DNA of 64,000 bases from Candidatus Binatia bacterium (GCA_963666315.2 CAXXHG010000046.1:96001-160000), one strand, 5' to 3'; shown: positions 1 to 64,000, counted from the stretch's first letter. The notes: a model not told the origin generated them from the sequence alone. A program made the numbers and translations.

Positions 1-292
1 CCTGTTCCGGGATCACAGAATTATAAAGGGTGGGTGGGTCCTTCTGACCCACCCTACGAGACTCCCCTCTAGCCCAGAGGATCTCGACATCCAGTGGTGC
101 ATCAACGTCCTCAGCTATCTGTACTTTTCCTGCATCCTGGCCAGGAATGCGCGGTTCCTTCGGCGGCGCGCAGGCAATCAGTCGCGCAATAGGTTTCCCG
201 GCCTTGGCGATTACAATTTCCTCGCCTCCAATCACCCGGTCAAGGAGACGGGACAGGTGGGGTTTTGCCTCGTGGACGTTTACTTGGATCAT
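1..292 (-). CDS. Phd/YefM-family (prevent-host-death) antitoxin; C-terminus runs into a REP and off the window edge
   Basis: Manual translation from ATG 292: MIQVNVHEAKPHLSRLLDRVIGGEEIVIAKAGKPIARL...; no stop in window, so absent from the ORF track. Confidence 0.85.
   Translation of the reverse strand, partial: MIQVNVHEAKPHLSRLLDRVIGGEEIVIAKAGKPIARLIACAPPKEPRIPGQDAGKVQIAEDVDAPLDVEILWARGESRRVGQKDPPTLYNSVIPEQ
32..57 (-). repeat. GTAG-headed REP-like hairpin
   Basis: Reverse complement GTAGGGTGGGTCAGAAGGACCCACCC (GGGTGGGTC/GACCCACCC stem). Confidence 0.7.
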
Positions 293-339
293 TATCAGCT
301 TGGTAGGTTAAGTCATGAACTAAGTCAATGAATATTCCT

Positions 340-1533
340 CTACTTCATCGGCGGCAGTATCTCATGAGGATCGAGTCCTAGCTCTAACGCCCCCAGGCTC
401 GACAGACAAAAGTCACTCGGTGGGAACTGAATCGCACCGACCGTACCGTCACGAAACAGCCGCTCAAGCGCTGAGGTCTTAAACAGGGTATGCGCACCGC
501 CCAGCGTCAGGGCAGCGCGTCCGATTCGCGCCACGGCCTCGCCCACGAGATACTTCGCGCGGTAGAGGGCCGCAATGGTATGCGGTGTCGGCCCTTCGGT
601 ATCGCTCAGCCAGGCCGAGTGGTATACGCACAACCGCGCTGATTCCAGGTCAACGCTCATCTCTGCGACCTTGCGCCGCACATCGGGATGGTAGGCCATG
701 GATTGGCTAAATCCACGCGGCACCCTTTCTTGGACAACCTGCGTGATTTCATTATAAATAGCGGCAGCCACGCCCAGATAGACAGCTGTGTACGATGCCC
801 AAAACCAGTTCGCCCCACGGGCGATAGATGGAAAGAAATCGTCGGTATTAAACACAACGGCCTCGTCCGGCACGAAACAGTCTTCTAGGAGCAAACAGTC
901 GCTGCGCGTGGCACGCATGCCCAAAACATCCCAGACTTCCTCGATGGTCTGACCTTTGGCCGCACGTGGAACCAGAAAAATAATTGCTGCTCCAGGAGTC
1001 GTTGCGTCCTCAAGGCGAGCCGGGACAGCGCGGAAATCAGCCGGACCGACCATGGAGGAGAAAAATTTCTTGCCGTTTATGACATAGCCATCTTCAACCC
1101 GTCGGGCTTGAGTGGCCGGAGCATACGAGGCCAACAGGGCGGACGTCGTCGGCTCAGAGGTTGAACCCGCAACAAGATTATTCCCTCTCACAACCCAGTC
1201 TGCCACTCGTTGTTTCACATCCGGCGTAATCTCGGTATTTTCCATCAGATACCCAACCCAGGCCAAATGCATATTGAACGACAAGGCCGTGGCCGGGCAA
1301 CCTTGGGCCAGTTGTTCAAGGGCCAGAGAATGGCCAAACAGTTTTTCCCCCCAACCACCCAGGTCTTTGGGGATGTTTAAGATGTGAAATCCCGCATCAC
1401 GGAGCAAGGCATAGTTCTCGACTGGGTTGCTGGCCTCTCGATCATGCTCAGCCGCCCTGATCGCAAAGTCTGCTGCCAACTCCTGACATTGGGCCTGAAT
1501 ACGCTTGTGTTCTTTTGTCAGCTCGAAATTCAC
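340..1533 (-). CDS. Acyl-CoA dehydrogenase family flavoprotein
   Basis: 397 aa; YVINGKKFF, WDVLGMRATRS, LERLFRD motifs. Confidence 0.9.
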   Translation of the reverse strand: MNFELTKEHKRIQAQCQELAADFAIRAAEHDREASNPVENYALLRDAGFHILNIPKDLGGWGEKLFGHSLALEQLAQGCPATALSFNMHLAWVGYLMENTEITPDVKQRVADWVVRGNNLVAGSTSEPTTSALLASYAPATQARRVEDGYVINGKKFFSSMVGPADFRAVPARLEDATTPGAAIIFLVPRAAKGQTIEEVWDVLGMRATRSDCLLLEDCFVPDEAVVFNTDDFFPSIARGANWFWASYTAVYLGVAAAIYNEITQVVQERVPRGFSQSMAYHPDVRRKVAEMSVDLESARLCVYHSAWLSDTEGPTPHTIAALYRAKYLVGEAVARIGRAALTLGGAHTLFKTSALERLFRDGTVGAIQFPPSDFCLSSLGALELGLDPHEILPPMK

Positions 1534-1658
1534 GGTGGCCCCCTTTTCTCTGATCGGATGCTAGTCCCTGCCTCTCCTCGCAGTCAAGAGAAAATAGCAC
1601 TCTTCTTCTCTCCTCGAATCATCTTGTAGTATGATAAATCAACAAGGAGGAGTGACTG

Positions 1659-2480
1659 ATGGGTATTGTTGATTTTTCACTGGACACCAAAGTTGCCATT
1701 GTCACGGGCGGTTCTAAAGGGATCGGTCGAGCAATTGCTTTAGCTTTTGCCGAGCATGGGGCGGACATTGTTCTTGCCGCCCGAGGGCTGAAGGCGCTTG
1801 AGCAAGCGAAACAGGACATTGCCGTGACTGGTCGGCGCGTACTTATCGTGCAGGCAGACATGTCTAACAGTGTGGACTGTGACAAATTGTATCAGCAAAC
1901 GGTTGAGGAATTCGGGGGTGTGGATATCCTGGTGAATAACGCTGCCGGAGTCTCGCCGGTGACCTTGGCCGAGGAAAACGAGGCCGATTTCCTCAGAGTG
2001 ATGAAGACAAATGTATGGACACCGCTTCATTTGGCGCGGCTGTGCCGGGAATCTATGCGCCAACGGGGCGGTGGTGCTGTCATTAACATCACGTCTAATG
2101 AAGGTATTCGTCCGTCCATGGGCATCGGAACGTATGCCCTCTCTAAGGCTGCGTTAATCAATATGGCTCAACTCTTAGGTAAGGAATGGGCAAGCGATAA
2201 GATTCGCGTGACCTGTATCGCGCCGGGTCTTATTCGCACAGAGCTGGCAAAGGACTTAGTCGAGGCGGTCGAAACGAGCGGCTCTCCGATCAATCCGCAG
2301 AAGCGGGTTGGTGAGCCAAACGAAATAGCAGGCTTGGCATTATTCTTGGCCAGTCCAGCCGGCGCCTTTGCCACAAGCATGACGTATGTGGTTGACGGTG
2401 GTGAGGTCAGCGCCGGGCCAGGAGACGTTGTAGTCATGATAGCCGAAGAGTCTGTGCAGGCGGCACGGCAGGACAAATAA
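1659..2480 (+). CDS. SDR family oxidoreductase
   Basis: TGGSKGIG, NNAA, YALSK; RBS AGGAGG. Confidence 0.92.
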   Translation: MGIVDFSLDTKVAIVTGGSKGIGRAIALAFAEHGADIVLAARGLKALEQAKQDIAVTGRRVLIVQADMSNSVDCDKLYQQTVEEFGGVDILVNNAAGVSPVTLAEENEADFLRVMKTNVWTPLHLARLCRESMRQRGGGAVINITSNEGIRPSMGIGTYALSKAALINMAQLLGKEWASDKIRVTCIAPGLIRTELAKDLVEAVETSGSPINPQKRVGEPNEIAGLALFLASPAGAFATSMTYVVDGGEVSAGPGDVVVMIAEESVQAARQDK

Positions 2481-2496
2481 CACCTACGGCCGACTG

Positions 2497-2733
2497 TTAA
2501 CCCAGCGCCTGCCGAATGACTCCAGCCAAACGCTCCTGCTCTCCAGGAACATCCTTGGGCTCCACCGGAACCGGCAGCCGGTCGAGTTCGTCTTTGATGA
2601 CGCCTGTGAGTATCTCCGCCTCACGGGTCGAGAGCTGCCACTGGGCAACGATATCCTTAGGGCTCCACTGGACAATTTGCCGGAATCCGTAATCAGCCAC
2701 CGCCTTATTAGTAATTTCTATTAGTTTCTCCAT
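2497..2733 (-). CDS. Small protein resembling the nitrile-hydratase-leader (NHLP/Os1348-like) clan
   Basis: 78 aa with good RBS (GGAGGAG); KAVADYGFRQ...P...WQLSTREAEIL resembles the A-x-x-D-x-x-FR...P...L-S/T-x-x-E pattern. Confidence 0.5.
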   Translation of the reverse strand: MEKLIEITNKAVADYGFRQIVQWSPKDIVAQWQLSTREAEILTGVIKDELDRLPVPVEPKDVPGEQERLAGVIRQALG

Positions 2734-2773
2734 GGTCTCCTCCCTAGCACCTTGTCAACGCGGATTCGATGCG

Positions 2774-2865
2774 TGTCATTCTGAGGAGCCCTGAGACGAA
2801 GAATCTCTTTGCCGGGTACGTCCGAGAGATTCTTCACCTGCGCTCTGCTTCGGTTCAGAATGACA
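2774..2865. repeat. Intergenic palindromic element (MITE/REP-like) with nested inverted repeats
   Basis: TGTCATTCTGA...TCAGAATGACA outer IR and GAAGAATCTC...GAGATTCTTC inner IR. Confidence 0.75.
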
Positions 2866-2893
2866 GGTCCCCCACTTCATTCCTGATAGAGCA

Positions 2894-3664
2894 CTAGAGT
2901 CGACTTGCAACCGACCACGACCCCCCGTCAACAATAAAGGTCGAACCACTAATGTAAGAAGCTTCGTCAGAGGCCAGAAAGAGAATCGTGTTGGCAATTT
3001 CCTCAGGCTGGCCAATTCGGCCCATGGGATGATAGCGGGCCGCTTTCTCTATAGCTTCCGTACTCTGCGTGCTGCCTCTCGCCTGAGGCGTATCCACAAA
3101 ACCTGGGGCAATACAGTTTATCCGAATCCCCTGGGAGGTATATTGGCTGGCCGCGACTGAATTGAGATGGATGATTCCGGCTTTACTGACCGCATACGGC
3201 AGAGACTGGCTGTAGGGTTGGACACCGGCCATAGAAGCAATATTCACGATCGATCCGCCGCCACCCTTGAGCATGACCGGAATTGCGGCTTTGCAGCAAA
3301 AGAAGAGCCCTTTGAGATTTGTCGACATAATAAGATCCCAATGCCGTTCGTCTATTTCTGCAAGCGGAGGCGTCAGAATGAGGACCCCAGCCGCATTGAC
3401 CAATACGTCAAGGCGGCCAAAGTGGTCAACGGCGTGGTCAACCATCGCCGACACCTGGTCCAGTTTGGACACGTCTACAGCAATGGTCTCAATATCTGGA
3501 CTGATTTTCTGAGCCAGGCTCTTGGTCTGCTTCAGACCGCCCGAGTTACGGTCTGCGGCCAGCACCTTGGCACCCTCTTCGGCAAAGCGGAGTACAGTGG
3601 CGCGACCAATGCCTGAAGCGCCTCCGGTTACAATAGCAATTTTGTCTGTGAGTCTACCGGCCAT
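2894..3664 (-). CDS. SDR family oxidoreductase
   Basis: [17 protein letters not shown]; probable start ATG 3664 after GAGGAGG. Confidence 0.92.
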
Positions 3665-3766
3665 CTTTTGCCTCCTCTCATGATAAGGTTTGCCGCTCTT
3701 CTTGTCCGAACAGTCTGAAGCTGGACGCATACCTTCTCAGGATCTTATGCCGATGTATCCCGGAGC

Positions 3767-4810
3767 TTACATTGGCGCGCCCCACGTCAACACACGTCTT
3801 GGATTCTCCACTATAAGAGTATTGATCTGTTCTTCACTGAGCCCGCTTCGACTCAGCATGGGTACAACGTTCTTGACTAAGTGGGCATACCCCCAGCCAC
3901 CATAACGGGTGAGCTGAATCTTCATGGCAATATCGTGGGACAGGACCAGTCGCTCCAAGCAGCCTTTGTCAATCAGACGTTTCAGGGCTGCAACGCCGCT
4001 CGCGTCCGAACCAAGATAACGGCCCACGCTATCGACGTAGAACTCCATGCCAAAGAAATCGTATTCCACATAGGCTCCGCGTTGGATCAAGGTCGTATGG
4101 TATTCCACATCGTCACTTGTCGGACTGAGATGGCACAGGATGACCTGGTTCGGATTAGCACCTTCGCTTTCGAGGATATCCAGGACCTTGATACCGTTTT
4201 TCTGCCACGGCAACAGATGCACGCTAATAGGTGCTCCAGTACGACGCTGAGCACGAGCCGCTGCGCGTAAGACCTTCTGCTCGTTCTCACGGATCTTAAA
4301 ACTGGTGCCAATCTCACCGATGAGGCCGGATCTCACGCCGGTGTCCTCAACGCCTTGCATGAGATCGTGTTCAATCTCATCTGCAATCATCTCAACAGAC
4401 CGATCAGCCATGTCATACGGATGGGAGCGGCCAATGTAATAACCCGAGCCCATAATGATGTTGACTTCAGCGGCCTGGGCAACTTCTTTCAGGGCAAGCG
4501 GGGTACGGCCCAGCCCGTTGTTGGTGCAATCCACCACACTGCCTCCTCCAGCAGTCTTAAATCGGCGCAGCTCCTCAACGGCCAGGGTTGTATCATCAAG
4601 GACACAGTTATCCAGGTTGCCGAAGGGTTCGCGCCGAATCGCGCCGAGAGTAGACATCTCGACTGGTGCATGCGCAAATACTTTTTGCTCCTCTTCTTCT
4701 GGTTCTTCGCACCACACACGCAGGTCAACGAGCAGGTGTTCATGTGTCAACGTTATGCCCAAAGTCTCGGGCTCAATCGGTCCAAGAACCGTCATCACTT
4801 TGCCCTGCAT
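3767..4810 (-). CDS. Phosphotriesterase-related (PTE/PHP) metallohydrolase
   Basis: TLTHEHL, GLIGEIG, ISVH, ILCH, LSHD metal ligands. Confidence 0.92.
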   Translation of the reverse strand: MQGKVMTVLGPIEPETLGITLTHEHLLVDLRVWCEEPEEEEQKVFAHAPVEMSTLGAIRREPFGNLDNCVLDDTTLAVEELRRFKTAGGGSVVDCTNNGLGRTPLALKEVAQAAEVNIIMGSGYYIGRSHPYDMADRSVEMIADEIEHDLMQGVEDTGVRSGLIGEIGTSFKIRENEQKVLRAAARAQRRTGAPISVHLLPWQKNGIKVLDILESEGANPNQVILCHLSPTSDDVEYHTTLIQRGAYVEYDFFGMEFYVDSVGRYLGSDASGVAALKRLIDKGCLERLVLSHDIAMKIQLTRYGGWGYAHLVKNVVPMLSRSGLSEEQINTLIVENPRRVLTWGAPM

Positions 4811-4974
4811 GTCCCCTCCCTTGCCCTACCACTGTTGAGGTAGATGCAGGCTATACCACCTCACCTTTCAAATAAAAGAGCGCCTGGCCTGCTCTGACTC
4901 GAAAAACAATAGTCTTTGATAAGATGAGATAAAATCATCGCGTTTGAAGGAAAGAAGGAGAGGAGGAATAGTCT

Positions 4975-5523
4975 ATGGCGAACAAGACACGTCGCATCGT
5001 GACCGGGCACGACGCAAACGGAAAAGCGATCATCCAACACGACACTGCTGCGCCGGTGTTTTTGCCTGCGAATAGACCTGGAGTTGAGGTGACAAACCTG
5101 TGGCTGACTACGGAGACACCCGCAAAGCTGGCCGACACCACAGACCGGGCACAGGGACCGGTAACGCTGACACCGCCATCACACGGTACGGTCTTCCGCA
5201 TTGTCGAGTTTTCTCCCGAGAAAGATTGGATCGAACAGGTTGACCGTCAGGCCGCACGGGAGAGCTTTGCGTCATTTGGAGCGGAGCAGGCCTTGGATGA
5301 CGCGGAAGAGCCGCGCCACCCGTTCATGCACAAGACCGCAACCATCGACTATGCGATTGTACTCTCGGGCCAATGTTACATGCTACTCGATGACTCGGAG
5401 GTACTCGTCACAGCCGGAGATGTCATTATCCAGCGCGGGACAAACCACGCCTGGAGCAACCGCTCGGACCGTCCCTGTAAGATCGCCTTCGTCCTGATCG
5501 ACGGGACTGTCACTGCTGCCTGA
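4975..5523 (+). CDS. Cupin domain protein
   Basis: RRIVTGHD..GKA, MHKTATIDY, QRGTNHAWSNRS. Confidence 0.9.
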   Translation: MANKTRRIVTGHDANGKAIIQHDTAAPVFLPANRPGVEVTNLWLTTETPAKLADTTDRAQGPVTLTPPSHGTVFRIVEFSPEKDWIEQVDRQAARESFASFGAEQALDDAEEPRHPFMHKTATIDYAIVLSGQCYMLLDDSEVLVTAGDVIIQRGTNHAWSNRSDRPCKIAFVLIDGTVTAA

Positions 5524-5731
5524 ATTTGGGCAATATGATTATCCGGGCGAGAGGACCATCCTCCACGAGCATGAGCAGATCAAACTGCATCGTCAAGAGT
5601 TTGCGGTCAAGCGGCGAGCGGCGGTAGCAGAATTTGCCTAATATCTACTAGACATATATTGGTCGAACTCCTTGCGGGCGCTACGTCACTGGCATGCGGC
5701 ACGATACCGCACAAAAAGACCGGAGGAAGAC

Positions 5732-7225
5732 ATGTCGTTCAAACTAGAAGAAACTACCATCTCCAAAATCCACGCGGCCTTACGCGCTGGCGAAGTAACC
5801 TGCGCCGAGCTCGTAGCCGGGTATCTTGCGCGGATTGAGGCCTACGATCGTAGCGGCCCGACGATCAATTCGATCGTGACCGTGAATCCCCGTGCTCAGG
5901 ACGAAGCCGCGCGGCTTGATGCTCAGTTCGCAACGTCTGGCCAGCTGTCAGGCCCCTTACATGGCGTGCCTATTGTGGTGAAGGATCAGGCTGAAACGGC
6001 TGGGATTATGACCTGCTTTGGCTCGATTGCCTTAGACGGCTATATTCCCGACAAAGACGCGACGGCTGTCGCAAAGCTCCATGCGGCAGGCGCGATTATT
6101 CTGGCTAAGACCACACTGCCGGACTTTGCAACATCCTGGTTCGGATACTCGTCCAAGTCCGGCACGACCAAGAATCCGTATGATCTTGCGCACGACCCAG
6201 GTGGCTCAAGCAGCGGAACAGGCGCTGCGGTTGCCGCCAATCTAGGCGCTATCGGGTTGGGTGAGGACACGGGCGGCTCGATCCGTTTGCCGTCTTCGTT
6301 CGATAACTTGGTCGGTCTCAAGGTCACACCGGGCCTCATCAGCCGGGCTGGCATGTCGCCGCTGGTGGTGTTCCAGGACTCTGCCGGACCGATGTGTCGG
6401 ACCGTCACGGATACCGCCAAAATGCTTGGGGTGTTAGCTGGGTTTGATCCAGCCGACCCGTACACCGCGACAGCGATTATCGCTGGTGAGGTGAAATATT
6501 CGGAACGGCTCGACCAGGCGGCACTCTCGGGGGCCAGGATCGGCGTGGTGCGTGAAGTCTTCGGAGACGCGTCCGATCCGCAAGCGGCAATGGTCAACAC
6601 GGTGATCGAAGCTGCGCTGGCAGCGATGACAGCGGCAGGCGCAACTCTAGTCGATATAACGATCCCCGATCTGCAGCACTATATTGACCTGTCTTCGATG
6701 TACGTCATCCGTTCACGCCACGATATCGATAGCTTTTTAGCAGCCCGACCCCGGCTACCGATGCGGACGTTGAAAGACATCGTCGATGCCAAAAAATACC
6801 ATCCTAAGTGTGATCTCATAGACGCGCTCGTCGAAGGGCCAGAAGACCCCTATTCTGACCCTGAGTACTATCAGCGCTATACCGCGCGAGAACAATTCCA
6901 GCGGGTAGTAATCAATGAAATGGCAAAGGCAGGGGCAAGCGCGCTCGTATTTCCAACCACACAAGTGCCCTCACCTTCCAGAGCCGAACTCGATGGCGGC
7001 AAATGGCCTATGTTAGAGTTCCCGACCAACACACTCATCGCAGCCCAGACCTGGATGCCGGCGATGAGCGTGCCTGCCGGATTCACGCCCGGCGGCATCC
7101 CCGTAGGCCTGGAGATCGTCGGCTTACCGTATCGCGAAGCGGATCTGCTTTCGTTAGCCTACGCGTTTGAACAGGCAACCATGCATCGCAGACCATCTGC
7201 ACACGTCCCCGAGCTGGCAGATTAG
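5732..7225 (+). CDS. Amidase signature family protein
   Basis: GVPIVVKD, PGGSSSG, DTGGSIRLPS; start ATG 5732 after GGAGG. Confidence 0.92.
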   Translation: MSFKLEETTISKIHAALRAGEVTCAELVAGYLARIEAYDRSGPTINSIVTVNPRAQDEAARLDAQFATSGQLSGPLHGVPIVVKDQAETAGIMTCFGSIALDGYIPDKDATAVAKLHAAGAIILAKTTLPDFATSWFGYSSKSGTTKNPYDLAHDPGGSSSGTGAAVAANLGAIGLGEDTGGSIRLPSSFDNLVGLKVTPGLISRAGMSPLVVFQDSAGPMCRTVTDTAKMLGVLAGFDPADPYTATAIIAGEVKYSERLDQAALSGARIGVVREVFGDASDPQAAMVNTVIEAALAAMTAAGATLVDITIPDLQHYIDLSSMYVIRSRHDIDSFLAARPRLPMRTLKDIVDAKKYHPKCDLIDALVEGPEDPYSDPEYYQRYTAREQFQRVVINEMAKAGASALVFPTTQVPSPSRAELDGGKWPMLEFPTNTLIAAQTWMPAMSVPAGFTPGGIPVGLEIVGLPYREADLLSLAYAFEQATMHRRPSAHVPELAD

Positions 7226-9009
7226 GTAGACAAAACCGGTAGCTCAATAAAGGACGGATGCTCCTCAGTGTGATGCACCACATTGGTGGCGATGTGAATG
7301 TCAGCCTGCGTGTCATTCGCGAGCACTGCGTTACCACTATTTGTGTTACGCGCACGGCGGGGGAAGTTACTGCTGGTGACATCCACTTGCAAACGGCTGT
7401 CTGCCGGAAAAGTGTGATGAATATCAGCCAGGTGAATCTGGACTTGGTAAACTTGATCAGGTTCTAAATGCTGCGGCTTCGTCGTGGCGTTGCGATACAT
7501 CGCCCGCACCACACCATCCATGAGCAGCAGGGCGCATCCGTCCGGTTGCAGCTCAATCAATTTGGCAATGAAATCCGTATCGCGGCAATTCGATTGGACG
7601 TGGAGCGTGACAGAGACCGCTCCTGCTATCGTCATATCTTCATCCAAAACCTCACTCCGGTAGCTCAAACCATAGTTCGGCAAGACTTGCACTTGGCGTT
7701 GATCCTGAGGCCCACTCGCGATCAACATATTGCGACCGCCGAGCGTTGGGATGGGACGGTTGGGGTCATATATATAGCTTCTCTCGTCGCCGCCTGGACC
7801 GTCAGCGCTGAGGCGTCCGTCACCAGTCAGATACAGCCGCTGCTGGACAGTCCCCAAAGGCGGCCACTGGTCAGCGTGGCGCCAATCATTGGCCACGTAG
7901 TTTTTTTGATCTGCGGCCCAGGCGCGCGGCGCATAGTATACTGCCGGCTCATCCATGATTGCGGACGGTAGTCCCTTGAGCCAGTAATCAAACCACTCAA
8001 AGTAGGGATCACGCGGCCAGAAATTGCGCTCATACACAAAGTGATGGCTGTTTGGCCCGATCCATAGCCGCTGGTTTCCGACTCGGGACTGGATCTCGGT
8101 AAAGGCGGCTAACACGCTGGTTTGGAAAATATCGAACCAGGTCGTAACGTGAAAACCTGGGACATTGATCGTCGCGCGGAAGTTGTGACGGGCGCGAAAA
8201 TAGTCAGGAGCGGGATGACTAATAATTTCGTCAAGATAAGGCTGCCATACAGAGAAGTCGGGATACCCGCTCAGGGGTAAACGCATCCATTCGTCCGTAT
8301 CGATGAAGGGCGGGTCTGCATGTCGGGCAGCATCAAGCGCCGTATAGCGCACGTTCGCCGAAGCGGCTGCCGTGTCCAGTTCTTGTTTACTCAGTCCGTG
8401 CTGCTGCAGCATAGCCTCACGGTGCGAACGTGAAAGACCCGGAATATTCCGGGCTACCCACAGCCATAGCCGCTCCATCTGGATGGATTGGCCCTCATAG
8501 ACCACGTCGTCATAGATACTCGATCCACCCACTTGGGTGAAAAACGCGCGTACACTGGGATGACACTGCGAGGCCGCGGCAAGCGCCGTGGTCGCAGCGG
8601 CGGATGATCCTGACAGTCCGACGTGTTGATTCGACCAGGGCTCACTCGCTATCCATTCGAGGGTGTCGTATCCGTCTACTGCATCGTCGCCATACACATG
8701 GTCTACTCCTTCAGAGCCATAGCGTCCGCGTGTGTCTTGGTAGACTGCCGCATTGCCGCGGCGCACGATCTCGCGCCAGCCACGTAGGAGTGAGCCTCGC
8801 AGAGGGGCCTTTGCATCCGGCAGCCAGCCTTTCGTGCAGTCGGTTACGTTCTGGCCTTCAGGTGAGGTGATGCCGTAGGGCGTGCGTTGCACAATGACCG
8901 GATAACGAGGTCCGCCGCGTTCGGGCAGGAAGACAAACGTATTCAGCCGTGCGCCATCACGCATAGGCAGCATCACTTGGAAACACCGCGCCCCGTCAAC
9001 AATTTCCAT
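7222..9009 (-). CDS. CocE/NonD family hydrolase
   Basis: MRDGARL, RTPYG, QDTRGRYGSEG, SSNFPR; nucleophile motif reads GSSA rather than the usual GxSY. Confidence 0.9.
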   Translation of the reverse strand: MEIVDGARCFQVMLPMRDGARLNTFVFLPERGGPRYPVIVQRTPYGITSPEGQNVTDCTKGWLPDAKAPLRGSLLRGWREIVRRGNAAVYQDTRGRYGSEGVDHVYGDDAVDGYDTLEWIASEPWSNQHVGLSGSSAAATTALAAASQCHPSVRAFFTQVGGSSIYDDVVYEGQSIQMERLWLWVARNIPGLSRSHREAMLQQHGLSKQELDTAAASANVRYTALDAARHADPPFIDTDEWMRLPLSGYPDFSVWQPYLDEIISHPAPDYFRARHNFRATINVPGFHVTTWFDIFQTSVLAAFTEIQSRVGNQRLWIGPNSHHFVYERNFWPRDPYFEWFDYWLKGLPSAIMDEPAVYYAPRAWAADQKNYVANDWRHADQWPPLGTVQQRLYLTGDGRLSADGPGGDERSYIYDPNRPIPTLGGRNMLIASGPQDQRQVQVLPNYGLSYRSEVLDEDMTIAGAVSVTLHVQSNCRDTDFIAKLIELQPDGCALLLMDGVVRAMYRNATTKPQHLEPDQVYQVQIHLADIHHTFPADSRLQVDVTSSNFPRRARNTNSGNAVLANDTQADIHIATNVVHHTEEHPSFIELPVLST

Positions 9010-9216
9010 AATTGACCTTTCTCGTGAAGCAAACGTCCGTCAATCCTACGGAGTGGGGGCTGTGAATCTAGAGAATCCAGTACAGTATGGACCAAGGCAA
9101 GCTGGTTGAGGGCGTTAGTCGGTATCTTCGCTGCTCTGGGCAGGTCGCGGTGCAACCGGCTCCGGATTTAGAGCTCGGTATTTCGGTGGACTCCACGGGT
9201 TATCTCACAACGACAT

Positions 9217-9467
9217 CTACAACTGATCGTAATGTCCACCGTTTGCAAAGATATAAATATATCGATCGTCGAATTTATAAATGACACGATCTTTCTGGCT
9301 CATTCGGCGGAACGATTATGGTTCAGGGGCTCTGGTTTTCCAATTCCACTACTGGGGTCGCCACGCAACATCTCTTTCAATATACGGCACAGTGCTTTAT
9401 GAAGCTTTTTGTCTTTTGCTCTGAGGTCTTCGTAAATGGCCCAGGTGTTTCCTTCAAACACCAGTGA
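9217..9467 (-). pseudogene. yoeB: YoeB/Txe toxin body, separated from its ATG (17493) by the integrated element, with an additional internal deletion/frameshift
   Basis: SLVFEGNTWAIYEDLRAKDKKLHKALCRILKEMLRGDPSSGIGKPEPLNHN / RRMSQKDRVIYKFDDRYIYIFANGGHYDQL*; GKPEPL and terminal GHY motifs of YoeB; the segment expected before RR is missing. Confidence 0.85.
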
Positions 9468-9468
9468 T
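9445..9468. repeat. att core, left copy
   Basis: GTGTTTCCTTCAAACACCAGTGAT; contains inverted repeat GTGTTT-N5-AAACAC. Confidence 0.85.
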
Positions 9469-9500
9469 ACGCTTTAAAAATAGGCTGAAACCACTGTAAC

Positions 9501-9770
9501 TTAGTGAATAGAAATAACTTTCTCCGTCTGTCCCAAAACCGGCTTCTCAGGGGTGTCGTGAAAATTCGCGGGACTTCTTCCTGGGAATCGGCGTTCCATC
9601 TGCTCCATTGCCCCTCTTTTGTGGTCTGGCGACAGGTGCGCGTACCGCATGGTCATGTTTATATCAGCATGTCCCATGAGTTCCTGCACGGTGCGAATAT
9701 CAACGCCGCTCATAACGAGCCGGCTAGCAAAGGTGTGTCGCAGGACATGGGGGCCAATCGGGGCAATCAC
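9501..9770 (-). pseudogene. Tyrosine recombinase/integrase, C-terminal remnant
   Basis: HVLRHTFAS...LMGH...TMRYAH catalytic motifs; N-terminal part absent. Confidence 0.88.
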
Positions 9771-9954
9771 ACGCTTGCTATAGGACTGCTTGATCGATCC
9801 GAACTTGATTACCGATGCGTTGCGGCGACAGTGGCTCCATATTCGCCCTGTACGGCACGATCTCGATGCGACCCATAACCGATTCGTTCCTCGACACGCG
9901 CGCAACGGAAATGATCGAGCCGATAGCACCAGACATCGCGCGAGTTCATTCAGA

Positions 9955-10644
9955 TTATTTGACCGTGCCTAATCGTGACCCGGACTGCTCCATGACGGCC
10001 ACCCGCGCCGCCAGTTCCTGGATCATCCTATCTTGCTCAATCGTGTACAGCGTCAATTCCTCCACCTTGGCCAACAGCTTCATCTGCATGTCCGTCATAT
10101 TCACGCCCGTCTCGCTTATCTCCGCTGCTGACGGAACGTTGGGCAGGTGTTTTTCGTGTGCAACGAATGTAGCCAGTTCTGGCAGTGGCATAAGCAGATA
10201 GTCGGGCTCGAAGACGTAGTCAGGCACGTTCAGGACCGTACTTCCGGAGATGAAGCTGCCCTCGGCACGGATGTGCCCGTTGACGTGAAGCTCGTCCGTA
10301 GGGTTGGTCGTGCCGATGCCAATGCGGCCCTGCGCCTGGTCAAAGGTCATGACTGCGATACTGCCAGCACGCTGCAGAAGCAAATCTTGCGACGAATTCC
10401 CCTCTTGTACAAATTGCCACTGCATCGTATTGCCTGTGGAGAACCGCATGGAAAGATCTGCCCCTGTCGAGGCACGGTCAAACTTCAGGAATCCGTTAGA
10501 CGCCTCCATCAATATCTGCCCATTGACATGCAGTTTCACCTCTGGGTTCGCCGTCCCAATCCCGACGTTGCCCCCACTATCAAGATCGAGCTGCGCAAAG
10601 ACAGGGGAGGCTACAAGTAAGAACAATACAGCTGTAATCAACAT
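9955..10644 (-). CDS. Secreted protein with GNVGIGT repeats and C-terminal coiled-coil domain (tail-fibre/adhesin-like)
   Basis: Signal peptide; GNVGIGT.NP and GRIGIGT.NP; VPDYVF...KHLPNVPSA...KLLAKVEELTLY. Confidence 0.75.
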   Translation of the reverse strand: MLITAVLFLLVASPVFAQLDLDSGGNVGIGTANPEVKLHVNGQILMEASNGFLKFDRASTGADLSMRFSTGNTMQWQFVQEGNSSQDLLLQRAGSIAVMTFDQAQGRIGIGTTNPTDELHVNGHIRAEGSFISGSTVLNVPDYVFEPDYLLMPLPELATFVAHEKHLPNVPSAAEISETGVNMTDMQMKLLAKVEELTLYTIEQDRMIQELAARVAVMEQSGSRLGTVK

Positions 10645-10852
10645 AACTGACTCCTTATAGGTTAGTTTGTTGTCTCGCTACTTAACACGAAAACAGAGAA
10701 CTTTCCATTTCCGCCCGTAGCGCCTACGTGCAAAGGCAAGACGGCTTGTGACGTTTGCGCACATCACTCACGACCTCGCCCACGTCACGAGGCCCTGAGT
10801 AGTTTAAGCAGGCGGAACAAATGGAGGCCGCGCAGAAGAAAGCCAAACGGAA

Positions 10853-10882
10853 ACCGCCCGGGGAGGAGGGGCCCCGGGCGGT
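10853..10882 (-). terminator. Putative intrinsic terminator
   Basis: ACCGCCCGGGG/CCCCGGGCGGT stem with a T-rich tail on the minus strand, downstream of the 10936 gene. Confidence 0.55.
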
Positions 10883-10935
10883 GAGTCGGCGCGCCTCTGC
10901 AGAGTCTGCGCCTTCACAGTGTAAACACGGTTGGG

Positions 10936-11780
10936 CTAGGGAACAAGTTCAAGCGTTGTCTCAGTGACATTCCCCCCTCCCCCGCTGACCGTGGACGCCC
11001 ACCAGCTCGCCGTGTTTCCCCATCCTCCGTTGACCGAGGACTGCCACCCGCTCGCCTCATTTAGATGTCCGCCGCTGACCGAGGATGATTTCCCACTCGC
11101 TGTGTTTTGGTCGCCTCCGCTGACCGAGGACTGCCACCCGCTCGCCGTGTTGCCGCCTCCTCCGCTCACCGAGGACCCGATCCCGCTCGCCGTGTTGCCG
11201 TATCCTCCGCTCACCGTGGAGTCGTACCCACTCGCCGTGTTCCAGCCGCCTCCGCTCACTGTGGCATGGTCCAATGTCGCCGTGTTTTGCCGTCCTCCGC
11301 TCACCGTGGACGCGAAACCGCTCGCGACATTAACTTGGCCCCCGATTATTGCGGCACCGAACCCGGTGATCGTGTTACTGTCGCCAGTCACAAGACCGCT
11401 GCGATTCGTGTAGGTGTGGTACGCCCCAACAATCACATTATGGGAGCCCGTCTTTTCGCTGCCATCTTTGTGGTCTTCATTATAGCCGACAATAAGATTG
11501 CCGAGGCCATTTGGCACCGTGTTGTATTGTGTGGAATCCCCGGTCCCGTCTTGTACATGCAAATTACACCCATCAACGTACAGGCCATTCCCGGCTTGAT
11601 AGAGGCAGTCCATCGCGTCTTGTTTGGTCTCCACCTCGGCCTTTAACGCTGTCACTTCCGATTGCAGCGCTCCGAACCGAGCCTCAAGGTTTTCCTGGCT
11701 CTGCCGTCGTGAGCCGCCACGTTCCCGGCGCTACCCATCATGGTTATCATCGCTATCGCCGACAGAGTTCGCTTCATCAT
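10936..11780 (-). pseudogene. Secreted repeat protein (14-aa NTASGxxSSVSGG repeats, adhesin-head/beta-helix-like), frameshifted near 11700
   Basis: RBS AGGAGG + ATG 11780 signal peptide in one frame; ENLEARFGALQSEVTALK and about 9 tandem 42-bp repeats in another frame. Confidence 0.75.
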
Positions 11781-11847
11781 GGGGTCCTCCTGATACCGCC
11801 CAGTAAATTGCTGTGTGTCACAGTGTGGGCGGGATACGAAGGAATAG

Positions 11848-11864
11848 AGCACAACCCGTGCCAA
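11848..11864 (-). promoter_or_regulatory. Putative sigma-54 (-24/-12) promoter
   Basis: TTGGCACGGGTTGTGCT on minus strand about 70 bp upstream of ATG 11780; GG and GC correctly spaced. Confidence 0.55.
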
Positions 11865-12115
11865 CCGCTCAGGAATGAGCACGCTCTTTCTGTATTTCAA
11901 GTTATTTCAATATGTTATAGCGTCAAAGCACGGTGAAGGTAGGCAGACGGGTCCCCAGCGGTCTCATCCATCGAGACCGTTCTGATATATCGCTTTGATG
12001 AGTTATGGCGAAACGATATGGCCGCTTGAAGTCGCCAATCAGCGCGCCGGTAGGGGTATTTCGATAGTCGTGTGGGGAGCCGGCGGCCTCCACTGCCAAG
12101 ACGCCCGAGTCCTCA

Positions 12116-12745
12116 TTGAGGTGCGACTCGCCAAAGTATCTAGAAAAGAAGAAGGCGAAATATCATTTGGACAGACAGTCCCGAAGAGCACAATGTCTCA
12201 CCGCCGGTTCTAAGAACCAGGAAGTGTGTTTCCGTACTGACAGGTTAGGATTGAACATCAACTGTTCAGGCGTCGGCTATGGGCGGATTTGTAGCCACCT
12301 TCCTGGCCTGGACGGCTATCTCCGGGGATTTACCGTCAATGAGAGACGACTCAAGCTGTCGCCCGAGCATCAGGCAATGTGTCGTGGGTGGCTACGGCTC
12401 GCAAATGACGAGAACGAGTCGATGCATTGGCTATCGATCTACGACGTGATCATCAAAAAATTGCGCGGTGGAAAGGCGATTCCGGAGCTGGTTTTTTCAA
12501 TGGCACACTTTCCTGCTCACTGGTCAGCCCGGATTTACGAAGACATTTATCCGGGCCGGAAGGAGAAAAGCGCCGCGGAGAAGAGCGGTATGGGCAGAAT
12601 GCCACTGTACCTGTGCGCTTTGTGCGACCTAGCTGAGGAGGGTAAGGTGGAAGGGATACTCGATCACGAAGGAGGATACCGTTGGCGCCGCATCTTACAG
12701 CGAGACCAAAGGCGACCCGAAGTCGTCAAGGGTGAACTCACCTAG
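12116..12745 (+). CDS. Hypothetical protein
   Basis: 209-aa ORF, start uncertain, no recognised motif. Confidence 0.35.
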   Translation: MRCDSPKYLEKKKAKYHLDRQSRRAQCLTAGSKNQEVCFRTDRLGLNINCSGVGYGRICSHLPGLDGYLRGFTVNERRLKLSPEHQAMCRGWLRLANDENESMHWLSIYDVIIKKLRGGKAIPELVFSMAHFPAHWSARIYEDIYPGRKEKSAAEKSGMGRMPLYLCALCDLAEEGKVEGILDHEGGYRWRRILQRDQRRPEVVKGELT

Positions 12746-12808
12746 AAACGTGGGCTTGTTTTGAAGAGCGTAGGTATGGAAGGGAACCGCATGGAAGATC
12801 GATTGTTC

Positions 12809-12862
12809 CACATCATGCACATCATGCACATCATGCACATCATGCACATCATGCACATCATG
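12809..12862. repeat. Perfect 9-bp tandem repeat (CACATCATG)x6
   Basis: Directly visible. Confidence 0.95.
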
Positions 12863-13017
12863 CATGAAAGAAAGTGAATGGAGGTTAGAGTTTTGACGGT
12901 GCGGATACTCGGAAATATTTGGAAACGAACAATGCCTAACAAGAAGAAAAGAGGAGAGAGCATTATGAAGTGGGAATGGACGCTGAAGTCAGCATGTACA
13001 TTCTCGTGTCTGAGTAA

Positions 13018-13200
13018 TCACGCAGCCGACTGACACAGACTATTTTCCAAAATATGGCGGATGGTCGAGGCGTACCATGTTCGCCCGTTCTTCGTCGGCA
13101 CCTTGCGGGTGTTGAGTGTCCCAGCAATCTGCCGCAAGGTATGCCCCTCCTGGCGTTGTTGCCGTATCCATTCAACCGTCTTTAGCTGGCCAGCACCAGC
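13018..13200 (-). pseudogene. Serine recombinase C-terminal (recombinase domain) fragment
   Basis: RQEGHTLRQIAGTLNTRKVPTKNGRTWYASTIRHIL. Confidence 0.7.
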
Positions 13201-13228
13201 CCTGAATTGACGGTTCGCCTGCAAGGAC

Positions 13229-13801
13229 TCATTGGGTCTTCTGTCGCCATTCCCGTGCCATTTTCTGGGCCTCTGCCACCTGCGCAGGGCGGATCTTTGC
13301 TTCGACAGCAGCCCGACGTTTAACTGCCTGGCTGCGATCATATCCGGTTAAGTGCGCCGCGGCGAGATTATACCACTTGTGTGCCTGCACATAATCCTGC
13401 ACTACGCCCCGGCCGTTGTCGTACATGACTCCGAGGTTGTTCTGCGCCGAGGCCTGTCCTTGATCGGCGGCGAGCCGGTACCACTCCACGGCTGCCTCAT
13501 AATCCTGCACCACGCCCTGGCCGTTGTCGTACATGACTCCGAGGCTGTGCTGCGCCCCGGCCTGTCCTTGATCGGCGGCGAGTCGGAGCCACTTCCCGGC
13601 TGCCTCATAATCCTGCACCACGTCTTGACCGGCGTCGTACATGCCTCCGAGGTTGCTCTGCGCCTCGGAGGCACCTCGGGTGGCTTGCGCTCGAAGCGCG
13701 GCAATGTCATCAGCCTGATCACCGCAGCCCTGCGCCAGCATCAGGCTAAGCAGCAGCAGGAAAACCATACCCATTCGTCCTTGGTTCTGAAGATATTGCA
13801 T
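13229..13801 (-). CDS. Sel1-repeat (TPR-like) lipoprotein
   Basis: Lipobox-like LAQGC; three AQxxLGxMYxxGxGVxQDY repeats; AHKWYNLAAA. Confidence 0.9.
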   Translation of the reverse strand: MQYLQNQGRMGMVFLLLLSLMLAQGCGDQADDIAALRAQATRGASEAQSNLGGMYDAGQDVVQDYEAAGKWLRLAADQGQAGAQHSLGVMYDNGQGVVQDYEAAVEWYRLAADQGQASAQNNLGVMYDNGRGVVQDYVQAHKWYNLAAAHLTGYDRSQAVKRRAAVEAKIRPAQVAEAQKMAREWRQKTQ

Positions 13802-13852
13802 TTCTTACAGAGGCCTGCTCAAGGATACACAGCAGTCCATGTTGTCAAGCTG

Positions 13853-14206
13853 TTACATACACCGGCCGGTCACAAAATCGACCCCGCGGCCCTGACAGCG
13901 CATAATCGCTTGCCCCGGGTCCTGGCGGGGGAGCGAAAACGGCGGCGCCACATCATACGGACTCACTTGCCGTCCCTGGGATCCAGAACAATTCCTGGTC
14001 GCAAAATCGACCCCCAGACCGGCCGCACCACAGCTTGCCACCAGATCGCCATCCGTGGGGCTGGCGTGAGCGGGAGACACACCGGCGGGGGCGGAGTGAG
14101 CGGCGGTCCTCAGCGATCCGGTCCACAGTGAAAAATTACAAGACGAGCCCAACAGCAGCACTGGCCCACAAAGGATGGTTCCGAAGATGACACGCCTGCT
14201 CAGCAT
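13853..14206 (-). CDS. Small exported protein with a duplicated C...GVDF.T..C motif
   Basis: RBS GGAGGGG before ATG 14206; hydrophobic N-terminus ending LLLGSSC; CGAAGLGVDFATRNC and CQGRGVDFVTGRC. Confidence 0.5.
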   Translation of the reverse strand: MLSRRVIFGTILCGPVLLLGSSCNFSLWTGSLRTAAHSAPAGVSPAHASPTDGDLVASCGAAGLGVDFATRNCSGSQGRQVSPYDVAPPFSLPRQDPGQAIMRCQGRGVDFVTGRCM

Positions 14207-14368
14207 GCCCCTCCGTGCTCCACACTTTTTCCCGCTCACTCCTGACACCGCCGGATACTGGCCTGAGCTTTTATGCGGCCCGGGCGTACTGCCATGTACT
14301 CCTCCATCTACGTGAAACGACGTTCTCTCAGCCTCAACTACTTAACCCGAGGAAATATCGGTCACTGT

Positions 14369-14995
14369 CTACGTCTCAGCGAACTCAATCCTCAACGGCG
14401 TGCATTGCTGACCATTGGGTCTCTGGCCATCGATTTCTATATCATACGGACACGCCGAGACTGCAACTAAGCAGTCCATCAGAGCCCTGAGTGCAATATA
14501 TTCACCCGCTTGGGTTGCCGCAGGCCGACCATCAACGGACCCGTCGGCCCGCACGCGGGTATATTGGAACAGGTTAATCGGATCCGGCACATCAAGATAA
14601 CCAAGACCGTAAGGCTCCACGGCCAGGGTGAGATTGTCTCGACAATTACGATGGTTGACAGCTCCGGCAGCCACATATAAGGCGCTGCTGCACGGAGCAA
14701 AAAGGGCGTCGTGTACACCGTTCGCCTGATCCTCAACAATCTCGAACATGGGGTGCTGGAGGTTTGAGTAGAATTTACTGTTGACCGTAAAATGCATGGA
14801 ACCACTACCAATCAAAGTATTGAAGTTCACGGTTTCACCCGTAGAGAGTTTTTCTGCCAGGCTATGGAGGTGAAAACATACGAAATCGCAGATCTGCTGG
14901 CCCTCCACGTCGATAATCCGAATCGTTTCACCTTGCCGGACCACACAGGCTCCCCCTTCGGTTGCCGGAATAAGAATGTCTCGTTTGTCTGTCAT
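14369..14995 (-). CDS. DUF1989 / urea carboxylase-associated family protein
   Basis: IIDVEGQQICDF, HDALFAPC, NCRDNL, PDPINLF, AVSACP. Confidence 0.9.
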   Translation of the reverse strand: MTDKRDILIPATEGGACVVRQGETIRIIDVEGQQICDFVCFHLHSLAEKLSTGETVNFNTLIGSGSMHFTVNSKFYSNLQHPMFEIVEDQANGVHDALFAPCSSALYVAAGAVNHRNCRDNLTLAVEPYGLGYLDVPDPINLFQYTRVRADGSVDGRPAATQAGEYIALRALMDCLVAVSACPYDIEIDGQRPNGQQCTPLRIEFAET

Positions 14996-15170
14996 GGCTC
15001 AATCCTCCTGCCCCTTTTATTTTTTGCTGACGGTTCCCGATCACTGTCGAAAAGTTTTCATCTTTACGCAACCCCGGTCTTTTCCTTGACACTCGGCGCA
15101 AGACAGAGCTAGGGTCCGTCTCAAGGGGAGAGCTCACCTGAGTATCTCGCGAAAGGAGGAGGAGAAGACC

Positions 15171-16388
15171 ATGACTAGGGGAATGACCAAAAGTGGTTTT
15201 ATGGCAGCCCAGCTGCCGTTGTCCCAAGCCTCGACATTACCATCTCACTGTTACACATCACGCGAGTTTTATGAGCGAGAAGTCGAGCACATCTTCTTGA
15301 AAGAGTGGCTGTGCACCGGGCGGGTAGATCAGGTGGAGAAACCTGGAGATTTTTTTACATTGACTCTATTAGGAGAACGACTGATCGTCGTGCGCGATGA
15401 GGAAAATCAGGTCCGGGTATTATCGAATGTCTGCCGCCATCGCGCAACGCAAGTCGTCGAAGGACAGGGGAATCGGCGCACTTTTGAGTGTCCCTACCAT
15501 GGTTGGACGTACTCCTTGAAAGGAGAACTCATTGGCGCGCCTGAGATGCAACGGACCGACAACTTTGACAAAAACCAGTGTCAATTAGCCTCGCCCCGGG
15601 TCGAGACGTGGGAGGGGTTCATCTTTGTCAATTTTGATCAGCAGGCACAGCCGCTTGGGCCCAAGCTCACTCCCCTCTCCCAGCGATTGGAGCACTATCA
15701 TCTCAGTGAGATGCGGACCGTCAAAACGTTGGTGTATGAGAGCAACTGGAACTGGAAAATTATGGTTGAGAACTATATGGAGGCCTACCACGTTCTTGGC
15801 CTGCATAAGGGACCGCACGACGTGATGCCCGTCCATTCCGTCCATGATGCTTCGCCTCAGGCGTACAATATTACCAACACGGCGTATAACGGCGTGTTTG
15901 GGGTCATCTGGGGGGATTTTGCTACACCGGGCGCAACGTTTTATTCGCCGGGGGTGACGGGAGCCGAGTCCGGTAAGACCGAGTGGTTGCCTTCTCCTTT
16001 CCCGTTGATTGAGAGCTTATCCGCCGAAGAACGCCAGCGCGGCGACTTCGTTAATATCTATCCAACGCATCTCTTTACGCCGCTGCCTGACGGCATGTTT
16101 TACGGACAGATCTTGCCGCAGGCGGCCGACCGGATTACGTGGAGTCTGACACTGTGCTTTCCTCCGGCAGCCATGGAGATGCCAGACTTTGAGCAACAGC
16201 TCGAACAGGCGGTCGAAGGGCTCGAGTACATAAATAAGCAGGATATGTGGGCGTGTGCGTCGGTCCAGCAGGGGTTAGCTTCGCGCATGGTGCGGTCTGG
16301 ACGCTACTGCCACTTGGAAGAATGCATCCATCAGCTGGCTCAATACGTTATGGGCCGGATGCAAGACGAAGGACGTCTCACCCAATGA
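15171..16388 (+). CDS. Rieske non-heme iron oxygenase alpha subunit (choline/carnitine monooxygenase-like)
   Basis: CRH...CPYH Rieske motif; NWKIMVENYMEAYHVLGLH; QD..C..VQ.G. Confidence 0.92.
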   Translation: MTRGMTKSGFMAAQLPLSQASTLPSHCYTSREFYEREVEHIFLKEWLCTGRVDQVEKPGDFFTLTLLGERLIVVRDEENQVRVLSNVCRHRATQVVEGQGNRRTFECPYHGWTYSLKGELIGAPEMQRTDNFDKNQCQLASPRVETWEGFIFVNFDQQAQPLGPKLTPLSQRLEHYHLSEMRTVKTLVYESNWNWKIMVENYMEAYHVLGLHKGPHDVMPVHSVHDASPQAYNITNTAYNGVFGVIWGDFATPGATFYSPGVTGAESGKTEWLPSPFPLIESLSAEERQRGDFVNIYPTHLFTPLPDGMFYGQILPQAADRITWSLTLCFPPAAMEMPDFEQQLEQAVEGLEYINKQDMWACASVQQGLASRMVRSGRYCHLEECIHQLAQYVMGRMQDEGRLTQ

Positions 16389-16718
16389 ACCGCACGGCGG
16401 GCAGCACGTGCTTTTACCACTACCTTTTCCGCCTTTTGGAATAATGCTTCACTTTGCTGCCGGCGCGCCAGTTCCTCTTTGATGCTGTCAATATTCTGTC
16501 TGACAGCACCCGCTAGCGCACGCGGGAGCCGCTTCATTAGCAGGGGGTCCCAATGGCGGAGAAAAGAAAAATCATGAGTAGTCAGAGGGTCAACGCGTCG
16601 GCCCTGTGACTGCCCTTGGTGACTGTGAAGTGGCTGGGTGTGCTTTGCGGCGTTTGGAAATAAGAAAAGGTGGGAATTGATGGCAATTGATTTTTCACAG
16701 ACCCTCCCGTGTCCTCCG

Positions 16719-17060
16719 CTACTCGCACTTTTTCAGTCCCTTCTGAATAAGTCCGGACAAATTCGCCAGGGGTCTTCGTCCAGTTGCCGCAACGGTGCCC
16801 GCGAGTGCCTCGTAACATGTTGCGGTGTGATTTCCACAGGGAGGAATATGGAGCGCGGTAGCGTGTCCTTCGCGTAGGAGAACTTCATTAACAACAGTTG
16901 CGCCGACAATCACATAAGCCAGTGTACGGCCATATCGATCTTTCGCATTCTCCTCACAGTCATCAAGCGTGACGGTCTTTCCTTCAACAAGGGCGACATT
17001 ACGTGCTGTTGCCGCACCGAATCCCTTGTCTCCACGCTCAGGGGTATTGATAACCTGGAA
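16719..17060 (-). pseudogene. Thermonuclease (SNase) family fragment, N-terminus missing
   Basis: INTPE, KDRYGRTLAYV, VNEVLLREGHA. Confidence 0.75.
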
Positions 17061-17464
17061 TACCGCAGCGCGTTCTCGTAAACTCGACGCCCAAGCACGG
17101 TTTCTGGAAGAGAGAGTACCGGACGTCATTAGCCCTCTAGAAAGTCTCACCGCTGACGTTTGCCGTGTGGCATACCACGCTGCCAGGTATAGGTTTGCCT
17201 TTTGTCAGGTCGAGTCTGCCAGATAAACTTGCGGGGACGAGGAAGCGGCACCTTGAAGCGGAGGGGCTGAGTCAGAATACGCCGGTCACCTCAAGCCTCG
17301 CCAGGAGTCTCCGTTTTACTCTCGCGCCTGTTGTGAAAATTCGCGGGACTTTCACGGGAATTCGGGGGGAATGGAGAGGAATGGGGAGTAGTCACCGTGG
17401 CCCGTAACCCCTGTAGAATTAAAGCTTTTTGCCTCTTTTCGGGGGGTTACGAAACTCACGGTTT

Positions 17465-17488
17465 GTGTTTCCTTCAAACACCAGTGAT
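17465..17488. repeat. att core, right copy (contains yefM stop and yoeB codons 2-10)
   Basis: Identical to 9445-9468; preceded on the minus strand by the yoeB ATG at 17493. Confidence 0.85.
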
Positions 17489-17746
17489 CTCATTGAGTTC
17501 CTCAGGGGTAGGTGAGTATCCAGAACCCTTAACGTGGGTACGCAGGGGACTGGCAATCTGCCTCATCAGACTGCTATTCTGCAAAACATAGAGCGTTTCT
17601 TCCTCCCGCTCCCAGTCCTCCGCAACCACCACCACAAAATCGTCACCACCACGTCGTGTAACCTTGAGTGGAAGGTGCCGGTCCACTATTTGTTCAACAA
17701 AGGATTTTAAATGTTCTCTAAATTTGTTTACACTGACACTATCTAC
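17474..17746 (-). CDS. yefM: YefM/Phd antitoxin (expected start codon reads GTA; may be impaired)
   Basis: DSVSVNKFREHLKSFVEQIV...LKVTRR...EDWEREEETLYVLQNSSLM; TGTAC/TGTACA operator-like motif at 17764-17780. Confidence 0.8.
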   Translation of the reverse strand, partial: VDSVSVNKFREHLKSFVEQIVDRHLPLKVTRRGGDDFVVVVAEDWEREEETLYVLQNSSLMRQIASPLRTHVKGSGYSPTPEELNEITGV

Positions 17747-17912
17747 CTTGGCAGCCTTTTTGATGTACTGAATTTGTGTACATACTAGTCTGAGCACTTG
17801 GACAAAGCAATGCAACGTACCGGATGTGTCCGCATAGGTCGCACAGGCCACGCGACGATCATCTCATTTCGTCGGCTGTCGAAAAAATGCGGAGATCTTA
17901 TATTCTCAGGAC

Positions 17913-18737
17913 ATGAACGAACTGCAATCGCAATTCCGTAAAGACGGCGTCGTCTTCATTCAAGGCGCGCTCGACCGCAACACGCTGAAACTAGCCGAGG
18001 CAGCCTTTGACTGGACCTTCAATAATCCGGGGCCTGGCGCTGGGGACCTTCTCATCGGCACACCGGGTACGTTTTATCAGGACCAGGCGAACCCGGAGTG
18101 TTTCGATGCCTACCGTGAACTCTTACAGGACACCTGCATCCCTGATCTCGTAGCCGGGCTACAGGCGAGTGATAACGTATGGTTCTTGTATGAGCAGATC
18201 TGGTTTAAGGACGGTGGCAATACACGGCGTACACCCTGGCATCAGGATCTCCCCTATCTCCCCGTCGAGGGCGATGATCTCGGCGTTTTGTGGACGAACT
18301 TGGATCCGGTCACGCAGGATACGTCACTGGAACTCGTCCAAGGCTCGCACCGTGGCCCGCTATTTAATCCCACGGCCTTTAACCCGGACGACGTAAGCGC
18401 TGCTTTGTTCGACGAGGGAGTCCTGCCGCCCTTGCCGGATATCGAGGCGGCACCTCACGAGTGGCCCATCGTCTCGTGGGCGATGCAGCCCGGCGATGTC
18501 ATCATCTTCCATCCCGCCATGCTGCACGGTGGCGCGCCGACCTACGCAGGCCAGCGTCGCCGGACGCTGTCCGTCCGTTTTTTCGGCGATCATACTTTCT
18601 GCTCGGACCTACCCCACAAAGGCTTAGCCGACGTCGACGGACTCAAGCACGGCGGCGACCTGCATCCGCTGAAGAAAATGGCTACCGTTGCGCCAGGGAC
18701 GCCGTTTCGTCATCCCGATTTTCCCAAACTCAGATAA
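17913..18737 (+). CDS. Phytanoyl-CoA dioxygenase (PhyH) family Fe(II)/2OG oxygenase
   Basis: TPWHQD, GSH, PGDVIIFH...HG, RR. Confidence 0.92.
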   Translation: MNELQSQFRKDGVVFIQGALDRNTLKLAEAAFDWTFNNPGPGAGDLLIGTPGTFYQDQANPECFDAYRELLQDTCIPDLVAGLQASDNVWFLYEQIWFKDGGNTRRTPWHQDLPYLPVEGDDLGVLWTNLDPVTQDTSLELVQGSHRGPLFNPTAFNPDDVSAALFDEGVLPPLPDIEAAPHEWPIVSWAMQPGDVIIFHPAMLHGGAPTYAGQRRRTLSVRFFGDHTFCSDLPHKGLADVDGLKHGGDLHPLKKMATVAPGTPFRHPDFPKLR

Positions 18738-18750
18738 TTTGCGCAGGTCC

Positions 18751-19143
18751 CTACTCAATGACAGCGTCGGCCTCAATCTCAATAAGCAAATCCGGATGAG
18801 CCAGGCGACTGACTTCGACTGCAGTTGAAGCCGGACGGATGGTACCGAAGACCTCGGAATGCGCTTTCGCCAGCGCGTCGAGGTGATCCATAATATTCGT
18901 GGAAAAGATGCGGGTACGCACCACGTCTTTCATCGACGCCCCAGCCTGTTGCAAAGCCGCTTCAATCGTCTTAAGCGCCTGGGCTACCTGCGCGTACGGG
19001 TCGCCCACGCCGGCAACGCTGCCGTCGGGTTGAATCGCGGTGGAACCCGAGACGAAAACCATATTCCCGACTCTCACGGCCCGCGAGAAGCCAAAGGTCG
19101 GCTCAAACGGAGAACCAGAAGAAATATTTTTCCGAGTCGCCAT
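18751..19143 (-). CDS. RidA/YjgF family protein
   Basis: GFSRAVRVG, DVVRTR, RPAST, LIEIEADA. Confidence 0.92.
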   Translation of the reverse strand: MATRKNISSGSPFEPTFGFSRAVRVGNMVFVSGSTAIQPDGSVAGVGDPYAQVAQALKTIEAALQQAGASMKDVVRTRIFSTNIMDHLDALAKAHSEVFGTIRPASTAVEVSRLAHPDLLIEIEADAVIE

Positions 19144-19228
19144 ACCATACTCCTTTCATCATATTGACTGCGATGCGAAAGCCCACGGAGTCTGCGTTTA
19201 CCACAGCGGCCGTCTCTCCATCAAACAT

Positions 19229-19360
19229 CTATTCAAGGATGTAGCGTCGCAATCCTTCGATTGCCGACACCACCCCGGTATGGCGTCGCTGCCAATGCTC
19301 CAGAAACGCGGCAGATGTCATGCCAGGACGGCGGCGAAAAAACTCGGTGAATTTGATAGC
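19229..19360 (-). pseudogene. EthD-domain fragment
   Basis: IKFTEFFRRRPGMTSAAFLEHWQRRHTGVV..IEGLRRYI*, similar to the N-terminus of 51261-51932. Confidence 0.65.
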
Positions 19361-19477
19361 CAACGTTTCCCTCCTATTTAGAAAAACCCTATTGCGTAAT
19401 ACAAGTAACGTTACCGTGCCCAAACAAATTGTATTATGCAACTCCACTTCTCAAAACCGAAAGGCAGGATTCACACC

Positions 19478-21361
19478 ATGCTGAAGCAGCTGTCAAAAAT
19501 ACAGGCCGTACTCCTTCCTCTCTCGTTCTTTCTATTTATAGGCACCGAAACCTGGGCGTCGCGTGATGGCGAAACGATCTACAATGGAGAGTGCGCGACC
19601 TGTCATACGAGTGGCGCGGAGCGGATGCCAACGTTGCAAACTTTGAAAGCTATGCCGACTGAATCCATTGTCCAATCCTTAGAATCCGGCACCATGCGGA
19701 TCATTGGCACCTTTAATCTCAACGGGCCGGAACGTGTTGCCGTTGCTGAGTACATCACTGGCAAAACGTACGATCCTAATTGGAATGCTCAGCAGCAAAA
19801 TACATGTACTGACCAAAGCTGGCCGCGCGCAAAAGCTGAAAACACTTTTATCGAACCACACTGGAACGGCTGGGGCAACGGCCTAGAGAATAGGCGTTTC
19901 CAGAATGCCGAGTCTGCCAAACTCAGCCTCAACGATGTGAAAAAGCTTGAACTGCAATGGGCGTTTGCTTTCCCTGGCGAAACCATTGCCGAATCGCAAC
20001 CGACCGTCGTGGGAGGGCGGATCTTCGTTGGCAGTCGAAGCGGCGTGGTGTATTCACTAGACGCCAAAACCGCGTGCATCCACTGGACCTATCAAGCCGA
20101 CGGACCGGTGAAAAATTCAGTCCTTATTGGTGAAGCCACAGTTGGCAGTGCACAGCAGCTGGTCGCCTACTTTGGCGATCTTGGCGGCAACGCCTATGCA
20201 GTCAATGCACAAGACGGACGCCTGCTATGGCGCAAGCGAGTCGACGATCACCCAGCTGCGCGCATTATGGGTAGTTTTCAGTTGATCGGGAATCAGCTTA
20301 TTGTCCCGGTGACTTCTCTTGAGTCCACCCTTGTTGCAAAGGTTGCTGCCACTTGCTGTACATTCCGTGGCAGCGTCGTGTCCTATGACGCGAGCAGTGG
20401 CGAACAACGCTGGAAGCGATACACCATCGACCAGGAACCCGCAAAGGTCGGGGAGAATGCCAACGGCGCGGACATCTATGGACCTGCTGGTGCCACGGTG
20501 TGGACGGCACCGACTTTTGATGCCAAGAAGCGCTTGCTGTATATCGGTACGGGCGAGAATTCCGTCAACCCGCCGACAACAACGAGTGACGCTGTGCTTG
20601 CCGTCAACGTTGACACCTCGGATGTCGTGTGGACCTACTAGGGTTTGAGCGGAGATGCCTGGAATATGTCCTGTGGGACGGAGGACAAAGTCAATTGTCC
20701 TCAAGACGCCGGCCCTGACTATGACATGGGCAGTTCGCCGAGCTTATCCACGCTCGCAAATGGGAAGCGCGTGCTGATTGCAACCCAAAAGTCGGGAGTA
20801 GTGCATGCCCTGGACCCCGATGACAATGGGAAACTGCTGTGGCAGCGACAAGTCGCCCAAGGCGGTATTCTGGGCGGGATCGAATGGGGGCCGGCGACTG
20901 ATGGTAAAAACATCTACGTAGCCATTGCCGACATTAGCTGGGACAGTGAAGACCTGCTCGACCCCGCTTTGGCCCTGAACCCCAATGCAGGCGGTGGCCT
21001 GGTAGCGCTCGACCTTGCAGACGGACACGTGGTGTGGGAAGCGCCTGCGATCACCTGTGGGGACCGCCCGCAGTGCAGCCCAGCCCAAACAGCGGCCGTG
21101 ACTGCGATCCCGGGTGTCGTGTTCGCCGGTTCGATCAGTGGTCATTTGCGTGCGTTCGACACGCGGGACGGTAGGGTGCTCTGGACATACGACACCGCGC
21201 GCACGTACCAAACCGTGAATAAAGCCAAGGGCAAGGGCGGTGCGCTCGATGCCACAGGCCCAGTAGTGGTCGACGGCTGGATGTACGTTGTCTCCGGCTA
21301 CAGCAAATGGGGCGGGCTACCAGGCAACGTCCTGCTTGCCTTTGCTCCGGCCAAGGAGTAG
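19478..21361 (+). pseudogene. Cytochrome c-PQQ dehydrogenase (polyvinyl-alcohol dehydrogenase-like), interrupted by in-frame TAG 20639-20641
   Basis: Signal peptide, CATCH heme motif, PQQ propeller repeats, CCTFRG; WTY*GLSGDAWN continues in frame to GNVLLAF. Confidence 0.85.
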
Positions 21362-21572
21362 TCAGGACCTTTTCTCTTGAAGGAGAAGGTGTCAGCTCAT
21401 CTAGCCTGAGTGCTTCAACGCGATGCGTTGACAGGGCCAATCAGGGTGCTATGGGCAGAAGTAAGAAGCAGTGGGAAAAACCGCTGCACGAGCAGCTGTA
21501 GAGCCGTGCTCTAATACGGTATAGGTCGGTCCGATTCATGTTGGGTCAACGTTCTCCCGACGGAGGAGTCCT

Positions 21573-22712
21573 ATGAAGTTCGGTGTCTTTCTCCCTAACG
21601 GCAGTAATGGCTATATTATGAGCAAGGCGATTACGCCGTATATGCCGACGTGGGAGCTGAACAGAGATATTACCCTTGAAGCGGAGCGCTTCGGGTTTGA
21701 TTTCGTCTTATCCATGATAAAATTTCGCGGGTTCGGTGGCGAGACAGGGTATTGGGATGGGTGCCTGGAGTCGTTTTCGCTTACCTCAGCTTTAGCCACA
21801 GTAACGAAGCGGATCGGATTGATTCCGACTGCGCCGCTCCTAGCGCTTCATCCTGCCTATGTGGCTCGGACAATGGCAACGCTGGACGACATTAGCGGTG
21901 GTCGTGTCGCGCTCAATATTGTCACGGGATGGAATAAGCCCGAGTATGCCCAGATGGGTCTGTGGCGCGGTGATGAGTATTACGAGCAACGCTATGCGTA
22001 TGCGCTCGACTACGTACACGTACTACGAACCCTCTGGAGAGACGGGACAATGACTCACCACAGTCCGTACTTTGATCTGGACGACTGCCAGTGTTTGCCC
22101 ACGCCCACGCACGAGATTCCCCTCGTTTCCGCGGGGCAGTCGAGTGCTGGCCAAGATTTTGTCTCTCGGATTGGTGGACACAGTTTTGCGATGGTTGCCC
22201 CCGACCGGCTGCATGCTATCGCCTCCGGCCTCAAGCAAGCGGGAGCCAAGTACGGTACGCGGGTGGGCATCTACGGATTGTTTCAAATTGTCGCAGCAGA
22301 AACCGACGACCAAGCCTGGCAGACGGCCGCAGATATCGTGGCCGGAGGCGATATAGAAGCAATCAAGTCGCTGGTTTATTCCGCAAGTCTGGATACGGTC
22401 AAGGGTGGCACCTCGGGCCAGTTCCGGAATGAAGACGCTGGCGCTGATGAAGACTTGCTGGCCGGGGACATTGAGGCCGGGAATATGGTTTTTATGAATG
22501 TGCCCGTCCTGGTGGGCTCATATGAGACGATCGCCCGAAAGATCGACAATATTTCCAAGGATCAGAACATTGAGGGTATGTTATTCACCTGGCCGGACTG
22601 GGTCGCAGGGATTCAAACTTTTGGCGATCGTATATTACCGCTGCTCAACTGTCGGAAAGATTGGGATGGTGCAACCATGGGAGACCTACGGACACTCCGA
22701 GCCGACTTCTGA
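21573..22712 (+). CDS. LLM-class flavin monooxygenase, RutA-like
   Basis: MKFGVFLPNGSNGYIMS..PYMPTWELN, SMIKFRGFGGET, SAGQS. Confidence 0.85.
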   Translation: MKFGVFLPNGSNGYIMSKAITPYMPTWELNRDITLEAERFGFDFVLSMIKFRGFGGETGYWDGCLESFSLTSALATVTKRIGLIPTAPLLALHPAYVARTMATLDDISGGRVALNIVTGWNKPEYAQMGLWRGDEYYEQRYAYALDYVHVLRTLWRDGTMTHHSPYFDLDDCQCLPTPTHEIPLVSAGQSSAGQDFVSRIGGHSFAMVAPDRLHAIASGLKQAGAKYGTRVGIYGLFQIVAAETDDQAWQTAADIVAGGDIEAIKSLVYSASLDTVKGGTSGQFRNEDAGADEDLLAGDIEAGNMVFMNVPVLVGSYETIARKIDNISKDQNIEGMLFTWPDWVAGIQTFGDRILPLLNCRKDWDGATMGDLRTLRADF

Positions 22713-22752
22713 ATCATTCTCCTCTTATCCATCGATTCAAAAGGAAAAAACC

Positions 22753-24355
22753 ATGCAAAAATCGACGCGCGGAGCCCCAGGTATGACGGCGCAGGAAGAT
22801 CATACCGGCAATGGCCAAGCACCACATCAGTCCAAGGATACACAGCCAAGAGTCGTACGCGAGCCGCCAACGGGCAAGGAATTTCTGGAAGGGCTGCGCG
22901 ACGGGCGCGTCATCTATTTTGATGGTGAGTTAGTCAAAGATGTCACCACCCATCCGGCCTTTGCCACCAGCGCCCGTTCGTATGCCCGCATGTACGACAC
23001 GCTGCATGACCCAGAGAAGTATGATGTGTTGACCTACGTAACTGAGCGAGGCGCCCGTTCACATAAGTTCTACAAGCTGCCACGTACTCACCAAGACCTC
23101 TTCGAGGCGCGGGATGCGATCGCCGAGTGGGCACGACTACAAGGCCGCGTTAGTCGGGACCCTGGCCTGTGACGTAGACTTCTACGGTGAGTACGCTCCG
23201 AACGTACAGCGTTGGTATGAAAAGATCGCCGATGAGGTGATGTTCGTCAATCTGAGTCTGGTCAATCCAGCTGGCGACCGTTCAAAGCCACCGGCTGAGC
23301 AGCGCGATGTCTACATGCACGTCGTTAAAGAGCGAGACGATGGCATTGTTGTTCGTGTTGCTCGCATGGTCTCCACTGGGGCCGCCTTCAGCCATGTCGC
23401 CTATATGAGCCAGTATATCCAGCCGGCGGGACTGGCTGAGAACGAAGAAGACTTCGCGATCGGCTTCTTCGTGCCCTTCAATGTCCCAGGCCTCACGTTC
23501 ATGGGCCGGTACTCCCACGAATATCTGGCTAAAAAGATCGGCTCTCCTTTTGACTACCCGCTCTCCAGCCGGTTTGACGAGTCTGATCTGAGTATCGTGC
23601 TCGACGACGTGTTTATCCCCTGGGAAGATGTGACTGTGTACCGCAACCCTGCGGTTGTGAACGGTCTCTTCCCGCGAGGCTTTGCCCGGCGGTTTGCCTT
23701 CCACGCTGCTGCACGGACTGCAGTCAAGCTCGATTTTATCTGCGGCCTGTTCCTCCAGGCGACAGAGATGCAGCAGAAGACCGGCTTCCGCGAGGTACAA
23801 GCGGTGATCGGCGAGTTACTCGGCATGCGGCACAATATCTGGGCCCTCTCCACGGCAATGGCCGCCGATGCCGAGCCTGGGCCAGGGGGGTATTTGCTGC
23901 CAAAGACAGAGTACGCACTCCAGTGGCGCAATATTTACGGCGACACCTTTAGCCGGGCTCGGACCATGTTTCACAATCTGCTGTCCGGCAACTTGATCCA
24001 GATTCCTTCTTCGGCTCAGGACTTCAAGAATCCAGACAGTCGACCATTACTTGACCGTTACTGGAAAGGCGCGACCGCCACGGCGGAGGAACGGGTGAAG
24101 CTGTTGCGCGTGATCTGGGATATGTTTTTGACAGAGTTCGCTGGCCGGACAGAGGCCCACGAACGCAACTTCGCCGGCGGCTACGAAGCGAATCGGGTCG
24201 AGACATACCAAGCGGCAGAGCATTCGGGCCTGAATTCCAAGATGAAAGCCATGGTCGACGAATGCATGAGTCACTACGATCTCGACGGCTGGACGGATTC
24301 TACGTGGGCAGACGTGCCCTGGTCGACCTCGGATTCAAAACCAGATTCAGAATAG
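22753..24355 (+). pseudogene. 4-hydroxyphenylacetate 3-hydroxylase (HpaB)-family oxygenase, frameshifted by a deletion near 23135
   Basis: TGKEFLEGLRDGR, DVTTHPAF, DYPLSSRFDESD; EWARL joined out of frame to DYKAA. Confidence 0.85.
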
Positions 24356-24391
24356 GCAGACTGTCTGGCCAGCAACTAAAGGAACCAGCAT

Positions 24392-25672
24392 TCAGTCAGC
24401 TACGCCCTCGGCTGGCATACTTTCAGGTTCCCACACAATCGGCCGAATCGGAACGGTCAACAGAATGATCGAACAGACAACGCCGACACCTGCGGAAACA
24501 AAAAACGGCAGTAGCCAATTACCATCACCCGCGAGCATATAGCCCGCGCTCAGCGGTCCCAGAAATCCAGCGAATGTTCCCAAGGTGTTAATAAAGCCAA
24601 ATATCGCACCAGCCAAATTCGGATTAAATTCCATCGCCACGGTCGAAAAGCCAGACAACGCAGTCGTAAAACAGGTGTAGAAGAGAACCAGGAAGACGAC
24701 ACATACTCCGGCCGATGGAGTCAGCGCAGCAGTTAATAAACAGGGGACTGCGCATGCAACGCCTATCCCCCCTAATCGCAGACGGGCAAACTCAGCGCTC
24801 CAGCCCTTCCGCAACAGATAATCTGCCAGCGCGCCACCGCCAACCAGTCCAATAAACCCGCCCCCATGCACAAAAACACCGAGCGTCCCCATGGCCATGA
24901 GTGTAAAACCTCGTGCTTCTACCAAATAGGTCGGAAACCAAAACAAAAACAGCCAACCAATATAGGCAAAACACATAAAACCAAGCGCAATCACCAGCAG
25001 CGACCAGTTAGTAAAGAGAAGCCCAAGCGGTAGCGGCACCTTCGGCTTGGGACTGACATGCGCCGCAATATAACTCTGTTCCTCAGCCGTAACGCTGGCA
25101 TGGGTTTCAGGAGAATCCGTCGCATACCAGAGCCAGATAAAAATCCACACGATTCCCAGGATGGCATTCACATAAAAAACCATATGCCACGAACTGTGCA
25201 GAATAATCCAGGTCGTGAGCGGATAGGCCACCATCTGGCCGACTGTAATACCGGAGATGCTGATATTATGAGCCAGGCCAAACTCAGAGCGTGGAATCCA
25301 GCGGGCATTGATCGATGCCATAGCCGGGAATGTCATGGACTCGAACACGCCGACCAAAAAACGATACGCTAACAGCAGAGCAAACGCCCGCTCGGCAAAC
25401 GGAGTCAAAAAGGTAAACACTGAAAAGCCCAAAAAAGCGAGGGCCAAAACCTTGCGGCCACTCCAGCGATCCGCCAGCACGCCGCCCGGCAGCTGTCCGC
25501 TGGCATAGCCAATCAAAAAGATTGAAAACACCCAGCCGAAGAGGTCTTTATCCCACCCTGTGGCCGCCATTATGACCGGAGCCGCAACAGAGATATTGAC
25601 CCGATCGATGTAATTAATGACCGAGCTGCAAAACAGGAGCCCAATCATGTTGTAGCGAACCGGCCAAGCCAT
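24392..25672 (-). CDS. MFS transporter (ACS family)
   Basis: INYIDRVNISVA, GVLADRWSGR, many TM helices. Confidence 0.92.
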   Translation of the reverse strand: MAWPVRYNMIGLLFCSSVINYIDRVNISVAAPVIMAATGWDKDLFGWVFSIFLIGYASGQLPGGVLADRWSGRKVLALAFLGFSVFTFLTPFAERAFALLLAYRFLVGVFESMTFPAMASINARWIPRSEFGLAHNISISGITVGQMVAYPLTTWIILHSSWHMVFYVNAILGIVWIFIWLWYATDSPETHASVTAEEQSYIAAHVSPKPKVPLPLGLLFTNWSLLVIALGFMCFAYIGWLFLFWFPTYLVEARGFTLMAMGTLGVFVHGGGFIGLVGGGALADYLLRKGWSAEFARLRLGGIGVACAVPCLLTAALTPSAGVCVVFLVLFYTCFTTALSGFSTVAMEFNPNLAGAIFGFINTLGTFAGFLGPLSAGYMLAGDGNWLLPFFVSAGVGVVCSIILLTVPIRPIVWEPESMPAEGVAD

Positions 25673-25718
25673 TATTCTTGCCTGCTTCCTTGAATCCGAG
25701 CCGTGCTCCCACGTGCTC

Positions 25719-26813
25719 TTACCATGTCCCCCTGCGCTGAGAGCCGCCTGGGCCGCTATAGGAGGCAGTATAGCCCGGCTCACGCTGGAACAGATCTTTC
25801 GGAATCGTATCGACCGCTTGTTTCCAGGCTGCGACTAATCGATCCTCGGCTGCATAGTCAAACGGATCTTGCAGCATCGTTTCCTCTCGCCCCCCACGTT
25901 CCAGTGGATTGTCGCGCAGCCACACCGCGGCCTGTTTGATACCTTCAACTGGCAAGACAATATCCCGATAGCCCAGCTCTGATTTTATTTTGGTGAGATC
26001 AAACACGCGGTGGGTCGTCCAGGGTTGTGTGATTAAGGGCCTGGCGCTTATGGCCAGCTCGTACGGCATCGAAACAATCTCCCACACGTGATCGAGAGCT
26101 TCAGCACACAGTTGCACCACTTGTTTCAGAGTTAAGACATGATCATCCCCACAGTTGTACACCTGTCCGGCTGCAACCTCGGGTTGATCCACGGCCAGCA
26201 GCAAGGCGTGAGCGACGTTAGCAGCCGCCCCAGAGTGGTTCAGCGATAAACCGTCATCGGGAATGATGATGGAAGAACGTTTGTCCACTATACGTCGGAC
26301 AATGGGCCATTCTCGCGGGACGACTTGATACGCTCCATAGATTTGAGGATAGCGAAAATGAGTGGCGCTGGGGTGGTGTTTGAATACCACTTCCTCCGAG
26401 CGATACACCCGGAAGCCTTTGCCATCTTCGGCTTCGCTCGCAGTCTTGGTCGCATCTTCGGCAGTGGGTACAGGTAGTCCCGGAGGTTGAACCATGTCGG
26501 CATTCATATAGCCTCGGTAAGCGGGCCCCCCACCAACCGAGATAAACCGCTCAGTCCGACCGACCATAATCTCGACCACCCGACGCAAGCGGCCGTACAT
26601 GGCCATGGTCAGATCAAAATGAGAATCGCCAAGGGCATCAATCAATGCCTGGTCATCAAACGGGTTAGTATGAAGGTGGACCACAGATTCAGGAATCTCA
26701 TCCACCTCGTGGTTGCCGGTATGCAAAATAGACACATCGAATCCGCGCTCGATCAATCCATTGACGATAAAGTGCCCCGTCGGTCCAGTCCCACCGATGA
26801 CTAAGGCCTGCAT
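25719..26813 (-). CDS. NAD-dependent epimerase/dehydratase family protein
   Basis: LVIGGTGPTG, RYPQIYG, GQVYNCGD. Confidence 0.85.
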   Translation of the reverse strand: MQALVIGGTGPTGHFIVNGLIERGFDVSILHTGNHEVDEIPESVVHLHTNPFDDQALIDALGDSHFDLTMAMYGRLRRVVEIMVGRTERFISVGGGPAYRGYMNADMVQPPGLPVPTAEDATKTASEAEDGKGFRVYRSEEVVFKHHPSATHFRYPQIYGAYQVVPREWPIVRRIVDKRSSIIIPDDGLSLNHSGAAANVAHALLLAVDQPEVAAGQVYNCGDDHVLTLKQVVQLCAEALDHVWEIVSMPYELAISARPLITQPWTTHRVFDLTKIKSELGYRDIVLPVEGIKQAAVWLRDNPLERGGREETMLQDPFDYAAEDRLVAAWKQAVDTIPKDLFQREPGYTASYSGPGGSQRRGTW

Positions 26814-26912
26814 TGTTGTTTCACTCCAGTATTCTCTTCATTTATTCCCTAGCCTCGGCATCACCTGGCGATGATCGCTAGGAGGGGCCGATCTCGATTA
26901 TGTGACGCATTA

Positions 26913-26943
26913 CCCGGATTCCACTCCGTTCCATCCAGGCTAC
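26913..26943 (-). repeat. GTAG-headed REP family B
   Basis: rc GTAGCCTGGATGGAACGGAGTGGAATCCGGG; also at 58566-58596, 60204-60234, variant 60274-60304. Confidence 0.85.
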
Positions 26944-26971
26944 GCTATTTGACTTGCTCTCTCCGTTTTCT

Positions 26972-28792
26972 CTACCTGGGAATAATCGGCAGTAGGACAT
27001 ACGATGCGCGGTCATCCTGATGGAACACGGTCTGCTGGGCTGACACCCACTGTGTTCCCTCGCCAAACGGCTCGCCCGTATTCAGGTTGCGATCAAACTC
27101 GGGGAAATGGCTGGAGCTGATTTCTAGCCGGATGCGATGGCCCGGCAAGAAGACGTTACTCGTCGCCCATAGATCAATCATAAACTGATACGGCTTGCCC
27201 ACTTCCAGCAATTCAGGCGTGCTCGCCGAGTCCCGATAGCGGGCCCGGATAATGCCATTAAGCAGATTCTGCGCGTAACCGTCTGGATGGACATCAATCA
27301 GTTTGGCCGTGAAGTCAGTATCAACGGCTGAAGAGGATGCCCACAACGTAACCGTTACTGGTCCGGTAATTTCCAACGACTGGGTGAGCGGTTCGGAGGT
27401 ATAGACGAGGACGTCATTGCGTTCTTCGACCGGGCGTTGGTCCTGGACACCCATATCAACCGTAAGATTATTGCCGCCCAGCGACGGAGCAGGATTGTCG
27501 GGGTCATAGACATAGGTGTCTATCTGTTCCTGGCTGGGCGGGACGGTTGAGAGCGTCCCATTGCCGTTCAGTGTGTTCGCCTCGCCGCCACTGTGTAGGA
27601 AGTAACGAACCTGGCGCATATTGGGCGGTGGCCAATTGGACAGATGCTGCCAGCGGTTCTCACCAAGAGTGAAGACGCTGACCGGCGGCTCGTCCATCAT
27701 GCCGTTGTCCACATCTTTGAGCCAATAGTCAAACCAGCGCAGCAAGGTTTCATTCAGGTCGATCAAGGCATTCGGACCAAAATCAATATCGCCTGCGCCA
27801 CGTGAACTCGGCGTGGTATACGGCAGCAAGTGACCCCATGGTCCGATGATCAGCCGTTGGCCGCCCCTCGCCGCTTCAGACTGGCTTTTGGCGGTGATGC
27901 TCTGATAGGCGGCTGGCCCACCCTCAGCAAACGTATCGTACCATGAGGTAACGTGCAGCATGGGCGTACTGATCGTCTCAGCAAAGTGGTTCACATTGGC
28001 CCGGTACCAGTACTCGCCGTCGTCGGCATGCGCGATATGATCCGCCATATACGGGGCGGTTTCTTTGAGCAGCTCGCCCCAGTCTTTGATTGGCAAGTGC
28101 CGATACCATTCATCAGTCAGCGGGGTGAACGCGTTTAAGCCCCAGCGGGTCGTCCGTACTCCGGCTAACTCACCGCCTTCAACATACTCCTTCATTTTTT
28201 CCATCAGATCTCTGCGCCCTTGGCGTTTGAGCGTGTCCAGACCCTTGAATATGGCATACGGCACCATCCAGCCCCACTTCGACACCCCGCCGGTCTGGTA
28301 GATCCAACTGGCATGGTAGTCAGCCGAGGCCGAGACTGGAGCCATGCACTGCAGGGACGGCGGCATAGGGTCATTACACGCAATCAGATATTGCGTCAGC
28401 CCCAAATAAGATTGGCCCGTCATCCCTACCCGTCCATTTGACCACGGCAACCGGGCTGCCCATTCGACGGCATCGTAGCCGTCGGGCGCTTCTTGAAAGA
28501 TCGTGTCGTATTCGCCTTCAGACTCAAAACGGCCGCGACAGTCCTGGGTAATACAGACATAGCCATACTGGGCATACGAGGCATTCAGTCCATTGGGATC
28601 GGCGGAGCCCTTTTTGCCGTACGGGGTGCGGCTTAGCAGGACGGGAAAACGCTCGGCCGAGTCCGGCCGGACCACATCAGCATACAGCGTGAGCCCATCT
28701 CGTGTCTTCATGGGGACATTTTCTTCGGTAGTGACTTTGTATTGTTTGCGCGCTGGGACGATCATACCTGGCTCCTCCTCAGTATGCTTCAT
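26972..28792 (-). CDS. CocE/NonD family hydrolase
   Basis: RTPYGK, QDCRGRFESEG, GQSYLG, IGPWGH, SSHFPEFDRN. Confidence 0.93.
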   Translation of the reverse strand: MKHTEEEPGMIVPARKQYKVTTEENVPMKTRDGLTLYADVVRPDSAERFPVLLSRTPYGKKGSADPNGLNASYAQYGYVCITQDCRGRFESEGEYDTIFQEAPDGYDAVEWAARLPWSNGRVGMTGQSYLGLTQYLIACNDPMPPSLQCMAPVSASADYHASWIYQTGGVSKWGWMVPYAIFKGLDTLKRQGRRDLMEKMKEYVEGGELAGVRTTRWGLNAFTPLTDEWYRHLPIKDWGELLKETAPYMADHIAHADDGEYWYRANVNHFAETISTPMLHVTSWYDTFAEGGPAAYQSITAKSQSEAARGGQRLIIGPWGHLLPYTTPSSRGAGDIDFGPNALIDLNETLLRWFDYWLKDVDNGMMDEPPVSVFTLGENRWQHLSNWPPPNMRQVRYFLHSGGEANTLNGNGTLSTVPPSQEQIDTYVYDPDNPAPSLGGNNLTVDMGVQDQRPVEERNDVLVYTSEPLTQSLEITGPVTVTLWASSSAVDTDFTAKLIDVHPDGYAQNLLNGIIRARYRDSASTPELLEVGKPYQFMIDLWATSNVFLPGHRIRLEISSSHFPEFDRNLNTGEPFGEGTQWVSAQQTVFHQDDRASYVLLPIIPR

Positions 28793-28878
28793 AGCACGTA
28801 TGCGTCATACCACCTCAACAATGCGCGCGATACAATTGATACTGCTTCTTTTTGATGCGTATCCATGTAACCAATCCC

Positions 28879-28940
28879 GTAGGTCGGGTTAGCGTAGCGT
28901 AACCCGACACATCAGACTCGGTGCGCAGGCCGCACCCTAC
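28879..28940. repeat. REP doublet upstream of the cyclase tandem
   Basis: GTAGGTCGGGTTAGCGTAGCGTAACCCGACAC followed by inverted GGTGCGCAGGCCGCACCCTAC. Confidence 0.8.
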
Positions 28941-29528
28941 GGGAAGAGTTGTACTGTGACAGTCGAAGAGATAAATAATCCCAGAGGCTAACCTATGACG
29001 TTCGATGAGGTATTGGATCAGGTCCGCGACTTATTGCAGCAACGCGGGCGGGTGACCTATCGGTCACTCAAGCTGCGCTTTCAGCTGGACGATGAAATGC
29101 TCGCAGGTGTGAGCGAAGAGCTCATCGAAGCCGAGCGGGCGGCACGGGACGATAATGGGAAAGTCCTCGTCTGGACCGGCGGCGATGAAGCAGCCGCTAC
29201 GCCAAGTGATACTCCACCCCTTACACCAACTTCCCCGGTGAAATCCTTGAAGCTGGAAGCTGAGCGGCGACAGCTGACGGTCATGTTCTGTGACTTGGTC
29301 AGCTCGACAGCCCTTTCGGAGCAACTCGACCCCGAAGAGCTACGGGAGATAGTGCGCGCCTACCAACAAACCAGTGCAAAAGTCATTGAACGCTACGAGG
29401 GTTATATCGCCCAATATCTGGGCGACGGCATACTTGTGTACTTCGGTTACCCGACTGCTCATGAAGATGATGCCGCGGGAGCCGCACGGGCCGGGTTGGA
29501 AATTGTTGCTGCATTACAAAAGCGAAAC

Positions 29529-29556
29529 GTAGGGGCGACCGGCCGGTCGCCCCTAC
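29529..29556. repeat. Perfect 28-bp GTAG palindrome embedded in frame in the cyclase domain
   Basis: GTAGGGGCGACCGGCCGGTCGCCCCTAC encodes VGATGRSPL; near-identical intergenic copy at 49093-49119. Confidence 0.9.
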
Positions 29557-32162
29557 AAGTACGTATCGGTATCCATACGGGTCCAGTTGTTGTTGGTGCG
29601 ATGGGTGGAGGCGACAGGCAAGAACAGCTGGCCATAGGTGAAACACCGAACATTGCCGCCCGGGTCCAAGGGCAAGCCGAGCCGGATACGGTCGTCATCA
29701 GTGCAACCACATATCAGCTGATACATGGATCGTTCGCCTGTGAAGACCAGGGACCCCAGACACTAAAAGGAATCAGTACTCCACTGTCGCTCTATCGGGT
29801 TACGGAAGAGCGGGCCGTCCAAAGCCGCTTTGAGGCGACGGTTCAAAAGGGTGTAGAGGGCTTATCAGCATTGGTCGGCCGCGAGGAGGAGATCCAGTTC
29901 CTACACGAGCACTGGCAGCGTTCCTGCACAGGGGAAGGTCAGGCCGTGCTGGTAAGTGGGGAGCCCGGCATTGGCAAATCACGGCTCATGCAAGAACTCA
30001 AGGAGAGAGTTGCCAAGGATGCAGGCAGATGTATTGAGTTTCACTGTTCTCCCTATCACACCAACAGCGCCCTGCATCCAGTCATTGAGCATCTGCAACA
30101 ACGACTGCAGTTTGAGCGGGATGACACGGATGAGACCAAGCTGGAAAAACTCTAACACGCGTTCGCCTCTAATCGCTTTGCGAAAACTGATCCCCTGTCT
30201 CTTTCCCTGCTCGCAGCGCTGTTATCACTGCCGCAACCTGAGGACTCTCCTCCACTGGCCTATAGTCCTCAAAAGCAGAAAGAGAAGACTTACGAGACGC
30301 TTGGGCGCTGGCTCGTGGAGGAAGCCGAGGACACTGCCGTATGCTGCCTGTGGGAAGACCTGCACTGGGCCGACCCGTCAACGCTTGAACTGCTGGCCCT
30401 CTACCTGGACCAAGTTCCGACTGCGCGCATGTTGGCCATGCTCGTCTTCCGTCCGGAATTTACACCCCCGTGGACGATCCGGTCGCACATGACCCAATTC
30501 ACACTGAGCCGCTTGGGACAGCCGCACGTGGTAGCGATAATTGAACGCGTGACGGGGGGTAAAGCACTGCCAAACGAGGTCGTGCAGCAAATCGCGGCTA
30601 AGACCGATGGGGTGCCGCTGTTTGTGGAGGAGTTGACCAAGACAGTGCTGGAATCTGACATCGTCCGGGCCGTCAACGGTCACTATGAACTAACAGGTCC
30701 GGTGTCCGCTTTGAGTATTCCCGTCACCTTACAAGACTCGCTCATGGCCCGGTTGGATAGGCTGCCACTGGCCAAAGGGGTGGCGCAATTGGGGGCAACG
30801 ATAGGCCGAGAGTTTAACTATGAACTCCTCCACGCTACAGAGTTACCTGCCGAGGAGGAGCTGCAACAAGGTCTCGAACAATTAGTCCAGGCCGAGTTGG
30901 TTTATCAGCGCGGCTACCTGCCCGATGCTCAGTACACGTTTAAGCATGCGCTGATTCAGGACACAGCGTATCAGTCTTTATTGAAACGCACCCGCCAGCA
31001 GTACCACCGTCAGATTGCCGAAGTCATGGAGCAGCAGTTTGCCGAGCGGGTAAGCGCGCAGCCGGAGCTGCTAGCGCACCATTACACCGAGGCCCAGCTG
31101 ATTGAGCAGGCGCTGCCGTATTGGCTACAAGCCGGGCAGCAGGCCACGCAGCGGTTTGCCAACACCGAAGCTATCCAGCACTTGGACAAAGGTGTCGCGC
31201 TCCTCCAGACTCTGCCCGACAGCCCTGAGCGGGCGCAGCACGAGCTGCCGTTTCATATGGCGTTACAGGCGTCGCTCTTTACCACGACCGGATGGGCCTC
31301 TCCCGAGCTGGGCCGGAGCATGGAACGGGCGTACACCCTGTCTCAGCAGGTTGGCGAGCCCCGGCAGATTTTTGATGTGTTGATGGGGCTGTGCCCATTT
31401 CATATGGGCGGTCAATCTGAGCTGCGGACAAGCCTAGAAGTGGCCGAACAGATGCTGCGCCTGGCCCAGGGGCAGGACGACGCCACCCTCATGCAGAGAG
31501 CCCATTTGATGGTGGCGAATACGCTATTCTATATGGGTAACCTCTCCACGACGCAGATACACCTTGCGCAGGGGCTGGCCCTTGGCGACGCCGTGCAGGA
31601 CGGTTTTATCAAGCAGCTCGGGGCGGACGCGCGGATGGTTCTGCTATCCTACGTCGCGCTGACCCTCTGGGTACAGGGGTTTCCCGAGCAGGCGTTGCAG
31701 CGGAGTACAGAAGCTATAACCCAGGCGCAGGAACTGGGGCACCCCTTCAACTCGGTGATGGGGCTCGAGCTGGCTACGCTGCTCCATGTATTACGTCGCG
31801 AGGCGCAATCGGCCCAAGAGCGAGCTGAGGCGGCTATGACTCTTGCGACGGAGCACGGGTTCCCAATGTACGTGGCCTGGAGCTCTATCCACCACGGCTG
31901 GGCCGTCGGAGAGCAGGGAGCCCCTGAGGAAGGGAGCGCACTGTTCAAGGAGGCACTCTCCCTCTACCAGGCTCCAGGGATAAAGGGATGGATACCGTTT
32001 TATCTGGGACTCTTGGCGCAATTAGACGGGCAGGGGGGGCGCGCCGAGGAGGGCTTGTCCGTGTTGGCCGAGGCTCGCGAGCTCAGCACGCAACGAGGGG
32101 ACTGCTGGAGTGAGGCAGAGTTGTATCGGCTGACCGGCGAGTTGACATTACAAAAGTTCAAA

Positions 32163-32225
32163 GCCCGTCCTGAGCAAAGTCGAAGGATTCAAAGTTCAGA
32201 GCCTGTCCTGAGCGGAGTCGAAGGG
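32163..32225 (+). repeat. Two in-gene copies of a GTCCTGAGCnnAGTCGAAGG repeat
   Basis: 32163-32187 and 32201-32225, translated as ARPEQSRR...PVLSGVEG. Confidence 0.75.
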
Positions 32226-32470
32226 ATCAATGGCGAAGAAGAAGCTGAAGGCCATTTTCTCAAGGCCATTGAAATTGCCCAAAAGCAAGAAGCCAAATCC
32301 TGGGAACTGCGCGCCGCCACGAGCCTTGCTCATCTGTGGCAGCAACAAGGCAAGAAGCAAGAAGCCCTCGATTTACTCGCTCCATTCTACAATTGGTTTA
32401 CCGAAGGCTTTGACACGCCGGACTTGAAAGACGCCAAAGCGTTGTTGGATGAACTAATGGAGAGGCAGTA

Positions 32471-34699
32471 ATGGACTTTCCCGAGCTGCTAGACCAAGTC
32501 CGAGAGCTACTCCGCACCAAGGGTCGTGTATCCCCTATCTATTTTCTTTATTAGGGATAGAGGAAGCGAATTCGTCTCTACAGCAGATGGACGCCCAGAT
32601 TCGGCGGCAGCGGACGTTTGAGGCGCTGAAGAAACTGTTTTTACGAGAGAGCCTCAATCAGCCATTCCTCTTCATCTTTGAAGACCTACATTGGATTGAC
32701 AGTGAGACACAAGGTTTTCTAGATGCGCTGAGTGAGAGCATCGCGTTGGCCAACCTACTCTTGTTAGTGAACTACCGGCCTGAGTATCGCCACGAGTGGG
32801 GCCAGAAGACCTATTGCACCCAACTGCGGCTTGCTCCACTGGGCAAAGACGAAGCGGAGGAGCTGCTGACCTCCCTCCTGGGAAGAGATGCTAGCCTCAA
32901 GGCATTGAAAGGGCTGATCCTAGAGCGCACTGATGGCACGCCCTTCTTCATGGAAGAGGTGGTGCAGACTTTGACGGAGGAAGGTGCGTTAAGCGGTGAG
33001 CGTAGCAACTACCGACTGGAAGCGACCCCGACCGAGCTCCATATTTCTCCGACCGTCCAAGGCGTGTTAGCCGCCCGCATAGATCGACTCACCGCAGAAG
33101 AAAAAGAATTCCTTCAGCAGCTCTCCGTAATCGGTCGCCAGTTTCCGGTCAGTCTGGTCAAGCAAGTTGTTCCTCAATCCGAGGCAGACCTGTATCGCAT
33201 CTTAGCGTCTCTGCAGGCCAAAGAATTTCTGTACGAACAGCCCGCCTTTCCCGAGGTCGAATACCTCTTTAAGCACGCACTCACCCAAGACGTGGCCTAT
33301 GGGACCGTGCTCCAGGAACGGCGCAAGGCGCTGCACGAGCGGACGGGGCAAGCGATAGAATCGCTGTATAAAGACAAGCGCGAAGACCATTACACTGAAC
33401 TCGCCCATCACTACAGTCTGAGTGACAACACCGAGAAGGCTCTCGAATATCTCTATCTGGCCGGGCAGCGGGCTATACAAAGGTCCGCCAATGCCGAAGC
33501 AATTAAGCACTTGAACCAAGGAATCGCGCTCCTCCAGACACTACCCGACAGCTCAGAGCGGACACAACACGAACTCCAATTCCATGTAGCGTTGAATGCG
33601 CCGCTGTATGCCACCAGCGGATTTGCCTCACCTGAGCTGGGACAGACCATGGAGCAGGCGTACGCGCTGTGCCAACGGTTAGGGGAGCCCCCGGAGCTCT
33701 TCAGCGTGTTGACGGGGTTGTGGATGTTTCACACCGGCGGCCAGTCCGCATTGGAGACGGGCCGTGCGTTAGCCGAGCAGATGCTGCGTTTGGCCCAGCA
33801 GCAGGACGATGCCACTCTCGTACAGAGAGCCCACGCATGGATGGCGAACACTCTCTTTTATCTGAGCGACCTATCCGCGACGCGCAAGCACCTTGAGCAA
33901 GCGATCGCGCTCGACGACATCGTACCGGATGGGATCATTGATCAAATGGGACTCGATCAAAAGGGAGTGCTACATCTCATTGCCGCACTGACCCTCTGGG
34001 TGCAGGGGTATCCAGAGCAGGCATCACAGCAGAACACTGAAGTTCTGACCCGGGCGCAGGTGCTCACCTTGGCCGCGCTGTTCCATGTCTTGCGTCGCGA
34101 GGTGCAGCCGACCTTGGAGAATACCGAAGCAGCCAGAATACTTGCGATAGAGCGCGGGCTTCCATTTTACTTAGCTTGGGGCTCTATCCACCAGGGCTGG
34201 GCCGTCGCAGACCAAGGAGACCCTGAGCAAGGGGTCTCACTACTTGAGCAAGGACTCTCCCACTACCGAGCGACAGGGCAAGGGGGCTGGGTACCATTTT
34301 ATCTCGGTCTCCTGGCGCAGGTGCAGGGGCAGGCTGGACACATGGAAGAAGGTTTGTCGATATTGGCCAAGGCGCGGGAGATGAGCACGCAGCGGGGAGA
34401 GGTCTGGAGTGAGGCGGAATTGTATAGGCTGACCGGGGAGCTGACGCTACAAGAATGGAAGGTCAAAGGTCACAAGTCAAAAGTCGAAGAAGAAGCGGAA
34501 GGCCATTGAGATTGCCCAGAAGCAAGAGGCTAAGTCCTGGGAACTGCGTGCCGCCACGAGTCTGGCTCGTCTATGGCAACAGCAGGGCAAGAAGCAAGAA
34601 GCCCTCGATCTCCTCGCTCCCGTCTACAATTGGTTCACCGAAGGCTTTGACACGGCAGACTTGAAGGAGGCTAAGATGCTGATAGATCAGTTGTCTTGA
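32471..34699 (+). pseudogene. Second cyclase-AAA-TPR paralogue with cyclase/Walker A region deleted and a C-terminal frameshift
   Basis: MDFPELLDQVRELLRTKGRV joined to the mid-ATPase region; GH* at 34509, then [20 protein letters not shown] in another frame. Confidence 0.85.
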
Positions 34700-34722
34700 T
34701 CCGTCCCTTTATGAGTATGACT

Positions 34723-34783
34723 GTAGGGGCGAGGTTACCTCGCCCAATAAGGTGTCGGGTTACGCTCCGCTAACCCGACCTAC
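34723..34783. repeat. REP doublet downstream of the cyclase tandem
   Basis: GTAGGGGCGAGGTTACCTCGCCC plus inverted copy (31/32 identical) of the 28879 REP at 34752-34783. Confidence 0.8.
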
Positions 34784-34805
34784 GGCTCGCGCATAGATAT
34801 CAACG

Positions 34806-36185
34806 TCAGTTTAGTGTGGTATCCGTCTGAGCGCGTTCAGAATCTGCCCCAAAGACAATCTGCCCAGCCGCGTCTTGCGCTCGAATACGCGCTTCGATTG
34901 TAGGTGAGATCTGCAAGTTACGCTCTGTGGGGAATTTGTCCTTGTATAAATGCGGGCGCAGGAAGAACTCTTCGGGAGTCCGGATCACCGCTTGGGTTTT
35001 TAAAGGCGCGGGGAACCAACCGCGACGCATGAAGTCTGGAGAGAAGAACACGTCCTTGTCTTGCTGTGACCAATCTTTGACCTGCATAGCATCATGCAGC
35101 GTGTAGCCATAATAGTCTGCCTGGGCGTCCCACCAGACCGCAATCAGGTTGTGATAGCCGCGCTCCCCGAGGTTCGGATTCATCATTTTGGTAATCCGCG
35201 TCTCAAGAAAGATGAGCTCATCCTGCTGGCCGTACACCTCCATCCGGAGCGGATAGAAATAGTGTTGATCCAGCCAATACACCACCTTGCTGGCATAATA
35301 ACCCGGCAGCCATTCCGGCTTTGGACGGGATTCAACGACGTAGAAGCTCACGCTCCCATCTGGCTGATAATGTGGATATTCGTCTCCCATTATTTTCAGG
35401 TCTTGGACGGGAACGTCGGTGAAGGATCCATCTGCTGTTGCCAGGGTGATAATCGGTCGCGTTTTTGGGAAGCGGACCGTCTCGGTCAAAGTATCGGTTC
35501 CCAATATCCGCCACGAAAACTCCCAAGCGTCGCGACCCAGCGAGTCATCAAACGTCATCGGCCACGTAGCCAGCTTGTCTTCTCGTTGGGGTTGCGGGAA
35601 GCGGCGGACCCGACGGATTGCGGGCGAATAGCCAAACAGGTCGGCCTTGATGCGCTTCTCCTTATCCGTCCGGTAGGTCATAAAGAGCAGTTGATTGCCG
35701 TAATTTTCAGGCGGAGATAAATCCTGAGTCAACCAGTGAGCCAACAGTTCCCCCGGTTGCGCAGTCAGGTGTCCAATCAACCCCTCGGGTTTCCGATAAT
35801 GAACGAGGACGAGAATTTGCGAACTGGACAGATAGCCGCTCGGTGTCAATATCCCTGCGTCTTCGATCTGAACACAGCTCCAACGCGGCATGTGAGGGAA
35901 TTCCATGCCGCGAAAGCCCATTTCCTCGGCGGTGTATGGGGTTTTGAATGGATAAGCTTCAGCCGGTAGATACGGGGTGTTCGCATCGCGTGGCGTATCC
36001 TTCGCCATATCGATACCAATCCGTTCGTCTTCAGAAAGCTCAGAAAGTGCCTTCCATGTTCTCCCCGGTGCCTCAGTCTGCTCCCCTGCAGCCCAGAGAG
36101 GCTGCAAACAAAAAACGAGGCTCAAGCCAATGAGGATAAAAAATCTTAAGCTTCGGCCGAAAAGGTGTCTCACGTCGCCGCGCAT
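34806..36185 (-). CDS. DUF1329 / outer-membrane lipoprotein-sorting-like periplasmic protein
   Basis: Signal peptide; YSPAIRRVRR...RED...TFDD motif. Confidence 0.75.
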   Translation of the reverse strand: MRGDVRHLFGRSLRFFILIGLSLVFCLQPLWAAGEQTEAPGRTWKALSELSEDERIGIDMAKDTPRDANTPYLPAEAYPFKTPYTAEEMGFRGMEFPHMPRWSCVQIEDAGILTPSGYLSSSQILVLVHYRKPEGLIGHLTAQPGELLAHWLTQDLSPPENYGNQLLFMTYRTDKEKRIKADLFGYSPAIRRVRRFPQPQREDKLATWPMTFDDSLGRDAWEFSWRILGTDTLTETVRFPKTRPIITLATADGSFTDVPVQDLKIMGDEYPHYQPDGSVSFYVVESRPKPEWLPGYYASKVVYWLDQHYFYPLRMEVYGQQDELIFLETRITKMMNPNLGERGYHNLIAVWWDAQADYYGYTLHDAMQVKDWSQQDKDVFFSPDFMRRGWFPAPLKTQAVIRTPEEFFLRPHLYKDKFPTERNLQISPTIEARIRAQDAAGQIVFGADSERAQTDTTLN

Positions 36186-36332
36186 TCAGGCCCTCCTTTC
36201 GCTTTCGTACCATACCGAAGACAACCCATCGGATGCAAGTGATCCGTCGCGGCGTACAGCACAGCGAGAAGCCTTGGCCTTTATCCTCCAACCGATTAGG
36301 ATACGCTTAGCATCCGTATCTGGATAATCAAG

Positions 36333-36698
36333 ATGAAGAAATCACTCAGCCGGGCATATTTCTTATTTGCTTTGAGCCTTTTTGGCCTTGCTGGCCTGCA
36401 TACGATTTACTTAGGAAAACCGATTAAGGGGGTCCTTTTTCTGATTGCGACCTGGGCAGGCCTCTTCGCTCTCACAACGGTACTCATCCTGCCTTCTCCG
36501 AGTATCCCTCTGGTGATTGGGCTGGCGCTACCCAGGATATGGCAGACTTTCGTGCTCACCATCCCCTCCCCCAGTACTCTCCTTGTGGTTGGGCTGCTCG
36601 CGCTGCCTGTTATTGGGGTATGGTGGTTCGTTGATTTGTTCTCTCTTCCGAGGCAGGTACGGAAGGCAAACACGATGAGAGAGCATGTCAAAACGTAA
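36333..36698 (+). CDS. TM2/NINE domain membrane protein
   Basis: AYFLF...GLAGLHTIYLGK..KGVLFL; WWFVDLF.LP.QV..AN. Confidence 0.8.
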   Translation: MKKSLSRAYFLFALSLFGLAGLHTIYLGKPIKGVLFLIATWAGLFALTTVLILPSPSIPLVIGLALPRIWQTFVLTIPSPSTLLVVGLLALPVIGVWWFVDLFSLPRQVRKANTMREHVKT

Positions 36699-36826
36699 GG
36701 AAACATGCCCAGCCGTGCACCGCTGATGACAACACCGGTCTGATCCCTCGCTCCCATAGAGTTTGAGAAGCACGCCTGATCTTGTTATCACTTGGCTGCC
36801 AGAAACATCAGACACAGGAGAACATC

Positions 36827-37708
36827 ATGACCATACCCTCAGCCCCAGCAGTTCAATCATTTACCATCGGTAATATCAGCGTCTCAAAAGTGTTGGACTG
36901 CATCGAGCCAACGAGTCCGCGCTTTCTCTATGTTGATAAGAGCAAGGAAGACTTTCAGCCGTATTTGGACTGGCTCCAACCACACTTTCTTGACGCAGGC
37001 AGACGGATGCTGCTCAGCATCCATACCTTTCTCATTCAAACCGCTCACAACACCATCCTCGTCGATACTTGTGTCGGCAACGACAAACAGGGCCTCGCCT
37101 TTCCGCAATGGAACGAACGCCAAGAAGACGTCTACTTACGGGACCTTGCTGCAGTGGGCTACTCTCCACAAGACGTAGACTATGTGTTCTGCACCCACAT
37201 GCATCTCGATCACACGGGTTGGAATACCCGTTTGCAAGACGGCCGTTGGACGCCCACATTTCCAAACGCCACCTACCTGTTTAACAAACAGGAGTGGGAA
37301 CACTGGAAAGACGAACCCAACCCAGAGGATCAAGCCGTTGTTGAGCAGAATATAACGCCAATCATTGAAGCTGCGCTGGTAGAATGGGTGGACAACGCGT
37401 GGGGCATTGATGATGAAGTCAGCCTGGTGCCAACGCCTGGTCATACACCGGGGCATTGTAGCGTCCAGCTCGGCTCCAACGGTCAGCAGGCCATTATTAC
37501 TGGCGATATAATGGTCAACCCGGTTCAGGTTGCCGAACCGCACTGGAGTCAAATCGCGGATACGGACAAAGCTCTCGCCATTGAGACCCGGACTCAATTT
37601 ATCGACCAGCACTGTGATACCGACACAATGATTCTAGGGACGCACTTCAACACACCAACCGGTGTCTATATTGTCAGTCAGGGTGAACAGAAACGGATCA
37701 GATGGTAA
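36827..37708 (+). CDS. MBL-fold metallo-hydrolase
   Basis: THMHLDHTGWN, TPGHTPGH, TGD, GTHF. Confidence 0.92.
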   Translation: MTIPSAPAVQSFTIGNISVSKVLDCIEPTSPRFLYVDKSKEDFQPYLDWLQPHFLDAGRRMLLSIHTFLIQTAHNTILVDTCVGNDKQGLAFPQWNERQEDVYLRDLAAVGYSPQDVDYVFCTHMHLDHTGWNTRLQDGRWTPTFPNATYLFNKQEWEHWKDEPNPEDQAVVEQNITPIIEAALVEWVDNAWGIDDEVSLVPTPGHTPGHCSVQLGSNGQQAIITGDIMVNPVQVAEPHWSQIADTDKALAIETRTQFIDQHCDTDTMILGTHFNTPTGVYIVSQGEQKRIRW

Positions 37709-37718
37709 AGGACACCGC

Positions 37719-38771
37719 ATGAAATTTGGATTGCACTTTCAGCTTCCCCAGTCTCCCCATCAATCGGACGTGGCGCTCTACCGCGACTCTTTGGATCAAG
37801 CTGCTCACGCAGAGACGTTAGGTTTTGAGTCAGTCTGGCCGGTCGAGCAACATTTTAATGCAGCATTCTCCTTGCTGCCTTCGCCTCTGCTGTGGCTGGC
37901 TGCTCTGGCGGAACGCACGCACACCATGCGTCTCGGCATTGGCATTATCTTATTGCCTCTTTCACACCCAGTGCGGGTGGCAGAGGAAATCGCAACCCTG
38001 GATGTCTTGAGCAATGGACGGGTCGAGTTCGGTATTGGTCGAGGGGTGTTTCCCGCTCACTTTGCGGGTTTTGGTATCGACCAGGCAGAGAGCCGGGAGC
38101 GTTTACTGGAAGGCTTAGAGATCATTCTCAAGGCATGGACCGAAGAACGTTTTTCGTTCCACGGCAAGTTTTTTAACGTAGAGAACTTGTGTGTTGTTCC
38201 AAAACCGATCCAACAGCCGCACCCGCCTGTGCGCGTGGCCTCGAATACGGTTGAGACCTTCGAGCTGATGGGAAAACTCGGATACTCAATCCTGTCCGCC
38301 TCTCAGGTGAATACGTTTCCCAAACTGCGCGAGCTGATTCCGCTCTATTACCAAGCTCGTCAAGCAGCCGGACATACAAATGGAGACGCTGACACACTCA
38401 GCCTGCTCTCCCCCGTCTATGTTGGGGACACCGCAGACCAGGTCCGATCCGAGTCTGCGCCGAGCATGAGTCGATTTATTCAATCGCTGCTTGAGGCTTT
38501 TCCAGCAATCACTAATGACGGTTCGGAAAAAAGCAAATTGCTCCAGGAAGCCGCAGATCGTCTCCGTGACACCACATATGAGCAGGTGTGTGAAACAATG
38601 GCCATCTATGAGACGCCGGAAGTGTGCGTTGAACGGCTTCAGCAATTGCAGGCAGAGTTTGGCATGGGCCGCATGATCTGCTGGTTTAATGCGGGCGGAC
38701 TCGTTCCGCATGAAAACGTTATGCGCAGTATGGAACTCTTTGCCGACAAAGTCATGCCGAATTTTGGGTGA
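37719..38771 (+). CDS. LLM-class flavin-dependent oxidoreductase
   Basis: WPVEQHF, HPVRVAEEIATLDVLSNGRVEFGIGRG, PKPIQQPHPP. Confidence 0.93.
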   Translation: MKFGLHFQLPQSPHQSDVALYRDSLDQAAHAETLGFESVWPVEQHFNAAFSLLPSPLLWLAALAERTHTMRLGIGIILLPLSHPVRVAEEIATLDVLSNGRVEFGIGRGVFPAHFAGFGIDQAESRERLLEGLEIILKAWTEERFSFHGKFFNVENLCVVPKPIQQPHPPVRVASNTVETFELMGKLGYSILSASQVNTFPKLRELIPLYYQARQAAGHTNGDADTLSLLSPVYVGDTADQVRSESAPSMSRFIQSLLEAFPAITNDGSEKSKLLQEAADRLRDTTYEQVCETMAIYETPEVCVERLQQLQAEFGMGRMICWFNAGGLVPHENVMRSMELFADKVMPNFG

Positions 38772-38851
38772 GCAATACACACAACCAGTTCTGCGTGATT
38801 ATAGCCCCCCGTTATCAATCCGGACTGCAGGACTATGGGAAGTGCCGTGCG

Positions 38852-40009
38852 CTATGCTGGAGCGTCATGCATCCGCCACGACTTGTTCCCTGCCGGCAAA
38901 TTGAAAAGCTGGGCTGCATTCTCACGCATGATGTTTTGGCGCTGCTGCTCTGTCAGGTCGGCCGTGTGTTCGGCCAACAATTGTTGAGAGCGCGGCCAGG
39001 TTGAATCGGTATGAGGAAAATCACTCGCCCATAGCAGTTGGTGGTGAGACATCAGGTGTAGGGATTTGAACGCGGTCAGGTCGTCTTGGAAGGTCATCCA
39101 CACGTTGCTCTGTATATATTCGCTGGGCAGTTTGGACAGGCCGTCGAGAATGCCGCCCTCAACGTTGAACTTAGCGGCGTGATCCATACGGTACATATAA
39201 TGTGGCATCCAGCCGGCATCGCCCTCGGCACACACGAGTTTCAATTTCGGATGACGCTCGAAGACACCCCCCAGGACCAGGAGGCCCACCACATCTTGGA
39301 CAGCCCGGATGATGCCGAGAAAATTGTTCATGGCGTGTCCACGATGAGGCATATTCAGGCTGCCGTCGCGTGAGGTCAAAATATGAAAACAGATGGGCAG
39401 ACCGAGATCCGTGGCACACTCCCACAGGGCGTCGTAGTCGGCGTGATCATAGTCCTCGTAGATAGGACGACCGGGCATCATCATGCCGACCATATCCATC
39501 TCCTTGGCGCGTCGAAAATCAGCAATGGCACTATCAACGCTTAAGACCGCCGTCTGTGCCAGCCCCAGAATGCGGTTCGGAGCCTCGCTGCACATAGACT
39601 GTAGCCACAGGTTATAGGCCTGCATACAGGCGTTTTTATAGTCCGGATCGCGGTGCATGCACAGACCCATACCAATCGAGGCGTAGATGACTTCGGCTGC
39701 AATCCCGTCCTGGTCCATGTACGGAAGGCGCGCATGACCGCCATACGCGCCCTCGCGGATATCGGAAAACTTCGCTCTCTTTGCGCGCTCGTTGCGTTCT
39801 GTGACGCCGAAGCCGGCACCATCAATAAATCCCAGCGGAATCGGACGCTTCATCCCATGCACGACAAAGGCGTCTGTGCCGTCAGGTTGTTCAACGATGC
39901 GCGGTGCGACGTCGCGATATTTCGGATCAATATAGTCAATATAACAATTGGGCGGCTCACACACGTGGCCATCAGCTGAAATTATCCCGACTGGTATCTC
40001 TGGCATCAT
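38852..40009 (-). CDS. Amidohydrolase_2 family protein
   Basis: ISADGHVCEP, FHI, GVFERHPKLK, WASDFPH. Confidence 0.92.
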   Translation of the reverse strand: MMPEIPVGIISADGHVCEPPNCYIDYIDPKYRDVAPRIVEQPDGTDAFVVHGMKRPIPLGFIDGAGFGVTERNERAKRAKFSDIREGAYGGHARLPYMDQDGIAAEVIYASIGMGLCMHRDPDYKNACMQAYNLWLQSMCSEAPNRILGLAQTAVLSVDSAIADFRRAKEMDMVGMMMPGRPIYEDYDHADYDALWECATDLGLPICFHILTSRDGSLNMPHRGHAMNNFLGIIRAVQDVVGLLVLGGVFERHPKLKLVCAEGDAGWMPHYMYRMDHAAKFNVEGGILDGLSKLPSEYIQSNVWMTFQDDLTAFKSLHLMSHHQLLWASDFPHTDSTWPRSQQLLAEHTADLTEQQRQNIMRENAAQLFNLPAGNKSWRMHDAPA

Positions 40010-40230
40010 ATTATTTACTCTCCGTTTGCCGTTACATATTGAGCCTGACACTCCGAAGCTCGGCGATAACGAGAACACTGACAATCATAAGAACACTACC
40101 GTGGCCTAGAGTACGCAAACATCCGGATCTTTTCAAGGAAGAAGGGGAGAACTGCTATTCTGCTCAAGGAGAAGAGGCCGGACAGGCTACACGCCTTGAG
40201 TGCCACCCCAGGCTGGGCTAACGTATCCGC

Positions 40231-41850
40231 ATGAATGCCGTACAAGAATTCCAGACATCAGAAGCATTAACATTCGACAATCGATTCACCCGCGAACTGC
40301 CGGTCGATCCTGAAACCGAAAACTATCGCCGGCAGGTCACGCAAGCGTGTTACTCGCGTGTACAGCCCAGGAAAGTCACTCAGCCCCGGCTGGTCGCTTA
40401 CGCGTGGGATGTTGCCCAGGAACTGAATCTTACGCCGGCGTTTTGCGAATCAGACGATTTCCCACACATCTTTTCGGGCAACCGTTTGCTGGCAGGTATG
40501 GATCCCTACGCCACCTGTTACGGCGGCCACCAGTTCGGCAACTGGGCCGGGCAGCTCGGAGACGGCCGGGCCATCAACCTGGGCGAGATAGTCAATCGGG
40601 ACGGCAAGCGGTGGGCATTGCAACTCAAAGGCGCCGGCCCTACGCCGTATTCACGAACGGCCGACGGTTTGGCCGTCCTCCGCTCGTCGCTGCGCGAGTT
40701 CTTGTGTAGCGAGGCCATGCATCATCTCGGTGTCCCTACTACACGCGCGTTAAGCCTGGTGTCGACGGGCGAGCAGGTCGTCCGGGATATGTTTTACAAT
40801 GGCAACCCCAAGCCTGAGCCAGGAGCTATTGTGTGTCGGGTCGCGCCATCATTTACACGCTTCGGGAATTTTCAGCTATTTGCTGCGCGCGGAGAGATCG
40901 ACGTGTTGAAACAACTGGTCGATTATACCATACGCACCGACTTCTCCCATTTGGGCGAACCATCGCGCGACACTTACCCGGTCTGGTTCGAGGAAGTCTG
41001 CCGCACAACGGCACAGATGATCGTACACTGGCTGCGCGTCGGCTTCGTCCACGGTGTGATGAACACGGACAATATGTCTATCCTCGGCCTCACCATAGAC
41101 TACGGCCCGTATGGTTGGCTGGAAAATTACGATACCAACTGGACGCCGAACACCACCGACGCGGCCGGCCACCGGTATGCCTTCGGCAAGCAGCCACACA
41201 TCGCGCATTGGAATCTCGTCCAGCTTGCCAATGCCATCTATCCACTGATTGAACAGACTGAACCGTTGGAAGAAGTGTTGAACAGCTATGCAAAAGAATT
41301 TGAGCACGGCTGGCAATCCATGATGGCCCAAAAACTGGGGCTGCGAGCCTTCAAGCCTGACCTGGACGATACCCTATTCTCGGGCCTACTTGAGATTCTA
41401 CAATTGGCCGAGACAGATATGACTATCTTCTATCGGCGGCTGGCTACAATTGATGTCAACGTCGAATCTCAGGACAAAACAGACGCTACCGCTCTCATAG
41501 AACCTGTGTTGGACGCCTACTACGTCCCGGAGCAATTAACGCAAGACACAACGATGCGCGTCACTAATTGGCTGCGCCGCTACCAAGAACGCGTGAGAGA
41601 AGATGGCACGGATAACGAGACGAGACGCAAACGAATGAACGCGGTCAACCCGAAATATGTACTGCGCAACTATCTGGCCCAGCTTGCCATCGACAAGGCC
41701 GAACAGGACGACAATTCGATGCTGAACGAATTACTGGAACTCCTCCGCCATCCATATGATGAACAACCTGACAAAGAAGAATATGCGAAAAAACGTCCCG
41801 ACTGGGCGCGCCAACGTGCGGGCTGTTCGATGCTGTCGTGTAGTTCGTGA
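40231..41850 (+). CDS. selO: Protein adenylyltransferase SelO/YdiU
   Basis: YGGHQFG.WAGQLGDGRA, QLKGAG.TPYSR.ADG.AVLRSS.RE, HGVMNTDN, IDYGPYG, C-terminal CSMLSCSS. Confidence 0.95.
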   Translation: MNAVQEFQTSEALTFDNRFTRELPVDPETENYRRQVTQACYSRVQPRKVTQPRLVAYAWDVAQELNLTPAFCESDDFPHIFSGNRLLAGMDPYATCYGGHQFGNWAGQLGDGRAINLGEIVNRDGKRWALQLKGAGPTPYSRTADGLAVLRSSLREFLCSEAMHHLGVPTTRALSLVSTGEQVVRDMFYNGNPKPEPGAIVCRVAPSFTRFGNFQLFAARGEIDVLKQLVDYTIRTDFSHLGEPSRDTYPVWFEEVCRTTAQMIVHWLRVGFVHGVMNTDNMSILGLTIDYGPYGWLENYDTNWTPNTTDAAGHRYAFGKQPHIAHWNLVQLANAIYPLIEQTEPLEEVLNSYAKEFEHGWQSMMAQKLGLRAFKPDLDDTLFSGLLEILQLAETDMTIFYRRLATIDVNVESQDKTDATALIEPVLDAYYVPEQLTQDTTMRVTNWLRRYQERVREDGTDNETRRKRMNAVNPKYVLRNYLAQLAIDKAEQDDNSMLNELLELLRHPYDEQPDKEEYAKKRPDWARQRAGCSMLSCSS

Positions 41851-41936
41851 TGATCGGCAAAGCTCGACCACCCAAGGTAAATAAACATACCTCATAAAAA
41901 GTTGCATTGGCCTTGCGGGATTGATGCGAAGAAAAA

Positions 41937-42892
41937 ATGATGATGGATCGTAACTTCGAAATGATTAAAACAAACGGTGTCACGCTGCGCACAGTGGCGG
42001 AAGGAGATGGACCGCTGGTTATACTGCTGCACGGCTGGCCGCAGTGTTGGTATTTGTGGCAGCATCAGATCGATCCCATCGTCGCGGCGGGTTATCGCGT
42101 CGCTGTTCCTGATCAACGTGGCTACGGCGGCAGCTAGTGCCCCCCCGCAGTCTCCGATTACAATATTCGGACTCTTGCCGCCGACGTTGCCGGCATTGCA
42201 CTAGCCCTAGGCTACGATGAATTCAATCTGATCGGCCACGACTGGGGCTGCGTTGTGGCCTGGAATACCGCCCTACTCCATGAGGACACGTGTAAAGCGA
42301 TAATGGGACTGTCCGTACCATTTTGGCGCATGGGGGATGCCGCTATTAATCCCTCCGGGATGGACGATCAGTTTTGGTATTTCCGCTACTTCCAAGAAGA
42401 AGGCATCGTCGAAGCCGAGCTTGAAAAAGATTTGGAACGCAGCCTCCGGATACTCTACTACGGCCTCTGTGCCGACTCGCCTGCACAGAGTTGGATGAAG
42501 CAATTGGAGCATCCAAAGTCGAGCGGCCTGCTGGATGTACTGCCTGAGCCAGAGCAGCTGCCGACCTGGCTTACCCAAGCGGATCTGGATTATTATGTCG
42601 AGCAGTACCGGACGAGCGGTTTCGGAGGGCCGGTTAATTGGCACCGCAATATTCCGACCAATAATGGCATCACACCGGAACTCGAAGGCAAAAAGTTTTC
42701 CCAGCCTGCGGCATTCGTTGCGGGTGCTGAGGATAACGTACTGCTCTACGATCCCGACTGGCGGAACACGTTTCCGGCTGCTTTCGATGATCTACGCTTC
42801 CTCGAAATAATCGCAGGCGCAGGCCATGGGTCCAGGCCGAAAAACCACAAGAAACGAACGAGCTGATCCTGTGTTTTTTGCGGGAACTGTGA
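41937..42892 (+). pseudogene. Epoxide hydrolase-like alpha/beta hydrolase; in-frame TAG 42135-42137 and a 1-nt deletion near 42827
   Basis: LLHGWP, PDQRGYG, GHDWG; GAGH followed out of frame by VQAEKPQETN. Confidence 0.88.
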
Positions 42893-42945
42893 GTTAGATA
42901 CGGTGGGTCGCTCAGACCCACCCGGTTCAGACACGAACCCCTTGG

Positions 42946-43560
42946 CTACTTCCCAATCGCCTTGGCCCGGTCGAGCGAAGGCCGAGCATAACAGGCGTCG
43001 GTCCAGCGCTTCACATTGGTGTAGGCTGCGCTATCGAATTTCACCATCGATAAAAGCAACATAACCCCAGACACGTTCAGATCAGCGATACTGAAGGCGC
43101 CACCAACCAGCCAGTCTTTATTGGCCAGCGTATTATCAAGCACCTTCAAGGGCCGAGCCAGTGTTTTCTCAGCAGCAGCAATAGCATCCGCACTGCGCTT
43201 TTCCTCAGGTGTAAAAAACTTTTGGACGACGATGTCCATCTGTGGCGGCTCGATCTCGGTCATGACCCACACACTCCATTGCCAGGCCAGAGCTTCATTG
43301 GCAGGATCGCGCGGATACAGATCACCACCGTAGGTCTTGGCCAGGTAGAGATTAATCGCCATGGACTCAAAGAGGGTAAGGTCGCCATCTTGTAAGGCGG
43401 GAATACGACCATTCGGATTCACCGCGAGATACTCCGACTTTTTCGACTCCTCCATGAAATTGACCGAGACATGCTCATACTCAATCCCGACTTCCTCAAT
43501 AGCCCACATCGAACGTATCGCGCGCGAGCCGGAAATACCGTACAGCTTTGGTTTTGCCAT
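42946..43560 (-). CDS. Glutathione S-transferase family protein
   Basis: NPNGRIPAL, LFESMAINLYLA, FSIADL. Confidence 0.93.
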   Translation of the reverse strand: MAKPKLYGISGSRAIRSMWAIEEVGIEYEHVSVNFMEESKKSEYLAVNPNGRIPALQDGDLTLFESMAINLYLAKTYGGDLYPRDPANEALAWQWSVWVMTEIEPPQMDIVVQKFFTPEEKRSADAIAAAEKTLARPLKVLDNTLANKDWLVGGAFSIADLNVSGVMLLLSMVKFDSAAYTNVKRWTDACYARPSLDRAKAIGK

Positions 43561-43773
43561 GTTTGCATTCCTTTCTGTTTCTTTACGTCATGGAGTATCA
43601 TCTTGGGTGGCAGACGTCTGCACGCTACCCACGGATTGAGCATCTCGCGTATCAAGCATTGATTGTGACTCGACGCAACTCGCGAGATAAGGTAGAAATC
43701 GAGCCTTACATTGACCATCTGATAAGCTCTTCGGCGTTCATAACATCCCCGGACGGGGAGAAAGGGTGTCAGG

Positions 43774-44934
43774 ATGAACAGTGCCGCCACAGCAATTTCC
43801 GCAGATTACGGCTCGGAGGAAACGGCGATGCAAGCCTATCTCGCTGAGGGCGGGCGCAAGGCATTCTCCCTCCAGAACCGTGGGCCTATCCGCTACACGC
43901 CGGACGGCAAGATCGACCCCGCCATCCTCGACGCCTATTGGCACTATGGGTTCTACGTGTTTGAAGGGGTACTCGGTGCGGAAGAGCTCGCTGACATCGA
44001 GGTGGACTTTCAGGAGATCCTGGGGCGCCTTCCCAGCGAAAAGGGATCGCCGGTTGATGCTACGGGGCGTCCCGCTCTCGCCCACGGCTGCCAGGCGCAC
44101 ACGTTATTTTGGTCGAACCCCCTGGGAGATCCCTTTGGCGGAACGAAGTTCGGCAACGGTCGTCATCCGGTCAAAATGGTCGAGCCCACTCCAGCGGACG
44201 ACGCGCCAGAAGAGATCGTCTATCTGATCCTGGGCTCGCTTCAATTCTCGGATGCGTGCCTACGCACTTATGGACATCCTGATCTCTTAGCAGTAGCCGC
44301 GGCCGTGAACGGCGAGGACTTCGTGCCGTACACCGATGCGCTGTTTATCAAAGCGCCGGGTCTCGGCGCCTCTGTCGCGTGGCATCAGGACGGTATCACT
44401 CACTGGGAGAGCGCCGATTGGGATCAGGGCTCGCACGGCTTCAACTTTATGGGCCAGCTCTATGGTTGCACACCCGCCAACGGGGTTTGGGTGGTGCCTG
44501 GATCCCACAAAGTGGGCCGGATCGATATTAAGGCGAAGGTGGCCGAAGCGGGGACCGAACGGCTTCCCGACGCGGTGCCTATGGTCTGTCAGCCCGGCGA
44601 CGTCGTAATCAGCAACCGTCAGCTCCTACACGGCTCGTTCGCGAATACAAGCAAAGATTGGCGGGTCACCGTCAATATGGGGTTCCACCGCCGTGCGTCG
44701 GTGCTCGGAGTGCAAGGCGGCGGCCTGCTCGGCAAGGATACCGTCTACGATGCAGACCATATCAGACAACGCTCGCGGACTATCGGTTACGCCATCGACG
44801 CGCGACACCAGCGCTTCCCCGAAGAAACCCCTTTCGTCTATCGACCCTTCGCCAATGCCGGGGAGACCTACGAGTGGAACGCCGCGGCCAAGGCCAGCCT
44901 CTCGGACTATAATCTGCTCGACATAGGCGTGTAG
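43774..44934 (+). CDS. PhyH-family dioxygenase
   Basis: VAWHQDG, VPGSH, PGDV...LHGS. Confidence 0.9.
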   Translation: MNSAATAISADYGSEETAMQAYLAEGGRKAFSLQNRGPIRYTPDGKIDPAILDAYWHYGFYVFEGVLGAEELADIEVDFQEILGRLPSEKGSPVDATGRPALAHGCQAHTLFWSNPLGDPFGGTKFGNGRHPVKMVEPTPADDAPEEIVYLILGSLQFSDACLRTYGHPDLLAVAAAVNGEDFVPYTDALFIKAPGLGASVAWHQDGITHWESADWDQGSHGFNFMGQLYGCTPANGVWVVPGSHKVGRIDIKAKVAEAGTERLPDAVPMVCQPGDVVISNRQLLHGSFANTSKDWRVTVNMGFHRRASVLGVQGGGLLGKDTVYDADHIRQRSRTIGYAIDARHQRFPEETPFVYRPFANAGETYEWNAAAKASLSDYNLLDIGV

Positions 44935-44977
44935 GAGAACCCATGCCGCGGAGGATGCGGAATACGGAGGAATCAGT

Positions 44978-45203
44978 ATGACGGACAAAATGAATGTGGG
45001 CATCTATCTGTTCGAAAATATGACCATGCTCGATGGCTTTGCGCCGCTGCAAATCCTGGCATACGTTGAACAGTTCAATACGTTCACATTTTCGCCAAAC
45101 AAGGGACCGCTACAGTCCGATAGTGGCGCAGTCCTCACTCCGGATTATGATTTCGCATCGTGTCCACCACTCGATATTCTTGTCATGCCCGTGGAAACGG
45201 GAC
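44978..45203 (+). pseudogene. DJ-1/PfpI family protein truncated by IS30
   Basis: VGIYLFENMTMLDGFAP...PDYDFASCPPLDILVMP then IS end; catalytic Cys half not found. Confidence 0.8.
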
Positions 45204-45205
45204 CG

Positions 45206-46218
45206 TGGATTCACATTTGAAGTGCAACAGTTGCTGTAAAAGAACCTCTGCAGGAGTGTGGTAGGCAAGACATTTTCGGGGTGTGTTGTTGTAGGCACGG
45301 ATGAGGGCATTAAAGCGGTTTGTGCGCAGGCTGGCGAGGGCGGTGTTGCGCGGGATGGTTCGCCGCATGCGACCAAGGGCATTTTCAATGCCGCCCTTCT
45401 GCCACGGCTTATGGGGGTCGCAAAAGAAGGTCTGAATGGCCAGGGGATGCAATTGGTAGTGCTGGACGAACTCGGTGCCATTATCGAAGGTCAGGGTTTG
45501 GCGCAAGCTTGGGGCAAGGGTTTGAGGAGCTGGACCATCAGCCGGGCCATGGGCTGAGCCGCCTTGCTGGGCGGTCGGGCCGCGAGGAGGACCGGGGAGT
45601 GGCGTTCATGCATGGTCAGGATGGCCGGTCCGTAGTGGGCGAATACCATCAGAGCGGCTTCCCAGTGGCCGGGGACCTGGCGGTCGGTGGCGCAGGCCGG
45701 GCGGTCCGAGAGGGGCCGGCGGGCTTTCGAAGAAGCGGACCGGAGAGCCGCGCTTCTTGCCGCGCCCGCCGCGTTTGGATTTGGCGCGGGGCAGATAGAG
45801 CCGCCAGCGGTCATCCTTGGTGCGCGCCAGTTGTGCATAGAGAAACCGGTAGATGCTCTCGTGGCTGATCACCTGGCTGCCGGGCTCAACCGCCAGCCGG
45901 CCGGCCACCTGCTCCGGCGCCCAGGGCCTTGACGCGCAGCTCCTTCTTGCGTTCCAGCTTCGAGCCGTTCCACCTCCGGGCGCAAGCCTGCTGATCGGCA
46001 TAGGCCGGGGTGTAGGCCCCCTGGGTGCCCTGGTTCCGCTTTATCTCGCGAGCAATGGTCGATGGCGCGCGATCCACAGCTGCTGCAACTTGCCGGAGCG
46101 AGCTCCCCGCGCCTTGAAGACCGGCAATCTTCCACCGCTCCTCAACTGAAAGTTGTCTGTATCTCTTGTCCATGACAACACCTTATCCAGCTCGTGTTGC
46201 ACTTGGTTTGTGAATCTA
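45206..46218 (-). mobile_element. IS30-family insertion sequence with multiply frameshifted transposase
   Basis: IRs TGGATTCACATTTGAAGTGCAACA / TAGATTCACAAACCAAGTGCAACA; YRQLSVEER, RAPSTIAREIKRN, ISHESIY, GHWEA, TFDNGTEF, PWQKGGIEN, NNTPRKCL spread over several frames. Confidence 0.92.
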
Positions 46219-46281
46219 GAGAATCCAGAGAAGCGGGGTTACACTCCGATGACTGGCTTCAGCCCGTTTCGTTAGGCGCTC

Positions 46282-47505
46282 TTAGGACGTTGGGATGCGG
46301 AGTACTTTCCCAGCCTGAATGCGACGGCTGCGGAGCCTGTTGACCCGCATCAACGTAGAAATCTTTGTGTGGTATCGACGCGCGATACCACCTAAGGTAT
46401 CCCCCCATCGGACGCGATACCGTGTAGTTCCTCCCCGGCCTGAGGCTGGAATGCGTAAAGTCGAGCCGGCATTAATACGCGTACTGCGCAGCCCGTTCGC
46501 AACCCTGAGGGCGGTAACGGTCGTACGGTGACGCCGCGCAATTTTTTCAAGCGAATCTCCCCAGCGCACGGTGTATGTGCGGTATTTTCGAACGCTTGCT
46601 CGCCGTGCTGTCTCCCCCCGGGAGGAAGACCGAGTACGCATTGTCGCTGCCCCGTCAGACACCCCGCGCGTACCGGGCTTAGCCACAAGGGTGGTTGAGA
46701 CCGAGACCTGCTTTCCCACTGGCAGAGGATGGAAGTGCCACAAATCGTTATTTTGGTGAAAGGTATGAGGGTCGATCCGAAAGACGCCGGCCAGGACGTC
46801 GGGCGCATCTCCAATACGAGTCGTGTAGACAAGATTGTTTGTAGCCAGTTTCGTCAGGTACTCCGGCCCCGTGGCGGGATAGGCGACCAGCATGCCAGCC
46901 CGCAGTGATCGTGTTGCCAGCATAGGATTGTAGAAGCGCAGGACAGCGGGCGGCAGTTCTACCGCGCGCGCCAGCGATTCCCACGACTCTTTATCCTGGA
47001 CTGTGCGGAGCTTCAGCCGTTCGGCCTGTCTGCGCACCTCGGCTTCGTACTCGCGCAATACGGATTTATAATGTCCTACCCCAACGATATAGCGTAGGGT
47101 TGTGAATCGGAGCGGCTGATCTTCCTCGACCCGGTCAGGCCCCACGGTATAGGCCGCCAGCACATAATCTTCACGCACAAACTGGTTTTGCAACTGCGCA
47201 ATATATTTCATTCCGGCATCGATGTTGGCCTCAACGCCCAGAAGCCGAACGAGGCCAGGTGAGAGCTGGAAATAGCCGACGTCGCCGTCGGAAGAAACCC
47301 AGCCGGCGTTGCCACCTGATTCCTGCAGAATAACAGCCCGTGCCAGGCGATGATCCACCCCGTAGCGAGCCGCGTAGGTGAAGAGTTCGCTGTCAATCTC
47401 AATCGTCTTGCGGTACATGCCTAAGAGCGCAGGAGAGATCTCTACTGCAGCCCAGGCCGACTGGCCCCAAAGCAGACCGCTCAGAAACACCAACCACCAC
47501 AACAT
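46282..47505 (-). CDS. Lytic transglycosylase (SLT) with LysM domains
   Basis: Signal peptide, AVILQESGG, GYFQL, LAAY; C-terminal YTVRWGDSL..IA and YRVRWGDTL..IA. Confidence 0.88.
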   Translation of the reverse strand: MLWWLVFLSGLLWGQSAWAAVEISPALLGMYRKTIEIDSELFTYAARYGVDHRLARAVILQESGGNAGWVSSDGDVGYFQLSPGLVRLLGVEANIDAGMKYIAQLQNQFVREDYVLAAYTVGPDRVEEDQPLRFTTLRYIVGVGHYKSVLREYEAEVRRQAERLKLRTVQDKESWESLARAVELPPAVLRFYNPMLATRSLRAGMLVAYPATGPEYLTKLATNNLVYTTRIGDAPDVLAGVFRIDPHTFHQNNDLWHFHPLPVGKQVSVSTTLVAKPGTRGVSDGAATMRTRSSSRGETARRASVRKYRTYTVRWGDSLEKIARRHRTTVTALRVANGLRSTRINAGSTLRIPASGRGGTTRYRVRWGDTLGGIARRYHTKISTLMRVNRLRSRRIQAGKVLRIPTS

Positions 47506-48042
47506 CCTTCATCCTCCAGTGTTACTGAGTTAAACGATCACTATAGCAAGGATCATGTCTCAGAGACAAGGATTCCTGTCATAATTCTCGACAATCTCGA
47601 TAATTTCCTCCCGGGACTTGATCCTTGTATAATGATGTATGCATTCTTTCGGAACTGCTCACGCCGATTTTCTGCTGACGAGCCGGGCAAAACATTTGCC
47701 AAAACACCGGCATACAAAGACACTTCTGAATCATGCGCCAGCCACTTGCAGAGCAGAACCAAAAACTCTTGTAAACGCGGGCCAAGAAGTCCGAGCGAGG
47801 CAGGACGTAAGCCGCATTGAGTCGGAACCAAGTTTTCCGTATGGTGGGAAACCAACAGCACACGGTGATAGATAGTTGGAGGAAAGAAAATGGAAAATCA
47901 GGGACAAGGGCCAGCCTGGATTGTTTTTTTCGTATGGATGCTCGTACCGCTGCTGCTCTTCTTTCTTGTTCTCACGTTCACCGGGTAGAAGAGGCCAAGA
48001 GTAGGCTAGGTAGGCAACACAGGAAGAGGGGAACCCCAAAGC

Positions 48043-49083
48043 ATGAAAGGAAGTATTGTGACACGGTCAGCATGGACGAAAAACGTCGGTCTCGCTTTCA
48101 CCTTTCTGGCGGGGATTGCGGTCGCGCCCAGCATACTCCAGGCAGAGGCTACAAGCGCCGTCCTGGCAACGGTCGGCGAGAAGAGCATCAGCGAAGCCGA
48201 CATCGCCAAGCAGATAAAAGGTCAGATGCTACGGCTGGACAACCAGATCTATGCGCTGAAAAAGAAAGCCATCGATACCATTATCAATAATCATCTCATG
48301 GCTGGGGAGGCCAAGAAGCGAGGTATCACGCGCCAACAGCTTACCAAACAGGAGGTGACGGACAAGGTCGCAGCCGTGACAGACGCAGAGGTCACTGCCT
48401 ATTATACTAAGAACAAAGCGCGGCTGCGTGGAAAAAAACTGGAAGAAGCCCGAGATCAGATCAAACAAACACTCCAAAGCCAAAAGCAGCAACAACGGCA
48501 GCGAGCATTTACGGCCGAGCTACGCAAGACGGCCGCAATCGACATGAAGATCAGCCCTCCGGTTGTTGAGGTACCGATTGCCGGCGCACCGACCAAAGGT
48601 CCGGAGAACGCACCGATTACGCTCGTTGAGTTTTCCGACTTTCAATGACCTTACTGCGCCCGAGTGCAGTCTGCACTCACCCAAATTCAAGAGAACTATA
48701 AAGATCAGGTCAAAATCGTTTTCAAAGATTTTCCCTTAACCCGCATTCACGCTCAGGCGTATAAAGCCGCAGAGGCCGCCCGTTGCGCCGGCGATCAGGA
48801 CAAGTATTGGGAATATCACGATATCCTGTTTGCCAATGCCCGCGCGCTCCAACCCGATAAGCTCAAGCAGTACGCTGCAGACCTCAAACTCGACACCGCC
48901 CAGTTTGACGCTTGCTTAGACAACAATGCCTATACCGGAGCGGTCAGCAAAGATTTGGCGCTGGGCACCCGGCTCGGGGTAACCGGTACGCCGGCTTTCT
49001 TTGTGAACGGGCGTTTTCTATCCGGAGCCCAGCCCTATTCGGCTTTTGCCGAATTGATCGACGAAGCGCTGGCAGCGCAGTAA
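48043..49083 (+). CDS. DsbA/DsbG-like thioredoxin-fold protein with N-terminal SurA-like domain; probable selenoprotein (UPYC)
   Basis: EFSDFQ-TGA-PYCARV in frame through to GVTGTPAFFVNG; TGA 48646-48648 sits at the first Cys of CxxC. Confidence 0.88.
48662..48678 (+). promoter_or_regulatory. Bacterial SECIS-like hairpin
   Basis: GAGTGCA-GTC-TGCACTC beginning 13 nt after the TGA, resembling the fdhF SECIS upper stem-loop. Confidence 0.75.
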
Positions 49084-49092
49084 TCTTGCTTT

Positions 49093-49119
49093 ATAGGGGC
49101 GACCGACCGGTCGCCCTTA
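49093..49119. repeat. REP-like palindrome between convergent genes
   Basis: ATAGGGGCGACCGACCGGTCGCCCTTA, variant of 29529-29556. Confidence 0.75.
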
Positions 49120-49371
49120 GGTTTCCTCCCCTATTTTCTGGGGCATACGTCGTGGCAGCCCCCCACAACGTTGGAGGGCTAAGGCGTCAAGCCGTTCTTG
49201 GAATGTTCTTTTTTCAGCCGGGGTCCGGCAGGGCAAGGCACCCAGCTCTTGGCGTTCTTCAACCCTCAATGCTTGCCATTCTTTTAAGTGCAGTTTGATG
49301 CCAGCCTGATCAAGCTTGTCGCGGACAGAGCGAGGGATCCAGTCGAGATCAGCTTTCTCCATAGCCGTCAC
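49117..49371 (-). CDS. Nitrate reductase-associated protein family (short)
   Basis: WIPRSVRDKLDQAGIKLHLKEWQAL..EERQEL..LPC. Confidence 0.65.
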   Translation of the reverse strand: MTAMEKADLDWIPRSVRDKLDQAGIKLHLKEWQALRVEERQELGALPCRTPAEKRTFQERLDALALQRCGGLPRRMPQKIGEET

Positions 49372-49519
49372 CTTTCAGAATACTGTCAGCATACTGATAT
49401 TTTTGGCCCTACCCGCTTTCTTGAAACAGCGCAAGCCAGTCTCTCTACCCATCCGTTTTTTTACCCTTGCGTCTACCCCTCTTGGCGATACAGAAAAGGG
49501 TATGGTAAGGCTTCAGTCC

Positions 49520-50743
49520 ATGTCAGCAAAAAAGGCAAAAGCAGAACGTCGAAAGGCGACGCAACAAGACGGCGCCCACCAAGCACCAACGCGAGTCCCG
49601 AGCTGGCCTTTACTCGCGATTCGCATTCTTGGGGCGCTGGGACTCGGTATCGGCATATATCTCTCGCTCCTCCACTATCAGGCCGGAGCAGAGGGAGGCA
49701 TTGATTCAGCTTTTTGCGGTACGGGGACAACGGTCAACTGTAGTCTGGTCTTGGGCAGTGCCTATGCCCAGTTGTTCGGAGTCCCGGTAGCACTGTGGGC
49801 GACCGCAGCCTACGCCGCTCTGCTCGCCACTACGTTGCTCTCCTCGACCGGGCTGAGCCTCTTTTTGTGCGGCTGGATATTCGTCTTCTCGGCGTATATG
49901 GCCGGACTTTCATTCATCAAAATCGGGGCGACCTGCCCTCTGTGTATGAGCCTGTATCTGATCAATATTGGGCTCTTGATAAGTACCTTTGTTTTAGGAC
50001 GTGCAAACGGGGTACTCACCACAACTCGCCTTGCTTATACCTTAACCGCGTTCGCCGTCGTCCTGCTTGGGATAGGACTCACGCAAACCAAGGAGGCGGC
50101 AACCGTAGTAACGCCACAAGAATTTATTGCGCCGGCGCCGGCTGACATGGACATGAGTTTCGTTCGCTATTATCATGCACAACCTGCCGTCGTCCTACGG
50201 GGTGCCGAGCGTCATGTCGAAGGGCCGTCTGACGCCGTGCTGACCATTCACGAGTTCGTGGACTTTCGCTGTCCTCAGTGTGCCCGAGCACGGAGCGTGC
50301 TCTCACGATTCCAGCATGCCAACCCCAACGACGTCCGTATTGTGTTTCGCCATTATCCATTAGATCAGCAGTGTAATACGGCGATGAAAGACCAGGTTCA
50401 TCCCGGTGCGTGCACGGCGGCTATTGCGGCTGAATGCGCAGGAGAACAAGGGAAATTCTGGGAGTATGCGGATTTATTGTTCGCGGACCAAAAGAAATAC
50501 AAACGAGCAGATTTTGAAGAACATGCCAGAACCGCCGGGCTGGATTCTGAGCCGTTTTCCACGTGTTTGGACGAACGACGGACTGAAAGCCTGGTCAAGA
50601 ACGACATACAAGAAGCCCGCCGCATTGAGATCAAAGCCACACCAACCCTGGTCATCAACGGTCGCGTGATCTCGGGTATCCCGCCGATTAAGAAGCTGGC
50701 AAGTCTTGTGACGTTTCAGAACAAGCAATCGGCAACGCAGTAA
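49520..50743 (+). CDS. Vitamin K epoxide reductase (VKOR)-DsbA fusion
   Basis: Loop Cys pair C...NC, S.YAQLFGVP, CPLC in the membrane domain; DFRCPQC, FRHYPL, ATPTL in the C-terminal domain. Confidence 0.92.
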   Translation: MSAKKAKAERRKATQQDGAHQAPTRVPSWPLLAIRILGALGLGIGIYLSLLHYQAGAEGGIDSAFCGTGTTVNCSLVLGSAYAQLFGVPVALWATAAYAALLATTLLSSTGLSLFLCGWIFVFSAYMAGLSFIKIGATCPLCMSLYLINIGLLISTFVLGRANGVLTTTRLAYTLTAFAVVLLGIGLTQTKEAATVVTPQEFIAPAPADMDMSFVRYYHAQPAVVLRGAERHVEGPSDAVLTIHEFVDFRCPQCARARSVLSRFQHANPNDVRIVFRHYPLDQQCNTAMKDQVHPGACTAAIAAECAGEQGKFWEYADLLFADQKKYKRADFEEHARTAGLDSEPFSTCLDERRTESLVKNDIQEARRIEIKATPTLVINGRVISGIPPIKKLASLVTFQNKQSATQ

Positions 50744-50850
50744 GCGCGGTGTTGCGAGAACGCTACGGAGTATTCGCGCTACACAGCGTTCGCGCTAAGA
50801 GCGCTTGACGATACTGCTCAGGAGCGCGGGCGAGGTGCACGTCCAGCTGG

Positions 50851-51075
50851 CTAGACCTTTTGATCGTGCCGACCCAGGCATTCCATGGCCGAGTTCCACC
50901 GGCGCACAAGGCGGTCATCCGGTCCGGAGGCGGCAAGCGTAGCGACGACCGTTGCCCGCGCCACTTGCTTCGCACTCTCCGTCACCGCCTTGTGTGGGAT
51001 ATCGCGGCGTATGACCATGTCAGAGTCTTCTTGGACTTCTCTCCACGTCCCATCAGGGTTTGGATAAAAAGGCAT
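50851..51075 (-). CDS. Small hypothetical protein
   Basis: 74 aa with strong RBS AGGAGG. Confidence 0.5.
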   Translation of the reverse strand: MPFYPNPDGTWREVQEDSDMVIRRDIPHKAVTESAKQVARATVVATLAASGPDDRLVRRWNSAMECLGRHDQKV

Positions 51076-51260
51076 TTTCGCCTCCTTTCTGAGCGCTGCC
51101 GATACGAGCAGAAAATGTCCCCAATATGTCCTCTTGTGTCCGCCTACTCGCTCTTCTTGCTCCTCTTTGCCCCTCTTGCCCCAGCTGCCTTAATCCCGCC
51201 ATATGCCTGTCTCTTATAAGAAGTCAAGGCATGGCTTCGGTCGAATATGCTCGCCGCTTT

Positions 51261-51932
51261 TTAATCCACAATGATGTGTTCTGTGGTGATAATAAATGGG
51301 AGTTTCGTGCCATCGATAAAATTCGCCTCATCCGCACGCGTCGTCTCGTATTCCGCTAAAGTGGCTGAGGTGCGCATGGCCTGCGTGTCGTCAAACCAGG
51401 TAATAGCAATGCCGTCGTAGACCGGAGTTTTTCCTGCTTTGTACACAGACAGCCGGGTATGGCTTTGAACATAGCGTTGGACCACAGGAATCGCCGCACC
51501 AAGCGGACCGTGGATATCGCGCCAGTGCTTTTGAAACGTCTCGATCGGCATATCCGGTTTATGGGTGACAAATTCCATGTTCTTGACCGCATTGAGCGAA
51601 ATCTCACCGTCCTTGATGACATGCTCTTCCGTAATAATGGAGCCCATGGTTGAGACATCCATAAAATTCGGCTCATCGGCCCGTACGGCGGCGTATTCCG
51701 GCGTGCCGGCTTGGGTACGCATCACTTGGGTGTCGTCAACCCACACCTCAGCCACCCCGTCGTACACGGGCTCGCCTTTGCGGTAGCCGGACAGCAGGGT
51801 GTGCGACTGCACATAGCGTCGAATACCCGCCAGCTTCACAACCTCCTCAGCATGTTTCGTCCGCCAATATGCCTGGAATGCGTCAACTGACATTCCCTGT
51901 TTCCGCTTGAAAAACGACATGAGTTTGACCAT
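51261..51932 (-). CDS. Tandem EthD-domain protein
   Basis: Two repeats of F..(Y/H)W...H...RYVQSHT...YDG. Confidence 0.9.
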   Translation of the reverse strand: MVKLMSFFKRKQGMSVDAFQAYWRTKHAEEVVKLAGIRRYVQSHTLLSGYRKGEPVYDGVAEVWVDDTQVMRTQAGTPEYAAVRADEPNFMDVSTMGSIITEEHVIKDGEISLNAVKNMEFVTHKPDMPIETFQKHWRDIHGPLGAAIPVVQRYVQSHTRLSVYKAGKTPVYDGIAITWFDDTQAMRTSATLAEYETTRADEANFIDGTKLPFIITTEHIIVD

Positions 51933-51951
51933 GATCTGTCTCCTTTCTACA

Positions 51952-51996
51952 GTAGGGGCGAAGCGTTCATTCTATTTGATGAATGCTTCACCCTAC
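51952..51996. repeat. GTAG...CTAC imperfect palindrome (REP-like)
   Basis: GTAGGGGCGAAGCGTTCAT...ATGAATGCTTCACCCTAC. Confidence 0.75.
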
Positions 51997-52074
51997 ATTC
52001 CCACATTGAGGCCCGAAAGCCAAACGCGTATAAAAGTCTAACGGCATGGCGGACAGCAACACAAAGGAGGACCT

Positions 52075-53118
52075 ATGATTTCGGTTGGTTACCTTCCTGA
52101 CACCCATGGAGGGCCCTATCAACAGCCGGAACCGAGCCCCCAGCGCTCGGCCGATTTTGCTACCCAACTGCTTAAAGAAGCCGAACAAGCGGAAAAGTCC
52201 GGCTTTGACGCTCTCTTTGTTCCGGAACGACATGCCCGCACGGAATGCATGTTTCCTTCGACGCTGACACTGATGACCGCTTTTGCGACTCGCACCGAGC
52301 GGGTCAAAATCGGCTCCTACATCATTATGCCCCCGCTCTATAACCCAGTCCATTTAGCCGAACAGGCCGCCATGATTGACGTCCTCTCACGAGGCCGGCT
52401 GATTATGGGCGTGGGTGTAGGCTATCACGCTGACTACTTCAACCACTTCGGCGTACCCATTAAGGAGCGCGAAGGCCGCTTCGAAGAATGTCTCGAAATC
52501 ATGAACAAGGCCTGGACAGCCGAGGGGCCGACCGAACACCACGGCAGGTATTACGACTATGATGCCATCCACGTCACGCCCAAGCCGTATCAAAAACCCC
52601 GTCCCCCCATCTGGATCGGCGCCTTTGGCCCCAAGTCGATAGCACGTGCCGGTCGGCTCGGCGATGTGTGGTGTATGGCTCCATTTTTCGACAGCTTTGA
52701 TACCCTCAAAGCCCAGCTTGAGATATATCAGGAGGCAGCCATCAAGGCGGGCAAAAAACCGTGTATTGCATTGCTGCGCGACGGTTGGCTGGCGTCCAGC
52801 ATGGAAGAAGCCGAAGAGACGTTTGGCCGCCTGTGGGTTGAGGAGTGTAAGTTTTATCTGCGGATGGGCATGCTCACACCAAGCAAAGATTTTCAGTCTG
52901 AGTCGGACTTCACCCTAGACAAAGTACGCAAATATATGGTGATAGGCACCAAAGACGACTGGCTCGAACACCTCGGTCTATGGCAGAAAGAACTCAGCGT
53001 TGAGCACTTTGTTCTCCGCTGCCGGGTGCCGCTTGGGCCTCAGCCGGAGCAGGCGCTGGAATGTATCCAGCGGCTGGGGGAAGAGGTCGTGCCGCACATC
53101 AAGACACTGGCAAGTTAA
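52075..53118 (+). CDS. LLM-class flavin-dependent oxidoreductase
   Basis: PERH, NPVHLAEQAAMIDVLSRGRL, PKPYQKPRPPIWIG. Confidence 0.93.
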   Translation: MISVGYLPDTHGGPYQQPEPSPQRSADFATQLLKEAEQAEKSGFDALFVPERHARTECMFPSTLTLMTAFATRTERVKIGSYIIMPPLYNPVHLAEQAAMIDVLSRGRLIMGVGVGYHADYFNHFGVPIKEREGRFEECLEIMNKAWTAEGPTEHHGRYYDYDAIHVTPKPYQKPRPPIWIGAFGPKSIARAGRLGDVWCMAPFFDSFDTLKAQLEIYQEAAIKAGKKPCIALLRDGWLASSMEEAEETFGRLWVEECKFYLRMGMLTPSKDFQSESDFTLDKVRKYMVIGTKDDWLEHLGLWQKELSVEHFVLRCRVPLGPQPEQALECIQRLGEEVVPHIKTLAS

Positions 53119-53183
53119 GAAAATTGAGCGAGTTAAAAAAATTGAGCAAGTTCAGCAAGTTAAATAAGTTCAGCACGTTCAAC
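53112..53183. repeat. Degenerate 9-bp tandem array (8 units, approx. AAGTTCAGC)
   Basis: aagttaaga aaattgagc gagttaaaa aaattgagc aagttcagc aagttaaat aagttcagc acgttcaac. Confidence 0.8.
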
Positions 53184-53202
53184 GAGCGAAGAGGGCAACT
53201 GT

Positions 53203-54393
53203 ATGGATTTTCAATACACGCCGGAACAAGAGATCTTTCGAGCTGAAGTACGTGGCTGGTTAGCAGCCCATGTATCACCGGATCTGTGTATCGATGATCC
53301 CAAAGATGAGCGTGTCGCGCCTGATCACGAAACGTTTGTGAAACAGCGCGCCTGGCAACGCTAGATGTATGACGGCGGCTGGGTCGGGATTTCCTGGCCC
53401 AAAGAATATGGCGGGCAGGGTGCGGACTTGCTTGAGCAGGTCATTTTCGACGAAGAATACTCAAACGCCCACGCACCGATCTTACCCGGTTATTCCGGTA
53501 TCGCGTTATGCGGTCCGACCCTGATGCACTGGGGCACGGATGAACAAAAAGAGCGTTTTCTGAATCGCACCCTGAATGGCGGTGATGTGTGGTGTCAGGG
53601 CTATTCCGAACCAGGCGCGGGCTCGGATCTAGCCGGACTGCAAACCAAGGCGGTGGCTGATGGCGACGACTTTATCATCAACGGCCAGAAAGTCTGGACC
53701 TCGGGCGCGCAGTACGCGGACTGGATTTTTATGCTCGTCCGTACTGACCCTGATGCTTCCAAACATAAAGGCATCAGCTATATGCTGGTCAATATGAAAA
53801 CGCGCGGCGTAACGGTTCTGCCTTTGGTGCTGATGAACGGCCACTCGCATTTCAACGAAGTCTTCTTCGAAGACGTCCGAACTCCCAAAGCTAATCTCGT
53901 CGGTCCACTCAACCAAGGCTGGAAAGTCGCCATGACCACGCTCATGTTCGAGCGAGCCTATGCCGGAGTCGGCAATTACGGCGATCAGATCGGCCGCCTA
54001 GTCGAGCTGTCAAAACGGGTCCACATCAACGGCGGCCCGGCCTGGGAACAGTCGTGGGTCCGGCAGAAGCTGGTCCAGTTTCAAATTGAGAGTGAAGCGC
54101 TCAAATACACCCGTCTCCGTGGTCTGACCAAGATGCTCAAAGGCCAGCCACCAGGACCGGAAGGCTCCATGCTCAAACTGTGCGGTTCAGAGCTGGGAAT
54201 TGATATTGCCGCGTTTGCCAGTGAGTTACTCACCGGCGCAGCCGTTACCAACGAAGCGACCGAAACCGTACCCGACGCCCCACGCTGGTTCAACCGCGTC
54301 CTCAGCGCCCGGCAGTACACGATAGCCGGCGGGACGAGTGAAATTCAGAAAAATATTATGGGCGAGCGGGCGTTGGGGTTGCCGAAGGGGTAG
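53203..54393 (+). pseudogene. Acyl-CoA dehydrogenase with in-frame TAG 53362-53364
   Basis: MDFQYTPEQEIFRAEVRGWL...AWQR*MYDGGW; WCQGYSEPGAGSDLA; TIAGGTSEIQKNI. Confidence 0.85.
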
Positions 54394-54403
54394 TCTCAAA
54401 CCT

Positions 54404-54991
54404 GTCGGGCGCGGGAACCGCGCCCCTACGGTGCATCCAGGGGGTTTTCTGAATCCTCAAGCCAGCGCATAGGGTTGTTCGCTATATATTGGCGGGTCGC
54501 ATGCAGATCGTCTTCGTTGCGGATGATGTGTTCGTAATAATTGCGTTGCCAGACTGGAACACCCGGCATCCCGTGCATCTCATTTATTCGTTTGGTAGAT
54601 TCGTATTTGAAAGACGCCACAATTTTCCCCAAAGGCATCACCGTTCCTGTGCAGGGGCGGGGTTCCCCCGCCCTGGCATCGATCAATTGAATGATCCCAT
54701 GAACATGGTTGGGCATAACAACGAACGCGTCGCATTCCACATTGCAATATCGACGCGGTAAATCGTTCCAACATTCTCCGACAATCTTTCCGTACTCATT
54801 GAGGATGACGGTTCCGTCTAATAACCTGTCCGAATACACAGTCCCGTTGACGGGTACACATAGTCAGGAAATAGGCTCCGGTTTGGGCATAATTGTGGCC
54901 TGGTGATCGGAGGGAGCGTCGATGGTGTTTGTTGGGGTTATAGGGCATGGTTGCTCGTAGACCGGACAGGGCGCGGTTCCCGCGCCCCTAC
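54404..54991 (-). mobile_element. RAYT locus: REP-associated tyrosine (HUH/Y1) transposase flanked by and containing REPs
   Basis: REPs at 54404-54429, 54651-54674 (in gene) and 54968-54991, all of the G(T/C)AGGGGCG..GG(TT/GA)...CGCCC type. Confidence 0.85.
54426..54948 (-). pseudogene. RAYT transposase, frameshift near 54820
   Basis: MPYNPNKHHRRSLR...AYFLTMCT / VMPNHVHGII (HUH), WQRNYYEHIIRNE, YIANNP. Confidence 0.9.
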
Positions 54992-55149
54992 GAATTATTC
55001 TTTCCCCTCGACCCTGGCTAAATCGCGTCTCGCTTGGTTCGCATGCGGTGAACCGATATTTTCAAATATCGTCAAGGCTTGCTGAAAAAATTGCGCCGCT
55101 TCTATCTTTTTTCCTTGGCTCTCGGAAAGTAAACTTGACTGCCCAAAAG

Positions 55150-55581
55150 AGAGCGCAATGCCCTGCTGGGTGACTTGGACTCCTCCCGCAACATCCCCAT
55201 CACAACCGTGTCGAAGTAACGCTCATCATAACGATCTTGGCGGAGAGTGGCTTCGTGGCTGAAACCGGCTCTTTTTAATCTTCGGATCGCGTGGTTATCA
55301 CAGGCATCAACGTGGAGTCAGATGCGGTTCATGTCGAGGGTCTCAAACGCATACTCCGCAACGAGATGAACTGCTTTAGCCTCATACCTCTTCGGTGTTT
55401 GGGCTCTGCTCGCCAATAAAAACCCTAAGACTTCTTTGGCGGACCGATCAGGCAGGCGATAGAAGAGATCGAGAGCCGTTTGTACTTCTGAACGAGCCAG
55501 CCACTTGGTCAGTGTAGGCATGTCTCCTCGCTCAAGGGGTCTGAGGTAGATGCGTGTTCCGATAAGAAAGGCGTTGTGCAT
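55150..55581 (-). pseudogene. RimJ/RimL GNAT acetyltransferase remnant with internal deletion and in-frame TGA at 55318-55320
   Basis: LIGTRIYLRPLE...YAFETLDMNRI*LHV...AGF..EA.LRQD. Confidence 0.7.
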
Positions 55582-55592
55582 TATCCATTCAT

Positions 55593-55704
55593 TTCCCCTC
55601 TTGAGAGGGGTGCCGCGTAGCGGCGGTGTGTGTTTCGGGCGGACGAGGGAGCCCACCCCAGCCACCGACCAAAGGTCGGACGGCCACCCCTCCAAGGAGG
55701 GGAT
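55593..55704. repeat. CCCCTC-N-GAGGGG paired-hairpin repeat
   Basis: CCCCTCTTGAGAGGGG and CCCCTCCAAGGAGGGG; related motifs near 60367-60402 and 61488-61504. Confidence 0.65.
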
Positions 55705-55739
55705 TTTTCAGACAGAAGCTAGTCCCTCGTAAATGTTAA

Positions 55740-55919
55740 TCGTTTCTCTTCTCCCACTCGTCTCGCACTATCACCATCACGCGTGTCCCAATGGCGGCCG
55801 GAATAAAAATGGTCCTGGCGCGGAACGCCTTCGGATTGAAAACCCGCTTTTTCATATGCGCGTATAGCGTGCGGGTTGTACTCGTATACGAATAACTGAA
55901 CACGATTCAGATCGAGCAC
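55740..55919 (-). pseudogene. GNAT acetyltransferase C-terminal fragment
   Basis: LNRVQLFVYEYNPHAIRAYEKAGFQSEG. Confidence 0.75.
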
Positions 55920-56067
55920 GACAAAGGGCGCAGAGAGATCTCTCGTCCTATGAGAGGCCGCCTTTTCATAGTCATGTCAGACCCTTGCCCGCGGTTCCTG
56001 ATTCTCCAGGAAAGGAGAGAAGCTGTCTATTTGCTTTGTTTCGTTCAGCTTGGTATATGAATGAACC

Positions 56068-56112
56068 ATGCTGAATCGTCCAAACAACCAGAATTGGTGG
56101 TGGCTACCTTAG
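56068..56112 (+). CDS. trpL: Trp leader peptide MLNRPNNQNWWWLP
   Basis: Three tandem TGG codons in a 14-codon ORF upstream of trpE. Confidence 0.9.
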   Translation: MLNRPNNQNWWWLP

Positions 56113-56148
56113 GAGGTGGCCCGGACGTAGTGTAACGACTCTACACGG

Positions 56149-56183
56149 AGCCGCCTGAGATATGAGGCGGCTTTTCGTTTTTT
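56149..56183 (+). terminator. trp attenuator terminator
   Basis: AGCCGCCT-GAGATATG-AGGCGGCT + TTTCGTTTTTT; upstream AGGTGGC can pair with GCCGCCT as antiterminator. Confidence 0.88.
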
Positions 56184-56253
56184 TGGACCGCCACCTCATC
56201 AAAGGTTGCGGTCTTTTTCATATAGGCCCGGCTCCAGAACAACGGAGGATAGT

Positions 56254-58461
56254 GTGGCCAATATTTCGTCCCGACTGCAAAACATCGATCATTATCACAC
56301 CCGAGGCGGCGTGACCGTCCACCGAGTGGTCGACGACCTACCGGTGGCAGACACCATCGAGCCTGTCTTAGATGCACTCGACAGCCAGCGCGGCGTCCTG
56401 TTTACCTCAAGCTACGAATATCCCGGTCGGTATACACGCTGGGATATGGGCTTTATCAACCCACCCTTGGCCGCGGTCTGTCGTGGTCTGGACTTTCGGG
56501 TGTCAGCTTTAAATGAGCGTGGGGCGCTGCTCTTGCCGATGATCACGGCAGTCGTCCAACATCTCCCCGCAGTTGCCTCGTTTGAAATCCAGGGCCAGGA
56601 CCTCAGCGGCACCATCAAACCGACGGCGGAGCGCTTTCCCGAGGAGCAGCGCAGCAAGCAACCGTCCATCTTCTCGTTGCTCCGCGCCTTGATTGAACTC
56701 TTCTATAGCACCGCCGAGCCGCATCTCGGTCTGTATGGCGCATTCGGCTACGATCTGGCCTTTCAGTTTGAACCCTTAAAATTACGTCTCGAACGTCCGG
56801 CTGACCAACGCGACTTGGTGCTATATTTGCCGGATGAATTGATTGTCATCGACCATAGGCGCGAGTGGGCTATGCGCCGACGGTATGAGTTTGAGGTGGA
56901 CGGACACTCGACGCATGGCATGCCACGCACAGGCGAAAGTCAGCCGTATACCGGTCAGGGAAAAGTAAAACAAAGCTGTGACCATGAACCAGGAGAATAC
57001 GCCAAACGCGTCGCGGCTGCCAAAGAAGCGTTTAGATGCGGCGACCTCTTTGAAGTCGTCCCTGGACAAACCTTCTTCGAGCCGTGCCAAGCTTCTCCGG
57101 CCGAGCTGTTCCGGCGTTTGCGTGAACGTAACCCTTCCCCGTATGGTTTTTTGATCAACCTGGGACAAGACGAATACCTGGTTGGAGCCTCGCCCGAAAT
57201 GTACGTGCGGGTAGAAGGCAACCGGGTTGAAACATGTCCGATCGCCGGCACAGTCGCTCGTGGCAAGGATGCACTTACAGACGCAGACCAGATCCTGGAG
57301 CTGCTCACCTCAAAGAAAGAGGAGTCGGAACTGACCATGTGTACCGACGTGGACCGTAACGATAAATCTCGCATCTGCAAGCCGGGCAGCGTGCGCGTCA
57401 TAGGCCGACGCCAGATCGAGATGTACTCGCGGCTCATCCACACGGTTGATCATGTTGAGGGCTATCTGCGAGAAGAGTTTGACGCCCTGGATGCCTTTTT
57501 AGCTCATACCTGGGCGGTGACGGTCACTGGCGCGCCCAAAGCCTGGGCCATGCAGTTTATTGAGGATCATGAGAAATCGCCCCGCGCCTGGTATGGCGGC
57601 GCAGTCGGCCTGATCCGGTTTAACGGCAGCCTCAACACCGGTCTCACCTTACGCACGATTCGCCTCAAAGGCGGCGTCGCCCAAGTGCGGGCTGGTGCTA
57701 CCCTCCTGTACGACTCTGACCCCGAGGCCGAAGAGAAAGAGACGCATATCAAAGCCTCTGCATTTCTCGACGCCATCCGACGCCCACGTGGGTTTACTCC
57801 GGAAAAAGGGATGCCTTTCCCACTAACTGGCCAAGGCAAGAGAATTCTCCTCATCGACCATCAAGACTCGTTTGTGCATACCCTGGCTAACTATTTTCGT
57901 CAGACCGGGGCTGAGGTTACCACTTTGCGCGCCGGTTTTCCACAAGACGCACTCGACGCGCAACGACCTGACCTTGTGGTGCTCTCTCCTGGTCCCGGCG
58001 AGCCAAAAGACTTCCAAGTTTCTGAGACCTTAACCGCTGTGTTGCAGCGCAACCTGCCGGTTTTCGGCGTGTGCTTGGGTCTGCAAGGCATTGTGGAACA
58101 CTTCGGCGGGCAGCTGTCCGTCCTGCCCTACCCTATGCATGGCAAGTCCTCGTTGATTCACGTGCTAGAGATACAGATTGGTGAAATTGATGGACGGATT
58201 TTTGACAACCTACCTCGCGAATTTCGTGCCGCACGCTATCATTCCCTGTTTGCCGTACAGGAAACACTACCGACCGTGCTGCGCGTCACCGCAGCAAGTG
58301 AAGATGGCGTAGTCATGGCCGTTGAGCATTCAGATCTGCCCATAGCCGCTGTGCAGTTTCACCCGGAGTCTATTTTGACGCTTCAGGAGGATCTTGGCTT
58401 ACGTCTTATCCATAATGTAGTGGCTGTGCTGACTGCGCCGCGTAAGGCACAGGCAGCATAA
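56254..58461 (+). CDS. trpE: Anthranilate synthase, fused TrpE(G)
   Basis: SSYEYPGRYTRWD, NPSPY, ASPEM, VTVTGAPK; GAT domain SPGPG, GVCLG, QFHPES; GTG start after GGAGG. Confidence 0.95.
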   Translation: MANISSRLQNIDHYHTRGGVTVHRVVDDLPVADTIEPVLDALDSQRGVLFTSSYEYPGRYTRWDMGFINPPLAAVCRGLDFRVSALNERGALLLPMITAVVQHLPAVASFEIQGQDLSGTIKPTAERFPEEQRSKQPSIFSLLRALIELFYSTAEPHLGLYGAFGYDLAFQFEPLKLRLERPADQRDLVLYLPDELIVIDHRREWAMRRRYEFEVDGHSTHGMPRTGESQPYTGQGKVKQSCDHEPGEYAKRVAAAKEAFRCGDLFEVVPGQTFFEPCQASPAELFRRLRERNPSPYGFLINLGQDEYLVGASPEMYVRVEGNRVETCPIAGTVARGKDALTDADQILELLTSKKEESELTMCTDVDRNDKSRICKPGSVRVIGRRQIEMYSRLIHTVDHVEGYLREEFDALDAFLAHTWAVTVTGAPKAWAMQFIEDHEKSPRAWYGGAVGLIRFNGSLNTGLTLRTIRLKGGVAQVRAGATLLYDSDPEAEEKETHIKASAFLDAIRRPRGFTPEKGMPFPLTGQGKRILLIDHQDSFVHTLANYFRQTGAEVTTLRAGFPQDALDAQRPDLVVLSPGPGEPKDFQVSETLTAVLQRNLPVFGVCLGLQGIVEHFGGQLSVLPYPMHGKSSLIHVLEIQIGEIDGRIFDNLPREFRAARYHSLFAVQETLPTVLRVTAASEDGVVMAVEHSDLPIAAVQFHPESILTLQEDLGLRLIHNVVAVLTAPRKAQAA

Positions 58462-58565
58462 AGAACAGGTCCGCCCGGTTTGGAGAAAATCTCGTTAAGA
58501 AAGAACTCACTACTCTCCTTGGAGCTTATAAGAGGAGGTAGCGTTCGGTATTGAAATTCCACACT

Positions 58566-58596
58566 GTAGCCTGGATGGAACGGAGTGGAATCCGGG
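58566..58596 (+). repeat. GTAG-headed REP family B
   Basis: GTAGCCTGGATGGAACGGAGTGGAATCCGGG. Confidence 0.85.
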
Positions 58597-58682
58597 GCAT
58601 GCCTGAAAAGGTGAGCCCAGACTTTTTGTACACTGTAACCTTTCTCCCTTCTCAAACGTGATAATGGGTAGGAGGACAGGTT

Positions 58683-59125
58683 ATGTCACACACCCAATCG
58701 TCTGATGTTGCTATTGTCGGCGGTGGTCTGGACAAGACACGCCAGACGCTTGAGCGGTTTTTGTTCGGTCTGGCCAACCAAGATACGGCTGCCATCGAAT
58801 CCTTGCTCGCCGCAGATGTCCATGCGCTGAGCGACGGTGCTGGAGAATTCTTTGCCGCCCGGGTGCCCATCATCGGTCGGGAGCGCGTCATGCGCTTCTA
58901 TATAAACACCTCATAAACACCTCGGCCAGGCATAGCGCCCAATTTCGAGCAGAACTCCAACTCATCAACGGCCTACCCGCTTTGGTCGCAGAATGGACGC
59001 AGGCACGACCGGGACAGCCGCCGCGCATGGTTTTGCACTGTGAGGTAAATCCGAGTGGCCAGATTACCGGCCTGCACGCGGTCGTGGCCACACGCAAACT
59101 CACCGCGATTCAATTTTCCCACTGA
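58683..59125 (+). pseudogene. Chimeric remnant: FAD-oxidoreductase N-terminus fused to an ECF41/SigJ-like SnoaL C-terminal domain
   Basis: SDVAIVGGGL, then LLAADVHALSDGAGE..PIIGRERV..NGLPAL..RKL; 11-bp tandem duplication ATAAACACCTC at 58902-58923 breaks the frame. Confidence 0.7.
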
Positions 59126-59281
59126 ACGCGGCCACCCAGCTGCGGAATGACCCTGGTAAGGAGCCTGAATCGGAAGCAGAAGCTGGGGTCATTGTTCTTC
59201 AGCTTTGCGGAAGATATGGAAGAGGCAGATCGAAGGTTTGCCTTTGTAAAAGAGCACTATCATGTTGGATAGCGCTTAGCC

Positions 59282-59413
59282 GTATAACAAGGCATTAAAC
59301 GCGGACGTGGAATAGCGCGGTCCGATCTATACTGTACCCTTTAGCATCGACCTCTTCCGGCTCGGCCCAGTCGGAGGCGCTATGCCCCGCCGCTTATGCC
59401 CGGTCCGGTATGC
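59282..59413 (+). other. Degenerate integron attC-like site
   Basis: GTATAAC-AA-GGCATTAAACGCGG ... CCGCTTATGCC-CGGTCC-GGTATGC, with inner TAGCGC/GCGCTA and TCCGA/TCGGA pairs. Confidence 0.6.
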
Positions 59414-59427
59414 GGCGGGGAGAGGCC

Positions 59428-59896
59428 ATGCGAGCGGACAGTGTACTGCGGGGCGCATTATTCGTCGCTGTCTACTTCGTCGCGCTGCCGGGCGCCTTCA
59501 TAGCACTCAACGAGCGGCTCCGTTGGCCGCGCTGGCAGGACCCTGTCCTCATAGCAGTCGGCACGCTGCTCATTCTGGCCGCACTGGGCGTCTGCCTCTC
59601 TTGCGCTCGGCTCTTCTGGCGTCTCGGGCGCGGCACCCCTGTACCGAGTGAGCCACCAGGTCGTGTCGGGGCTTTTTCGCTTCTCGCGCAATCCGATGTG
59701 CGTTGCCTACATTGCCCTCGGCGCGGGCATCTTCTTCATTGCGGGCCACCTGACTCTGCTGTTGTACCCACTGGCCTTATGCCGCCTAGCGGAGATCTAT
59801 CTAGTCAAGATCGAGGAACCACGTCTCGTGGAGCGATTCGGAGCGGAATACGAGGAATACTGCAGGCGTATCCCGCGGTGGCCGCGCCTGGGCTAA
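59428..59896 (+). pseudogene. Isoprenylcysteine carboxylmethyltransferase (PEMT/ICMT) family membrane protein, frameshifted near 59660
   Basis: GRGTPVP.EPP / VVSGLFRFSRNPM..., EEPRLVERFGAEYEEYCRRIPRW. Confidence 0.8.
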
Positions 59897-60203
59897 ACCT
59901 GACCGCTTCGCCCTCTTACGTCCCCCCGTTGTCTACTGCGCCACGAGCAAATAGCGGCTTTGAGCTGTGTATGCCGTGCTGGTCGGCCCCCTGGTCCCGC
60001 ACTATGATGTGGGCGGCTTTCTGGCCGGGCTGCTGCTCGACGTGATGGTAGTGTGTTACCGCCGCAGCCTGGACCCGGCGCTGAGGCACCGCGGCTAACT
60101 GACTCGGCCGTAGAGGAACGGAGTGGCAGCGCCAGCAAGCTTTTCCCGTCTTGGGAGCTGACAAAGGTAGGTAGAATTCCGGAAGGTGTTGAAATCCCAC
60201 TAT

Positions 60204-60304
60204 GTAGCCTGGATGGGACGGAGTGGAATCCGGGGAATCCGAGCGCACACTCCCCCCCGGGACGGACGGTATTCCTGGACTCCGCTTCGCTACCTCCAGG
60301 CTAC
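60204..60304. repeat. Inverted doublet of REP family B (REPIN-like)
   Basis: GTAGCCTGGATGGGACGGAGTGGAATCCGGG ... CCTGGACTCCGCTTCGCTACCTCCAGGCTAC. Confidence 0.8.
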
Positions 60305-60435
60305 ACAATCTAGGGAGAGGGCGGCGGAGGCGGGTAAGGGTCGCTCAGATGAAGATTTCCTTTAGATTCCCCTCACCTTCATCCTCTCCCCTGAGGGGCG
60401 AGGAAAAAAGAGGCACAGAGTCGCGTACAGCATTA

Positions 60436-60572
60436 AGTTTCGTAGGATAGGTGGAAGCGGAGTCTCACCCACCGAACAGCTGGTGGGTCTGGGAGGACCC
60501 ACCAGCTGTTGCGCAATGCGCAGAGAGCTCCTGGACGCCACCCCCGCCGGGCGCTGAAGCACCAGGCTCAAC
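60436..60572 (+). repeat. ~140-bp direct repeat, copy 1
   Basis: Aligns with 61506-61650. Confidence 0.9.
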
Positions 60573-60639
60573 ACTGAGCTGTTCATGCTTGACCTCATAT
60601 TCTGAGACTCTTACCCTGGTGCTGAGAGAGGAAGGCCTG

Positions 60640-60954
60640 ATGAGCACGATTACCATTGATCTGTCCCAAGAAACGTATGAACGCCTTGAGGAGCGAGCGC
60701 GCAAAACAGGGCAGACGCCCGAAGTACTCAGTCGTCATCTTCTTGAAACTTTCCTCATGCCTCAGACAGCGCCTTCACCACACACAGTCCGCAATGCCCT
60801 GTATGTCACAGGCCGCGCACGTCCGTTAAGTGAAGCCTTGCGTCGCAAGATCATCCCTGGGGTGACCCTCAACACCACGCGTAAAATTCTAGCCAACACC
60901 GCTGGGCCGTCCTTAAGCGAAATGATCGAAGAACAACGGGGCTCGCGTCTGTGA
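60640..60954 (+). CDS. Putative antitoxin (ribbon-helix-helix-like)
   Basis: MSTITIDLSQETYERLEERARKTGQTPE...LSEMIEEQRG; stop overlaps the PIN gene start (GTGA). Confidence 0.75.
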   Translation: MSTITIDLSQETYERLEERARKTGQTPEVLSRHLLETFLMPQTAPSPHTVRNALYVTGRARPLSEALRRKIIPGVTLNTTRKILANTAGPSLSEMIEEQRGSRL

Positions 60955-61453
60955 CCACGTATTACTGTGACACCAGTGCCCTGGTGAAGCGGTACACGGA
61001 AGAACCAGGAAGCGGCTGGGTCCGACACATTGTAGATTCGGCCGCGCAACATACGGTCTTGATCTCCGAGATTACTGTGGCAGAAGTTGCGGCAGTCTTG
61101 GCCGCCAAACACTGAGCGCCCAAAGGCATTACCAGCGACGAGCGAGACCAGTTGTTGAGCCGTTTTCTTGAGGATTGCACGGAGCATTTTGTTCTTCTTC
61201 AGGTTGATCGCGCTATTATTGACCGGGCAGTAGAACTGACGCAGCGACACCGCCTCCGGGGGTATGATGCTGTTCAGTTGACAACTGCGCTGGTGACGCA
61301 AGACACTTTGCTTGCTCAAAACTAGATCCGCTTACTTTTGTGGCCTCGGATGGAGACCTGCTTGCCGCAGCCTCAAATGAGGCGCCCGCTGTTGAAAACC
61401 CACTCGATCATGTCGATATGGATGCCACAGCGTCGTCCCCGTCAAACACCTAA
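60951..61453 (+). pseudogene. VapC/PIN toxin; TGA at 61113-61115 and frameshift near 61320
   Basis: YYCDTSALVKRY.EE.GS, ITVAEV, LRGYDAVQL, TFVASD.DL. Confidence 0.85.
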
Positions 61454-61505
61454 TCCTTCCTCCCGATCGCGTGGTTAAGCAAGTTTCTCCCTCCAAGGAG
61501 GGGAC

Positions 61506-61650
61506 AGTTTCGTAAGGGGGGTGGGTGGAAGCGGAGTCTCAACCACCGAACAGCTGGTGGGTCTGGGAGGATCCACCCCACCACCGTTGTCCAATGCGAA
61601 GAGAGCTCCTGAACGCCACCCCCGCCGGGCGCTCAAGCACCAAGCTCAAC
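61506..61650 (+). repeat. ~140-bp direct repeat, copy 2
   Basis: Aligns with 60436-60572. Confidence 0.9.
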
Positions 61651-61793
61651 GTACAAAGGGAACTTTGCCCCCTCAAAGGCAGGGCGGGGAGTCTGGTTTG
61701 CCGGGCTTGGTAGGGTGAGCCTGAGGCTTGAGCCTTGGGTGGACGTGGGCTAAAGACGTTTTACCACAGGCACATCGCCTCTCCCAAAATCTC

Positions 61794-63362
61794 TTAGGAG
61801 TCCGCTTCTCTCTCAGAGATATGGAAGAAAACGAGTAGCGCAGCACTCAGCCCGTACATCAGCGCAAAGTCTGGAGCAGCAGCAAAACCAAAGGAATTTT
61901 GCACTCCTGCTGGTGTCAGTTCATACGCGTGAATGACACCGAAAAACGAGAGGACCGCCGCCACCATAGTCCACGTAGCGGCTCTGAGGAATTGGCGCTC
62001 AATTATAAAAACGACCATTGCGGCCAAGACCATAGCGCTCAGAAGAAAGCCCTGACTCAGCGCAATCACCCCGTGAATATACAGATCAGTGCCGAACTTG
62101 GGAGCTATTTCAAATAAGGAAGTCCCGGCTTTGCGCAGACTGGTGTCAATCAACTGCAGAGCCCAGGCCGCGAGTGCGGGAATGAGTCCAAAGGCAACCG
62201 CCAGCGCATGTGGCTTGGGCACCTCTTGAAACGCCTGAGCGGTCATGATGATGCCGATCCACAGCAGTATGCCCAGCGTGGCCTCCAATGGGAGCACCTG
62301 GAGTATCAGCGTCATGCCACCCACAAGACACAACAAAGCAACGACCAGCCCGTTCACGACCGAATAGCCCACGCGCGCACCCATGGCCTTCCAGGCCGGG
62401 TGGCCAATATAGATGGTGGTGGGAAATACACTCCCAAAAAGGGCCGCCACCAGCGTGCCGACGCCGTTTGCCAACAACGAGGGCTTGGTTTCGTACCGAT
62501 CCCCCGCCGCTTCGGCGCTCTCTAAATTTTGCAGCGAGCCAATGATATTAAACAGGCCCATAGGAAAAATGACGGCCAGATACTGCCAGCCACGTCCGCT
62601 GGTCAGCAAGGCAAAGAGGTCCTGGGGGACCGGCACGGGCAGATGCAATCCCCATCGGTACTGCTCCGCCACCGGCTCAAACACCGGCATGCCTAAAGCA
62701 CGCAGGCCCCAGGCCAGAGCGACACCAGTCAGGACTGCGACTAATCCACCCGGCAGACCGCCCGGAAAAGTCTGCCGGGACGCATAGGTTATAAGGATCA
62801 TCATCATCGGCAAGAGAGCAATCATCGGACTGGCGAAAATCTGAAAGATAAATCCCATGGCAATAAATGTAATCGCCACGCCCGCCAGAGCAGTCAGCAG
62901 AGCCGCCCGCGGGGTATGCCGACGCAGCCAGTCGCCCACAAACGCCCCGCCCGTTTCCATGATCCCACTCAGCAAACAGGCAAACAGTCCAACTTGCCAG
63001 GCTAAGGTTGGATCGTGTGTCTCCCGATAAATGGGCCCCATAATGAGAAAAATATAGGCAAACAGGCTGGGCGTATTGATGCCGTACGGCAGCGCGGTGA
63101 TGTCGCTGCGTCCCGTCTGTTGCATCAAACGCCACGCCTGCCAAGCGTAAAAGGCATTGCCGAGCAGTATGGAAATCGCAGCACCCGGCAGGATACGACC
63201 GATCACCAACTCTTGCGGAAACCCACACACCAACGGACACAGGACGGCGATCAGCATGAGTTGCAGCAAATTATCGATAAACAGGCCGAAAAACCCATCA
63301 ACATCTCCCCTCACAAACCAGCCAAACCAGGGACGAGGATCGTTCGCTCCGTCTGATTGCAT
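61794..63362 (-). CDS. NCS2/xanthine-uracil-like permease
   Basis: GDVDGFFGLFIDNL, TALPYGINTPS, QNLESAEAAGD, PTTIYIGHP. Confidence 0.88.
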   Translation of the reverse strand: MQSDGANDPRPWFGWFVRGDVDGFFGLFIDNLLQLMLIAVLCPLVCGFPQELVIGRILPGAAISILLGNAFYAWQAWRLMQQTGRSDITALPYGINTPSLFAYIFLIMGPIYRETHDPTLAWQVGLFACLLSGIMETGGAFVGDWLRRHTPRAALLTALAGVAITFIAMGFIFQIFASPMIALLPMMMILITYASRQTFPGGLPGGLVAVLTGVALAWGLRALGMPVFEPVAEQYRWGLHLPVPVPQDLFALLTSGRGWQYLAVIFPMGLFNIIGSLQNLESAEAAGDRYETKPSLLANGVGTLVAALFGSVFPTTIYIGHPAWKAMGARVGYSVVNGLVVALLCLVGGMTLILQVLPLEATLGILLWIGIIMTAQAFQEVPKPHALAVAFGLIPALAAWALQLIDTSLRKAGTSLFEIAPKFGTDLYIHGVIALSQGFLLSAMVLAAMVVFIIERQFLRAATWTMVAAVLSFFGVIHAYELTPAGVQNSFGFAAAPDFALMYGLSAALLVFFHISEREADS

Positions 63363-63492
63363 AGGGCGGCATCCTAACGTTCGCACCGACAGACGTCGAG
63401 CAGAGTCGGTATGGAGTTGAGTCGCCCTTCAATTTTGATTATCTCTAGTCTTGCGCAGATATTAAGCAGACGGGGCCACACAAGGAGACGGT

Positions 63493-64000
63493 ATGAAAAC
63501 AATACTACGGTGCACGGGACTGACCGTGCTGATCGGCAGCCTCATTTTCTTCTTCCAGCCGTTGGTGCAGGCACAAGAAGAGGCCGATACCATTCAGGCA
63601 GAGGCTGAGAACGGCGATCCCAAGGCGCAGAACAATCTTGGCGTCCTATACGTCAAGGGCGAAGGCGTTAAACGCAGTGCCAAGAAGGCGGTCGGATGGT
63701 TCCGCAGAGCGGCCAAGCAAGGCCATATCGGAGCGCAATTCAACCTGGGCATGCTGTATTTCGCGGGTAAAAAAGACGACACCGGGAGGAAAGAAGCCGC
63801 CAAGTGGTTTCAGAAAGCTGCAGAGAGCGGCCACACCAAAGCCCAGTACCGTTTGGGCATGATGTACGTCAAAGGCCAAGGCGTGGAGAAGGATTACGCC
63901 ATGGCGGCCATTTGGTTTCGGAACGCAGCCGATCAAGCCTCCGCTAATGCGCAATACAATCTCGGCGTGCTGTACGATAACGGCTATGGCATTGAGCAGG
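63493..64000 (+). CDS. Secreted Sel1-repeat protein (runs off the window)
   Basis: RBS AGGAG + ATG 63493; signal peptide; AQNNLGVLY..G.GV, AQFNLGMLY, AQYRLGMMY, AQYNLGVLY. Confidence 0.9.
   Translation, partial: MKTILRCTGLTVLIGSLIFFFQPLVQAQEEADTIQAEAENGDPKAQNNLGVLYVKGEGVKRSAKKAVGWFRRAAKQGHIGAQFNLGMLYFAGKKDDTGRKEAAKWFQKAAESGHTKAQYRLGMMYVKGQGVEKDYAMAAIWFRNAADQASANAQYNLGVLYDNGYGIEQ

Follow-up and report, generated by a model that had tools for sequence, protein, structure and literature searches.

Positions 9445-17488 of the window (the whole stretch of DNA analyzed, 64,000 nt from a Candidatus Binatia bacterium) were interpreted as the fossil of a site-specific integrative element of ~8.0 kb that splits the toxin gene yoeB, a one-off event and not a working switch (probability about 0.78). 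It falls in a satellite-like family with tyrosine integrases, which was found in this bacterial family alone. An earlier note on this DNA had proposed a site-specific element with its att core in the yefM/yoeB overlap, and that reading was supported. Feature coordinates are collected in Table 1.

Table 1. Features of the split yefM-yoeB locus and of the inserted element (window coordinates).
Feature	Position	Strand	Remarks
yoeB C-terminal piece	9217..9309	-	Out of frame with N-part; RRMSQKDRVIYKFDDRYIYIFANGGHYDQL, then stop
yoeB middle part, codons about 11-57	9300..9444	-	Without promoter, RBS, ATG; Pfam and alignment
13-nt deletion in yoeB	9310..9314	-	LSGLW(S) codons removed, frame shifted
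attL copy of 24-bp identity block	9445..9468	.	Putative core GTGTT-TCCTTCA-AACAC
P' arm	9469..9600	.	39-nt variable spacer, then conserved integrase 3' end
Tyrosine-integrase remnant	9501..9782	-	Equivalent to residues about 271-370 of 370-aa paralogue
928-bp stretch	9782..10709	.	100% identical to C7:95999-96926 (blastn); ends integrase remnant
229-aa secreted-protein ORF	9955..10644	-	Inside 928-bp stretch
Scrambled cargo	10710..17325	.	Pfam; several segments with 70-95% paralogues at other element copies
Repeat protein	10936..11655		In cargo
Serine-recombinase fragment	13018..13341		In cargo
Sel1 protein	13229..13801		In cargo
DUF1989	14369..14995		In cargo
Rieske oxygenase	15171..16388		In cargo
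SNase	16719..17150		In cargo
P arm, far end	17326..17464	.	Motif GTGAAAATTCGCGGGAC and inverted repeat CGTAACCCC...GGGGTTACG
yoeB start	17419..17493	-	10 native codons MRSLVFEGNT, then P-arm DNA; 24-aa ORF
attR copy of 24-bp identity block	17465..17488	.	yefM stop codon (17474-17476, minus strand) inside
yefM antitoxin gene	17474..17746	-	Pfam PhdYeFM_antitox PF02604, E 9e-13; body intact
Palindrome ATGTAC-N9-GTACAT, likely operator	17763..17783	.	Upstream of yefM, read from DNA

The element is bounded by an exact 24-bp direct repeat, GTGTTTCCTTCAAACACCAGTGAT, which contains the inverted repeat GTGTTT-N5-AAACAC; between its two copies lie ~8 kb, with yefM and yoeB codons 1-10 on one side and the rest of yoeB on the other. 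The 24-mer was matched twice in the 64-kb window at ≤3 mismatches (2 matches were reached in 0 of 100 shuffles) and twice in the entire 4.99-Mb genome at ≤2 mismatches. Direct repeats (attL/attR) at the ends, with an integrase adjoining one of them, give the layout of a tyrosine-recombinase element, and the paralogues are laid out alike. The attP was deduced solely from attL and attR. In C27 as in C14, one mismatch falls within the putative 7-bp overlap, which leaves the crossover position uncertain. Neither an empty site with an identical core nor a circular attP was seen in the genome, the listed contig pieces of four runs, or the viral contigs.

The yefM profile score (48.2 bits against a cut-off of 29.8 for PF02604) places the gene in Phd/YefM. 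The codon in the homologues' start column is GTA (17744-17746), the homologues having ATG or GTG there in 4 of 4 cases (DNA alignment), and no usable start codon stands at the family start position; an in-frame GTG was found upstream, but beyond the operator-like palindrome. Equivalent TGTAC...GTACA palindromes are present in all four related loci (L025, L050, L051, L052), and by analogy with E. coli yefM-yoeB the palindrome is a putative operator. The yoeB ATG lies at 17493-17491 on the minus strand; after codon 10 the P arm adds an unrelated 14-codon tail, the gene being interrupted without a replacement sequence. On the left side, the yoeB N-part (9300-9461, minus strand) matched Pfam YoeB_toxin PF06769 (E 1e-7, 31.9 bits against a cut-off of 27), and the C-terminal piece aligned with residues 60-89 of intact homologues, as a separate tblastn segment when the L025 YoeB was the query. 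The pieces are colinear with intact YoeB homologues of 89-90 aa (alignment), and at the junction the reading frame runs on into the remainder. At 9310-9314, 5 nt correspond to 18 nt in L025 (read by eye from the DNA), and the gap appears also in the protein alignment. No contiguous YoeB ORF of ~85-90 aa is left, the gene being cut into three pieces by the 8-kb insertion and the 13-nt deletion.

The integrase remnant, which ends 32 nt inward of the left repeat, retains about 100 of ~370 residues and matched positions 123-170 of 172 of Pfam Phage_integrase PF00589 (E 4e-17). HVLRHTF and the tyrosine region RYAHL are retained, but the first Arg and the Lys are gone, as is the entire core-binding domain. 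The remnant derives from PF00589 but cannot be an active member. No N-terminal integrase piece was found anywhere in the genome. The observations of the earlier note were confirmed throughout: a 24-bp direct repeat with an internal inverted repeat bounds ~8 kb (coordinates, mismatch search, shuffles), yefM and the yoeB ATG lie on the right with the rest of yoeB on the left (Pfam matches, colinear alignment), and a truncated tyrosine-integrase C-terminus sits just inside the repeat (partial Pfam match). The second yoeB lesion that it had seen is the 13-nt deletion, and its view of the copy as non-functional was borne out by this lesion and the truncated integrase.

Paralogous copies in the same genome define the family to which the remnant belongs. 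The nearest is the C27 copy (79% over the integrase remnant; 74-79% identity to the C27 integrase), which is ~13 kb long, lies at a GNAT 3' end and encodes a full 370-aa integrase, Prim-Pol/PriCT/D5_N/DUF5906 and Terminase_4. A C24 copy lies at tRNA-Ser(tga) with a 47-bp repeat, and a C14 copy directly upstream of a pncC/CinA-like start. Conserved P and P' arms flank a variable middle in all three copies aligned, those of the window, C27 and C14: the P arm is 90% identical to C27:49019-49163 and 78% to C14:58648-58781, and the P' arm 85% to C27:62045-62312 and 74% to C14. Motif GTGAAAATTCGCGGGAC occurs in both arms of the window copy (9558-9574 in P', 17333-17349 in P). By our count, 39 nt separate the integrase stop from the core both in the window copy and in C27, C14 aligns in register, and the three cores follow the pattern (G/T)TGTT-N7-(A/G)ACA(C/A). 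Identity blocks at the family's att sites share a layout of 3-5 bp, a 7-bp spacer and 11-12 bp. The phage-satellite set of integrase, primase-helicase and packaging gene is complete in the C27 paralogue; the window copy has none of the three, its cargo giving neither primase nor terminase in a Pfam search. No Rfam family was found in 8500-18500 at E ≤ 1. An in-register similarity between 9402-9417 and 17422-17437 was considered as a yoeB relic carried in attP and rejected, because it falls within a P-arm stretch that aligns with C27 and C14 and is only partly conserved there.

The junctions were checked in Logan contigs of four runs, a material in which contigs cannot show absence. An assembly artefact, with the repeat or the 928-bp duplicate marking a chimeric join, might be suspected in a 47-contig draft (92% complete) in which 9782-10709 is 100% identical to another contig and the right junction has no bridge among the contig pieces listed. 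However, contigs from two other studies span attL (an independent contig of X22, 8800-9533) and the 9782 breakpoint (X19, 9439-10607; X22, 9536-10424) with 0 mismatches, the element ends form a matched P/P' pair as in the C27 copy, and a 24-bp repeat is below the usual assembly k-mer length, so that an artefact is scarcely credible. Two other joints were listed, 12093 to 17328 (X20) and 9024 to 9423 (X19, depth 8, with 21 other letters between), and look like paralogous copies or another strain.

Among 401 genomes of the class, the integrase family was found in 11, all of family f1; within the family, 24 integrase loci were found in 13 of 55 genomes. Ten of the 24 adjoin tRNA-Ser, tRNA-SeC or tRNA-Ala, the remaining loci include ones adjoining the ends or starts of protein genes, and targets are of at least 8 kinds. 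Against viral contigs the remnant reached 58% identity at best. A search of the other 48 family genomes did not turn up this TA subfamily (best YefM identity 35%), a result that makes an attP pre-adapted to the TA site puzzling. Elsewhere, aquatic bacteria commonly carry this YoeB subfamily (392 proteins at E ≤ 1e-6, best identity 84%). Among the 120 of these proteins that were listed, none came from a contig of 3257 or 2382 nt, the lengths of the short contigs that encode the full-length integrases P0001 (364 aa) and P0002, an outcome that counts neither for nor against their association with yoeB. Of the four related TA loci, L025, L051 and L052 are uninterrupted and have the same yefM/yoeB overlap layout, and the 5-7-5 palindrome in the overlap is kept across homologues. 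L050 has a yefM at 72% identity and no yoeB; it diverges directly after ATGAGATCAC, and the contig ends there. Its downstream 550 nt gave no blastn match to the genome that holds the window, hence no similarity to the element arms, and with no element DNA downstream of yefM it was not counted as a second use of the site. At the syntenic spot in the two closest species, the flanking genes are ~200 bp apart in G009 and ~930 bp apart in G024, where another gene separates them, and neither species has the TA or the element there. The yefM/yoeB insertion is a single instance.

These distributions bear on how the element came to this site. A dedicated lineage, with the yefM/yoeB overlap as its primary attB and the window copy as the dead member of an active kind, is possible if doubtful. 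It would account for the 24/24-bp identity block in the usual family layout and would suit the abundance of the YoeB subfamily and the conserved palindrome, and candidate relatives exist in public data, the full-length integrases P0001 and P0002, which match the remnant at 88% and 86% identity and share much the same C-terminal tail. However, no YefM/YoeB match adjoins any of the other 23 integrase loci examined, three of the four related TA loci are unoccupied and the fourth has neither yoeB nor element DNA, a degenerate core gave 0 matches in viral contigs, and the integrase family is confined to f1, where the TA is not otherwise found. The earlier note had suggested an integrase clade targeting TA operons and had itself named relatives sitting at other sites as the refuting observation; with none of the 23 at yefM/yoeB, the suggestion went unsupported. 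An off-target accident, in which an element with its normal site elsewhere integrated once at a look-alike palindrome, is unlikely. The single occurrence, the readiness with which the family changes sites and the generic TGTT-N7-AACA shape of the target are consistent with it, but, judging from lambda-type recombination as summarized in PMC10111431 (section 19), off-target events would require identity in the overlap only, and the identity here extends over 24 bp, 12 of them past the spacer, where a crossover should not be able to create it. The tolerated secondary site that the earlier note had offered is likewise doubtful, the block being laid out like the family's other att sites.

Regulated gene integrity is known from skin/sigK, SPbeta/spsM and phi10403S/comK. 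If it applied here, integration would silence the toxin and regulated excision would rebuild it, as a switch or an addiction device. The formal layout described for gene-interrupting elements in the discussion of PMC10111431, a split gene without replacement and an in-frame junction, is present: the element brings no yoeB replacement, and the frame is kept across the junction into the remainder. Nevertheless this reading is highly improbable, and for this copy already contradicted, since the truncated integrase leaves no working excision machinery, yoeB would keep its 13-nt deletion after excision and the yefM start is lost; nor was a joint from 9445 to 17465 among the contig joints listed for the four runs, which as contigs cannot show absence. 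Excision rebuilding an intact yefM-yoeB would moreover restore antitoxin together with toxin, and so should bring no penalty. The excision penalty or switch of the earlier note was accordingly left without support.

Under the preferred reading, that of a one-off fossil, entry would have been by site-specific recombination at the 5-7-5 palindrome GTGTT-TCCTTCA-AACAC, inside the 20-nt yefM/yoeB overlap of an accessory toxin-antitoxin cassette, the element's attP probably already bearing the 24 bp identical to the TA site. Because the core contains the yefM stop codon, this gene would have stayed complete on integration; yoeB would have been cut after codon 10 without replacement, so that promoter, RBS and ATG were lost from the toxin gene. 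With the toxin silenced, nothing would have maintained cassette or element, and all parts have decayed: yoeB is short of 13 nt, the yefM start column reads GTA, a rearrangement with the 928-bp duplicated stretch has probably left no more of the integrase than the final ~100 residues, and the window copy lacks the replication and packaging genes of the intact paralogue. The repeat, the split gene, the lesions, the shared arms and core geometry and the lack of TA and element in the nearest species are directly shown; we infer the sequence of events, where in the 24 bp the crossover lay, and toxin loss as a side effect and not a design. The TA may have arrived before the element or together with it. 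A tentative and rather doubtful extension is that, for this lineage (perhaps including P0001 and P0002), the primary landing site is the 5-7-5 overlap hairpin of a TA cassette that is widespread and moves horizontally, that this hairpin copies the tRNA anticodon stem-loop geometry targeted by the lineage's relatives, and that an incoming element disarms the toxin but leaves the antitoxin unharmed.

Compared with known systems, the element resembles P4-like/PICI-like satellites and islands in having a tyrosine integrase beside one att site, an attP with conserved arms and a motif repeated on both sides, a core with a 7-bp spacer between inverted half-sites, a primase-helicase and small terminase in the intact C27 paralogue, and relatives at tRNA-Ser, tRNA-SeC and tRNA-Ala. 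It differs in its target, a toxin-antitoxin operon overlap, in restoring no cut gene by a replacement sequence, and in a family found in one bacterial family only. Among gene-interrupting elements, the HE-PICIs sit in prophage late genes, as the relevant part of PMC10111431 describes. The window copy shares with gene-interrupting elements a coding gene split without replacement whose frame precise excision would rejoin; unlike them it has no working integrase, its split gene carries a further lesion, no sign of excision was seen among contigs (which cannot show absence), and the rejoined TA operon would bring no obvious regulatory gain. The operon itself has the gene order, overlapping stop and start, upstream TGTAC palindrome and Pfam matches of type II YefM-YoeB systems (Phd/YefM and Txe/YoeB), but departs from them in a toxin gene that is frameshifted and interrupted by 8 kb, and in an antitoxin gene whose start column holds no start codon. 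No description of integration into a TA overlap was found in the full-text literature searched, which comprised main texts without supplements; the coverage did not include Mageeney et al. 2020, reportedly a survey of gene-interrupting elements.

As a single fossil, the locus does not demonstrate a new regulatory principle. It provides a clean natural example of a site-specific element inside a TA operon at the one kind of point where insertion is harmless, the toxin being cut and the antitoxin spared, with the aftermath on display as both selfish elements rot. It also belongs to a satellite-like family with a modular attP, in which a stretch of ~45 bp is swapped between targets within conserved arms; its range of targets, which takes in tRNA anticodon loops, gene ends and promoters, makes the family useful for studying how integrases change target. 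If the reading of the overlap hairpin as a primary landing site were true, this would be a mobile element that exploits and neutralizes another selfish element.

The direct repeat GTGTTTCCTTCAAACACCAGTGAT was found twice in the window (≤3 mismatches; at least 2 copies in 0 of 100 shuffles) and twice genome-wide (≤2 mismatches; 4.99 Mb, 47 contigs). On the minus strand, yefM (Pfam PhdYeFM_antitox, E 9e-13) reads ...ITGV-TGA at its 3' end with the stop codon inside the repeat, and the yoeB ATG, 20 nt ahead of that stop, is followed by 10 native codons (MRSLVFEGNT) and then by unrelated DNA in frame to a stop. The remainder of yoeB (Pfam YoeB_toxin, E 1e-7) picks up at the left repeat, and the three yoeB pieces in the window were colinear in alignment with intact 89-90-aa YoeB proteins from related loci. 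Also at the left repeat, and ending 32 nt inside it, is the C-terminus of a tyrosine integrase (positions 123-170 of the 172 in Pfam Phage_integrase). Repeat searches, Pfam and the YoeB alignment thus bore out the earlier note's description of the repeat, the split yoeB and the integrase C-terminus throughout.

Coordinates of the element, its surroundings and its paralogues in the same genome, G000 (window positions unless a contig is named)
Feature	Position	Target	Detail
Insertion at variable spot	about 9052-17873		
Left repeat (attL)	9445-9468		24 bp
Right repeat (attR)	17465-17488		24 bp
yoeB ATG (minus strand)	17493		
yoeB deletion	about 9310-9314		5 nt vs 18 nt in homologues
Stem-loop at yefM stop/yoeB start	17470-17484		5-bp stem, 7-nt loop
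P-arm inverted repeat	17372-17450		CGTAACCCC...GGGGTTACG
928-bp stretch	9782-10709		
45-nt periodic repeats	10979-11383		GNTASG-type repeat protein (Pfam LbR_Ice_bind, UspA1_rep)
9-bp tandem repeat	12800-12871		CACATCATG, about 7 copies; minus strand reads HDV repeats; internal to the element
108-nt Sel1 repeats	13359-13682		
C27 copy, ~13 kb (L003)	G000:C27:46001-65000, element at about 3020-16350 of this stretch	GNAT gene 3' end	repeat ~75 bp, imperfect
C24 copy (L006), integrase remnant	C24:113150-113300 and 117560-117700	tRNA-Ser(tga)	repeat 47 bp
C14 copy, integrase remnant		directly upstream of pncC/CinA-like start	repeat ~21 bp, one mismatch

Alignment of the termini of three copies (window, C27, C14) showed a P arm of about 150 bp and the P' arm (the integrase 3' end) to be conserved and the middle to be variable. 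The distance from integrase stop to core was 39 nt in the window and C27 copies (hand count), and the C14 copy aligned in register. Both arms carry the motif GTGAAAATTCGCGGGAC in direct orientation, and its 9 genome copies (2 in integrase tails, 7 in far ends) are candidate arm-type binding sites. The cores of the window (GTGTT-TCCTTCA-AACAC), C27 ((G/T)TGTT-GAAGT(T/A)G-AACA(A/G)) and C14 (TTGTT-TCT(G/A)GAA-GACAA) copies have one common geometry; that of the tRNA-Ser copy is the anticodon stem-loop CCGAT-TTTCAAG-ACCGG, likewise 5-7-5, so the TA overlap has the shape of tRNA sites used by relatives. Site-specific integration is the only reasonable reading of the insertion, judging by how long the repeat is, by the matching of its P and P' ends and by the core geometry common to the copies. 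The P-arm inverted repeat was also kept in the C27 and C14 copies (with a T-G wobble in C14) and had no match in Rfam.

The C27 copy holds the sole full integrase (370 aa) among the copies in this genome, with satellite-like cargo comprising a Prim-Pol/PriCT/D5_N/DUF5906 primase-helicase, a Terminase_4 small terminase, a Sel1 protein and an S8 peptidase. Its far-end repeat includes the final codons of an integrase gene, which suggests that the site had an earlier occupant. The C24 repeat spans the tRNA 5' half (anticodon loop to 5' end) and duplicates it. The intact tRNA follows shortly after the integrase stop, on the strand of the integrase, and so takes its 5' half and upstream region from the element, a less usual arrangement whose layout was also observed at two further loci (L031 and L040).

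The window copy itself is decayed. Its integrase remnant corresponds only to residues about 271-370, and no N-terminal piece was found anywhere in the genome. The remnant abuts at 9782 a 928-bp stretch encoding a secreted protein of 229 aa that no Pfam family matched. The 100% identity of this stretch to C7:95999-96926, on another contig of the genome, points to very recent duplication or gene conversion, and a portion of it recurs as a 94% copy at C7:91821-91975. The interior encodes a repeat protein, a serine-recombinase fragment, a Sel1 protein, DUF1989, a Rieske oxygenase and an SNase (Pfam), and no replication or packaging genes were detected there by Pfam. Several interior segments have paralogues at other element copies, among them the GNTASG-type and Sel1 repeat proteins (C19, C24, C27).

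Contigs assembled from four public runs were compared with the element region. The left junction was bridged by run X22 (8800-9533, 0 mismatches) and the 9782 breakpoint by X19 (9439-10607) and X22 (9536-10424). Among the pieces listed from these runs, none bridged the right junction. No joint across the element was among them either, though assembled contigs cannot establish that such a joint is absent. One X19 contig (depth 8, with nearby SNPs) joined 9024 to 9423 across 21 letters of other sequence, and may represent another strain with most of the yoeB remainder deleted.

The TA genes are also damaged. A 13-nt deletion in yoeB (DNA comparison and alignment) takes out the LSGLW(S) codons and changes the frame, and the yefM start-codon column is GTA in the window vs ATG or GTG in 4/4 homologues, so the whole cassette looks like a relic. 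A TGTAC...GTACA palindrome upstream of yefM, which from E. coli we take to be a putative operator, is still present. The stem sides at the gene overlap covary (GTG..CAC in the window, GTA..TAC in the homologous loci L025, L051 and L052); since both half-sites change together, the palindrome may be a conserved operon feature, possibly an mRNA hairpin of this TA subfamily.

YefM matches (E ≤ 1e-5) were obtained in 13 genomes, G000 among them, of 81 (G000 and 80 relatives), the best outside G000 being only 35% identical, and the cassette is thus accessory. Between the flanking CocE/NonD-type hydrolase and PhyH dioxygenase genes, both TA and element were absent in the two closest species, where these genes lie ~200 bp apart (G009; L086, C173) or ~930 bp apart with a different 200-aa gene between (G024; L085, C5); cassette and element therefore form an insertion at a variable spot. 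The sole related TA locus in the genome collection (L025, 70% YefM identity) is intact, as are two of three in the metagenome collection (L051, 70%; L052, 61%). The third (L050, metagenome contig, 1680-2248) carries yefM at 72% identity without yoeB; similarity breaks off just after ATGAGATCAC, on the border of the core in the window copy, and the terminal 550 nt of L050 contained no element DNA. In the protein database the YoeB subfamily is common (392 proteins, best 84% identity; source names Methylomonas, Colwellia, Shewanella and others).

The integrase family was present in 13/55 genomes of the bacterial family, G000 counted (E ≤ 1e-30), and at class level in 11/401, all of that same family (10/54 there, 0/346 elsewhere). 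Ten of 24 integrase loci adjoin tRNA genes (Ser x4, SeC x3, Ala x3), and further targets were the 3' ends of folD and a VOC-family gene, a nuoI-like start and a pncC-like start (two further species). A YefM or YoeB match near the integrase was recorded at the window's own locus only, among the 24, so the intact homologues at the yefM/yoeB junction expected for a TA-targeting clade, as the earlier note had proposed, were not found. Within the species-representative genomes that were searched, the remnant was closest to the C27 paralogue (79%). Two full-length integrases with a very similar tail in the protein database come closer over the remnant: P0001 (88%), on a contig of 3257 nt, and P0002 (86%), on one of 2382 nt.

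The 24-bp identity takes in 12 bp past the spacer, which a crossover cannot make, and attP would thus have carried them already (background in section 19 of PMC10111431); the other copies have the same identity-block layout. Together these favour a pre-adapted site rather than an accident, but just one occurrence is known. With the antitoxin and its stop codon left whole and the toxin silenced, the overlap is the kind of position where insertion is survivable. The further proposal of a switch or excision penalty was unsupported: this copy cannot excise, and the rebuilt operon would hold toxin and antitoxin together. On the identical half-sites and the 85-90% identity of the arms, the C27 integrase might act in trans on the window element's ends. 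The window element is a real, neatly preserved fossil of a known kind of element at an unusual target, and would gain in significance if closer full-length relatives prove to occupy the same yefM/yoeB junction.
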